A stretch of DNA of 36,718 bases. Source: Patescibacteria group bacterium. Lineage in GTDB: Bacteria; Patescibacteriota; Minisyncoccia; Phycocordibacterales; UBA9973. Made by a program: the position numbers and the translations under genes. The stretch covers positions 1 through 36,718 of the forward strand of contig JBBTUE010000004.1 of NCBI GenBank assembly GCA_038063915.1, given 5' to 3'. Below the pieces are notes generated by a model. The model was given only the letters and a program-made list of their open reading frames with translations. It searched no databases and was not told the DNA's origin. Shown here piece by piece: positions 1 to 36,718 of this stretch (position 1 is the first letter of the stretch; each line of letters opens with the position of its first letter).

Positions 1-97
1 GTGCTTGTTCTATAGCATCGATAATTTTCTCGCGCGGAATTTTGCGTTCTTGCTCGAGCTGTTCAAGAGCCGATTTCATTGTTTTGAGGTCTAACAT
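1..97 (-). CDS. nusA: Transcription termination/antitermination factor NusA, N-terminus (partial, runs off the window)
   Basis: Not in the ORF track. The reverse complement from ATG at 97 reads MLDLKTMKSALEQLEQERKIPREKIIDAIEQA, matching the NusA N-terminal pattern (l.qle.Er.I.re.ii.AiE.Al). Confidence 0.9.
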   Translation of the reverse strand, partial: MLDLKTMKSALEQLEQERKIPREKIIDAIEQA

Positions 98-129
98 ATA
101 TTTATTTGTGTTAACTATTAAATTTTTCT

Positions 130-160
130 AAAAATAAAAGCCCGGTTCGAGGAACGGACT
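130..160 (-). terminator. Terminator/attenuator-like hairpin in the nusA 5' leader
   Basis: Minus strand AGUCCG-UUC-CUC-GAA-C-CGGGCU followed by UUUAUUUUU, lying between the promoter and the nusA ATG. Confidence 0.6.
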
Positions 161-170
161 AACTATCAAC

Positions 171-199
171 ATCCTACTATAAAAGGCCCCTCTCGTCAA
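171..199 (-). promoter_or_regulatory. sigma70-type promoter for nusA
   Basis: TTGACG-17 nt-TAGGAT on the minus strand. Confidence 0.65.
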
Positions 200-201
200 A
201 T

Positions 202-221
202 TGGGGATAAAATGTGCATAA
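202..221. promoter_or_regulatory. Two tandem DnaA-box-like 9-mers
   Basis: TGGGGATAA (202-210) and TGTGCATAA (213-221), each one mismatch from TGTGGATAA, same orientation, 2 bp apart. Confidence 0.4.
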
Positions 222-236
222 ATAGGGTTGCTGGAC

Positions 237-265
237 TTGACTGAGGACCCAAAAGGCGATACACT
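237..265 (+). promoter_or_regulatory. Candidate sigma70 promoter upstream of the lipoprotein gene
   Basis: TTGACT-17 nt-TACACT. Confidence 0.45.
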
Positions 266-403
266 TGACATGAGGCTAGATAGTATGCGTAGTACCTTGA
301 AAAATGGTTTTAGGTCTGTTTGAAAGGCAATTTTCACCTTGTAAACCAAGGCTAGAATCGCCTTTTAAACAGAACATATTCTAAAACATATAATATAACG
401 ATT

Positions 404-1171
404 ATGAAAAAGCTAATCAGTATGAGTGCGATTCTCATCATCACTACTGCAGCTCTGGTTGGCTGTGGAAGTAATACAAAGAAAGACAACATTATTGAGC
501 CAGTGGATGTATGCCCCAATCTCCCGGGGATACAGACTAATCCAGCTGATTGTCCTACCCCGCTTCCGGTAATAGTCACCCTTACTGCCACTCCGACCGA
601 CAGCAAAAGAGGTGATACTTCATTTTTTAATGAGGTAAATAGAACTTTCGCTATGGGTGCCCAGAATGCCAGTTCTTTTGGTATCACTGGCGAAGCAGGG
701 AATTCCGTTTCGGTACCTACAGTCACTGCCCCGACAAGAATCGATTGGTGGGCCAAGAATTCAGCAGGCACTACAATCAATGGTTCTAAAACCTTCCCAC
801 TTTATACCGAAAACAAGACCAACCTCGTTGGTAATGTAGCAGGAGTTAAATGGCATCCCGACTTTAGCAGAAAGACTATAGTCTCTGATACCCTTGTTAA
901 TCCAGCACCGAGTGCTACATGGGAGATAACTGTTATAAGTACGCTTGATCGCCGTTTCTACACTGATGGTTCTGGTTCGACCTATGGTGGGCCTGTAAGC
1001 CCCGGTTCTTTTGTTTATACTCTTTTAGAGGGAGATAATTGGATAAATTTCCAACAAGTGAACCAAAAGATATTTCAGGTCACAGATTTGATTCTCGTAC
1101 TTCGTCACTGGCAGAAAGATCCGTTTAGTACCACTTGGTATTGCCATGAATCTCACTACAGCCGGTCATAA
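404..1171 (+). CDS. Hypothetical lipoprotein
   Basis: Signal peptide with lipobox LVGC, then a DVCPNLPGIQT motif resembling a thrombospondin type-3-like unit. Followed by a terminator. Confidence 0.8.
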   Translation: MKKLISMSAILIITTAALVGCGSNTKKDNIIEPVDVCPNLPGIQTNPADCPTPLPVIVTLTATPTDSKRGDTSFFNEVNRTFAMGAQNASSFGITGEAGNSVSVPTVTAPTRIDWWAKNSAGTTINGSKTFPLYTENKTNLVGNVAGVKWHPDFSRKTIVSDTLVNPAPSATWEITVISTLDRRFYTDGSGSTYGGPVSPGSFVYTLLEGDNWINFQQVNQKIFQVTDLILVLRHWQKDPFSTTWYCHESHYSRS

Positions 1172-1196
1172 TTTTTTCATATCAGGCTTATATAAT

Positions 1197-1228
1197 AACC
1201 CTTTCGCTTTCGCGGAAGGGTTTTTTTA
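1197..1228 (+). terminator. Rho-independent terminator
   Basis: AACCCTTTCGC-TTTC-GCGGAAGGGTT followed by a T tract. Confidence 0.85.
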
Positions 1229-1231
1229 TTT

Positions 1232-1240
1232 TGTGGATAA
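1232..1240. promoter_or_regulatory. Perfect DnaA box
   Basis: TGTGGATAA (reverse complement TTATCCACA), intergenic. Confidence 0.55.
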
Positions 1241-1312
1241 CTTTTCTTATATACAAAACAGTATTAATGCTATAATTACTTGGTAATATTTAAACAGTAT
1301 ATTTCTATAAAT

Positions 1313-2605
1313 ATGAATCTAATAAAATCTTCAATTTTCGTACTCTTCCTTTCAATCATTACTTATTCGCATGTATATGCAGTCACACCTACACTACCTG
1401 TAACTACTACTACATCTTCTAGCAGTACAGTCCCTGTAGCGAGTATTGATTTAAAGGATGCAAAGATTGTTGCCCAAAACAACAATAATATTGCAGTTTC
1501 GTTCAGTATTAGTAATCGAGGGAGTTTACAAACTGGTATAAAATACGGACTCCAACTTGTTTCAGATTCCAAAGACAAATATGTTGCCGATGAAAAGGTC
1601 TATGACGAATCACTGACTCTCGAGACTGGGGCATCTGTAAAGAAAGATTTTGTCTATACTGTACCAGCGCAACTCGGTGGGAATTTTACATTAATATTAG
1701 TTTCTCAGAGCGAGGGAGGAGTACCTTTTGGCCAAGTTACATTTGGAAAAGTTAAAATCACTGCTTCGATAAAAAGTATAAATATATTACCTGAATCATG
1801 CTTCCTTAAAATAAAAGGCGACAAAACTAATAAAAATTATACTCTTACGCAAAGTGTCGATATCAGTAGTAGTGAGTCACTTAATCTAAATTGTACAGCG
1901 GTCAATGAGACTAGTGGACCGATATCTGCAACCCCAATATATGAAACTAGATATCAAAATTCTTTTGGATCAATTACCGAGCAAAGTGGGGGTAGCTACA
2001 CACCTGTATCGTTTACCAAAGGAGAAAAGAAAAACATTACCCTCGAGTTACCGAAAGGTGATTTGGCGAAGTTTTATACTATTAAAGTACAACTAATGAG
2101 CGGTGATAAAATTTCAAATCCAGTTTATGCTCGCTACGTTCTCCAAGGTGTAATTGGAAATATTTATCGAATATCGCTAGATAAAGATTATTATAGAGCA
2201 GGAGACAAGATTGATATGTCAGTACTCTGGTCAGCATCTACTGGAAGTACTATTAGAAATAGTGTATCTGGCGTAAGACCAAGATTATATCTTGAGACAA
2301 GTATTACTAGTGAAAATGGTAGAGAGTGTATGTCAAATATCAAATCAGAGCTAGTTCGAGATCCTAAGGATAATGAGACAAAGATACCAATTACATTCAG
2401 GTATACTTGTGTAAACCCTCACGTTAGTGCAACCTTAACAGATGATAAAGGGAATATATTAGACAAAAAAGAATTTACGTTTAAAACGGGCAAAGGCGAT
2501 GAGATGGCTGCAAAAAATTCAAAACAGGGATGGATAGCAGTGGGAGTTATAGTCCTTGTGCTTATCTTTGGCTTACTTATGCGAAGAAGGAAAAGTAATA
2601 TATAA
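1313..2605 (+). CDS. Secreted, C-terminally membrane-anchored protein with beta-sandwich-like domains
   Basis: Signal peptide ending HVYA, Thr/Ser linker, beta-rich body, C-terminal TM helix and RRRK tail. ATG at 1313 is preferred over TTG at 1280. Confidence 0.8.
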   Translation: MNLIKSSIFVLFLSIITYSHVYAVTPTLPVTTTTSSSSTVPVASIDLKDAKIVAQNNNNIAVSFSISNRGSLQTGIKYGLQLVSDSKDKYVADEKVYDESLTLETGASVKKDFVYTVPAQLGGNFTLILVSQSEGGVPFGQVTFGKVKITASIKSINILPESCFLKIKGDKTNKNYTLTQSVDISSSESLNLNCTAVNETSGPISATPIYETRYQNSFGSITEQSGGSYTPVSFTKGEKKNITLELPKGDLAKFYTIKVQLMSGDKISNPVYARYVLQGVIGNIYRISLDKDYYRAGDKIDMSVLWSASTGSTIRNSVSGVRPRLYLETSITSENGRECMSNIKSELVRDPKDNETKIPITFRYTCVNPHVSATLTDDKGNILDKKEFTFKTGKGDEMAAKNSKQGWIAVGVIVLVLIFGLLMRRRKSNI

Positions 2606-2640
2606 TATACACATAAATTAATTGAGATATTACAAAATCT

Positions 2641-3402
2641 ATGCAAACTAAAATCAAAAACTTAAAATATATTATATTCGGATTCGTGGTTATACTATTT
2701 TCCACTTTGTTTGTAAGTCAGGTCCACGCAGCTGATACTTATCCAGCCAACGGCAATAACGGAATAGTTTGGTCTATTGTAGATATTGCACCAACTACTC
2801 TTCCTACTAATACAGGTTTTACTGCAACTGGAGATTTGCAATCTGCATCCACTACTGTCGAAACTGTGAGTTTGACAGTTAAAAATAATAATGGATCTCC
2901 TGTTGCTATGATCCCTGCAACTCTTGGAAATACAGTGCAAATAAATCCAAGCCAGATAATTTCAGCAGCCCAAATCTCGTTTACCAGTCCTGGATCGGGA
3001 GGTACGTATCCCGTAGAATTTACAACGAATGTAGATGTGATACCAGTACCAATACAAAACTATGCATATAATACTAATCTAGGAGCAATAATCGGCATAT
3101 GTCATATTATGCCAGATCCTAATGAAGGCAAGCCTGGGTCTGTGACTGCTACAAGAGATGTAGCGACAGAACAGGACGCCTTGGCGCGTGGAGTGACACA
3201 TGTTTCTGTTGATTATGGAATTATTACAAACAATACTCTAAATGGTCAACCGAATTGGATGACATCGTATATCCATGCAGACTTCTATCCAGGTGATCTA
3301 GAGCTTTCATTACCGGGCTATGAGTATGGTATCGACCATGATGCAAATGGATATTGCTCTGAATCATTTGCAGGCGACGTAATCATACAAGAATATTTCT
3401 AA
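2641..3402 (+). CDS. Secreted hypothetical protein
   Basis: Signal peptide ending QVHA; Ig-like, Thr/Ser/Gly-rich composition; co-oriented in the surface gene cluster. Confidence 0.8.
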   Translation: MQTKIKNLKYIIFGFVVILFSTLFVSQVHAADTYPANGNNGIVWSIVDIAPTTLPTNTGFTATGDLQSASTTVETVSLTVKNNNGSPVAMIPATLGNTVQINPSQIISAAQISFTSPGSGGTYPVEFTTNVDVIPVPIQNYAYNTNLGAIIGICHIMPDPNEGKPGSVTATRDVATEQDALARGVTHVSVDYGIITNNTLNGQPNWMTSYIHADFYPGDLELSLPGYEYGIDHDANGYCSESFAGDVIIQEYF

Positions 3403-3412
3403 AATAAATTCT

Positions 3413-5344
3413 ATGAAAAAATTCACAAAAGAAATGAAATATTTAGCTCTTACACTAACAATAATCTCTGGGGTTGCTATTAATGTAAATCAAGCATCTG
3501 CGACACTTGTCCCTACTCCTCATGTTATGAATTACACAGTCACTAGCGCGACTATCCCAACTGTCACTTCTCCAACTGCTACTTTGATTACAAGCTCCAC
3601 TGCAACTCTCGGTGCGACTGTTACCTCTGACGGTGGTGCTGCTCTCACTGCTCGTGGTACATGCTGGGGAACAACTGCTGCTCCTACAACTAACTGCTTG
3701 GCTGAGGGAGGAACCGGAGTGACAATATTTACTCATGGAAGAACTGGTTTACCTGCATCTACTCTCATATATTATCGTGGCTATGCGACCAATTCAGTTG
3801 GTACAGGGTATTCGGTTGACGCGACGTTTAGCACTGGTGCTGGCACCAGCATCCCAACTGTCACTCTTCCTACCGCAACTGCCATCACAAGCTCCACTGC
3901 AACTCTCGGTGCGACTGTTACCTCTGACGGTGGTGCTGCTCTCACTGCTCGTGGTACATGCTGGGGAACAACTGCTGCTCCTACAACTAACTGCTTGGCT
4001 GAGGGAGGAACCGGAGTGACAATATTTACTCATGGAAGAACTGGTTTACCTGCATCTACTCTCATATATTATCGTGGCTATGCGACCAATTCAGTTGGTA
4101 CAGGGTATTCGGTTGATGGAAATTTTGTAACTAGCGCAGGAGCTACTGTGCCTACGGTTATAAGTCCAACAGCAACTTCAATTACAAGCTCAGGAGCAAC
4201 TCTTGGTGCCAATGTTACTTCTGATGGAGGTTCCGCTCTCACTGCTCGTGGTACATGCTGGGGAACTACAACAGATCCTGTTACTAACTGCTCTCCAGAA
4301 GGGTCAACAGCAACAGGTATTTTCACTCATGCGCGATCTGGAATGTCAGCATCAACTCTATATTACTATCGTGGCTATGCGACAAATGCAGTAGGGGTTG
4401 GATATTCGGTCAGCTCTAGTTTTACAACTAGTGCTCCTAGTCCTAGTGTTCCAACTGTCGCAAGTCCAACAGCAACTTCAATTACAAGCTCAGGAGCAAC
4501 TCTTGGTGCAACCGTCACATCAGACGGTGGTGCTACCCTCACTGCTCGTGGTACATGCTTTGGTACATCACCTAGTCCAAGTACAAACTGTCTAGCTGAG
4601 GGGGGAACGGCAGTGTCAGTATTTAGCCACGCAAGATCTGGTATGTCAGCATCAACTCTATATTACTATCGTGGCTATGCAACCAATTCAGTTGGGACGG
4701 GATATTCTCCAGATGGAACATTTTCAACTAGTTCACCTAGCAACTCTCCTCCAAATGCACCAGTAATAACTGGGCCGACAACATTTGGAGCGGGAACCAC
4801 ACAGCAATTTACATTTACGGCTACCGATCCAGATAGCGATACTATTAGATATGGAGTTGACTGGGACATGGATGGTACCGCTGACGTGTGGCTTCCTGGT
4901 CTTGTGACATACGTACCATCAGGTACGCCACAATCTGCATCTAACTCGTGGCCAGTAGCAGGTGATTACAAATTCCAAGCTCTCACGCAAGATTTTCCTG
5001 GATTAAATTCTGGTTGGACTATGTATGATATCACTGTAACTAATGTAGTAAATGGAGTTTGTGATGCTACACACTTTAGTTGTATAGCTGGTACGAGTAT
5101 AAATAATTCAGGTACTGGTCCATGGACATGGCAATGCCAAGGTTCAGGTGGGGGTTCGACAGATTCATGTTCAGAAGGTGTGCCACAATGTAATGACGGC
5201 ATAGATAACGACTCTGATGGATATAAAGATACCAACGATCCAAGTTGTCATACAGACTGCAATGCTAATATTGGAGGTACCTTTACACCCACAGCTACAA
5301 ACGAAGGCAAAAAGTGTATAAAGCCTGTATATAAGGAGCTTTAA
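3413..5344 (+). CDS. Secreted surface protein with four ~99-100 aa FN3-like repeats, a PKD/Ig-like domain and Cys/Asp-rich C-terminal modules
   Basis: Signal peptide; four PTV.(S/L)PTAT.IT.S.ATLGA.VTSDGG...ARGTC...[13 protein letters not shown] repeats; [12 protein letters not shown]...[17 protein letters not shown]; [11 protein letters not shown]; [19 protein letters not shown]. Confidence 0.85.
3590..4116 (+). repeat. Exact 230-bp intragenic direct repeat (3590-3819 = 3887-4116, period 297 bp)
   Basis: Base-by-base comparison shows identity from ACAAGCTCCACTGC to GTATTCGGTTGA. Confidence 0.95.
4162..4680 (+). repeat. Second, patchier intragenic repeat pair (period 300 bp)
   Basis: 4162-4209 = 4462-4509 and 4343-4380 = 4643-4680 are identical blocks; the sequence between them has diverged. 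Confidence 0.9.
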
Positions 5345-5349
5345 TTTAG

Positions 5350-5387
5350 ATAACAAAACACCTCGCCACAGCGAGGTGTTTTGTTAT
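5350..5387 (+). terminator. Rho-independent terminator (17-bp perfect inverted repeat)
   Basis: ATAACAAAACACCTCGC-CACA-GCGAGGTGTTTTGTTAT. Confidence 0.9.
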
Positions 5388-5390
5388 AAT

Positions 5391-5418
5391 TTGACATTAT
5401 TTTTATATTTGCTAGTAT
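5391..5418 (+). promoter_or_regulatory. Promoter of the tuf-S10 unit
   Basis: TTGACA-16 nt-TAGTAT with extended -10 TGc. Confidence 0.75.
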
Positions 5419-5430
5419 GGAAGTCATTGA

Positions 5431-5474
5431 GATTCACTCCGGTTTGCGGAGGATTCACCCTGCTTTTGGCAGGG
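5431..5474 (+). promoter_or_regulatory. Candidate cis-regulatory RNA in the tuf leader: two tandem GAUUCA+hairpin units
   Basis: GATTCA-CTCCG-GTTTG-CGGAG then GATTCA-CCCTGC-TTTTG-GCAGGG. Confidence 0.5.
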
Positions 5475-5511
5475 CAAGTTTATTTATTAATTAATTTATG
5501 TTCCGGCGTAG

Positions 5512-5531
5512 CTTGCCTACCGGCAGGCAGG
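5512..5531. repeat. Short palindromic repeat (CCTGCCTGCCGGCAGGCAGG family), variant copy
   Basis: CTTGCCTACCGGCAGGCAGG, 18/20 identical to the perfect copy at 18157-18176; nested in a GTTCCGGC...GTCGGAAC stem. Confidence 0.8.
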
Positions 5532-5549
5532 TCGGAACCAATAAAATAT

Positions 5550-6749
5550 ATGGCAGAAGAATTTAACAGAGATAAGCCACACGTAAATGTGGGAACTATT
5601 GGTCACGTTGACCATGGAAAAACAACATTAACAGCAGCTATTCTCGCAATCCTTGCTCGTCAAGGTGAAGGCTATGGTGCAAAAATTAAAGGTGTCGATC
5701 AGATCGACTCCGCTCCTGAAGAAAAAGCTCGTGGTATCACGATCGCTCTTTCTCACAACGAATATTGGACTCCAGCACGTCACTATGCGCACATTGACGC
5801 TCCAGGTCACGCTGACTACATAAAGAACATGATTACAGGTGCTGCCCAAATGGACGGTGCTGTATTGGTCGTGGCTGCGACTGATGGTGCTATGCCTCAG
5901 ACTCGTGAACACGTCCTTCTTGCAAAGCAAGTCGGTGTGCCAAAGATTATTGTATTCCTAAACAAATGTGACATGGTTGATGATAAAGATATGATTGACC
6001 TAGTAGAAGAAGAAATCCGTGAACTCCTTACAAAACAAGGTTTTGACGGTGCCAACGCTCCTGTTATCCGTGGTTCAGGCCTTAAAGCCCTTGAAGCAAA
6101 AGACAATACTGATCCATGGGCTATGAAAGTCCTCGAGCTAGTTGCTGCACTAGATACTTACATCCCAGTTCCAGAACGTGATATCACAAAGCCATTCCTA
6201 ATGCCAATTGAAGATATATTCTCTATCGAAGGCCGTGGAACAGTTGTAACTGGTAAGATTGAACGTGGAATTGTCAAAGTCGGTGAGGATGTAGAAATTG
6301 TTGGTGTTAAAGATACTGCAAAGACTACTGTCACTGGTATTGAAATGTTCAACAAGAATTTGAAAGAAGGTATGGCTGGCGACAACGCCGGAATACTAAT
6401 CCGTGGTATCAAAAAAGAAGACATTACTCGTGGACAAGTTCTTTGCAAACCAGGAACAACTACTCCTCACTCAGAATTTGAGTGTGAAGTTTATATTCTA
6501 AAGAAGGAAGAAGGTGGTCGCCACACTCCATTCTTTACTGGATACAAGCCACAGTTCTACATTCGTACGACAGACGTGACTGGTGAATCTACCCTTCCAA
6601 CTGGAGTTGAGATGGTTATGCCAGGTGATACAGTCAAGCTTTCTGTTAAACTAGTTACCCCAGTTGCTCTTGAAGAACAACAGCACTTTGCAATCCGTGA
6701 AGGTGGTAAGACAGTTGGTGCAGGTGTAGTAACGAAAGTTATTAAGTAA
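5550..6749 (+). CDS. tuf: Elongation factor Tu
   Basis: [42 protein letters not shown] motifs; true start [11 protein letters not shown] at 5550. Confidence 0.99.
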
Positions 6750-6824
6750 ATTAGTTTTTTTAGTAGCGAGTGAAAAGGGTCTAGTAGAATAAATACTACG
6801 ACCTAAAAGCTATAACCTAGAACC

Positions 6825-7190
6825 ATGCCAACAAAAGAATTAAAAACTAAAAAGAAATCAGTAAAGAAAGTAAAAGAAGATGTAGTTGTCCAATTACGCA
6901 TTCGTGTGAGAGCTTATGAGAATAAGATCCTAGACGCGTCCGTAAAACAAATCATAGACACTGCTCTTCGCTATGACGCTAAAATTGTCGGGCCAATTCC
7001 ACTTCCAACTGAAATTAAGAAATATACAGTTAACCGAGCATCGTTTGTGTTTAAAAATGCTCGAGAACAATTCGAAATCAGAATTCACAAGCGTGTTATC
7101 GATATCTTAAATCCTAATGCGAAGACTATCGAAGCGCTTACGAATCTATCTCTTCCATCCGGAGTTGATATAGATGTGAAGATGATGTAA
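6825..7190 (+). CDS. rpsJ: 30S ribosomal protein S10 with Lys-rich N-terminal extension
   Basis: LRIRVRAYE, GPIPLPT, REQFEIRIHKRVIDI, LPSGVDI. Confidence 0.98.
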   Translation: MPTKELKTKKKSVKKVKEDVVVQLRIRVRAYENKILDASVKQIIDTALRYDAKIVGPIPLPTEIKKYTVNRASFVFKNAREQFEIRIHKRVIDILNPNAKTIEALTNLSLPSGVDIDVKMM

Positions 7191-7202
7191 TAATCAAAAT
7201 TT

Positions 7203-7841
7203 ATGAAATTTATCCTTGGTAAAAAACAGCATATGATGCAGTGCTTTGATGATGATGGGAAAGTCATCCCTGCGACAGTAGTAGAGGCGGGTCCACTCGT
7301 AGTTACTCAAGTCAAAAATCCAGACACAGATGGCTATACTGCTATTCAGGTGGCCTTTTTAGAGCAAAAGAAAAGCCGTGCTACAAAAGCGCACCTTGGC
7401 CATGTCCTACCTGCACAAGCAAGTAAGGATGGGGGAGTTGTAGAGGCAGGAGCGTTCAAGCATCTGCGCGAATTTCGAGATATCGAAGAAATATCTGTAG
7501 GTGATCGGATTACTGTCGACTCTTTTTCAAAAGGTGATATAGTCACAGTTTCAGGACTTTCAAAAGGTAAAGGATTCCAAGGAGTTGTCAAACGTCATGG
7601 TTTCCACGGAGGTCCTCGCTCTCACGGTCAAAAACACTCAGAACGCGAACCAGGTTCGATAGGTGGAGGACTTCGCAATAAAGTTCCAAAAGGCATGCGC
7701 ATGGCTGGCCGTACAGGAGGCGACCGCATTACTGTTCGGAATTTGGAAATTATTGGCATAGATAAAGAGAATAATCAGTTACTCGTAAAAGGAGCTATTC
7801 CAGGACGACGTGGAACTCTTGTGGAAATTATTGGACTATAA
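7203..7841 (+). CDS. rplC: 50S ribosomal protein L3
   Basis: ILGKK..M, DGYTAIQV, SKGKGFQGVVKRHGF, PGSIG, KGMRMAGR. Confidence 0.98.
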   Translation: MKFILGKKQHMMQCFDDDGKVIPATVVEAGPLVVTQVKNPDTDGYTAIQVAFLEQKKSRATKAHLGHVLPAQASKDGGVVEAGAFKHLREFRDIEEISVGDRITVDSFSKGDIVTVSGLSKGKGFQGVVKRHGFHGGPRSHGQKHSEREPGSIGGGLRNKVPKGMRMAGRTGGDRITVRNLEIIGIDKENNQLLVKGAIPGRRGTLVEIIGL

Positions 7842-7855
7842 ATATTTGACTTACT

Positions 7856-8524
7856 ATGGAAACACAAGTATACAATCAAAAAGGTAAATCAGTCGGTAAG
7901 CTTGCACTACCAGAGACTGTTTTTGGTGTTCCTTGGAATGCTGACTTGGTTCACCAAGTTGTAACTGCTATGCAAGCCAATGCTCGTACACCGGTGGCTC
8001 ATACCAAGTTCCGCTCCGATGTGCGCGGTGGAGGCAAGAAGCCTTGGAGACAAAAAGGTACAGGGCGCGCTCGTCATGGATCTACACGTTCTCCTATTTG
8101 GAAAGGCGGAGGTGTTACTCATGGCCCACGTAAAGAAAAAATTTATACCCAAAAGATTAATAAGAAAATGCGTACAAAAGCGCTCTATACTGTGCTCTCA
8201 GAGAAGCTTAGAAAAGGCCAGCTCCTCTTCTTGGAAGAGTTAACTCTAAAAAATATTAAGACTAAAGATGCAGTGTCTGTGGTCAATGATTTGAGTAAGG
8301 TAACAGGATTTGAGAAAATCACTGGTGGTAAGAAACGCAATACCTATATCACAGTTCCAGCAAAGAGTGCAGTACTCAATAAAAGTTTTGCAAATATCCC
8401 GACTGTAGAGCTTGATGAAGTCCGCAATATTAATCCTGTTGATTTGCTAGCTTATCGATATGTGATAATATCTTATCCTACAGAGAGTATTGCATTCCTA
8501 GGTGGCAAGATAGAAAAGAAATAA
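7856..8524 (+). CDS. rplD: 50S ribosomal protein L4
   Basis: GGGKKPWRQKGTGRARHGSTRSPIWKGGGVTHGP. Confidence 0.98.
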   Translation: METQVYNQKGKSVGKLALPETVFGVPWNADLVHQVVTAMQANARTPVAHTKFRSDVRGGGKKPWRQKGTGRARHGSTRSPIWKGGGVTHGPRKEKIYTQKINKKMRTKALYTVLSEKLRKGQLLFLEELTLKNIKTKDAVSVVNDLSKVTGFEKITGGKKRNTYITVPAKSAVLNKSFANIPTVELDEVRNINPVDLLAYRYVIISYPTESIAFLGGKIEKK

Positions 8525-8529
8525 TATAT

Positions 8530-8850
8530 ATGGCAACAACTAAAACAAAATCAAAAAAAGATGAAAAGAAAGTGGAAGAGACACACCCACTTATTTTAGG
8601 TGCACGTATAACTGAGAAGTCATCAAAAGGTGCCGACCAAGGTATCTATACTTTTAATGTCAGAGAAGATGCTAATAAAAGTGAAATAAAAAAGGCCATC
8701 AAGAAATTATATAAAGTAGAACCTACCAAGATTTCCATAACTAAAATTACCCCAAAGACTGTAGTTAGACGTGGTATTATCGGCACAAAGCAAGGTGGAA
8801 AGAAAGCCGTCGTTTTCTTGAAGAAGGGAGATAAAATAGCATTTGTATAA
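8530..8850 (+). CDS. rplW: 50S ribosomal protein L23
   Basis: ITEKS, ANKSEIKKAI, KKAVVFLKKG; position after rplD. Confidence 0.96.
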   Translation: MATTKTKSKKDEKKVEETHPLILGARITEKSSKGADQGIYTFNVREDANKSEIKKAIKKLYKVEPTKISITKITPKTVVRRGIIGTKQGGKKAVVFLKKGDKIAFV

Positions 8851-8851
8851 T

Positions 8852-9700
8852 ATGAAAACTTATAAACCTACAACTCCATCAAAGCGACACCAGACTACTG
8901 TTTCCTACAGAAATGTTTTAACTACAAGTACTCCCCAGAAATCTCTGACTCGAGGATTCAAGAGGTCTGTCGGGCGCAATAATCAGGGCCGCATTACTAC
9001 TCGCCACAAAGGTGGTGGGCACAAGCGACTATATCGCGAGATAGATTTTATGTACAACAAGCGCGATATCCCTGCTACTATTTCGTCTATCGAATACGAT
9101 CCAAATCGTAATGCATTCATCGGGCTTGCAGTTTATGCCGATGGCGAAAAGCGCTACGCGATAATTCCAAAATCTGTAAAAGTTGGAGATAAATTTATAG
9201 TCGGCGAGAAAGTTCCACTAACTACTGCGAATCGCCTACCACTTAAACTTATACCAGTCGGAACCTTTGTTTACAATGTTGAAATCAAGCCCGGTAACGG
9301 CGCGAAGCTTGCCAGATCCGCAGGAGTATTTGCTCAAGTAGTTGCAAACGACAGCGGGTATACAAATATTAAAATGCCATCAACAGAAGTACGTAAAGTC
9401 TCGGAGAACTGCTACGCATGTATTGGTGAAGTTTCAAACTCAGAATACAAACTTCAGAATTTCGGTAAAGCTGGACGCTCACGTTGGAAAGGTATCCGCC
9501 CAACAGTGAGAGGTACAGCCATGAACCCAGTTGATCATCCACACGGAGGTGGTGAAGGCAGACAAGGACGAGGACTCCGTAGAGCGAAAACTATGTGGGG
9601 CAAACCATCAGGAAAGGGTCAGAAGACCCGTACTCCAAAGAAGTACTCAAACATGTGGATAGTTTCCCGCCGACGCGTAGGAAAAGCAAAGAAAGCGTAA
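8852..9700 (+). CDS. rplB: 50S ribosomal protein L2
   Basis: GRNNQGRITTRHKGGGHKRLYREIDF, IEYDPNR, RGTAMNPVDHPHGGGEG; ATG at 8852. Confidence 0.99.
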   Translation: MKTYKPTTPSKRHQTTVSYRNVLTTSTPQKSLTRGFKRSVGRNNQGRITTRHKGGGHKRLYREIDFMYNKRDIPATISSIEYDPNRNAFIGLAVYADGEKRYAIIPKSVKVGDKFIVGEKVPLTTANRLPLKLIPVGTFVYNVEIKPGNGAKLARSAGVFAQVVANDSGYTNIKMPSTEVRKVSENCYACIGEVSNSEYKLQNFGKAGRSRWKGIRPTVRGTAMNPVDHPHGGGEGRQGRGLRRAKTMWGKPSGKGQKTRTPKKYSNMWIVSRRRVGKAKKA

Positions 9701-9708
9701 AATACTCA

Positions 9709-9740
9709 AACAAAAAATACCCATATGGGTATTTTTTGTT
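9709..9740 (+). terminator. Terminator after rplB (32-bp perfect palindrome)
   Basis: AACAAAAAATACCCAT|ATGGGTATTTTTTGTT. Confidence 0.85.
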
Positions 9741-9777
9741 GGTACAAAATTAGATAAGTAGTATAATAAATTAATAC

Positions 9778-10431
9778 ATGGCTAATCAACAGCTCACAGA
9801 GTATATAGAAACAGTCCAAGCACAAGGTTTTTCTGAGCCTATGATACGAGATGTCTTGGCAAAGAATGGCTGGCAAACTCAAGATGTGAATGATGCCTTC
9901 TCTTACCTAAAACTTGAGAAAGATACGTTAGTTTCCTCTGCGCCTGTTGCTCCTAATATGGCTGGAGCTATCCCTAATGATTCTCTGAGAAAAGAGCAAA
10001 ATATATCTAATATTTTTGATAAGCCTGCGGAAAATAAAGCGTTTGAATATAATTCGCCTTTTAGTGTTGGACTCGCTATTGTTCTTTTTGGTGCACTCCT
10101 TATTCTTATAAATAAGATTATTGATGATAGTGGCTCATTTACTTCTAGCATAAACGGTAAATTAGTTTTCGATGCACTTTTGATATTACCGTTTCTACTG
10201 ATGGCGTTTATTTTGCATGGTTCATTTCATAGTCAAGAGAAGAAAAATTTCCTAATTCTATCGCAACCATATTTTCTAGTCTCAGCCCTCCTACTTGTAA
10301 GATTACTCTGGGATACCAGTAGATATATCTTGGATAAAAACGCGACCTATGGAGTATATATAGTCCTCGCACTTATTATCATAGTACTAACAGGGGTCAT
10401 TATTTTTATCCAGAAATATATAAAAAATTAA
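9778..10431 (+). CDS. Membrane protein: small N-terminal helical domain plus 4-TM domain
   Basis: N-terminal QLTEYI...GFSEPMIRDVLAKNGW..QDVNDAF helical motif; four hydrophobic segments; TATAAT 10 nt upstream. Confidence 0.8.
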   Translation: MANQQLTEYIETVQAQGFSEPMIRDVLAKNGWQTQDVNDAFSYLKLEKDTLVSSAPVAPNMAGAIPNDSLRKEQNISNIFDKPAENKAFEYNSPFSVGLAIVLFGALLILINKIIDDSGSFTSSINGKLVFDALLILPFLLMAFILHGSFHSQEKKNFLILSQPYFLVSALLLVRLLWDTSRYILDKNATYGVYIVLALIIIVLTGVIIFIQKYIKN

Positions 10432-10435
10432 TCAT

Positions 10436-10885
10436 ATGTCCTCATTAGTCAAAGAACAAAATAGTAACGTATTTAAAACAAAGTTCACCACAGCCGGAGG
10501 GTTTATCGTCACCCTCCTTGGACTCGCTATTCTCGCACTCATGGAGCGTGTACTCTATGATGCTGGACGATTGATGGTGTCGCCACCACTAGACTACCTA
10601 GATAATGGTGGAGTAATAGTTGTCCACGGAGTTATCATAATATTGTTTCTTGTCATTGCACTTGTGACCAACGTTTCTATCTCTAGTAGTAAAGAGCGCT
10701 ATGCGATCGCTCTCGTGCCGTATTATGTAGTCAGTATAATTTTGGCATGTCAGCTCCTATTCCAGATTAGTGTCTACTTCTACAATCATCATACGACATT
10801 TCAATTCTATGTAGTAATGATTGCATTAATAGCAGTCTGTACTTATGGTATTTACCATATACAAAAGCGACGCATAATAGCGTAG
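10436..10885 (+). CDS. 4-TM membrane protein, apparent paralog of the TM domain of 9778-10431
   Basis: Shared D.G, PY(F/Y).VS, LL(W/F)..S.Y, Y(I/V)V and IQK motifs in the same register. Confidence 0.8.
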   Translation: MSSLVKEQNSNVFKTKFTTAGGFIVTLLGLAILALMERVLYDAGRLMVSPPLDYLDNGGVIVVHGVIIILFLVIALVTNVSISSSKERYAIALVPYYVVSIILACQLLFQISVYFYNHHTTFQFYVVMIALIAVCTYGIYHIQKRRIIA

Positions 10886-10893
10886 ATAAAAAT

Positions 10894-11229
10894 ATGGAAC
10901 CAACGCTTACAACTCCTCCTCCTGTGCCACTTCCACCAATCGGTGCTTCTACGGTAAAGGATTTTCGTAAGTCAAAGTTTATACTTGTGCTCGCATACAT
11001 TCAACTCGGATTATTTGTATTTTCTCTGATTAGCAATATGGCTAGAGTTCACTTGCCGTTCTTAAGTATCTCTCCTTCAATTATCTTTTTAATACCTTCT
11101 CTACTTGTCGTCTTTACCAAAAGCAAAGGTGTCTACAAAGTCGCAAGGATCCTATTGATCATCGAGTACCTCCTTATTCCACTTTTTATAATCGGATTCC
11201 TATTTTTACTCTCTAGTATGCATTGGTAA
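10894..11229 (+). CDS. Small 3-TM membrane protein with Pro-rich N-terminus
   Basis: Hydrophobic segments; operon-like spacing. Confidence 0.7.
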   Translation: MEPTLTTPPPVPLPPIGASTVKDFRKSKFILVLAYIQLGLFVFSLISNMARVHLPFLSISPSIIFLIPSLLVVFTKSKGVYKVARILLIIEYLLIPLFIIGFLFLLSSMHW

Positions 11230-11231
11230 TT

Positions 11232-11627
11232 ATGGAAAATAATTTATCTGAAAAAAGACGTTTCTCCATAGTATCTAGATTAAAGAGCACTAATCATGCA
11301 TTTAGAGGTGTGCTTATTTTTATAAAAAGTACTCACAATGCTTGGGTCCATATATTTTTCTCAGTTCTTGTAGTATACCTAGGTTTTACTTTAAATATAT
11401 CTTCCATTGAATGGGTTTTGATTATATTTGCGATTGGACTTGTAATACTAGCCGAGACAATTAATACTGCGATTGAAATAGATATAGATCTAACCAGTCC
11501 GACCTATCATCCATATGCTCGCGACACCAAAGATGTTGCCGCTGGAGCGGTCCTAATTACTGTGCTTATTGCTGGAATCACTGGGCTGATAATTTTCTTA
11601 CCAAAAATAATCTTGCTTATAAAGTAA
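11232..11627 (+). CDS. dgkA: Diacylglycerol/undecaprenol kinase family protein
   Basis: AFRG, ETINTAIE...D, KDVAAGAVL motifs; three TM helices. Confidence 0.9.
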   Translation: MENNLSEKRRFSIVSRLKSTNHAFRGVLIFIKSTHNAWVHIFFSVLVVYLGFTLNISSIEWVLIIFAIGLVILAETINTAIEIDIDLTSPTYHPYARDTKDVAAGAVLITVLIAGITGLIIFLPKIILLIK

Positions 11628-11658
11628 AAAACTTCTGGATTCCTCCAGAAGTTTTTTT
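11626..11658. terminator. Bidirectional terminator between convergent dgkA and pyrE
   Basis: AAAAAACTTCTGGA-TTCC-TCCAGAAGTTTTTT. Confidence 0.85.
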
Positions 11659-11689
11659 ATTCCATTTATTTCTACTAGCTATGCCAGTA

Positions 11690-12688
11690 TTATCCCTTCA
11701 CTGAAGGGAAGCCATTCTCATCTCCCCAGTTCGGCTGGTTGTCGTACCAGTCCCATAATTTTTTCTCGTCATCAAATGGCAAGTTTCCTGAGTGACGAAA
11801 TTCAGCGATGATCTGCTTGAAGTTCAACACTGATCTTAAATACAACCCTTTTGCTGTAAAGCTATTCTTTGAACTTTTCAGTTCGTAATCAAAAATCGAA
11901 ACAGGTATAATTGCTGTTCCATAACCAATCAATGCTAAGAACTCTTTCAGGCTGGATTCGCCAGTGCTAACGAGGTCTTCAAGTCCCACAATTGTCTTAC
12001 CACCAATGTCTTTCTCTGTTAGCCGTTTGATAAAATTATCAATAAATAGCGTCCAGGATTTTGGATTCAAGTCCAGACCTGCTTCCATCAAGGCCTTCTC
12101 AGCCTCTTCAGTATATGGAGACATCCCAGCATATGCAGGATCTATAAGGACTACTGTCTTTCCTATCTCCACAATACCCTCAATTTGCAATCCAAGGCCA
12201 TGATCTTTCTTTTCCTTTCGCACAAATAGGAAAGGTTTTTCTGCTTCTTCAGCCATCATCAAGCCGCAGACAATACCCATTGGAACTGTGCCGGCAAATA
12301 CATCGGTATCTTGCATAAGACGGGTGATACTCCCTTTTATAAAAGCTTTTAAATTGGGAATGTCCACCAGATAGTACTCATCTTTTATCTTAAGAAGAAG
12401 AGGTTTATTTATCTCCATGGCAAGTAATACTGCTGGAGCGATACCAGCCGTCGGGATACCATAGACCCAATCAATAATAAAAAGCTCGTCTTTTTTTATC
12501 AATGAAGCCAATGCCTTCCGTAGGCTTTTTCTTGCCTCTACACTTGATTGCAAGGCTCGGTTATTTACGTAAGGTGGGTTCCGAGTTCCACTTGCCCAAA
12601 GCTTGGGTTTGAGGAAGTTGTATCCAAAGGCGCCAAGGCTGATTAAAAATTTAGCAATTATACTTGCGAAGGTCGATGTCTTTTGCAT
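11690..12688 (-). CDS. pyrE: Orotate phosphoribosyltransferase-like protein with an internal duplicated PRT core (332 aa)
   Basis: Hood WASG..NPPYVNNR, GIPTAGI, VRKEKKDHG..QIEG loop, EDLVSTG PRPP loop; next to pyrC/pyrD. ATG at 12688 is preferred because the TTG at 12751 is the -35 element. Confidence 0.85.
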   Translation of the reverse strand: MQKTSTFASIIAKFLISLGAFGYNFLKPKLWASGTRNPPYVNNRALQSSVEARKSLRKALASLIKKDELFIIDWVYGIPTAGIAPAVLLAMEINKPLLLKIKDEYYLVDIPNLKAFIKGSITRLMQDTDVFAGTVPMGIVCGLMMAEEAEKPFLFVRKEKKDHGLGLQIEGIVEIGKTVVLIDPAYAGMSPYTEEAEKALMEAGLDLNPKSWTLFIDNFIKRLTEKDIGGKTIVGLEDLVSTGESSLKEFLALIGYGTAIIPVSIFDYELKSSKNSFTAKGLYLRSVLNFKQIIAEFRHSGNLPFDDEKKLWDWYDNQPNWGDENGFPSVKG

Positions 12689-12723
12689 AGTAGTTGATTT
12701 AAATGAATTGAGAATTTTTCTTA

Positions 12724-12751
12724 ATCCTACCTTACTCACATTTTTTGTCAA
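12724..12751 (-). promoter_or_regulatory. Promoter for pyrE
   Basis: TTGACA-16 nt-TAGGAT. Confidence 0.7.
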
Positions 12752-12753
12752 AT

Positions 12754-12782
12754 AAAAATCCTGCTCGTTTCCAAGCAGGATT
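12754..12782 (-). terminator. Terminator after pyrC
   Basis: AATCCTGCT/AGCAGGATT stem with a T tract on the minus strand. Confidence 0.75.
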
Positions 12783-12804
12783 AATATAATAATATAGGAA
12801 CAAT

Positions 12805-14151
12805 TTAGCGGTTAAACTCCAGTCTCTTTCCCATTTTGTATTCATTAAAATGACCGTTGTCGTAAGCCAGGTGCCCATTCACAAATGTATGGGTTATTAC
12901 TGAATGAAACCTTTTTCCTTCAAAAGGACTCCAGCTACATTTTGAGAGAATATTTTCTTTACCGACAGTGTAGTGCTTATCCATATCTACTAGCACTAAG
13001 TCAGCAAAGTATCCCTCCTTAATGAAACCCCGACGGTCAATATCGAACATGATTGCAGGATTGTTGCACATTTTCTCCACAATCTTTTGCTTACTAATCT
13101 TGCCGGCAATGGCAAACTCAAGCATCAAATTGAGAGAATGTTGTACCAAAGGTATTCCTGACGGAGCTTTGGTGTACAATTGGGATTTTTCATCCCATGT
13201 ATGCGGTGCATGGTCTGTGGCAATAACGTCGATAAGGTCATCAAGTACGGCGTTAAAAATTGCTTCCCTGTCCTGTTCGGTTTTGATGGCCGGGTTACAC
13301 TTTATCAGATTACCTAACGTCTCGTAGTCCTTATCAGAGAAATACAAATGATGTACGCATGCTTCGGCTGTGATCTTCTTTTCCATCAATGGAATATCGT
13401 TACGGAAAAGCTTCAACTCGTTTGCGGTGCTTATATGAAGGACATGCAACCTTGTCCCATATTTTTTAGCAAGCTGGACGGCAAAAGCAGAGGAACTATA
13501 GCAAACACCATGATCTCTTATAATTGGATGAAATACTGCTGTCAGGTAATTTTCACCATACTTAGCAATGGTTTTTCCCAAGTTCATTTTCATAAGGACT
13601 TCATCCTCACAATGTGTTGCAATTAACATCTTTATATTCGCAAAGATTTTTTCCAAACACTCCGGACTATCTACCAGCATATTACCAGTGCTACTTCCCA
13701 TGAAAATTTTTACTCCGCAAACTTTCTTAGGGTCAACTTTCAACAACTCGTCAAAGTTATCGTTAGTTGTGCCCATGTAGAATGAGTAGTTTGCAAGTGA
13801 TCGCCCCCTAGCGATATTATACTTGTCTTCGAGCAACTGAATTGTTGTAGCTGGAGGGGAAGTATTAGGCATTTCCATATAACTGGTCACACCACCAGCA
13901 ACTGCTGCTTTAGCTTCAGTATAAATTTCAGCTTTGTGGGTGAGACCCGGCTCACGAAAGTGTACCTGATCATCAATAAGTCCAGGGAATAAATATTTTC
14001 CTGTTCCATCGATAATCACTGCGCCGGAAGAGTTTACAGAATTTGGCTTCCCGATCTGACTTATGAGCTCATCTACGATAAGTACATCGGCCTTGCGTCC
14101 AGGTATATGACCAAAGACAACATGAACGTTCTGGATAAGTATTTTCTTCAT
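12805..14151 (-). CDS. pyrC: Dihydroorotase (long amidohydrolase type)
   Basis: PGLIDDQVHFREPG, GGVTSYMEMPNT, KIFMGSSTG, HCEDE, HVLHIST, KCNPAIK, IATDHAPH. Confidence 0.95.
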   Translation of the reverse strand: MKKILIQNVHVVFGHIPGRKADVLIVDELISQIGKPNSVNSSGAVIIDGTGKYLFPGLIDDQVHFREPGLTHKAEIYTEAKAAVAGGVTSYMEMPNTSPPATTIQLLEDKYNIARGRSLANYSFYMGTTNDNFDELLKVDPKKVCGVKIFMGSSTGNMLVDSPECLEKIFANIKMLIATHCEDEVLMKMNLGKTIAKYGENYLTAVFHPIIRDHGVCYSSSAFAVQLAKKYGTRLHVLHISTANELKLFRNDIPLMEKKITAEACVHHLYFSDKDYETLGNLIKCNPAIKTEQDREAIFNAVLDDLIDVIATDHAPHTWDEKSQLYTKAPSGIPLVQHSLNLMLEFAIAGKISKQKIVEKMCNNPAIMFDIDRRGFIKEGYFADLVLVDMDKHYTVGKENILSKCSWSPFEGKRFHSVITHTFVNGHLAYDNGHFNEYKMGKRLEFNR

Positions 14152-14184
14152 AACTAGAGTTTTATTGTTTTTTGAATTTTCTTC

Positions 14185-14213
14185 ATCCTATGCCTTTTGC
14201 ATCCAAAATGCAA
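14185..14213 (-). promoter_or_regulatory. Promoter for pyrC
   Basis: TTGCAT-17 nt-TAGGAT. Confidence 0.65.
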
Positions 14214-14214
14214 G

Positions 14215-14251
14215 AAAAAATCCCGGGGTGCAATACTGCATCTCGGGATTT
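14215..14251 (-). terminator. Terminator after pyrD
   Basis: AAATCCCGGGGTGCA-ATAC-TGCATCTCGGGATTT imperfect inverted repeat with a T tract on the minus strand. Confidence 0.7.
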
Positions 14252-14268
14252 ATAAATAGGGTCTAATA

Positions 14269-15252
14269 TTAACTTGTCATCAAGGATTTGTAGCATTCTT
14301 TTATAATACCTTTTACTGCCCAAGGTTTTATAAATGCAACAGTCCCGATAGATATTGCCTTAACATTCGGAAAACCACAAAGGACTCTTACATTGTCCTT
14401 TGACATTACTCCACCACCAGCAATTATCGGTTTAGTGTGAGTATTCAGCATACTGAATCTCGTAAGCCACTTTTCAACTACAGGGAAAATTGGTGCACCG
14501 GATAATCCACCGCTCGTATATCCTCTAAATACAAGTGGTGACTTGTCATGTATGGAATATTTACTCCACTTTATTTCTTTTGGGAACTCCCCGTAGGGAA
14601 TACTGTTTGAGAAGCAAAGGGCATCACAGTATTTGTGCTCCATTATTTCATGCGCAATTTGAGGTAGAAGCACTGCATTTATCTTTGGCACTAAGGGTAT
14701 TTCAAGCTCACCCAAAATGTCGAGGATTTGAGATGCTTCTCCGGTTAACTCCTTCTGACTATGCCCAGTATTAGGACAAGAAATATTTACCTGCAAGGCA
14801 AACTTTGCCATAAACTTTGGTAAATGTTTTTTCAAAAGACTTACGAATTCACGGGTCTCAGCGATACGTTCGTCCCTCGTTTTTCTTATCGGCATGAACG
14901 AAAGCATGAAAGGCTGAGTCCTTTGTTGCCAGATACCTCTTAACAGTAAACTTTTAAACCCTGGATTACTCAGCCCTACTGCATTTAAAGCAGCACCTTT
15001 TAGGGGCATGGGATATATAGCATCAGGTAGAAATTTTTTAAAGGCAAAACCTCCAAGGTCGAGCCTCACATTTCCTTTATTGAAGTCAACTGTCGCTGTC
15101 TTTGCGACGAAATCCATATTTTTAAATATATCACCCCAGATCATTTTAATAATTCTACTGTGCTTATATTCGGGATAAGAAGGGTTTCCATAAAACCCTT
15201 GTACCCCAGACGCACCAAGCGCCGGACCGAAATAGATATTTCTTAATATCAT
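14269..15252 (-). CDS. pyrD: Dihydroorotate dehydrogenase, class 1-like (Cys base)
   Basis: ASG, KTAT...GN, LNAVGLSNPG, VNISCPNT, GGLSGAPI, IIAGGGV, IGT motifs. Confidence 0.9.
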   Translation of the reverse strand: MILRNIYFGPALGASGVQGFYGNPSYPEYKHSRIIKMIWGDIFKNMDFVAKTATVDFNKGNVRLDLGGFAFKKFLPDAIYPMPLKGAALNAVGLSNPGFKSLLLRGIWQQRTQPFMLSFMPIRKTRDERIAETREFVSLLKKHLPKFMAKFALQVNISCPNTGHSQKELTGEASQILDILGELEIPLVPKINAVLLPQIAHEIMEHKYCDALCFSNSIPYGEFPKEIKWSKYSIHDKSPLVFRGYTSGGLSGAPIFPVVEKWLTRFSMLNTHTKPIIAGGGVMSKDNVRVLCGFPNVKAISIGTVAFIKPWAVKGIIKECYKSLMTS

Positions 15253-15294
15253 GGTTGAGATTTTTATTTAGAAAATAGCGTTATATTTTCATTT

Positions 15295-15322
15295 ATCCTA
15301 CAGTATTTATCCGCAATGTCAA
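15295..15322 (-). promoter_or_regulatory. Promoter for pyrD with a DnaA-box-like 9-mer in the spacer
   Basis: TTGACA-16 nt-TAGGAT; TTATCCGCA at 15307-15315. Confidence 0.7.
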
Positions 15323-15339
15323 TGAGTATCTATGTGTAT

Positions 15340-15367
15340 TTGACTTTATTCCTAGATTTGTTAGTAT
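15340..15367 (+). promoter_or_regulatory. Promoter re-initiating the r-protein cluster at rpsS
   Basis: TTGACT-16 nt-TAGTAT with TGn; same TAGTATGGA as the tuf promoter. Confidence 0.75.
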
Positions 15368-15403
15368 GGACGGACGAGCTCACAGGAGCTTATTTATATT
15401 GAT

Positions 15404-15745
15404 ATGACACGATCACTCAAAAAAGGCCCATATGTAGACGAAAGGCTCTTGAAGAAGATTGCCGGAAAAAAGCCTATTGAGACAGGAATGATAAAGACCT
15501 GGTCTCGAGCATGCGTTATTTCACCCGAGATGGTGGGGTTTATGTTTGGAGTTCATAATGGCAAGCAACATGTAGAGGTCCTGGTGAGTGAAGATATGGT
15601 AGGGCATCGCTTAGGCGAATTCTCTCCCACCCGCAAGTTCGTCAAGCACGGAGGTAAAATGCAGAAAGAATTAGAAGAGAAGAAGAAAGAAGCCGAGATC
15701 TCCGCAGCAAAATCAGCCAAATCCGCGACCGAAACAAAGAAATAA
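15404..15745 (+). CDS. rpsS: 30S ribosomal protein S19 with C-terminal extension
   Basis: [33 protein letters not shown]. Confidence 0.98.
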
Positions 15746-15755
15746 ATTATAAGTA

Positions 15756-16175
15756 ATGAAAGCATTTTTAAAAAACTACAGACAGTCTCCACGCAAGGTT
15801 CGCCTTGTAGGGGAACTCATCAAAGGCAAAAGGGTTGCTGATGCTTTTGTTCAGTTAGGGTCACTACCAAAGCGTGCTACAGGTCCTATAACCAAGCTAC
15901 TTGCTTCAGCTGTAGCTAATGCAAAACAAGCTGGAATATCAGAAGATAACCTTATAATTTCAAGTGTTACAGTAAATAAAGGTATAGTTATGAAGCGTAG
16001 TATGCCTCGCGCACGAGGGAGTGCTTCTCGTATAAACAAGAGGACAAGCCATGTAGCTCTAATCCTTTCCGAGAAAATCGTAGAGAAAAAAGTTAAAAAC
16101 ACCAAAGCAGAAAAAGCTGAGAAAAAAGTAGCAAAACCAAAGGTTAAAAAAGTAATTAAGAAGGAAAGTAAATAA
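15756..16175 (+). CDS. rplV: 50S ribosomal protein L22 with Lys-rich tail
   Basis: RQSPRKVRLV, SAVANA, PRARGSASRINKRTSH. Confidence 0.98.
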   Translation: MKAFLKNYRQSPRKVRLVGELIKGKRVADAFVQLGSLPKRATGPITKLLASAVANAKQAGISEDNLIISSVTVNKGIVMKRSMPRARGSASRINKRTSHVALILSEKIVEKKVKNTKAEKAEKKVAKPKVKKVIKKESK

Positions 16176-16177
16176 TT

Positions 16178-16867
16178 ATGTCAAAAGTTGTCCATCCATA
16201 TGCACATAGGTTAGTAATCATCCGCGACTGGAAGTCACGCTGGTTTGCTGATAAGAAATACAAGACATTACTTGCGAGTGATGTAGTTATCCGAGAGTTC
16301 CTAGTAAAGAAGCTCCGTGGATTCTACGTTTCTCGTATAGAGATAGAGCGCAATGTTAAATCTACTAAAATCATGGTCTATACTTCAAGACCGGGTATGA
16401 TTATCGGTCGCTCTGGTGAAGGTGCCGCGAAAATAAAAACCGAGTTGGTAAGTGCTATGAAGAAGAAGGGTGTCGCTATTCCAGAGGATTTCAAATTTGA
16501 TATTGTCGAGGTTACAAACCCAGATGCTGATGCTGCGATAATCGCATGCTCTATCGCAGAGGGTATTGAAAAGCGCCTCCCATATCGTCGGGTTATAAAG
16601 CAAGCTATAGAGAAAGTCATGGCTGCTCGCGGAGTCAAAGGTGCTCGTATTTATATTGGTGGCCGTTTGGCTGGATCTGAAATCGCACGTTCTGAGCAAA
16701 TAAAGCGAGGATCAATTCCACTTCAGACATTCCGCGCTGACGTAGACTTTGCTCGCGAGAAGGCTCATATGAGTTATGGAGATATTGGAATTAAAGTTTG
16801 GATATATCGTGGAGAAGTATTTAATGCTGAGCCAGGACAAAATACTGATAGAAAGAAAAGTAATTAA
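16178..16867 (+). CDS. rpsC: 30S ribosomal protein S3
   Basis: VHP..RL, RPGMIIGRSG, GRLAGSEIARSE, IPLQTFRADVD, GIKVWI. Confidence 0.98.
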   Translation: MSKVVHPYAHRLVIIRDWKSRWFADKKYKTLLASDVVIREFLVKKLRGFYVSRIEIERNVKSTKIMVYTSRPGMIIGRSGEGAAKIKTELVSAMKKKGVAIPEDFKFDIVEVTNPDADAAIIACSIAEGIEKRLPYRRVIKQAIEKVMAARGVKGARIYIGGRLAGSEIARSEQIKRGSIPLQTFRADVDFAREKAHMSYGDIGIKVWIYRGEVFNAEPGQNTDRKKSN

Positions 16868-16875
16868 TCAATTTT

Positions 16876-17292
16876 ATGTTATTACCCAAAAAAGTAAAAT
16901 TTAGAAAGTGGCACACCAACAGAACGGATATGACGAAAGTCACTCCGGATACTAGAGGTATCACTGTTGCCTTCGGATCATTTGGACTAAAAGCTACAAG
17001 TGGTGGACGTATCCGCTCAAATCAGCTAGAATCAGCTCGCAAGGTTACATCTCGTACTATCGGTAAGACTGGCCGTATGTGGATTCGCGTATTCCCAGAT
17101 AGACCTTTTACAGCTAAACCTGCAGAGGTAGGAATGGGAAAGGGTAAGGGTGATCCGCAGGGCTACTGTCTAGATGTGCGTCCAGGCCGAGTACTTTTTG
17201 AAGTGGACGGAGTAACAGAGGCAGTCGCCAAAGAGGCACTTCGCAAAGCTGGAACCAAATTACCAGTAACTACTCGAGTTGTGGCAAGATAA
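16876..17292 (+). CDS. rplP: 50S ribosomal protein L16
   Basis: [30 protein letters not shown]. Confidence 0.98.
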
Positions 17293-17297
17293 CTATT

Positions 17298-17543
17298 ATG
17301 GAAACAAAAATAAAAAAACTAAATAAAATATTGAAAGGGGTAGTTGTATCAGACAAGATGAACAAGACTATCGTAGTCGAAGTTACACGCTTTGTAGAGC
17401 ACCCAAAATATGGCAAGCGTGTGAAGAAGACAAAGAAATACAAAGCCCATGATGAGAATAATAGTAAAAAAGTTGGTGATATGGTCCAAATCGAAGAGAC
17501 CAAGCCAATTTCAAAAGATAAACATTTTAAAGTATTAGCTTAA
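17298..17543 (+). CDS. rpsQ: 30S ribosomal protein S17
   Basis: [31 protein letters not shown]. Confidence 0.98.
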
Positions 17544-17550
17544 AAATTAT

Positions 17551-17922
17551 ATGATACAAGATGGAACAGTAGTAAATATCACAGATAACGCCGGCGGAAA
17601 GGTAGGTAAAGTTTTCAAGGTGCTCGGCTCATCCAAGCGTCGCTATGCTGGGATTGGTGATAAGGTCATCATCTCGGTTAAAATTGCTGAACCTCGCAAG
17701 GGCGTGAAGAAAAAGGATGTCCATCAAGCAGTCGTTGTCCGCACCGTAAAGGCTTATCGCCGAGCCGATGGATCTTATATTCGATTTGATGACAATGCTG
17801 TTGTAATATTAGAAAAAGATAAGATGGATCCAAAAGGTGGTCGTGTCTTCGGTCCTATTCCTCGCGAGCTTGCAGAGCGTGGATATCAGAAGATTATTTC
17901 TCTTGCCCAAGAAGTCATTTAG
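17551..17922 (+). CDS. rplN: 50S ribosomal protein L14
   Basis: DNAG, AVVVRT, DGSYIRFDDNAVV, RVFGPIPREL. Confidence 0.98.
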   Translation: MIQDGTVVNITDNAGGKVGKVFKVLGSSKRRYAGIGDKVIISVKIAEPRKGVKKKDVHQAVVVRTVKAYRRADGSYIRFDDNAVVILEKDKMDPKGGRVFGPIPRELAERGYQKIISLAQEVI

Positions 17923-17936
17923 CTATATTTATTTTT

Positions 17937-18152
17937 ATGAAAATCAAAAAAGGAGACAATGTAATAGTGATTGCCGGTGCAAACAAAGGCAAGAAAGGCA
18001 AAGTAATCAAATCAATCCCAAGTGAAAACAAGGTGGTGATTGAAGGTGTAAATATGATGAAGAAATCTCGCAAGGCTCAGAAGAAAAGTGAGCAGAGTCA
18101 GATTCTAGAGATTGCAATGCCTATACATGTATCGAATGTTGCGAAACATTAA
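17937..18152 (+). CDS. rplX: 50S ribosomal protein L24 (short, 71 aa)
   Basis: IKKGDNVIVIAG.NKGKKGKV KOW motif; PIHVSNV; lacks the usual C-terminal segment. Confidence 0.95.
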   Translation: MKIKKGDNVIVIAGANKGKKGKVIKSIPSENKVVIEGVNMMKKSRKAQKKSEQSQILEIAMPIHVSNVAKH

Positions 18153-18156
18153 TTAA

Positions 18157-18176
18157 CCTGCCTGCCGGCAGGCAGG
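18157..18176. repeat. Perfect 20-bp palindrome CCTGCCTGCCGGCAGGCAGG
   Basis: Self-complementary, GC-rich, in an AT-rich rplX-rplE spacer; second copy at 5512-5531. Confidence 0.9.
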
Positions 18177-18189
18177 AATATATAAAAAT

Positions 18190-18729
18190 ATGGAAACAGT
18201 CAAACAAAAAGAAAAGAAAGCATTTAGTACTCTCAAGAGTAAATATCATTACAAAGGTTCTATGGCCGCGCCTCATCTAGTGAAAGTTGTGGTTGCTTCA
18301 GGTACAGGATCAGGAATAAAGCGCGACAAAGATCGCAATAAATTTGTCATGGAACGCTTGGCAAAGATTACAGGACAAAAGCCAGCAACTCGTGGTGCAA
18401 AGAAATCTGTTGCGACTTTCAAAATCCGTCTAGGCGACCCTATCGGTGTCCTTGTGACACTCCGTGGTGCGCGCATGTATGGATTCCTAGATAAACTCAT
18501 TAATGTAGCTATCCCTCGCACGAAAGACTTCCGTGGCATTGAGCGTAAAATTGTAGATGATATAGGTAATCTGACTATGAGTATAAAGGAGCACACGATC
18601 TTCCCAGAGACAGGGGATGAAGACATAAAAGATCTCTTTGGCCTTGCAGTCACTATAGTGACAACAGCAAAAACAAAAGCGGAAGCCACCGAATTCTTCG
18701 AACTTATCGGAATTCCATTCAAGAAATAG
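18190..18729 (+). CDS. rplE: 50S ribosomal protein L5
   Basis: ITGQKP, AKKSVATFKIR.G.PIG, VTLRG, PRTKDFRG, IFPE. Confidence 0.98.
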   Translation: METVKQKEKKAFSTLKSKYHYKGSMAAPHLVKVVVASGTGSGIKRDKDRNKFVMERLAKITGQKPATRGAKKSVATFKIRLGDPIGVLVTLRGARMYGFLDKLINVAIPRTKDFRGIERKIVDDIGNLTMSIKEHTIFPETGDEDIKDLFGLAVTIVTTAKTKAEATEFFELIGIPFKK

Positions 18730-18741
18730 GTTTACTCAACG

Positions 18742-18763
18742 AAATCCCCGAAAGGGGATTTTT
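18742..18763 (+). terminator. Terminator after rplE
   Basis: AAATCCCC-GAAA-GGGGATTTTT. Confidence 0.85.
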
Positions 18764-18766
18764 AGT

Positions 18767-18795
18767 TTGACAAAATATGTATTCTATAGTAGTTT
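18767..18795 (+). promoter_or_regulatory. Promoter for the orphan insert
   Basis: TTGACA-17 nt-TAGTTT. Confidence 0.55.
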
Positions 18796-18828
18796 AAATA
18801 AAAACAAACTCATCTTCAAAATAATTTT

Positions 18829-19299
18829 ATGGCAAACATAACGGTCAAAAACCCCTGGTATTTTAATTTTTTAAAAGAGATAGTATCTTCTGGAAAGTAC
18901 AAACTCTCTATTTTAGCCTACTTAGGAGAAGCTGGTTACATTCCATACAAGAAAAAAGACGATCTTTCTTCTGGGTCAACAAAGGGTCGTAGTTTAATTG
19001 AGGTCGATACGACCAAATTAAACCACTCAACCAAGTTTTTTTGGTTGGGTAACAGCCGAGTAGTTAAAAACCCAAAACCAAGACCAAGGCGGTGGTGGAA
19101 TAGGCTTGATTATTGGAGTGAATATACTGAGATTTCAGTTTCTGCCAATATTGAAGTTATTGGAGAAAATGCGTTAGAAGTTTGGGTGTACGGAGAAAAA
19201 CACCTCGAAGAAATAAAAACTTTTCTTGAAGGATTCAAATCCTTGGAAGAAATAGACGTAAAAATAGAATTACGTCAAACAAACTCAGTCGGTTACTGA
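18829..19299 (+). CDS. Hypothetical protein inserted between rplE and rpsN
   Basis: 156-aa ORF bracketed by its own promoter and terminator; no family recognised. Confidence 0.75.
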   Translation: MANITVKNPWYFNFLKEIVSSGKYKLSILAYLGEAGYIPYKKKDDLSSGSTKGRSLIEVDTTKLNHSTKFFWLGNSRVVKNPKPRPRRWWNRLDYWSEYTEISVSANIEVIGENALEVWVYGEKHLEEIKTFLEGFKSLEEIDVKIELRQTNSVGY

Positions 19300-19323
19300 G
19301 TTACAATAAAAAATTGTCACAGT

Positions 19324-19353
19324 AAAATTCCTGCCTACAAGCAGGAATTTTTT
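19324..19353 (+). terminator. Terminator after the orphan
   Basis: AAAATTCCTGC-CTACAA-GCAGGAATTTTTT. Confidence 0.85.
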
Positions 19354-19356
19354 CAT

Positions 19357-19385
19357 TTGACACCCATCAACCTATCTGCTACTAT
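19357..19385 (+). promoter_or_regulatory. Promoter re-initiating at rpsN
   Basis: TTGACA-17 nt-TACTAT with extended TGc. Confidence 0.75.
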
Positions 19386-19387
19386 AG

Positions 19388-19492
19388 GGGGACGTGAGAT
19401 GTAGATCCGTTCTTCTCCTTAAGGACCAAAGAAATCAAGGTTTTTAAGAAAAGGAACGAGATATCACACCTTGCGAAGGGGAATTTGTCCCC
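19388..19492 (+). ncRNA. Candidate structured leader RNA (three-way junction) of the rpsN-rpsH...secY unit
   Basis: GGGGAC/GTCCCC closing stem; long arm GTGA/TCAC, CGTTCTT/AGGAACG, CTTAAGGACC/GGTTTTTAAG; small CCTT/AAGG hairpin. Confidence 0.55.
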
Positions 19493-19504
19493 GTTTCATT
19501 ATAT

Positions 19505-19690
19505 ATGGCAAAAACATCAGTACTCGCAAGACATAAGAAGAAGTCAAAATTTTCAACCCGAGAGACAAATCGATGTTTTCGCTGTGGACGAGGTCGCTCG
19601 TATATGCGTGATTTCGGTCTTTGCCGTATCTGCTTCCGAGAACTAGCAAACGATGGAATGCTTCCGGGTGTTCGTAAATCTTCTTGGTAA
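19505..19690 (+). CDS. rpsN: 30S ribosomal protein S14, Zn-binding (C+) type
   Basis: RCFRCGR...[12 protein letters not shown]...PGVRKSSW, 61 aa. Confidence 0.98.
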
Positions 19691-19699
19691 TCAAAATAT

Positions 19700-20086
19700 A
19701 TGGATCAAATCGCAAACATGATGAATATGATAAAGAATGCTAGTGTCGCAGAACACGAGTTTATTGCTGTACCTTATTCTAAAATAAAAGAGTCCATTGC
19801 CGAATGTCTAGTAAGAGAAGGATACCTTGCCTCTGTCACAAAGAAGACAAAGAAAAGTTTCCCAATACTTGAACTAGGCCTCGCATACAAAGATGGGACA
19901 CCAAAGGTCACAGGAGTAGAGCGTGTCTCAAAATCTTCTCGCCGTATATATAAAGGAGTAAAGGAAATCAAGCCTACTCGCAACGGTTTTGGAGTTATGG
20001 TTTTAACGACACCAAAAGGTATCCTTACAGACAAGCAAGCTCGCAAAGAAATGGTCGGAGGTGAAGTATTATTTAAACTTTGGTAA
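19700..20086 (+). CDS. rpsH: 30S ribosomal protein S8
   Basis: DQIANM, PYSKIK, EGYL, RVSK.SRRIY, TPKGILTD..AR...GGEVL. Confidence 0.98.
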   Translation: MDQIANMMNMIKNASVAEHEFIAVPYSKIKESIAECLVREGYLASVTKKTKKSFPILELGLAYKDGTPKVTGVERVSKSSRRIYKGVKEIKPTRNGFGVMVLTTPKGILTDKQARKEMVGGEVLFKLW

Positions 20087-20090
20087 TTAT

Positions 20091-20627
20091 ATGTCACGTA
20101 TAGGAAAACAAACAGTTATAATTCCAGCTGGTACAGAAGTTAAACTCTCTGGCACTGCTCTTTCCGTGAAAGGTCCAAAAGGTACACTTACTCGTGATTT
20201 TCCTGGTATGATTACAATTCACATTGAAGGATCAAATATAACTTTCACCCCAAATAAAGTTGGTGACCGCACAGTAAATGCTCTATGGGGAACTTATGCT
20301 TCACATGTAAAGAATATGATTGAAGGAGTAAATACAGGCTATACCAAGAGCCTAGTTCTCGAAGGAGTCGGGTTTAAATCTGACGTTGCTGGTACGACCC
20401 TCAACCTTGCCCTCGGATTTTCTCATCCTGTCAAAGTTGCAATACCGCAAGGTCTCTCTGTTACTGCAGAGAAAAATGTCATTGCAGTTTCAGGTATAGA
20501 CAAAGAACTTGTCGGCCAATTCACAGCATCTATCAGAGGTATGAAGAAGCCAGAGCCATATAAAGGTAAAGGATTCCACTATACTACTGAAGTTGTCCGT
20601 CGCAAGCAAGGCAAGAAAGCTGCATAA
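20091..20627 (+). CDS. rplF: 50S ribosomal protein L6
   Basis: MSRIGK, VKGPKG, GVGFK, LGFSHPV, PEPYKGKG; true start at 20091. Confidence 0.98.
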   Translation: MSRIGKQTVIIPAGTEVKLSGTALSVKGPKGTLTRDFPGMITIHIEGSNITFTPNKVGDRTVNALWGTYASHVKNMIEGVNTGYTKSLVLEGVGFKSDVAGTTLNLALGFSHPVKVAIPQGLSVTAEKNVIAVSGIDKELVGQFTASIRGMKKPEPYKGKGFHYTTEVVRRKQGKKAA

Positions 20628-20644
20628 TGATTTAATTTTATTAT

Positions 20645-20986
20645 ATGAACAAAAAATTAGAAAAAAGAATAAGATTAAAGAAAAAGATTCGCACAAAGAT
20701 TCTTGGCACTTCGGAGCGCCCACGCTTTTCAGTATTTCGTTCCAATCAATTCATCTATGCGCAGATTATTAATGATACAACAAGTAAAACTATAGTTTCT
20801 TCTTCTGATATGGGTATGAAGACTGGCACAAAGACAGAGCGCGGAGTTCAAGTGGGTGCAGATATTGCCAAGAAGGCAAACGCACAGAAAATAAAGAAAG
20901 TAATCTTTGATCGCAATGGATTTAAATACACAGGCCGTGTCAAAGCACTTGCAGATTCTGCGCGTGCTTCAGGATTAGAATTTTAA
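20645..20986 (+). CDS. rplR: 50S ribosomal protein L18
   Basis: GTSERPR.SVFRSN..IYAQII.D, FDRNGFKYTGRVKALA. Confidence 0.98.
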   Translation: MNKKLEKRIRLKKKIRTKILGTSERPRFSVFRSNQFIYAQIINDTTSKTIVSSSDMGMKTGTKTERGVQVGADIAKKANAQKIKKVIFDRNGFKYTGRVKALADSARASGLEF

Positions 20987-20990
20987 TTAT

Positions 20991-21632
20991 ATGGATACAA
21001 CAAAACCAAAAACAAATAGCACTAGAGGAAATAGTAACGGACCAAGACGTGAGAGTTCTGATCGTAAACCTCGCGCTCACTTTGAGAGACCAAAGCCAGA
21101 GTTTGATCAGAAGATGGTTTCTATTCGTCGCGTGACTCGTGTGGTAGCAGGGGGACGACGTATGACTTTCGCAGTAGCGCTAGCTATAGGCGATAAGAAG
21201 GGTTCAGTTGGCCTTGGTACTGGTAAGGGAGGGGATACTGCAGTTGCTATAGCAAAGGCTCTTCGTCAGGCAAAGAAGAATATGTTCAAAATTAAAACTA
21301 CCAAAGAGATGTCTATCCCCCACGAAGTTCACGACAAATTCTCAAGTGCAAGACTCTCTATAATGCCAAATCGTGGCAAAGGTTTAGTTGCTGGTAGTAC
21401 TGTGCGTGATATGCTCACCCTTGCTGGTATAAAGAATGTAACTGCAAAGCTTCACTCAGGTAGTAAAAACAAGCTAAACAATGCACGTTGCGCATATGCT
21501 GCACTATACCAACTAAAAGCGAAGTCCTCACTTCCAAAAATTGCTCAGGTTATAGCGATAGCTGAAGCTTCAGAAAAAGAAACAGTACCAGGTGTCGTAG
21601 TTGAAGAAGTAGAAGTAACTCTAGATAAATAA
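20991..21632 (+). CDS. rpsE: 30S ribosomal protein S5 with N- and C-terminal extensions
   Basis: RRVTRVVAGGRR, GDKKGSVGLG.GK, GLVAG..VR. Confidence 0.97.
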   Translation: MDTTKPKTNSTRGNSNGPRRESSDRKPRAHFERPKPEFDQKMVSIRRVTRVVAGGRRMTFAVALAIGDKKGSVGLGTGKGGDTAVAIAKALRQAKKNMFKIKTTKEMSIPHEVHDKFSSARLSIMPNRGKGLVAGSTVRDMLTLAGIKNVTAKLHSGSKNKLNNARCAYAALYQLKAKSSLPKIAQVIAIAEASEKETVPGVVVEEVEVTLDK

Positions 21633-21637
21633 ATTAT

Positions 21638-22078
21638 ATGCAATTACATACACTCAAAAGAGAAAATCCAAACAAAAAAGCACGACAAGTAGGCCGTGGT
21701 GGTACTCGTGGTAAGACTTCGGGCCGAGGTGGCAAGGGTCAGACAGCTCGCGCTGGTAACAAGCGTCGTCCACAGATGCGCGATATTATAAAGAAGCTTC
21801 CAAAGCTCCGCGGTTACCGTTTTAAATCTGCGAGGAATAAATCAGCTCCTGTAAATGTAGGAGCACTAAACGTATTCTCTAAAGGTGCAGTTGTAAACCC
21901 AGCGTCACTATTCTCTATGAGTTTAATTCGTAAATCTGGAGGGGTAGCTCCACATGTAAAGATACTCGGTACTGGAGACCTAAAAGTTAGCCTGTCTATT
22001 GAGAATTGTGAAGTATCAGCATCTGCTCGTGCTAAAATAGAGAAAGCAGGTGGTACTATAAAACCACAGCTTAAATAA
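21638..22078 (+). CDS. rplO: 50S ribosomal protein L15
   Basis: VGRG...GKTSGRGGKGQTAR, LPKLRG, VKILGTG, KIEKAGG. Confidence 0.97.
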   Translation: MQLHTLKRENPNKKARQVGRGGTRGKTSGRGGKGQTARAGNKRRPQMRDIIKKLPKLRGYRFKSARNKSAPVNVGALNVFSKGAVVNPASLFSMSLIRKSGGVAPHVKILGTGDLKVSLSIENCEVSASARAKIEKAGGTIKPQLK

Positions 22079-22080
22079 TT

Positions 22081-23352
22081 ATGGAAACTGTTTGGAATAA
22101 AATAAAAACAATATTCACAGATAAAACTCTAAGATCTAGGGTGCTTTTCGTACTCGGAGCACTCGTTGTGTTTCGATTGCTTTCAATTATTCCGATTCCA
22201 GGGATAGACAGATTGAAGCTCGATGCTTTTATAAGTAACAATCAATTCCTCGGAGTCCTAAATATATTCTCAGGTGGGGGACTTTCACATTTATCTATAC
22301 TTATGCTCGGTGTCGGTCCATACATCACTGGATCTATCATAATGCAACTACTGACTATCATGTCTCCAAGACTCAAAGCCATGTATCAAGAAGATGGAGA
22401 GATAGGACGCAAGAAATTTACACAGTTCTCTCGTATGCTCACAGTGCCCCTCGCAATAATTCAAGGCTTGAGTTTACTCATATTACTAAAGCGTCAAGGA
22501 ATTCTTGTAGATGTGACTCTATTTGATATGTTTGCCAATGTGTCAGTCGTTGTTGCTGGCTCTATGCTTATCATGTGGATAGGGGAACTCATATCTGAAT
22601 TTGGTATCGGCAATGGTGTCTCTCTTATAATATTTGCTGGTATCGTGGCTAGTATACCAAATGAAGTTTCCCAATTTTTATTTACTTTTGATATTGCCAA
22701 TCTTCCAACCTACTTGCTGTTCTTGGCCACAGGACTTTTGATTGTGGCCGGAGTTGTAGTAGTCACAGAAGCAGAGCGACCAATTCCAGTAACTTATGCC
22801 AAACAAATGCACGGAGATAGAGTTTCTGGGGGCACTCAGACATATCTCCCTCTTCGTGTAAACCAAGCTGGGGTTATACCTATTATTTTTGCTTTATCCA
22901 TTCTCCTATTCCCTCAACTCATTGGGAACTTCTTGGCTGGAAGTAGTAGTCATGTGCTCCTTAGTATTTCAAAAGGATTACTTTGGTTTGTGAATAATGT
23001 ATGGCTCTACTCGCTATTCTACTTTATATTTGTATTCCTATTTACATATTTCTATACCGCAGTTACTTTCGACCCAGATCAACTGGCTACAAATCTTCAA
23101 AAGAATGGCGCATTTATCCCAGGGATACGTCCAGGAGGGGCAACTCGTGAATATATTGCCAAGATTCTCAACCGCATAACCCTTATGGGGGCAGTATTCC
23201 TAGGTCTTATCGCAGTTCTACCTCTTATAATACGAGCTGTCACGGGTATCACTGCGTTTGCTATCGGGGGGACGGCCTTGCTCATCGTCGTCTCCGTCGT
23301 TCTTGACTTGATAAAGAAAGTCGAGGCTCAGCTCTCCATGAGAGAATATTAA
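22081..23352 (+). CDS. secY: Preprotein translocase subunit SecY
   Basis: LGVGPYITGSIIMQLL, GIGNGVSLIIFAGI, LPLRVNQAGVIPIIFA, FIPGIRPG, GGTALLIVV. Confidence 0.99.
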   Translation: METVWNKIKTIFTDKTLRSRVLFVLGALVVFRLLSIIPIPGIDRLKLDAFISNNQFLGVLNIFSGGGLSHLSILMLGVGPYITGSIIMQLLTIMSPRLKAMYQEDGEIGRKKFTQFSRMLTVPLAIIQGLSLLILLKRQGILVDVTLFDMFANVSVVVAGSMLIMWIGELISEFGIGNGVSLIIFAGIVASIPNEVSQFLFTFDIANLPTYLLFLATGLLIVAGVVVVTEAERPIPVTYAKQMHGDRVSGGTQTYLPLRVNQAGVIPIIFALSILLFPQLIGNFLAGSSSHVLLSISKGLLWFVNNVWLYSLFYFIFVFLFTYFYTAVTFDPDQLATNLQKNGAFIPGIRPGGATREYIAKILNRITLMGAVFLGLIAVLPLIIRAVTGITAFAIGGTALLIVVSVVLDLIKKVEAQLSMREY

Positions 23353-23381
23353 CCCTGTTGCTCCCGAGTGACGGGGTTTTT
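23351..23381 (+). terminator. Terminator after secY
   Basis: AACCCTGTTGCTC/GAGTGACGGGGTT stem with G-U pairs, then a T tract. Confidence 0.75.
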
Positions 23382-23415
23382 ATTTTATACGGTATTTAGT
23401 ATATAATATAAACAT

Positions 23416-24009
23416 ATGAATAAACCCTACACATTTCTTTTCTTTGGTATCGCTGGTTCCGGCAAAGGGACACAGATTGAGCTCCTGGAAAAATACATAA
23501 AAAGTAAAGATGCCACAGCGAGCTTTACTCTTGCTTATCCTGGGTCAGAGTTTCGTAAACTAATAGATAGTGGAAGCTATACTGGCCAACTCGTAAAGAC
23601 AACTCTTGAGCAAGGCTGGCTCCAACCAAACTTTCTATCAATAAGTCTATTTACGAATATTCTTGTCTCTTCACTTAAACCCGACACACATTTATCAGTA
23701 GATGGTTTCCCTCGCACTATTACTCAATCAGAAGTCTTTGAAGCAGCGATGGATTTCTACAAGAGGGAAGATATAAAAATTATTTATATAAAAGTTGAAA
23801 AAGAAGAAGCGATCAGACGCATGAAGCTTCGTGCCAGAACAGATGATACGGATGAGGGTATAGCTAAGCGTTTCGATGAATATGTGAATAACGTTGTCCC
23901 TTCCATGTATTACTTCAAAGATAAAAGCAACTATACTGTATGCACAATCAATGGTGAGCAATCAATAGAGGACGTTCATAAAGAAATAATTAAGACTCTT
24001 GGAATCTAA
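23416..24009 (+). CDS. adk: Adenylate kinase-family nucleoside monophosphate kinase (short, LID-less)
   Basis: GIAGSGKGTQ P-loop, DGFPRT..Q, R.DD....I..RF; canonical position after secY. Confidence 0.85.
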   Translation: MNKPYTFLFFGIAGSGKGTQIELLEKYIKSKDATASFTLAYPGSEFRKLIDSGSYTGQLVKTTLEQGWLQPNFLSISLFTNILVSSLKPDTHLSVDGFPRTITQSEVFEAAMDFYKREDIKIIYIKVEKEEAIRRMKLRARTDDTDEGIAKRFDEYVNNVVPSMYYFKDKSNYTVCTINGEQSIEDVHKEIIKTLGI

Positions 24010-24010
24010 T

Positions 24011-24697
24011 ATGGAATCACAGGATTACATCGTAATCTCACTCGGTGGATCTCTTATTGTGCCTGACCAAGTAGATGTAGAGTTCTTAAAAAGTTTTATT
24101 GATAATATAAAAAAATACGTTGACCAAGGTTTCCGGTTTGTAATTATAACTGGAGGGGGGCATACTGCACGTGCTTATATAAATGCATCGAAGTCGCTTA
24201 CAAATCCGAGTGTTACTGATCTTGACTGGATAGGTATTGCTATTACCCGAGTTAATGCAGAACTCTTGCGTGTAGCATTTGGTGGTATGTCTCACGACTC
24301 TATAATTATGGATCCTGATCAAATTCATAATACCGACAAGTCTGTACTTGTAGGTGCTGGCTGGAAACCAGGGAATTCTAGTGATCTTGCCGCTGTCCAT
24401 GCTGCCAAAAGCGTTGGAGCGAAGAAGGTGATAAATCTTTCAAACATCGACTATGCTTACGATAAAGACCCAAAAAAGTTTCCTGATGCGCAAATTATAA
24501 AAGAAAGTTCTTGGCCAGACTTCCGAGCCATTTTACCAAAAGAGTGGGGTCCAGGCCTCAATGCTCCATTTGATCCTATTGCAGCCAAGGAAGCTGAATC
24601 TCTAGGCCTTGAAGTGGTGATAATGAATGGCAAAAATATCGAAAATCTAAAAAAGTATCTAAACGGAGAGGAATTTATAGGGACTGTTATACATTAA
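24011..24697 (+). CDS. pyrH: UMP kinase, archaeal-type
   Basis: VISLGGSLI, GGG.TAR.Y, DWIGI..TR.NA.LL, PG.SSD, DPKKFPDA, PFDPIAAK. Confidence 0.93.
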   Translation: MESQDYIVISLGGSLIVPDQVDVEFLKSFIDNIKKYVDQGFRFVIITGGGHTARAYINASKSLTNPSVTDLDWIGIAITRVNAELLRVAFGGMSHDSIIMDPDQIHNTDKSVLVGAGWKPGNSSDLAAVHAAKSVGAKKVINLSNIDYAYDKDPKKFPDAQIIKESSWPDFRAILPKEWGPGLNAPFDPIAAKEAESLGLEVVIMNGKNIENLKKYLNGEEFIGTVIH

Positions 24698-24719
24698 AAT
24701 ACTAGAGTACAATAGATTC

Positions 24720-26459
24720 ATGGAAACAAAGGTCTGTCAGAACTGCAAAAACTCCTTCAATATTGAACCGGACGATTTTTCATTCTACGAGAAAATTAAA
24801 GTCCCTCCGCCAACATGGTGTCCATACTGTCGTACGCAAAGGAGGTTGATCTGGCGTAATGAGAGGACTTTATATCAAAGAGAGTGTAGTTTATGCAATA
24901 AATCAATAGTAGCTATGTATCCTAGGAGTACCATTTTCCCAGTATATTGTCGTGAGTGCTGGTTTTCTGACAACTGGGATCCACTTTCATATGGTAAAGA
25001 CTATGATTTTTCTAAACCATTTTTTGTACAGTTTAAAGAGTTACTCAATATTGTTCCACAACTTGCGCTCCAAGTAAGTAAATGTGTGGATAGTGAATAT
25101 ATAAATCAAACTTTCAATTGCAAAAATTGCTGTCTAATAACCTCGGGCACTGACAACGAAGATTGTATGTACTCGAATCGTCTTCTATATTGCAAAAATG
25201 TTGTTGATTGTTTTGCTGTACATAAATTAGAAAATAGTTATGAAGCTATAGAATCTCGAGAGGGGTCTAATCTTTTCTATAGCCTTGATTGCCATAATTC
25301 TTTTGATTGCGTGTTTTGTTTTGATGTACGAAATTCAAGTAATTGCTTTATGAGTTCAAACCTGCGTTCTAAATCTTATGTATGGTATAACGAACAATTA
25401 ACTAAAGAGGGGTACCAACAAAAAATAAAAACTATTTCTTTAAGTTCATACAAAAACATAAATAAATATAAAGAAGATTTTGAAAAATTAAAAAAGCAAA
25501 GCGTAGTTCATTTTTCTCAGCAAAAAAAGACCGAAAATTGTACAGGAAATATTATTTCAAATGCAAAGAATGCGAAAAACTGTTTTTACGTTGGCGAGGT
25601 AGAAAATGTAAAAAACCTTCTATTTGTTGATAATTCCAAAGAATCCTATGATGTTAACAATGGATGTTGTGTAATGGAATGTATGTATGAAGTAAATACG
25701 ACAGGGGTGCATTGTGCTAATGTTAGCTTTTCAAGTGATGTGTGGCCGGAAGTTAGAAATACGGCCTATAGCGTGTCTTCTCGTGATGGTGTTAATGACA
25801 TATTTGGTTGTATTAGTTTGAGGAAAAAATCAAATTGTATTCTTAATAAGGAATATTCAAGTGAAGAATATAAAATCCTAATCGATAAAATAATAGAACA
25901 TATGAGTGAAATGCCCTATATAGATGAGCTTGGTAAAGTATATAAGTATGGTGAGTTTTTTCCACTAGAGCTTTCACCCTTTGCCTTTAATGAGTCTGCG
26001 GCCTTCACATATACACCACTTACTAAAGACCAAGTAAACAATAATAAATGGCGCTGGAAAGATATTGATGATAAATCACATGTTGCATCAATAAAAAATA
26101 ATGAAATTCCAGACTCAATTGATGATATTCAAGACACAATATTTAAAGAAACCATAGAGTGTCAACACATAAAAGATAATTGTGAGCATCAGTGCACAAA
26201 AGCCTTCCGTATTCTTGAATCTGAGCTTAGTTTTTATAGAAAAATGAGAATAGCAGTTCCTAGAATATGTCCAAATTGTAGACACTATGAAAGGGTAAAG
26301 TATATGTCTCAACTTACCTTAAATAAAAGACAATGTATGTGTGATAAATCAGGACATGAACATGAAGGTAAGTGCCAAAATGAATTTGAAACATCTCACT
26401 CCTCAGATCGACCAGAGATAGTCTACTGTGAATCATGCTATCAACAAGAGGTGGTATAA
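24720..26459 (+). CDS. Cys-rich protein of unknown function (CPR-type): terminal CxxC Zn-ribbons and a repetitive Cys/Asn/Ser core
   Basis: CQNC...F.I...DFSFYEKIKVPPPTWCPYCR..RR..WRNE; YGEFFP..SPF.FN; C-terminal IVYCESCYQQEVV. Confidence 0.85.
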   Translation: METKVCQNCKNSFNIEPDDFSFYEKIKVPPPTWCPYCRTQRRLIWRNERTLYQRECSLCNKSIVAMYPRSTIFPVYCRECWFSDNWDPLSYGKDYDFSKPFFVQFKELLNIVPQLALQVSKCVDSEYINQTFNCKNCCLITSGTDNEDCMYSNRLLYCKNVVDCFAVHKLENSYEAIESREGSNLFYSLDCHNSFDCVFCFDVRNSSNCFMSSNLRSKSYVWYNEQLTKEGYQQKIKTISLSSYKNINKYKEDFEKLKKQSVVHFSQQKKTENCTGNIISNAKNAKNCFYVGEVENVKNLLFVDNSKESYDVNNGCCVMECMYEVNTTGVHCANVSFSSDVWPEVRNTAYSVSSRDGVNDIFGCISLRKKSNCILNKEYSSEEYKILIDKIIEHMSEMPYIDELGKVYKYGEFFPLELSPFAFNESAAFTYTPLTKDQVNNNKWRWKDIDDKSHVASIKNNEIPDSIDDIQDTIFKETIECQHIKDNCEHQCTKAFRILESELSFYRKMRIAVPRICPNCRHYERVKYMSQLTLNKRQCMCDKSGHEHEGKCQNEFETSHSSDRPEIVYCESCYQQEVV

Positions 26460-26466
26460 TCTAAAA

Positions 26467-28215
26467 ATGGAAACAAGGAACTGCCAGAACTGCAAAAAAG
26501 ACTTCAATATTGAACCTAATGATTTTTCATTTTATGAGAAGATAAAAGTACCTCCGCCGACATTTTGCTGGCGTTGCCGGGCAATACGAAGAATGGCTTT
26601 CAGAAATATGCGCCATTTATATGCACGTACTTGCGATGCAACAGGTGAAAAAATATTTACATTTATTCCACCTGGTAATCCTATGCCAGTATATAGTAAT
26701 GAATATTGGAATAGTGATGCATGGGATCCAATGGATTACGGTAAAGAGTATGATTTCTCTAGACCTTTTTTTGAGCAAATTCGAGATTTATATAATAGTG
26801 TACCGTGGGGAATTATGTGGTCTATGGAAATGAAAAATTGTGATTATTGTGCATGCGCTTACTCAAAAAACTGCTACCTGTGTTTTGATTCAGGTTATGA
26901 TGAAGATAGTGCATATAATGTTACTTTGCTTTATAGTAAGCAATCTTTTGACTGTTTAAATGTAAAAGATGGCGAACTCTGCTATTACTGTATAAATACA
27001 AACCAATCTTATAAAACATATTTTTCTCGAAATTGTACTTCCTGTATAGAAGTTTGGTTTTCCCAAGATTGCATTGGTTGTACCAGTTGTTTTGGTTGCA
27101 GTGGGCTTAGGAATAAAAAATACTATATTTTTAATAAGCCTTATGATAAGTCAACCTACGAAGCTAAACTCCTCGAAATGAAACTTGACTCTTGGTCAGG
27201 TTTGCAACAGGGGCGTAAACTTTCCGAAGATGTATGGCAAAAATCGCCTGTAAAATATCAGCATAGTGTCCAAGTAACAAATAGTACTGGAGATTATCTT
27301 TATAATGGCACTGAACTCATAAACTGTTTCTTTATGGGAACCGCGAGAAACATGAAGCATTGCCAAAGCATTATTTACCCTCCTAATAATGATGATATGG
27401 ATATAACTTCAAGCGAGGGGACAGAACTTGCATATGAGACGATTTGCTGTGGTAATGGATGTCATAGAGCAATTGGTATGGTAGAGACGGCTAATAGTAG
27501 CGACAGTTATTACTCTATAAATTGTCGCAACGTAGAAAATGTGTTTGGTTGCGTAGCTATACGAAGTAAAAGTCATTGTATTTTAAATAAACAGTATACA
27601 AAAGAAGAATATTTTGAAATGCTCCCAAAGATAAAAAAACACATGGATGAAATGCCATATATTGATAAGAAAGGCCGAATATATAGATTTGCAGATTTCT
27701 TCCCATTCGATATGGCTCCCCACGGATATAGTCAATCACAGGCTTCCGAATATTTCCCTGTTACTGAAGAAGAAGCAAAAGAAAAAAATTATCGCTGGAG
27801 AATACCCGAAGATAGAAAATATACAATAACAATGAAAACGAGTGGAATCCCCGATAGTATTACCGAAGTATCTGACAGTATTCTAGAAGAAGTTATACAA
27901 TGTGAACATGAAGAATCTGGCAACCACTCTTTTGGTTGCGATGTAGATTGCGCAAGTGCCTTCCGCATAACAAGACAAGAACTCGATTTTTATCGTCAAG
28001 CCAAACTACCTCTGCCTAGACTATGCTTCAATTGTAGACATATTGATAGAGTTAAGTGGCGCAACGTTCCAGCTTTATATCATAGACAATGCATGTGTGA
28101 AAATAAAGATCATAACCACGCCAGTAAATGTCCTACTGAGTTTGAAACAACATACGCTCCCAACCAACCCGAGATTATTTATTGCGAATCGTGCTACCAA
28201 CAAGAAGTTGTATAA
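26467..28215 (+). CDS. Second Cys-rich paralog
   Basis: Same N- and C-terminal motifs as 24720-26459; start METRNCQNC at 26467. Confidence 0.85.
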   Translation: METRNCQNCKKDFNIEPNDFSFYEKIKVPPPTFCWRCRAIRRMAFRNMRHLYARTCDATGEKIFTFIPPGNPMPVYSNEYWNSDAWDPMDYGKEYDFSRPFFEQIRDLYNSVPWGIMWSMEMKNCDYCACAYSKNCYLCFDSGYDEDSAYNVTLLYSKQSFDCLNVKDGELCYYCINTNQSYKTYFSRNCTSCIEVWFSQDCIGCTSCFGCSGLRNKKYYIFNKPYDKSTYEAKLLEMKLDSWSGLQQGRKLSEDVWQKSPVKYQHSVQVTNSTGDYLYNGTELINCFFMGTARNMKHCQSIIYPPNNDDMDITSSEGTELAYETICCGNGCHRAIGMVETANSSDSYYSINCRNVENVFGCVAIRSKSHCILNKQYTKEEYFEMLPKIKKHMDEMPYIDKKGRIYRFADFFPFDMAPHGYSQSQASEYFPVTEEEAKEKNYRWRIPEDRKYTITMKTSGIPDSITEVSDSILEEVIQCEHEESGNHSFGCDVDCASAFRITRQELDFYRQAKLPLPRLCFNCRHIDRVKWRNVPALYHRQCMCENKDHNHASKCPTEFETTYAPNQPEIIYCESCYQQEVV

Positions 28216-28244
28216 AACCATGTTTCTGCTAGTATAAGCCTTAT

Positions 28245-29012
28245 ATGGGAGTGATTATTAAAACTAAAGAGGAGATAGAAATACTTAGAGAAGGGGGCAA
28301 GAGATTGGCCTCTATTTTAGCAAAAGTGGCCGAGAAAGTGGCTCCGGGTATTTCTACGCAGGAGCTTGATAAGTACGCTTACGATTTGATAGTAGAAGGA
28401 GGGGATGAACCTGCATTTCTCAATTACAAGCCCGAAGGACAATCGCGCGCATATCCAGCGTCGCTTTGCACCTCGGTGAATAATGAAGTCGTCCATGGTA
28501 TTCCAAGTAAAAGTAAAATTCTGAAAGAGGGAGATATTATTTCTATTGATTTGGGACTTAAACACATGGGACTTTTCACTGACCATGCCGTGACAGTTGC
28601 AGTGGGGAAGATAGATAAAAAGTCGCAAAAACTTTTAAATAATACACATGAAGCACTGTTGGTAGGCATCGAGCAAGCAAAAGGTGGCAACACTGTCGGA
28701 GATATTGGTAGTGCGATAGAGAAGTTTGTAAATAAAAAATACGGCATAGTTCGCGAGCTCTCTGGCCACGGCGTCGGCAAGAAAATCCATGAAGATCCTT
28801 ACGTGCCAAACTTTGGCAAAGCTGGAAAAGGTCAGAAGCTCATTCCCGGTATGGTTATAGCTATCGAACCCATGCTCAATATTGGCAAGGCTGACATTAT
28901 AACTCTACCTGATGGCTACACTATCAAAACTGCCGACGGTTCCCGCAGTGCCCATTTTGAGCACACAGTACTTATTACCGAAGGCGAGGCAGAAATTATG
29001 ACTATGGAATGA
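28245..29012 (+). CDS. map: Methionine aminopeptidase type I
   Basis: CTSVNNEVVHGIP, GDIISID, GHGVG..IHEDP, IEPM, SAHFEHTV. Confidence 0.98.
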   Translation: MGVIIKTKEEIEILREGGKRLASILAKVAEKVAPGISTQELDKYAYDLIVEGGDEPAFLNYKPEGQSRAYPASLCTSVNNEVVHGIPSKSKILKEGDIISIDLGLKHMGLFTDHAVTVAVGKIDKKSQKLLNNTHEALLVGIEQAKGGNTVGDIGSAIEKFVNKKYGIVRELSGHGVGKKIHEDPYVPNFGKAGKGQKLIPGMVIAIEPMLNIGKADIITLPDGYTIKTADGSRSAHFEHTVLITEGEAEIMTME

Positions 29013-29075
29013 GTCTATTGACAAATCTCTTTTAAAATGCTTTAATCTAATCAAAATCACCAAAATTATATCACT

Positions 29076-29567
29076 ATGCAAGTAGCCACCTTTTCATTTG
29101 GGGGAGCCATGAGTTTCTTCAAAGATAAATTTTGTAACTATGATTGCAGTTTTTCATTAGCTGAAAATGATAATGAAAAAACTGAGAACCTTGTAAATAT
29201 CCTTGGATTCAAAGCGAAATTCCTGCGAATCCAGGAAAAAATTGATCACTTTAATAAATTGGGGGCGAAAGGAATAGATCTGCTGGCTGCCTTATCTCCC
29301 AAAAACACCGGCGAGATATCAAATTATTATCAGATTGGCCGAGTTGACTTTATTGTTAGAAATCCTAACCTCATCGGCCAGATTGAATACCTTTCAGAAA
29401 TGAAGGGTAGCGTACTCTTCCGGGAAGTAACTCTTGCCAGCTTTCGCAGGAACAATAAATCAATGTACGAGATTTCGTACGACTGGGGTAATGCCGCAGG
29501 ACTCCACGGCAGGTCCTTGCTGGAATTCATAAAAAATCCTCAGGAATTTATGAAAACGAGATTTTGA
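29076..29567 (+). CDS. Hypothetical protein
   Basis: 163-aa ORF (start could be ATG at 29109); TTGACA at 29018-29023 upstream and a terminator downstream. Confidence 0.7.
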   Translation: MQVATFSFGGAMSFFKDKFCNYDCSFSLAENDNEKTENLVNILGFKAKFLRIQEKIDHFNKLGAKGIDLLAALSPKNTGEISNYYQIGRVDFIVRNPNLIGQIEYLSEMKGSVLFREVTLASFRRNNKSMYEISYDWGNAAGLHGRSLLEFIKNPQEFMKTRF

Positions 29568-29589
29568 TTCCATATAAGCAAATATTTTT

Positions 29590-29617
29590 AAAACCGGGAC
29601 TCGTCACCGGTTTTTTT
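29590..29617 (+). terminator. Rho-independent terminator
   Basis: AAAACCGG-GACTCGTCA-CCGGTTTTTTT. Confidence 0.8.
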
Positions 29618-29656
29618 GATACCAGTTTTTAAAAATCTTTGTGATATAATAGTTTC

Positions 29657-30604
29657 ATGAAAGAAAGTTTTAGTCCGACAAATAGTGAAAATTCAAGGAA
29701 AGAATTCATTAAAAAAATTACTGCTCTAGGTATCGGAGCTTTTCTTATGCCTAAAGAAATTTTTTCAGAGCCCAGTCAGGAATCACAAGAACAAAATCGC
29801 GGCGTAGAAACTTCTGTAATGAAAGAAATGGAAGGGCATGGTAATTTACCCGACGGTTTTTATCGTAGTAAGATAAACATAAAATTTGAAGGTGAAAAAG
29901 AGATAGAGGGTGCTGGGAGCTTCTTTTCTATTGAAGATAAGCAAAAAGCCAAAGTCGATTTTCTTTCTAATAAGGAACACCCAGAATTTTTTGCAGGTGG
30001 CGTCGATTTCGAAGGGATAGAAAGATATTATAAATCTCAAGGAAAAGAAATTGTTCTAGTGGTCGCTGGAGCATACTATGCTCCTCGCACAAAAGATATT
30101 GAAGGCATTGCTCTTGAGAAGGGCAAGACAGTAGGCCAAGACCAACCTAAAAGTGGGTCAAATGGATTACTAGTCATGAAAGATGGTAATCCAGAAATAC
30201 AATACGTAAATCAAATCCCAGATTTTACTAACTATATCAATGAACTAAAAAGTGAAAATGCTAGTGCTTTCCAACAGACGTCGTATCTTCGCCCTGGTGG
30301 TCAATTTAGTTCCTCCAATCCTACTAAATGGGAGCTCCGATTCTTTGTAGAAGGGGAAACAAATGGGAAACCCCAAAAAGGAGTTCTTAACTTCTCTACT
30401 CCCATGACTTATACTGAGGCAGTTGAAGCTATGAAAGAGATGAAAGGTTTTACTATCACTAAAGCTATAGGACTTGATACTGGCAACATGTCCGAAGGGT
30501 ACTTTTATGATAAAAATAATGGCAAGAATTTGATGATTGATGAACAAGTAGGTAAACATAGAAATGAATATACGAATATTATAGTATTTTTCAGTAAACC
30601 TTAA
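29657..30604 (+). CDS. Exported protein resembling the phosphodiester glycosidase (NAGPA-like) family
   Basis: Tat-like SRKEFIK plus hydrophobic segment; NGLLV..DG, AFQ...L..GG, T..EA...M, AIGLDTG.S similar to the NLDGGGS family motif. Confidence 0.55.
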   Translation: MKESFSPTNSENSRKEFIKKITALGIGAFLMPKEIFSEPSQESQEQNRGVETSVMKEMEGHGNLPDGFYRSKINIKFEGEKEIEGAGSFFSIEDKQKAKVDFLSNKEHPEFFAGGVDFEGIERYYKSQGKEIVLVVAGAYYAPRTKDIEGIALEKGKTVGQDQPKSGSNGLLVMKDGNPEIQYVNQIPDFTNYINELKSENASAFQQTSYLRPGGQFSSSNPTKWELRFFVEGETNGKPQKGVLNFSTPMTYTEAVEAMKEMKGFTITKAIGLDTGNMSEGYFYDKNNGKNLMIDEQVGKHRNEYTNIIVFFSKP

Positions 30605-30630
30605 ATTCTAACTATGATATAATAGTCCTA

Positions 30631-33363
30631 ATGGAAGGGCTTAATTTAAACAATATGCCAAAGTTCAAGACTCCCGAGGAGGAGCTTAATTTTTTGCGTG
30701 CACATATCACTGAGAGAGAAAAGGCCTTGGATAAAGCAGGGCATGAGGTCTCAAAAGAAGAGTTAGCCCAGGATGTGCTCTCTGAATACAGGCAATATGA
30801 GCCAGAAGAGGTGATGCATCCGAGTGCTGTTATCAAAGAAGGAGAGGCAGAGAACTTGGTACTGAGGCTTCATCCAGAGCCCCATGATAGCAAAATGGAA
30901 GAAATATTAGGTGTACTACTTGATAAAGGAATATCCAATGCGCTATCTATTATAGGTAAAATGAATAATCCTCATCTTGATGATGATTTTCATAGATTTC
31001 TAGTGCAGTACTTATACAGTGTTCATAAAATTCCAGGACTCAAAGAAGGCACGCCACTTTTCAAATCACTCGACATGAAGCTCTTTGAAATTACACTCCC
31101 TGATCCGACAGACGATGAGAAAGAAAAGAAAAGCCTAAAAGAATTACTCTCATCAATGGAGCAATTCTACGCAGGCATGCATTCAGTAGGCGAAGGTAGA
31201 GAAAATGTGAACCGCAATCACTTTACTCTCGAGATCGCACTCTCTGAAGACAGTGATCAATTTGTATTCTATACAGCCGTGCCGACTCACAAAGCCGATC
31301 TATTTGAAAAGCAATTACTCGGAGTACACCCTCACGCGAAAATTAATGAAATTCCAGATGATTATAATATTTTCAGAGATGATGGTGTGATATCTGCCTC
31401 ATACGCTACACTTTCTCGTTACGACGTCTACCCTATAAAGCTCTATGATGTCATCGACCATGACCCACTCAATATAATTCTCAATGTTTTCACAAAACTT
31501 AAAAAGTCTGGTGAAGGCGCTTCGATCCAATTTACAATTTGTCCAGAAGATGACGATATTATTAAAAAGTTCCACACTATTTTAGGAGACGTTAAAGAAG
31601 GGATGTCTGTCAAAGACGCTTCAAGCCTCACTAGACAAATTGGGAAAGAGTTAAAATCACTTGCCAGTGGATTATTCTTAGGCGAAAAACAAAAAGAAGA
31701 GAAGAAAGTAAGCGATGAAGCAGTCAACAATATTACTGAGAAGATAAAAAGTACAATAATGGCGTGTAATATTCGTGTTATTGCTTCGGCTGAGTCAAGC
31801 CTCAGGTCAAAGCAGATACTTGCCGATATAGAGTCTTCATTCAATCAATTCACCGAGGCTCAGCGAAATGGATTCAACTGGAATCACCCACAAGGTAGAG
31901 ATTTAACTGAGCTTATTCACGACTTCTCCTACCGGACTTTCTCAGACAAATATTCAATGCCACTGAACCTCAAGGAACTCGCCACAATATTCCACTTCCC
32001 ATATGGTATAGCCACTTCTCCTCAACTCAAGCAAGCTCGAGCTGGTATCGCACCTGCACCTATAGAGATGGGCACCGATGGTGTAGCACTAGGAGTGAAT
32101 AGTTATCGAGGTAAAGATACAATGGTACATTTTTCTCCAGAAGATCGCATGCGTCACCTGTATGTTATCGGTCAGACTGGTACAGGTAAGACGACAATCA
32201 TGAAGAATATGATTGCTCAGGATATAAAGATGGGGCATGGAGTCTGCTATATAGACCCACACGGTACAGATATCCAAGATATTCTAAGTTATATTCCCAA
32301 AGAGCGTATCGATGATGTCATATATTTTGATCCGGCTTATACTGCCCGCCCTATGGGACTCAACATGCTAGAGTACGATCCAAAGTATCCCGAGCAGAAG
32401 ACTTTCGTAGTGAATGAACTCATGAATATATTTAATAAACTATTCGACATGAAGACTTCCGGTGGCCCAATGTTCGAGCAATATTTCAAAAATTCAGCAT
32501 TCCTAGTGATGGAGCATCCAGAGAGTGGTGCGACACTCCTCGAAATTGGTCGCGTACTTGCTGACAAAGAATTCCGTGATATGAAATTATCACACTGCAA
32601 GAATCCTATTATTTCTCAGTTTTGGAAAAGTGCCGAGCAAACAACTGGTGATCAATCGATAGCCAACTTCGTGCCCTATATCACTTCAAAGTTTGATAAC
32701 TTTATTTCAAATGACATCATGCGTCCAGTTGTTCTCCAAGAAAAATCAGTATTCAACTTCCGTGATATTATGGATAATAAGAAAATTCTTCTTGTGAACC
32801 TATCAAAAGGTAGACTTGGTGATATAAATGCAAACCTCATCGGTCTTCTAGTTGTAAACAAAATCCAAATGGCGGCACTTTCTCGCGTAGATATGTATGG
32901 TAAAAAGATGGAAGATTTTTATCTCTATATAGACGAGTTCCAGAATGTCACGACAGATTCCATTGAGTCTATTTTATCTGAGGCTCGTAAGTATCGACTA
33001 TCGTTGACTGTAGCTCACCAGTATATCGCTCAGCTAGAAGATAAGATAAAGAATGCAGTGTTTGGGAACGTTGGCTCGATGGCGGTATTTCGTGTCGGAG
33101 CTGAAGATGCCCAAGTTCTTGAGAGTAAGTTCAAGCCAGTATTCACGGCAGCAGATATTATGAAAATTGAGAATCGCAACGCCTACCTGTCTATGCTTAT
33201 AAATGGTCAGCCGACCAAACCTTTCAATATTGCTACATTCCCACCACCGACTGGCACTATGGAAATAGTAGAGAAGATCAAAGAACTGTCATATTTAAAG
33301 TTTGGCCGTGACCGCGCCGAGGTAGAAGAAGAGATAATGGATAAGTACAGACAACAAGGCTAA
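30631..33363 (+). CDS. VirD4/TraM/HerA-like coupling-protein ATPase (type typical of CPR)
   Basis: DRMRHLYVIGQTGTGKTT Walker A, IDPHG, LYIDEFQN Walker B, SEARKYRL, AHQYIAQL, GNVGS. Confidence 0.88.
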   Translation: MEGLNLNNMPKFKTPEEELNFLRAHITEREKALDKAGHEVSKEELAQDVLSEYRQYEPEEVMHPSAVIKEGEAENLVLRLHPEPHDSKMEEILGVLLDKGISNALSIIGKMNNPHLDDDFHRFLVQYLYSVHKIPGLKEGTPLFKSLDMKLFEITLPDPTDDEKEKKSLKELLSSMEQFYAGMHSVGEGRENVNRNHFTLEIALSEDSDQFVFYTAVPTHKADLFEKQLLGVHPHAKINEIPDDYNIFRDDGVISASYATLSRYDVYPIKLYDVIDHDPLNIILNVFTKLKKSGEGASIQFTICPEDDDIIKKFHTILGDVKEGMSVKDASSLTRQIGKELKSLASGLFLGEKQKEEKKVSDEAVNNITEKIKSTIMACNIRVIASAESSLRSKQILADIESSFNQFTEAQRNGFNWNHPQGRDLTELIHDFSYRTFSDKYSMPLNLKELATIFHFPYGIATSPQLKQARAGIAPAPIEMGTDGVALGVNSYRGKDTMVHFSPEDRMRHLYVIGQTGTGKTTIMKNMIAQDIKMGHGVCYIDPHGTDIQDILSYIPKERIDDVIYFDPAYTARPMGLNMLEYDPKYPEQKTFVVNELMNIFNKLFDMKTSGGPMFEQYFKNSAFLVMEHPESGATLLEIGRVLADKEFRDMKLSHCKNPIISQFWKSAEQTTGDQSIANFVPYITSKFDNFISNDIMRPVVLQEKSVFNFRDIMDNKKILLVNLSKGRLGDINANLIGLLVVNKIQMAALSRVDMYGKKMEDFYLYIDEFQNVTTDSIESILSEARKYRLSLTVAHQYIAQLEDKIKNAVFGNVGSMAVFRVGAEDAQVLESKFKPVFTAADIMKIENRNAYLSMLINGQPTKPFNIATFPPPTGTMEIVEKIKELSYLKFGRDRAEVEEEIMDKYRQQG

Positions 33364-33364
33364 T

Positions 33365-33940
33365 ATGGAAGAAATAGAAATTAAATTTTTAGAAATTGAT
33401 GTGCCCGAACTAGAAAAGAAACTTACTGCCATTGGGGCAGAAAAAGCTGGAGAGTATGATTATCATCGAGCCACTTTTGACTTTCCTGACTGGCGTTTAA
33501 ATACGGGTCACGCTTGGCTAAGACTTCGAACTGACGGAAAAGAGACAACTCTCACATACAAACAGCGCCTTGGAGTCAAGGCAAATGACGGCAGTATCTC
33601 CGATGAAGGGATGAAAGAAATAGAAATAATTGTTGATGATTACGAGAAAACGTACGAACTTTTAAAATCTATAGGTTTTATTATAAAAAGAGAGCAAGAA
33701 AATAAAAGAATTAAATATATTAAAGACAATGTCCACTACGATATTGATTTTTGGCCTAAGATACCAACGTTTTTAGAAGTAGAAGGTCCAAGCCTAGCAG
33801 AAGTAAAAGAGGCAGCAAAAGAGCTAGGTTTTAACCCAGAAGATGGGTTAATTGGCTCCGCAAAACAAGTTTATAAAAAATATGGCTTTGAAGAGAATGA
33901 TTACACCTCCATGACATTTAATGAATGGATTAAAGCCTAG
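33365..33940 (+). CDS. CYTH-domain protein (class IV adenylate cyclase / triphosphate tunnel metalloenzyme)
   Basis: EIEIK (ExExK), WLRLR, LTYK, EIE, K.R, FLEVEG. Confidence 0.9.
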   Translation: MEEIEIKFLEIDVPELEKKLTAIGAEKAGEYDYHRATFDFPDWRLNTGHAWLRLRTDGKETTLTYKQRLGVKANDGSISDEGMKEIEIIVDDYEKTYELLKSIGFIIKREQENKRIKYIKDNVHYDIDFWPKIPTFLEVEGPSLAEVKEAAKELGFNPEDGLIGSAKQVYKKYGFEENDYTSMTFNEWIKA

Positions 33941-33942
33941 AA

Positions 33943-33971
33943 TTGCAAAATAGGCAATTTTTTGCTAGTAT
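33943..33971 (+). promoter_or_regulatory. Promoter for the second kinase
   Basis: TTGCAA-17 nt-TAGTAT with TGc. Confidence 0.6.
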
Positions 33972-34020
33972 ATACCCAGAATTACTTATTATTCATTATG
34001 CGCTCTGCGCAATTTTTATT

Positions 34021-35103
34021 ATGAAAGGACCATTAACTGAGTTCCCAATTATCAAGACAAAAGTTCCGAATCTTACCAAAAAGTTCGACCTTACTGATCC
34101 AGAACAACGGAAGGAGTATTTTGAGTCAAAAGTTGGCACTGAAATTAATAAGCTGAAAGAGTATTTAAAAGATAATACATTTATTGCTTACCTTCTTGGG
34201 AAGAAAAATTCTGGTAAGGGTACCTATACAAAGCTCATGGCAGAAATTTTCGGAGCAGATAAGATTGGTCATATTTCCGTTGGTGACCTCGTCCGTACGA
34301 CATATAAAGATATAGACAATCCAGAAAAAAAGAAAGAAATTGTGGAATACTTGGAGCAACACTATCGTGGATACATATCAATTGAAGATGCGATTGATGC
34401 TTTGGTTGGGAAAAATCAGAAAGTTTTGTTGCCGACCGAATTTATTCTAGCGCTCGTAAAAAGAGAAATTGATAAGATGGGAAGAAAAGTCATTTTTATA
34501 GATGGTTTCCCTCGCGATCTTGACCAAGTGCAGTATTCGCTTTATTTTAGAGATTTAGTGAACTACCGCCTTGACCCGGATATTTTCGTAGCCATCAATA
34601 TTCCAGAATCAGTACTCGATGAGCGAATGCGAAGCCGTGTAGTTTGCCCTATATGTCAGGCACCGAGAAGTTTAAGTGTTTTCCCTACAAAAAAGGTAGG
34701 CTTCGACAAAGAGACAAAGGAATACTTCCTTATTTGTGACAATCCGGAATGTAATGGTGCAAGAATGATTGGCAAAGAAGGAGATACTGCCGGGATTGAG
34801 AGTATTCGTGAACGCCTAGATTTGGATGATAAACTAGCTAAGAAAGTAATGTCTTTACATGGAATTCCTAAAGTTCTCCTTAGAAATGCTGTACCTATTG
34901 ATAGTCTCAAAAATGATCTTGTAGATGACTACGAGGTAACTCCTGGTTATAAATTTAAATATAATGAAGAAACCGATGAAGTAGCTATTACCGAAGAACC
35001 GTGGATCATCAAAGATGACCAAGGTAATGATTCATATAGCTTACTTGCCCCTGTGGTTGTAGTTGCACTAATAAAGCAGTTAACACAAGCTCTTGATTTG
35101 TAA
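34021..35103 (+). CDS. Long adenylate kinase-like protein with a Zn-binding LID and extensions
   Basis: GKKNSGKGT, HISVGDLVR, IDGFPR...Q, R.VCPIC...ICDNPEC; ATG at 34021. Confidence 0.85.
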   Translation: MKGPLTEFPIIKTKVPNLTKKFDLTDPEQRKEYFESKVGTEINKLKEYLKDNTFIAYLLGKKNSGKGTYTKLMAEIFGADKIGHISVGDLVRTTYKDIDNPEKKKEIVEYLEQHYRGYISIEDAIDALVGKNQKVLLPTEFILALVKREIDKMGRKVIFIDGFPRDLDQVQYSLYFRDLVNYRLDPDIFVAINIPESVLDERMRSRVVCPICQAPRSLSVFPTKKVGFDKETKEYFLICDNPECNGARMIGKEGDTAGIESIRERLDLDDKLAKKVMSLHGIPKVLLRNAVPIDSLKNDLVDDYEVTPGYKFKYNEETDEVAITEEPWIIKDDQGNDSYSLLAPVVVVALIKQLTQALDL

Positions 35104-35109
35104 AAACCG

Positions 35110-35135
35110 ATAAAATCCCCGAAAGGGGGTTTTAT
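35110..35135. terminator. Bidirectional terminator
   Basis: ATAAAATCCCC-GAAA-GGGGGTTTTAT between convergent genes; nearly the same as the hairpin at 18742. Confidence 0.85.
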
Positions 35136-35136
35136 G

Positions 35137-35580
35137 CTATAGGTTCTCTTTTATTATTCTACAAACTTCTTTTAGTTCGTCTTCAGGAGTTGCTTCTCGA
35201 CTAGCTGGTCTATATAAGAACTTCCGAGGATCATATCCCAAGGTTCCTTGGTCTCCTACTTTTCTAGGTACTACATGTAAGTGAAAATGTGGTACAGACT
35301 GACCTGCTATTTCATTCTCATTCCATGCATAATTGAATCCTTCGGCATCAAATGTTTTCCTCAAGGCGTTTATAATATGAACTCGCAATTTTTCTAGAGA
35401 ACTTTTTTCTTCGATTGTTAGGTTTTCATATTTTAATACGCAACGCCTCGATGTGATAATTATATGACCAGGGACGATGGGGATATTGGTAGGGAATGCC
35501 CAAGCTAAATCGTCCCCAGATATCTCACGTTCTCTAATGTCTGGTTTTGTGCAAAACACACATACTTCTTTTTCTGTCAT
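35137..35580 (-). CDS. HIT family nucleotide hydrolase
   Basis: CVFC, PIVPGH, AGQSVPHFHLHVVPR histidine triad. Confidence 0.95.
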   Translation of the reverse strand: MTEKEVCVFCTKPDIREREISGDDLAWAFPTNIPIVPGHIIITSRRCVLKYENLTIEEKSSLEKLRVHIINALRKTFDAEGFNYAWNENEIAGQSVPHFHLHVVPRKVGDQGTLGYDPRKFLYRPASREATPEDELKEVCRIIKENL

Positions 35581-35685
35581 ATCTAAGACTATAGCATATT
35601 ATTTGCAAAATTTTTAAAATTTTGAAATTTAAACTCTAAATCTAACTTGAAAGAGTGTCAAAAGTGTGTTTTATTGAGAAAATAC

Positions 35686-35713
35686 TTGCAGACTCTTCTT
35701 GTAATTGTATACT
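35686..35713 (+). promoter_or_regulatory. Promoter of the intergenic RNA
   Basis: TTGCAG-16 nt-TATACT, placing +1 at about 35719-35720, the first base of the terminal stem. Confidence 0.65.
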
Positions 35714-35718
35714 GTAAG

Positions 35719-35869
35719 TAGGGTTATTTGATTTGTATTACCTAGATCATATTTTATAGGGGATAGAGAGTTTTGATGCAGTGCTGTAACAAAATTATTG
35801 TCAACAAATCTGTATCATCCCCAATCCCACTTAGCGTAACGCTATGGTAATATCCTTCAAATAGTCCTA
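35719..35869 (+). ncRNA. Free-standing structured RNA, 6S RNA-like (rod with central bubble)
   Basis: End-to-end pairing TAGGGTTATTTGA/TCAAATAGTCCTA and TATTACC/GGTAATA; unpaired bubble 35746-35758 / 35823-35841; then GGGGA/TCCCC and TGATGCAG/CTGTATCA. Has its own promoter and a terminator-like hairpin. Confidence 0.6.
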
Positions 35870-35875
35870 ACAAGC

Positions 35876-35906
35876 AATTCTCTTCATTTTTGGGAGGATT
35901 TTTTGT
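35876..35906 (+). terminator. Terminator-like hairpin after the RNA
   Basis: AATTCTCTTC...GGGAGGATT stem with G-U pairs, then TTTTGTT. Confidence 0.55.
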
Positions 35907-35931
35907 TATTATAGGGTATAATAGAGCCCAT

Positions 35932-36718
35932 ATGGTAAATGACACAAATTTTAAGGTCACGTTTTGCTCTGGAGCCGGAATAGTGACCGGTTCTAACTTC
36001 TTGATTGAGTGTAATGGTAAGAAATTCTTGGTGGATTGCGGGCTAATTCAGGGTGAGAAAGTAGCCGAAGATTTAAACTGGACCAAATTCCCTTACGACG
36101 TTAGCCAGATAGATATACTTTTTATAACCCATGGGCATATTGATCACATAGGTCGTATTCCGAAGCTAATAAGTGAAGGTTTTAAGGGCAGAATAATATC
36201 AACGATTCCTACAAAAGAGATAGCTGAAGTTATGCTTGCCGATACTAATCACTTGCTTTCTCGTGACACTGACCACGGATTAGAAAAAATATACAACGAA
36301 GAAAACACCAAACAAGCCCTAAGTATGTGGGATACGTTAGAGTATCATCAAGTACTCAATGTCGACCACGGGTTTCAATTTTCATATAAAGACGCTGGGC
36401 ATATACTGGGTTCAGGAATGCTTGAGATAATATACAACGGCAAAAAAATAGTGTTCACTGGCGACCTCGGTAATTCTCCATCTCCTCTCCTACCAGATAC
36501 AGAGATTATAAATGATGCCGATTACCTGATAATGGAATCTGTTTACGGCGATCGTAATCATGAAGATAGAGAAGAAAGAAAGCAGAAGCTTGCTCAAGTA
36601 ATTCAAGATAATTATAAACGCAATGGTACACTTATAATACCCACATTTTCTCTTGAGCGTACACAAGATTTACTATATGAGATAGATTCTCTCGTAGAAG
36701 GTGAGCGTATTCCAAAGA
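35932..36718 (+). CDS. MBL-fold / beta-CASP ribonuclease-like hydrolase (partial, runs off the window)
   Basis: Not in the ORF track. Reads MVNDTNFKVTFCSGAGIVTGSNFL...LVDCGLIQG...ITHGHIDHIGRIP...DAGHILGS...FTGDLG...MESVYGDR...IPTFSLERTQ. Confidence 0.92.
   Translation, partial: MVNDTNFKVTFCSGAGIVTGSNFLIECNGKKFLVDCGLIQGEKVAEDLNWTKFPYDVSQIDILFITHGHIDHIGRIPKLISEGFKGRIISTIPTKEIAEVMLADTNHLLSRDTDHGLEKIYNEENTKQALSMWDTLEYHQVLNVDHGFQFSYKDAGHILGSGMLEIIYNGKKIVFTGDLGNSPSPLLPDTEIINDADYLIMESVYGDRNHEDREERKQKLAQVIQDNYKRNGTLIIPTFSLERTQDLLYEIDSLVEGERIPK

What the first reader, a model, noticed from the sequence alone, without database searches (positions are those of the whole stretch)
11690..12688. Orotate PRTase with a second PRT core nested inside its flexible loop: possible single-chain pseudo-dimer
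Seen: the protein is 332 aa against ~210 for typical PyrE. Motif order is hood - B1 (DWVYGIPTAGIAPAVLLAMEINKPLLL) - B2 (DVFAGTVPMGIVCGLMMAEEAEKPFLFVRKEKKDHGLGLQIEG) - C2 (GKTVVLIDP...AEKALMEAG) - C1 (GKTIVGLEDLVSTGESSL) - C-terminus. This is a nested rather than tandem duplication (inner copy about 12071-12310). The outer copy keeps the hood and the PRPP loop but lacks the RKxxKxHG loop. The inner copy keeps that loop but has a degenerate PRPP motif. Established: PyrE is a homodimer in which the flexible loop of one subunit completes the active site of the other. Inference: the complementary motif loss fits a fused, asymmetric enzyme in which the inner domain plays the partner subunit.
Basis: partly seen in the sequence, partly recalled or inferred. 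Interest (0 to 1): 0.78.

Follow-up and report, generated by a model that had tools for sequence, protein, structure and literature searches.

The report
PyrE enzyme core nested inside PyrE
This gene encodes an orotate phosphoribosyltransferase in which a second, catalytically dead copy of the enzyme core, carrying the only catalytic lid loop, is inserted where the lid loop of the first copy should be, so one chain may do the job that normally needs two subunits.

Summary
The gene (11690-12688, minus strand, 332 aa) encodes a full-length PyrE (residues 1-108 + 230-332) interrupted by a second, hoodless PyrE core (residues 109-229).

Profile comparison with canonical PyrE gives E 1.3e-75 for the outer part and E 5.4e-30 for the inner part. 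Inner against outer gives E 9.4e-8. The inner part folds alone as a PRT core (pLDDT 95.4; best solved match OPRTase, Z 12.4).

It is not a chimera. 65 of the 150 best representative hits share the architecture, and contigs of other runs bridge both junctions.

Across 70 family members the division of labour is kept:
- The catalytic lid residues R/K/H/G sit only on the inner core (66/70).
- The PRPP acidic pair sits only on the outer core (68/70, against 0/70 on the inner).

A separate family of tandem PyrE-PyrE fusions shows the same split.

In relatives the gene lies beside pyrF, or is fused to it. In this genome pyrF, pyrB and PRPP synthase were not found.

Not shown: that the inner lid reaches the outer site within one chain. 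No coordinates could be read, and the dimer job gave no answer.

Verdict: a new architectural variant of a known enzyme. No description was found in print.

The parts
11690..12688 (-). Whole gene: long-form PyrE, 332 aa plus stop codon.
   Evidence: Homologues of 320-337 aa align end to end.
12365..12688 (-). Outer PyrE, N-terminal part (residues 1-108): hood, first core strand, PPi loop, helix, and a beta2'-beta3' hairpin that ends where the lid loop should be.
   Evidence: strands 74-77, 97-101, 104-108; spliced outer against canonical PyrE, E 1.3e-75.
12002..12364 (-). Inner, hoodless PyrE core (residues 109-229), inserted in the lid-loop position of the outer copy.
   Evidence: folds alone, pLDDT 95.4, pTM 0.87; best match OPRTase 2yzk_A, Z 12.4, 116 of 121 residues aligned, rmsd 5.8. 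E 5.4e-30 against canonical PyrE.
11693..12001 (-). Outer PyrE, C-terminal part (residues 230-332): PRPP-loop strand, the remaining core and the C-terminal helices.
   Evidence: q230-321 = 2aee 117-209.
12557..12598 (-). Hood motif W31-R44 (WASGTRNPPYVNNR), matching the orotate/PRPP-binding hood of Gram-positive-type PyrE.
   Evidence: alignments. W31 65/70, P38 65/70, Y40 67/70, R44 65/70.
12431..12460 (-). Outer PPi loop G77-A86 (GIPTAGIAPA). The family consensus is GT.TAGIAPA, as in canonical PyrE.
   Evidence: G82 68/70, I83 64/70. Canonical motifs are shown.
12263..12298 (-). Inner, degenerate PPi-like loop F131-G142 (FAGTVPMGIVCG).
   Evidence: P136 67/70, and the commonest four-residue forms are xPFG, not TAGI.
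12176..12220 (-). The only catalytic lid (flexible) loop, R157-G171 (RKEKKDHGLGLQIEG). It has the same spacing as E. coli R99-K100-K103-H105.
   Evidence: R157+K161+H163+G164 together in 66/70; passages naming R99/K100/K103/H105 and D124/D125.
12113..12157 (-). Inner, degenerate PRPP-like strand and loop T178-Y192 (TVVLIDPAYAGMSPY). It has no acidic pair and no S-T-G.
   Evidence: acidic pair at 182-183 in 0/70 (ID 22, VD 11, IN 7, and others).
11954..11992 (-). Outer PRPP-binding loop I233-S245 (IVGLEDLVSTGES).
   Evidence: acidic pair 68/70, S241 65/70, T242 60/70, G243 58/70, S245 69/70.
12805..14151 (-). pyrC (dihydroorotase), directly upstream on the same strand.
   Evidence: NF006688, 675.9 bits against a cut-off of 535.
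14269..15252 (-). Divergent pyrD-like gene (dihydroorotate dehydrogenase fold), first gene of the minus-strand cluster.
   Evidence: PF01180, 49.9 bits (cut-off 27); best NCBIfam 51.1 bits against a cut-off of 269.

Best explanation
The gene encodes a domain-inserted orotate phosphoribosyltransferase.

- **Outer PyrE** (residues 1-108 + 230-332, 211 aa) supplies the hood, the PPi loop and the PRPP loop. These make up the substrate pocket.
- **Missing lid.** The outer copy's own lid loop has been replaced, at the tip of its beta-hairpin stalk, by a second PyrE core.
- **Inner core** (residues 109-229) has lost the hood and both phosphate-binding motifs. It keeps the lid loop with the catalytic Arg, Lys, Lys and His.

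In ordinary PyrE the lid of one subunit closes the pocket of the other. The most likely mechanism here is therefore that the dead inner core sits where the partner subunit would sit and lends its lid to the outer pocket of the same chain. That would be a single-chain, one-site pseudo-dimer making OMP from orotate and PRPP.

Shown (by prediction and comparison):
- the nested architecture;
- the PRT fold of both parts;
- family-wide conservation of the complementary motifs;
- the link to pyrF, pyrC and pyrD.

Inferred:
- enzymatic activity;
- placement of the inner domain like a partner subunit;
- delivery of the lid in cis.
For: **Architecture**
- Three collinear matches to solved PyrE, with duplicated target ranges.
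- The full AF2 model is confident: pLDDT 93.9, pTM 0.92. The ESM Atlas holds its own model with pTM 0.87.
- A complete PyrE superposes on the model: 2aee_B, Z 20.8, rmsd 2.3, 200 aligned residues of a 203-residue chain, model range 5-323.

**The outer segments, not B2, build that core**
- Hoodless alpha/beta folds align from residue 69 or 70 to 288 or 294, with 87 to 106 residues aligned. This is about the number of outer residues in that range: 104 for 70-294.
- VIA reports 29% identity to 2aee_B and 27% to 4rv4_A and 3dez_B. By my hand count on the alignments, that fits a B1-based alignment (about 58 of 200) and not a B2-based one (about 71 of 200).
- Canonical PyrE genes match the family profile as 5-96, then 127/143-180, then 223-322.

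**The inner part**
- Folded alone it gives pLDDT 95.4, with the same secondary-structure elements as in the full model.
- The top rows of an all-PDB structural search are phosphoribosyltransferases, with OPRTases first.

**Division of labour across 70 members sharing 22-49% identity**
- Lid residues R157+K161+H163+G164: 66/70.
- Outer acidic pair: 68/70. Inner acidic pair: 0/70.

**Published basis for a lid acting between subunits**
- K103 of the covering loop is essential, and the two sites are shared between subunits (bioRxiv 10.1101/2025.01.14.632917, passages).

**Parallel case: tandem PyrE-PyrE fusions** (15 examined)
- N-half: lid intact 13/15, acidic pair 2/15.
- C-half: lid intact 1/15, acidic pair 15/15.
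- Canonical PyrE: both intact in 13/13.

**Functional link**
- pyrC and a pyrD-like gene lie directly upstream.
- In L015, L016, L017 and L019 the long gene lies beside an OMP decarboxylase gene. L018 is cut inside the gene.
- P0043 and P0114 are fusions of the long form with OMP decarboxylase, in the two possible orders.
- It is the only PyrE-like gene found in the genome.
Against: - No coordinates or contacts could be read, so the distance from the inner lid to the outer PRPP site is unknown.
- In this genome (96% complete, 6 contigs) several pathway genes were not found:
  - OMP decarboxylase, with three different queries;
  - aspartate carbamoyltransferase;
  - PRPP synthase, where the only hit was a 32-bit match to a PRPP loop elsewhere.
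  So the product would have no visible next enzyme here, and one substrate has no visible source.
- The protein fails every curated threshold:
  - Pfam PF00156, 16.2 bits against 26.3;
  - NF001729, 75.4 against 245;
  - TIGR00336, 68.8 against 106.8.
- The C2-against-C1 similarity is not significant on its own.
- The pyrD-like neighbour is very divergent.
- The structural evidence rests on predicted models, not on solved structures of this protein.
Confidence: 0.6

Rival explanations
1. Same nested architecture, but the protein still pairs up or forms larger assemblies. The lid on the inner domain closes the pocket of another chain, as in ordinary PyrE. The inner core then serves only as a rigid pedestal for the lid.
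For: All characterised OPRTases are dimers with lids acting in trans. The outer copy keeps a complete PyrE fold, so it may keep its interface helices.
Against: The inserted domain emerges from the lid-loop stalk, which in PyrE lies at the dimer interface. It would be expected to occupy at least part of the partner's place (inference from the published dimer geometry). The tandem fusions with one-sided motif loss show that a single chain holding one pocket and one lid is a viable solution.
Confidence: 0.22
2. The protein is no longer an orotate phosphoribosyltransferase in this organism. Either it has shifted to another base or to a regulatory role, with the degenerate inner site binding a ligand, or it is a leftover of a decaying pathway.
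For: pyrF, pyrB and PRPP synthase were not found in the 96%-complete genome. Several inner residues outside the lid are conserved for no obvious catalytic reason: P136 67/70, I139 59/70, G142 57/70, Y192 50/70. Curated HMM thresholds are not met.
Against: The reading frame is intact, and every catalytic motif of PyrE is kept in this sequence: hood, PPi loop, lid and PRPP loop. The closest structural and profile matches are OPRTases, ahead of other PRTs. The gene is adjacent or fused to pyrF in relatives. A true dihydroorotase lies next door.
Confidence: 0.13
3. Artefact: an assembly chimera or a mis-joined duplicate of pyrE.
For: None found. The genome comes from a metagenome, and single-sequence self-similarity is weak.
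Against: - 65 of the 150 best representative hits, each from a different 50%-identity cluster, match the profile in one stretch over at least 290 of 326 positions.
- Five GTDB species genomes carry the long form.
- Contigs from runs X1, X2 and X3 cross both domain junctions with no differences, no joints and no loose ends. X1 and X2 may be the source sample.
Confidence: 0.01

Closest known systems
Canonical orotate phosphoribosyltransferase (PyrE, EC 2.4.2.10), e.g. Streptococcus pyogenes 2AEE, Bacillus anthracis 3M3H, E. coli 1ORO
   Same: Hood, PPi loop, PRPP loop, lid-loop residues and C-terminal helices are all present. The whole PyrE fold superposes (Z 20.8, 200 aligned residues of a 203-residue chain). 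The spliced outer part is 211 aa, a normal PyrE length. The gene sits among pyrimidine-pathway genes.
   Different: The lid loop is not on the domain that holds the pocket. It sits on a second, hoodless PyrE core of about 120 aa inserted at the lid position. The protein scores below all curated PyrE thresholds. Canonical PyrE needs a homodimer to pair pocket and lid.
Tandem PyrE-PyrE fusion proteins of about 420-475 aa seen in metagenomes (e.g. P0059, P0060, P0064). I found no paper describing them.
   Same: Two PyrE-derived cores in one chain, with the same one-sided decay: one core keeps the lid, the other keeps the PRPP acidic pair.
   Different: They are joined head to tail and both halves keep a hood, so the arrangement is not nested. 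The lid donor is a full-length N-terminal PyrE, not a hoodless insert.
PRPP synthetase (ribose-phosphate pyrophosphokinase)
   Same: One chain with two type I PRT folds related by two-fold pseudosymmetry (PMC6332680, abstract and passages).
   Different: The two folds are in tandem and the reaction is different. No Pribosyltran_N match was found. In structural comparison only one domain of PRPP synthetases aligns with the model: 119-122 residues, Z 12.5-12.9.
UMP synthase and PyrF-PyrE fusions
   Same: The long form also occurs fused to OMP decarboxylase, in both orders (P0043, P0114).
   Different: The window's gene is not fused, and no pyrF was found in its genome.

Membership tests
Orotate phosphoribosyltransferase (PyrE) | Type I PRT fold with an N-terminal hood | tested here: met
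   AF2 model pLDDT 93.9. VIA: 2aee_B, Z 20.8, rmsd 2.3, 200 aligned residues of a 203-residue chain. Predicted model only.
Orotate phosphoribosyltransferase (PyrE) | PRPP-binding loop with an acidic pair followed by S/T-G | tested here: met
   E237-D238...S241-T242-G243. The acidic pair is present in 68/70 family members.
Orotate phosphoribosyltransferase (PyrE) | PPi loop after the first core strand (TAGI-type) | tested here: met
   T80-A81-G82-I83 in the outer copy; TAGI, KAGI or SAGI in 44 of 70 members (TAGI 28, KAGI 12, SAGI 4). The canonical motif is shown.
Orotate phosphoribosyltransferase (PyrE) | Lid (flexible) loop with Arg, Lys, Lys and His, equivalent to E. coli R99/K100/K103/H105 | tested here: met
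   R157-K158-x-x-K161-x-H163, with the same spacing. R+K+H+G together in 66/70. The loop lies on the inserted domain, not on the pocket domain.
Orotate phosphoribosyltransferase (PyrE) | Score above the curated family thresholds | tested here: not met
   NF001729, 75.4 against 245; TIGR00336, 68.8 against 106.8. Pfam PF00156, 16.2 against 26.3. The matches are split by the insertion.
Orotate phosphoribosyltransferase (PyrE) | Homodimer in which the lid of one subunit closes the pocket of the other | not testable with these tools
   No coordinates or contacts were returned.
Orotate phosphoribosyltransferase (PyrE) | Catalyses orotate + PRPP -> OMP + PPi | not testable with these tools
   No assay was possible. 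Support comes from context only: pyrC and a pyrD-like gene adjacent, and pyrF adjacent or fused in relatives.
PRPP synthetase-like two-domain PRT proteins | Tandem N- and C-terminal PRT domains, with a Pribosyltran_N domain | tested here: not met
   The arrangement is nested, not tandem. No Pribosyltran_N match in the genome. TIGR01251 does not hit this gene.
Tandem PyrE-PyrE fusions | Two complete PyrE units, each with a hood, joined head to tail | tested here: not met
   There is only one hood. The inner copy aligns to canonical profile positions 56-156 only and lies inside the outer copy.

The most novel reading that the evidence does not exclude
Nature has turned the shared-active-site PyrE dimer into a single asymmetric chain at least twice, once by tandem fusion and once by nesting. 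In the nested form a dead PyrE core, inserted at the tip of the lid stalk, occupies the partner-subunit position and closes the one remaining pocket in cis. This would give a natural one-site OPRTase. It could be used to ask whether the two sites of the ordinary dimer need each other, and its conserved but degenerate inner pocket may have become a regulatory ligand site.
Probability: 0.45. Interest if true: 0.75.

Novelty: new variant of a known kind. Interest (0 to 1): 0.64.

Why it matters
**Protein evolution.** Inserting a copy of an enzyme core into the enzyme's own catalytic loop, followed by complementary decay of the two copies, is a rare and clean example of how an obligate homodimer with shared sites can become one chain. 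The tandem family offers an independent second route to compare.

**Enzymology.** A natural single-site OPRTase would allow direct tests of cross-talk between the two sites of the dimer.

**Annotation.**
- The protein falls below the Pfam and NCBIfam thresholds.
- Three NCBI records of the family are named 'hypothetical protein'.
- pyrE may therefore be scored as absent in metabolic reconstructions of ultra-small (CPR, and perhaps DPANN) genomes that carry this form.

Tried and rejected
- **Homodimer prediction.** Two copies with the 70-row alignment gave 'no answer' (score 0.00). It counts neither for nor against pairing.
- **PRPP-synthetase-like arrangement.** PRPP synthetases align with only one domain of the model. 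This does not tell how the two domains pack.
- **Single-sequence self-alignment.** It is too weak to prove the duplication, so profiles were needed.
- **Deeper alignment for a covariation analysis.** The second word-index search returned mostly canonical PyrE and few new long forms. No contact analysis was attempted.
- **ORF 9778-10431 as a hidden pyrF.** It is a predicted membrane protein with no family match. Rejected.
- **RNA evidence.** No RNA holder was listed.
- **Run X5, from another study.** It holds identical pieces of the gene, but its contigs do not bridge the junctions.
- **Literature.** Searches for a nested, duplicated or tandem OPRTase, or for pyrE in CPR bacteria, found nothing relevant. 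Subscription journals are not covered by that library.
- **Alternative topology.** I considered a fold in which B2+C1 form the catalytic core and B1+C2 form a side domain. I rejected it on the aligned ranges and identities and on the autonomous folding of residues 109-229.

Full report
**The gene.** The minus-strand ORF at 11690-12751 read from the ATG at 12688 gives 332 aa. Homologues begin at this Met.

**Curated models.** The protein is recognised only weakly.
- Pfam PF00156 scores 16.2 bits against a cut-off of 26.3.
- NCBIfam NF001729 scores 75.4 against 245, in three stretches. TIGR00336 scores 68.8 against 106.8.

**Duplication.** Solved PyrE chains match in three collinear stretches.
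- For 2aee these are q6-65/t4-63, q125-182/t66-123 and q230-321/t117-209.
- For 3m3h the first stretch runs on through B1 (q9-87/t27-104), while q128-182 matches t89-143. So two query segments match the same PyrE segment.
- With single sequences the self-similarity is marginal. B1 against B2 has z about 2.9, reached by 9 of 500 shuffles. C2 against C1 is not significant.
- With profiles from 70 family members it is clear. Inner 109-229 against spliced outer 1-108+230-332 gives probability 94.4% and E 9.4e-8 over 84 columns. The lid loop appears as an 11-residue insertion found only in the inner copy.
- Against 13 canonical PyrE sequences, the outer part gives E 1.3e-75 over all 211 residues. 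The inner part gives E 5.4e-30 over 100 columns, canonical positions 56-156.
- Both parts therefore derive from PyrE, and the outer part alone has normal PyrE length.

**Structure prediction: full length.** The full protein, folded with 15 sequences, gives pLDDT 93.9 and pTM 0.92. The ESM Atlas holds its own model with pTM 0.87. A whole PyrE superposes on the model: 2aee_B, Z 20.8, rmsd 2.3, 200 aligned residues of a 203-residue chain, model range 5-323.

**Which segments build the canonical core?** No coordinates were available, so I used three indirect read-outs. All point to a core made of B1+C1, with residues 109-229 as a separate inserted domain.
- Hoodless alpha/beta folds align from residue 69 or 70 to 288 or 294 with 87 to 106 residues (1j5x_A, 4c6t_A). 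This matches the number of outer residues in that range, 104 for 70-294. It cannot arise if B1 lay in a different domain from C1.
- The identities reported by VIA are 29% for 2aee_B and 27% for 4rv4_A and 3dez_B. They fit my hand count for a B1-based alignment (about 58 of 200), not a B2-based one (about 71 of 200), using the residue alignments printed. This count is approximate.
- Canonical PyrE genes of other Patescibacteria run through the family profile as 5-96, then 127/143-180, then 223-322.

**Structure prediction: inner part alone.**
- Residues 109-229, folded with 70 rows, give pLDDT 95.4 and pTM 0.87.
- The helices and strands are the same as in the full model, except strand 220-223.
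- That strand probably pairs with outer strand 104-108 to form the stalk of the former lid hairpin (inference).
- An all-against-all structural search of this model puts OPRTases first: 2yzk_A, Z 12.4, 116 of 121 residues aligned, rmsd 5.8.
- By their titles, nearly all of the first 40 rows are phosphoribosyltransferase-fold proteins.

**A real, conserved family.**
- A first search found 16 proteins of 273-337 aa at 34-49% identity.
- A profile search of 1.84 billion representatives gave 5097 hits at E up to 0.001.
- Among the best 150, 65 match in a single stretch over at least 290 of 326 profile positions. Canonical PyrE of 200-250 aa matches in three stretches.
- Five GTDB species genomes carry the long form (L015-L019). 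They are labelled Paceibacterota, Parcubacteria or Saccharibacteria.
- One member is labelled Woesearchaeota (P0045).
- In a sample of 301 genomes of the phylum, only this genome has the long form. Of the 16 other genomes sampled from its class, none has a PyrE; one has a weak generic PRPP-loop hit. That tally includes the unpublished genome G154, which contributes only a canonical PyrE match. No other claim rests on it.
- Contigs of runs X1, X2 and X3 cross both domain junctions without a single difference, joint or loose end. X1 and X2 may be the source sample.

**Division of labour.** The counts below come from 70 members at 22-49% identity to the query. I chose the 70 as the single-stretch hits of roughly 290-350 aa, leaving out fragments and fusions.

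| Feature | Count |
|---|---|
| Lid residues R157+K161+H163+G164 together (inner) | 66/70 |
| Outer PRPP acidic pair | 68/70 |
| Acidic pair at the equivalent inner position | 0/70 |
| Outer G82 / I83 (consensus GT.TAGIAPA) | 68/70 and 64/70 |
| Inner P136 (inner loop reads xPFG) | 67/70 |
| Hood W31 / P38 / Y40 / R44 | 65, 65, 67 and 65 of 70 |

- The outer stub between strand beta-2' and the insert is 13 residues at the median and has no conserved Lys or His.
- The inner segment is 103-127 residues long.

**Published mechanism.**
- In E. coli OPRT each site is a pocket on one subunit covered by a loop from the other. K103 is essential. R99/K100/K103/H105 and D124/D125 are the residues mutated to kill the loop and the pocket (bioRxiv 10.1101/2025.01.14.632917, passages read).
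- The window's R157-K158-E-K-K161-D-H163 has exactly that spacing, and E237-D238 match D124-D125.
- The pocket and the only lid therefore sit on two different PRT cores, as in the dimer, but within one chain.

**A parallel family.**
- Among the representative hits were proteins of 420-475 aa matching in four to six stretches.
- Three that I scanned each have two Pribosyltran stretches, and their sequences are two complete PyrE units.
- I cut 15 of them at mid-length and aligned the halves with 13 canonical PyrE.

| Sequences | Lid R...K.HG intact | PRPP acidic pair |
|---|---|---|
| Tandem N-half | 13/15 | 2/15 |
| Tandem C-half | 1/15 | 15/15 |
| Canonical PyrE | 13/13 | 13/13 |

- This is the same complementary decay in a different topology. 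It supports the idea that one pocket plus one lid per chain is a workable enzyme.
- I left out longer entries that carry an OMP decarboxylase domain (P0072, P0078), and three-stretch entries.

**Context.**
- The gene follows pyrC (NF006688, 675.9 bits against 535) and a divergent pyrD-like gene. It lies tail to tail with a diacylglycerol kinase gene.
- The whole block, plus three small ORFs with no Pfam match (the first, 9778-10431, reads as a membrane protein), lies between rplB (8843-9700) and rpsS (15404-15745).
- In L015 the same slot holds DAGK, pyrF and the long pyrE. In L016, L017 and L019 an OMP decarboxylase gene lies next to the long pyrE. L018 is cut inside the gene.
- P0043 and P0114 fuse the long form to OMP decarboxylase in the two possible orders.
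I confirm the slot here and in L015, but the pyrE of this family is not ordinary.

**What argues for caution.**
- In this genome (647,918 bases, 6 contigs, 96% complete) I found no OMP decarboxylase with Pfam, with a relative's protein, or with a profile of four relatives.
- I also found no aspartate carbamoyltransferase and no PRPP synthase.
- Only one other PRT-domain frame was found.
- The pathway around the enzyme is therefore incomplete as assembled.
- The key mechanistic point, that the inner lid reaches the outer pocket in cis, could not be tested. The tools return no coordinates, and the homodimer job gave no answer.

**Novelty.**
- No curated family covers the long form.
- No large ESM Atlas cluster with this length appeared among the neighbours.
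- Six literature searches found no description of a nested or tandem OPRTase. The library lacks most subscription journals.
- The nearest known single chain with two PRT folds is PRPP synthetase, which is tandem and pseudo-symmetric (PMC6332680, abstract and passages).
- I rate the finding a new architectural variant of a known enzyme.

Noticed in passing
window 9701-15403 (between rplB 8843-9700 and rpsS 15404-15745): The normally adjacent ribosomal genes rplB and rpsS are separated by a 5.7-kb block. It holds three small ORFs without a Pfam match (the first reads as a membrane protein), a diacylglycerol kinase gene, and the minus-strand pyrD-like/pyrC/long-pyrE cluster. L015 has the same slot with DAGK, pyrF and long pyrE.
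   Followed up: partly
own genome G000 (all 6 contigs): No OMP decarboxylase, aspartate carbamoyltransferase or PRPP synthase was found in a 96%-complete genome that does carry pyrC, a pyrD-like gene and the long pyrE. In relatives pyrF sits directly beside the long pyrE, but here the DAGK-pyrE gap is only 62 bp.
   Followed up: partly
proteins P0059, P0060, P0064, P0065, P0073, P0077, P0084, P0088, P0093, P0095, P0108, P0112, P0122, P0124, P0129: A family of tandem PyrE-PyrE fusions (420-475 aa). The N-half keeps the lid loop but has lost the PRPP acidic pair. The C-half keeps the PRPP loop but has lost the lid residues. No paper was found on them.
   Followed up: partly
proteins P0043 (612 aa), P0114 (632 aa), P0186 (587 aa): The long nested PyrE occurs fused to OMP decarboxylase, in both orders in P0043 and P0114. 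P0186 carries PF00215 and covers 89% of the query.
   Followed up: partly
protein P0045 (352 aa): A long-form member is recorded as a hypothetical protein of a Candidatus Woesearchaeota archaeon. This is either transfer between ultra-small bacteria and archaea or a binning error.
   Followed up: no
L016:7064-7747 (+): In one relative a second, short (228 aa) PyrE-like PRT gene lies just beyond pyrF in the same cluster as the long pyrE. NF001729 scores 80.3 bits against a cut-off of 245.
   Followed up: no
window 14269-15252 (-): The pyrD-like protein is very divergent. The best NCBIfam dihydroorotate dehydrogenase model scores 51.1 bits against a cut-off of 269, and Pfam DHO_dh matches from residue 86 onward only.
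   Followed up: no
G000:C4:66517-66657 (-), outside the window: This is the only other PRT-domain frame in the genome (open frame 227 aa). It matches just the PRPP-loop part of PF00156 and of the PRPP synthase model.
   Followed up: no

What the first reader, a model, noticed from the sequence alone, without database searches (positions are those of the whole stretch)
35686..35906. Unannotated free-standing ~150-nt RNA gene with 6S-like architecture
Seen: the 350-bp gap between the divergent HIT and MBL genes holds a complete non-coding transcription unit. The promoter TTGCAG-16-TATACT puts +1 on the first base of a 13-bp terminal stem (35719-35731/35857-35869). A second stem (35736-35745/35842-35852) is followed by a large asymmetric bubble (13 nt/19 nt); its 3' strand can alternatively fold TAGCG-TAA-CGCTA. 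An apical arm (GGGGA/TCCCC, TGATGCAG/CTGTATCA) and a terminator-like hairpin complete it. The MBL gene has its own TATAAT at 35917, so this is probably not its 5' UTR. Established: 6S RNA is a long irregular rod with a central bubble that mimics an open promoter and binds sigma70 holoenzyme. Inference: this is a compact, sequence-divergent CPR 6S RNA or a new RNA class, implying RNA-level control of RNA polymerase in a reduced genome.
Basis: partly seen in the sequence, partly recalled or inferred. Interest (0 to 1): 0.85.

Follow-up and report, generated by a model that had tools for sequence, protein, structure and literature searches.

The report
Divergent 6S RNA gene in Parcubacteria
The gap between the HIT and MBL genes holds a real small-RNA gene with its own promoter and terminator, and it is most likely this tiny bacterium's 6S RNA, a known regulator of RNA polymerase, too diverged for the standard database model to recognise.

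Summary
Window 35719-35869 (+) folds into a ~151-nt rod (z -4.8), preceded by a TATACT -10 box and followed by a terminator hairpin.

It is conserved from the -10 box to the terminator in 35 of 36 same-genus genomes. A covariance model built without the window's genus finds about one copy per genome in 130 of 151 genomes of the order. That model scores the window RNA at 97.5 bits. The stems covary: 30 of 38 pairs show compensatory changes, and 0 of 500 shuffles reach this.

Rfam's 6S model does not hit the window itself. The link to 6S is a chain:
- Sub-threshold Rfam 6S hits in the order fall on this family.
- The family model hits all 7 RNAs of the same phylum that pass Rfam's 6S cut-off.
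- A model built only from Rfam-detected 6S RNAs of the phylum hits 12 of 19 order members at E<=0.01, and E. coli ssrS.

The rivals (SRP RNA, antisense ORF, leader of the MBL gene) are weak. Expression, polymerase binding and product RNAs are untested.

Verdict: a new, unannotated member of a known kind. Moderate interest.

The parts
35686..35691 (+). -35-like hexamer TTGCAG
   Evidence: Read. It matches only 3 of 6 to TTGACA and was not listed by the scan. A TTG-type -35 at 16-19 nt spacing was found at 20 of 30 loci of the order by my script.
35708..35713 (+). -10 box TATACT
   Evidence: TATAnT is invariant in 30 of 30 genus sequences (A1). A TAnnnT lies 3-9 nt upstream of the stem at 28 of 30 order loci. 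BLAST conservation in the genus starts here, at query position 22 = 35707.
35719..35869 (+). 6S-like RNA body, ~151 nt (covariance-model match 35717-35872)
   Evidence: Fold z = -4.82. R1 scores 164 bits. R2, built without this genus, scores 97.5 bits, E 2.4e-21.
35719..35731 (+). closing stem, 5' strand (pairs with 35857-35869)
   Evidence: Across the order, 11 of 12 pairs show compensatory changes. On the structure-blind MAFFT alignment, 12 of 12 do.
35735..35745 (+). second stem, 5' strand (pairs with 35842-35853, U35845 bulged). It is also the predicted template region for product RNA.
   Evidence: helix 2: 8 of 11 pairs with compensatory change. The template role is inferred by analogy with 6S; it was not tested.
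35746..35759 (+). central bubble, 5' strand (AUCAUAUUUUAUAG). C35748 is invariant in the genus.
   Evidence: Unpaired in the R1/R2 structures. It corresponds to the A/U-rich 5' bubble between 'CC' and 'GGGag' of the Rfam 6S consensus, as printed.
35760..35764 (+). GGGAU, pairs with AUCCC 35824-35828 (the helix above the bubble)
   Evidence: GGG/CCC is invariant in the genus and 27-30 of 30 across the order. It matches GGGag/CCC of the Rfam 6S consensus.
35774..35817 (+). apical arm (35774-35781/35810-35817) with a variable tip (35782-35809)
   Evidence: Compensatory changes at 6 of the 7 pairs of this arm in the genus (columns 80-86/125-131; column pair 79/132 is invariant). Helices 4 and 5 show them at 7 of 7 pairs across the order. 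Tip length and sequence vary.
35829..35841 (+). central bubble, 3' strand, starting with the invariant AC of UCCCAC
   Evidence: CCCAC is invariant. It aligns with 'CCCACCUgg' of the Rfam 6S consensus.
35832..35844 (+). hairpin in the 3' bubble strand (UAGCG-UAA-CGCUA). It competes with the top of the second stem.
   Evidence: Present in the minimum-energy fold. The order-wide equivalent CCUAG/CUAGG is 94.8% paired, with 3 of 6 pairs showing compensatory change. It extends to 35827-35847 when 35735-35748 is blocked.
35876..35904 (+). intrinsic terminator (stem 35876-35886/35891-35900, U tract 35899-35904)
   Evidence: Stem covariation in the genus, e.g. column pair 201/218 is CG in 13 and UA in 13. 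A hairpin plus U tract follows the RNA at 28 of 30 order loci.
35917..35922 (+). TATAAT 9 nt upstream of the MBL start codon
   Evidence: Read. Its conservation was not examined.
35932..36718 (+). beta-CASP metallo-beta-lactamase-fold ribonuclease gene (runs past the window end; 456 aa in L032)
   Evidence: Pfam Lactamase_B, Beta-Casp and RMMBL. The closest NCBIfam models are Cas14/aCPSF1-type, not RNase J. It lies downstream on the same strand at 30 of 30 genus loci and 26 of 30 order loci.
35137..35580 (-). HIT-family gene, divergent upstream neighbour
   Evidence: Pfam HIT. It was found next to the RNA only in the window's own genome among the 30 genus loci.

Best explanation
This is the 6S RNA gene (ssrS) of a Paceibacteria/Parcubacteria bacterium. 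It is transcribed from its own sigma70-type promoter, starting at about 35719-35720, and ends at an intrinsic terminator at about 35904. The ~151-nt core forms a rod made of a closing stem, a second stem, a central bubble of about 14 over 13 nt, a GGG/CCC helix and an apical arm.

By homology with characterised 6S RNAs, the bubble should mimic an open promoter and hold the housekeeping RNA polymerase holoenzyme. When nucleotides become plentiful, the polymerase should copy the 5' bubble strand and second stem (about 35748 down to 35735) into a short product RNA. That copying would unzip the second stem and let the 3' strand snap into the extended hairpin 35827-35847, which would release the enzyme.

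Shown here: the gene, its conservation, the structure with covariation, and homology to 6S. Inferred: transcription, polymerase binding, product-RNA synthesis and the rearrangement.
For: 1. A real, conserved transcription unit. BLAST conservation from the -10 box to the terminator in 35 of 36 same-genus genomes. A -10 box and a terminator are each present at 28 of 30 loci from different families of the order.

2. Structure. Fold z = -4.82. In the genus, 52 predicted pairs, 16 with compensatory change. In the order, on 30 sequences that exclude the window's genus, 91.4% of cells are paired against 77.5% in shuffles. 30 of 38 pairs have compensatory change, 0 of 500 shuffles reach this, and slid controls give 35-51% paired.

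3. A housekeeping-like distribution. R2 matches 130 of 151 genomes of the order (115 of 134 high-quality ones), mostly one per genome.

4. Homology to 6S, by several routes:
- Rfam RF00013 gives sub-threshold hits (20-27 bits) in 5 of 101 order genomes. All five lie on R2 matches on the same strand (R2 scores 40-102 bits; R1).
- In the phylum, RF00013 hits 22 of 151 genomes at E<=0.01, 7 of them over its cut-off. R2 hits the same place and strand in 21 of 22 (17 at E<=0.01). This includes all 7 over the cut-off (E 4.7e-5 to 0.12; 5 below 0.01).
- R3 was built only from 12 Rfam-detected 6S RNAs of other lineages of the phylum. It hits 12 of 19 order loci at E<=0.01 (15 at E<=0.1; best 48.7 bits). 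It also hits E. coli ssrS end to end (L067 1984-2167 against the annotated 1984-2166; 17 bits, E 0.015).
- The motifs are shared. The order consensus is UAUCUAG-(A/U-rich)-AGGGAG ... UGCGGRCACCCACCUAG-loop-CUAGGGUAAU. The phylum's Rfam-detected 6S consensus is GAUCCA-(U-rich)-GGGGAG ... UGCGGGCACCCACCUGG-loop-CCAGGGUCAA. The Rfam consensus is 'CCgAaaauuuuuauaauaGGGag ... CCCACCUgg..CaGGuUCa'.

5. Rearrangement potential. The 3'-bubble hairpin is conserved and extends when the template strand is blocked.
Against: The window RNA itself is not matched by Rfam RF00013. There was nothing at the gathering score, nothing at E<=10 in 35550-36000, and nothing in the whole genome at E<=10. R3 gave no match at E<=1 at the window RNA. 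It also gave none at 3 of 19 order loci, and only a partial match (E 0.59) at a fourth. R2 does not hit E. coli ssrS at E<=10. The assignment therefore rests on a chain of homology, and the E-values of my models are rough because calibration was shortened.

No transcript, 5' end or product RNA has been seen. Contigs of two metatranscriptome libraries cover the RNA of relatives but cannot show transcription.

The RNA sits upstream of the same beta-CASP nuclease gene, on the same strand, at 26 of 30 order loci. A cis-acting leader would show the same pattern.

The core is about 35 nt shorter than the Rfam 6S model (187 positions).
Confidence: 0.8

Rival explanations
1. A cis-acting 5' leader (riboswitch or attenuator) controls the downstream membrane-protein and beta-CASP nuclease genes through its terminator.
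For: It is on the same strand and directly upstream of the MBL gene at 30 of 30 genus loci. In the order it is upstream of the small membrane-protein gene at 27 of 30 loci and of the MBL gene at 26 of 30. It ends in a terminator, as many riboswitches do. It has highly conserved unpaired nucleotides.
Against: The closing stem is a stable 10-13-bp helix, separated by a few nucleotides from the terminator. The terminator sequence differs among the 30 loci while the adjacent strand is conserved. By inspection there is therefore no conserved antiterminator pairing; this was not computed formally.

The family is homologous to 6S RNAs of other classes that lack this gene context. 0 of 22 such loci have the MBL or membrane gene nearby, and 1 has ndk.

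In the window, a TATAAT sits between the terminator and the MBL start codon. From memory, E. coli ssrS is also co-oriented and co-transcribed with its downstream gene, so synteny does not argue against 6S.
Confidence: 0.07
2. The RNA descends from 6S but now has a different or added job. For example, it may be a dedicated partner, substrate or regulator of the neighbouring beta-CASP ribonuclease rather than a sponge for RNA polymerase.
For: The order-wide linkage to the nuclease gene. The window's genus has diverged so far that neither Rfam 6S nor R3 recognises it. In B. subtilis a beta-CASP RNase, RNase J1, matures 6S-1 and degrades 6S-2 (abstract of PMC10578484).
Against: The parts that define 6S are the most conserved parts. 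These are the bubble flanks, the GGG/CCC helix and CCCAC followed by the hairpin. The linkage is limited to one order and may be inherited gene order. The nuclease is of the aCPSF1/Cas14 type, not RNase J.
Confidence: 0.1
3. It is the missing SRP (4.5S) RNA, which is also a rod-shaped small RNA with its own promoter and terminator.
For: No SRP RNA is detectable in this genome (RF00169 and RF01854), in 41 relatives or in 101 genomes of the phylum.
Against: The protein partners are missing too. Pfam SRP_SPB and SRP54 find nothing in the genome. tblastn and phmmer with E. coli Ffh find nothing better than E 0.22, while rplS, trmD and rpsP are found. Loss of ffh and ffs in Parcubacteria is already published (PMC4508563, passages read). 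The apical tip varies in length and sequence, with no conserved tetraloop.
Confidence: 0.01
4. The region encodes the 68-aa antisense protein (35754-35960, minus strand), and the apparent structure is incidental.
For: The ORF exists in the window.
Against: In the 30 genus sequences the longest stop-free antisense stretch is 24-54 aa, and at most 33 aa in 17 of them. Substitutions are compensatory in stems, and indels are not multiples of three.
Confidence: 0.01

Closest known systems
6S RNA (SsrS; Rfam RF00013), e.g. E. coli 6S and B. subtilis 6S-1/6S-2
   Same: A rod with a closing stem, a large central bubble and an apical stem. GGG/CCC closes the bubble on the apical side and CC/GG on the basal side. 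The 3' bubble strand carries CCCAC followed by a small hairpin. It has its own promoter, occurs about once per genome, and is nearly universal in the lineage. Covariance-model hits link it to Rfam-positive 6S RNAs in both directions.
   Different: The core is about 151 nt (127-184 nt in the order) against a 187-position Rfam model. It is A/U-rich. In the window's genus the motif reads CCCACUUAGC...GCUAUGG instead of CCCACCUGG...CAGG, and the Rfam model gives no hit at all. It is followed directly by its own intrinsic terminator. In this order it is embedded in ndk - RNA - membrane protein - beta-CASP RNase. Polymerase binding and product RNAs are untested.
SRP (4.5S) RNA
   Same: A small rod-shaped housekeeping RNA with its own promoter and terminator.
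   Different: There is no conserved apical tetraloop or domain IV motif. There is no Rfam SRP match, and no Ffh or FtsY in the genome.
Transcription-terminating riboswitch leaders
   Same: Conserved unpaired nucleotides inside covarying stems, a terminator, and a constant downstream gene within the order.
   Different: No conserved alternative pairing with the terminator was seen by inspection. Homologues outside the order lack the gene context. No Rfam riboswitch family matches.
Ms1 RNA of mycobacteria (recalled from memory; its name appears in the abstract of PMC11077062 listed)
   Same: A structured small RNA that associates with RNA polymerase and looks like 6S in outline.
   Different: From memory, Ms1 binds the core enzyme, not the holoenzyme, and is not homologous to 6S. 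The RNA here shares the 6S sequence motifs. It was not compared with Ms1 by any tool.

Membership tests
6S RNA (Rfam RF00013) | Match to the Rfam 6S covariance model at or above its gathering score (46.4 bits) | tested here: not met
   There is no 6S match in the window at the gathering score. There is none at E<=10 in 35550-36000, and none in the whole genome at E<=10. 0 of 101 genomes of the order reach the cut-off.
6S RNA (Rfam RF00013) | Homology, direct or through intermediates, to RNAs that do pass the Rfam 6S cut-off | tested here: met
   R2 (the order family without the window's genus) scores the window RNA at 97.5 bits. It hits all 7 over-cut-off 6S RNAs of the phylum at the same place and strand (E 4.7e-5 to 0.12) and 21 of 22 Rfam hits overall. 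R3 (12 Rfam-detected 6S RNAs of the phylum) hits 12 of 19 order loci at E<=0.01 and E. coli ssrS at E 0.015. R3 does not hit the window RNA directly.
6S RNA (Rfam RF00013) | Rod architecture of closing stem, large central bubble and apical stem, supported by covariation | tested here: met
   91.4% of cells paired, 30 of 38 pairs with compensatory change, 0 of 500 shuffles as high. A caveat is that the alignment was fitted to the model. The structure-blind MAFFT alignment recovered only the closing stem, with 12 of 12 pairs compensatory.
6S RNA (Rfam RF00013) | Conserved bubble-flanking sequence (GGGag / CCCACCUgg-hairpin in the Rfam consensus) | tested here: met
   The Rfam consensus is printed. 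The order consensus is AGGGAG...CACCCACCUAG-loop-CUAGGG. The window has GGGGAU...AUCCCACUUAGC-loop-GCUAUGG.
6S RNA (Rfam RF00013) | Ability of the 3' bubble strand to form a hairpin that competes with the stem below the bubble (the release switch) | tested here: met
   The hairpin is conserved (94.8% paired). It overlaps the top of the second stem and extends to 35827-35847 when 35735-35748 is blocked. This is in silico only. That this feature belongs to 6S is recalled from memory.
6S RNA (Rfam RF00013) | An abundant discrete transcript of about 150-200 nt | tested here: inconclusive
   Only assembled contigs of RNA libraries were available. They cover the RNA of relatives (80-95% alike) but cannot show ends, strand or level, and DNA carry-over is possible.
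6S RNA (Rfam RF00013) | Binding to the sigma70-type holoenzyme and templating of product RNAs | not testable with these tools
   This needs biochemistry or small-RNA sequencing.
SRP (4.5S) RNA | Match to Rfam SRP models and presence of Ffh | tested here: not met
   RF00169 and RF01854 give no match. SRP_SPB and SRP54 domains are not found. E. coli Ffh finds nothing by tblastn or phmmer.
Terminator-type riboswitch / cis leader | Conserved mutually exclusive pairing between the sensor and the terminator | tested here: inconclusive
   By inspection of 30 loci, the terminator stems differ in sequence while the neighbouring strand of the closing stem is conserved. No formal search for antiterminators was run.
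Terminator-type riboswitch / cis leader | Constant association with the regulated gene wherever the RNA occurs | tested here: not met
   The association holds inside the order (26-27 of 30). It does not hold at the 22 Rfam-6S loci of other lineages of the phylum that R2 also recognises (0 of 22 with the MBL or membrane gene).

The most novel reading that the evidence does not exclude
In this order, 6S RNA and the beta-CASP ribonuclease two genes downstream (directly downstream in the window's genus) form a functional module. The nuclease would be the dedicated maturation or turnover enzyme of 6S RNA. Terminator read-through from the 6S gene would tie nuclease synthesis to 6S transcription. An organism that has lost many regulators would then control its RNA polymerase through the synthesis and destruction of a single RNA.
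Probability: 0.15. Interest if true: 0.55.

Novelty: new member of a known kind. Interest (0 to 1): 0.35.

Why it matters
6S RNA is a global brake on the housekeeping RNA polymerase. In the searchable library I found no paper that mentions 6S RNA together with CPR, Patescibacteria or Parcubacteria. The single co-occurrence with Patescibacteria was unrelated.

Rfam's model misses the whole order: 0 of 101 genomes reach its cut-off. Genome annotations of these bacteria therefore most likely lack the gene.

The RNA is kept about once per genome in 130 of 151 genomes of ~0.4-1.2 Mb. These genomes have shed even the signal recognition particle. That suggests RNA-level control of the polymerase is among the functions that survive extreme genome reduction.

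The alignments and models made here could be used to annotate the gene. The conserved neighbourhood with a beta-CASP RNase gives a concrete hypothesis about 6S turnover.

It does not open a new kind of biology.

Tried and rejected
Rfam scans of the window gave nothing useful. The gathering mode found no match. The E-value mode on 35550-36000 found only chance microRNA/snoRNA-type matches.

The consensus promoter/terminator scan listed neither element of this unit.

The structure-blind MAFFT alignment of 38 order-wide sequences was too poor inside the rod. RNAalifold recovered only the closing stem. The wider covariation count was therefore made on a model-fitted alignment, which leans towards the model's structure.

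R2 against the E. coli ssrS locus gave no match at E<=10. R3 against the window gave no match at the RNA at E<=1.

The phage collection holds no similar DNA.

Sequencing runs. The DNA holders are groundwater and freshwater metagenomes, and three of them may be the source of this DNA. Four runs with a 0.04 share of words were laid: X17 and X18, on record as RNA, and X19 and X20, labelled 'RNA? (probably DNA)'. All are contigs. One 2278-nt contig of X18 covers 35720-35881 with 10 differences and continues into the MBL gene across a spacer of different length. This is a relative, it may be DNA carry-over, and it shows no transcript ends. I draw no conclusion on expression or habitat from it.

The SRP-RNA idea was followed and rejected. 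The antisense ORF was rejected.

Literature:
- Searches for 6S RNA with CPR names found nothing relevant.
- PMC8321541, PMC10768705, PMC11293204 and PMC11740963 were opened only for passages and proved irrelevant.
- 'Dissemination of 6S RNA among bacteria' was not read. The phrase occurs in 19 papers. Whether its supplements list CPR sequences I cannot say.
- Supplementary files were not consulted.

Full report
WHAT IS THERE

- TTGCAG (35686-35691), a 16-nt spacer, and TATACT (35708-35713).
- A 13-bp terminal stem, 35719-35731/35857-35869.
- A second stem, 35735-35745/35842-35853, with one bulged U.
- A large internal loop, then a GGGAU/AUCCC helix (35760-35764/35824-35828).
- An apical arm (35774-35781/35810-35817) with a variable tip.
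- A hairpin with a U tract (35876-35904).

The plus strand of 35719-35906 folds at -54.1 kcal/mol, z = -4.82, and 0 of 200 shuffles fold as well. The minus strand is weaker at z = -3.20. The simple consensus scan listed neither the promoter nor the terminator, so these two rest on conservation.

IS IT MORE THAN CHANCE?

BLAST of 35686-35906 against 61 genomes found the element in 35 of 36 other genomes of the same genus. In most of them the match starts at query position 22 (35707, just before the -10 box) and runs through the terminator. In the alignment of 30 copies, TATAnT is invariant. The unpaired segments CCUAGA.CA, AGGGGA, UCCCAC and GCUA.GGUAA are invariant or nearly so. The apical arm and the terminator stem change by compensatory substitutions (52 predicted pairs, 16 with both sides changed).

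The conserved partner is AUCCC at 35824-35828.

The 68-aa antisense ORF is not conserved. The longest stop-free antisense stretch in the 30 copies is 24-54 aa.

HOW FAR DOES IT REACH?

A covariance model of the genus copies (R1) found one full-length match per genome in 35 of 151 genomes of the order.

I built a second model from 30 of those matches, none from the window's genus (R2). R2 scores the window RNA at 97.5 bits (E 2.4e-21). It matches 130 of 151 genomes of the order (115 of 134 high-quality ones), almost always once per genome.

On the 30-sequence alignment, 91.4% of cells pair against 77.5% in shuffles. 30 of 38 pairs show compensatory change, 0 of 500 shuffles reach the observed values, and partners slid by 1-3 columns give 35-51%. 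That alignment was fitted to the model. The structure-blind MAFFT alignment supported only the closing stem, with 12 of 12 pairs compensatory.

At 30 loci from different families, a TAnnnT box lies 3-9 nt upstream in 28, and a hairpin with a U tract follows within a few nucleotides in 28. The element is therefore a free-standing small-RNA gene of a housekeeping kind.

WHAT IS IT?

Rfam gave no match in the window at the gathering score. It gave no 6S match at E<=10 around the element or in the whole genome. The link to 6S comes from relatives.

1. In the order, RF00013 gave sub-threshold hits (20-27 bits; cut-off 46.4) in 5 of 101 genomes. All five lie on R2 matches on the same strand. Five chance hits would not all fall on the same ~150-nt gene in genomes of 0.5-0.7 Mb.

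2. In the phylum, RF00013 hit 22 of 151 genomes at E<=0.01, 7 of them over its cut-off and up to 73 bits. R2 hit the same place and strand in 21 of the 22 loci (17 at E<=0.01). All 7 over the cut-off were hit.

3. A third model, R3, was built only from the 12 best Rfam-detected 6S RNAs of other lineages of the phylum. It hit 12 of 19 order loci at the RNA's place and strand at E<=0.01 (15 at E<=0.1; best 48.7 bits). It also hit the annotated E. coli ssrS almost base for base (L067 1984-2167 against 1984-2166; 17 bits, E 0.015).

4. The shared motifs can be read directly. The Rfam consensus is 'CCgAaaauuuuuauaauaGGGag ... CCCACCUgg..CaGGuUCa'. The phylum's 6S set reads '...GGGGAG ... UGCGGGCACCCACCUGG-loop-CCAGGGUCAA'. 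The order reads 'UAUCUAG-(A/U-rich)-AGGGAG ... UGCGGRCACCCACCUAG-loop-CUAGGGUAAU'. The window reads 'UACCUAGAUCAUAUUUUAUAGGGGAU ... AUCCCACUUAGC-loop-GCUAUGGUAAU'.

Results against this reading: R3 did not reach the window RNA itself, and R2 did not reach E. coli ssrS. The assignment is therefore transitive, and the E-values of my models are rough.

HOW IT MOST LIKELY WORKS

What follows is inferred from what is known of 6S RNAs, recalled from the work of Wassarman, Barrick and Breaker, Hartmann and others, which I did not read here.

The bubble (35746-35759 over 35829-35841), framed by CC/GG below and GGG/CCC above, would sit in the active-site cleft of the housekeeping holoenzyme like an open promoter. 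At nucleotide upshift the enzyme would copy the 5' strand, probably from the invariant C35748, downwards through the second stem.

The 3' strand has a built-in alternative. The hairpin 35832-35836/35840-35844 shares its 3' arm (35842-35844) with the top of the second stem. Its order-wide equivalent CCUAG/CUAGG is 94.8% paired, with 3 of 6 pairs showing compensatory change. When 35735-35748 is blocked in silico, the hairpin grows to 35827-35847 and takes two C's out of the GGG/CCC helix. This is the kind of collapse that releases polymerase from known 6S RNAs.

None of this has been observed for this RNA.

CONTEXT

Relatives are titled Candidatus Paceibacterota, Paceibacteria, Nomurabacteria, Vogelbacteria, or Parcubacteria RAAC4_OD1.

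Across the order the gene order is ndk - RNA - small membrane protein - beta-CASP RNase, all on one strand. Of 30 loci, ndk is upstream in 21, the membrane protein is downstream in 27, and the nuclease is downstream in 26. The membrane protein has no Pfam or NCBIfam family.

In the window's genus the membrane-protein gene is missing and the nuclease gene follows the terminator directly, in 30 of 30 loci.

The nuclease has Lactamase_B, Beta-Casp and RMMBL domains. It is nearest to aCPSF1/Cas14-type models, not RNase J.

Outside the order the linkage is gone. 0 of 22 Rfam-6S loci have the nuclease or membrane gene, and 1 has ndk. This argues against a cis-leader role and for inherited gene order.

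A functional link with the nuclease remains possible. In B. subtilis the beta-CASP enzyme RNase J1 matures 6S-1 and degrades 6S-2 (abstract of PMC10578484).

RIVALS

SRP RNA was considered because no SRP RNA is detectable in the genome, in 41 relatives or in 101 genomes of the phylum. But Ffh and FtsY are missing too (with positive controls). Their loss in Parcubacteria is already in print (PMC4508563, passages read).

Expression could not be settled. Only contigs of RNA libraries were on hand.

NOVELTY

I found no paper in the searchable library that ties 6S RNA to CPR, Patescibacteria or Parcubacteria. The large 6S survey of 2014 was not read.

Since Rfam's model already detects 6S in other lineages of the phylum, this is a new, unannotated and unusually diverged member of a known family, not a new kind of RNA.

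SCORES

- The RNA gene is real: about 0.95.
- It is a 6S homologue working as one: about 0.8.
- Interest: 0.35.

Noticed in passing
whole genome G000 (window = C4:1-36718): No signal recognition particle is detectable. No SRP RNA was found (RF00169, RF01854). No SRP_SPB or SRP54 domain was found. E. coli Ffh gives no tblastn or phmmer hit, while rplS, trmD and rpsP are found. RF00169 also found nothing in 41 relatives or in 101 genomes of the phylum. PF00448 gave only marginal P-loop matches in 81 genomes of the phylum. This loss is already published for Parcubacteria (PMC4508563). My sample suggests it may hold across the phylum.
   Followed up: partly
L062:1503-1652 and L062:1745-1934 (G118); also G067:C5:26913-27039 / 27213-27347 and G180:C10:6910-7044 / 7121-7231: Three genomes of the order carry two 6S-like genes in tandem on the same strand, about 100-200 nt apart. 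In G118 the first copy is the one Rfam's 6S model sees (26.9 bits) and the second is nearer the window type. These may be 6S paralogues, as in Bacillus.
   Followed up: partly
window 35917-35934: The TATAAT before the beta-CASP gene ends only 9 nt before its ATG. The mRNA would be leaderless or nearly so, unless the gene is expressed by read-through of the 6S terminator. Its conservation was not checked.
   Followed up: no
L034:1692-2108 and equivalents in 27 of 30 order loci: A conserved 125-155-aa membrane protein (motif YWYW..WWFD..HFLGG) lies between the RNA and the nuclease gene. It has no Pfam or NCBIfam family. It is missing at this position in the window's genus.
   Followed up: partly
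window 35105-35136: A GC-rich hairpin (CCCC-GAAA-GGGGG) flanked by A and U tracts lies between the convergent 386-aa ORF (33943-35103) and the HIT gene. It looks like a two-way terminator (read; not listed by the scan).
   Followed up: no
L040 (G076:C12), about 1000-1300: A run of masked bases (N) lies just upstream of the RNA in this locus, so its upstream neighbour could not be read.
   Followed up: no
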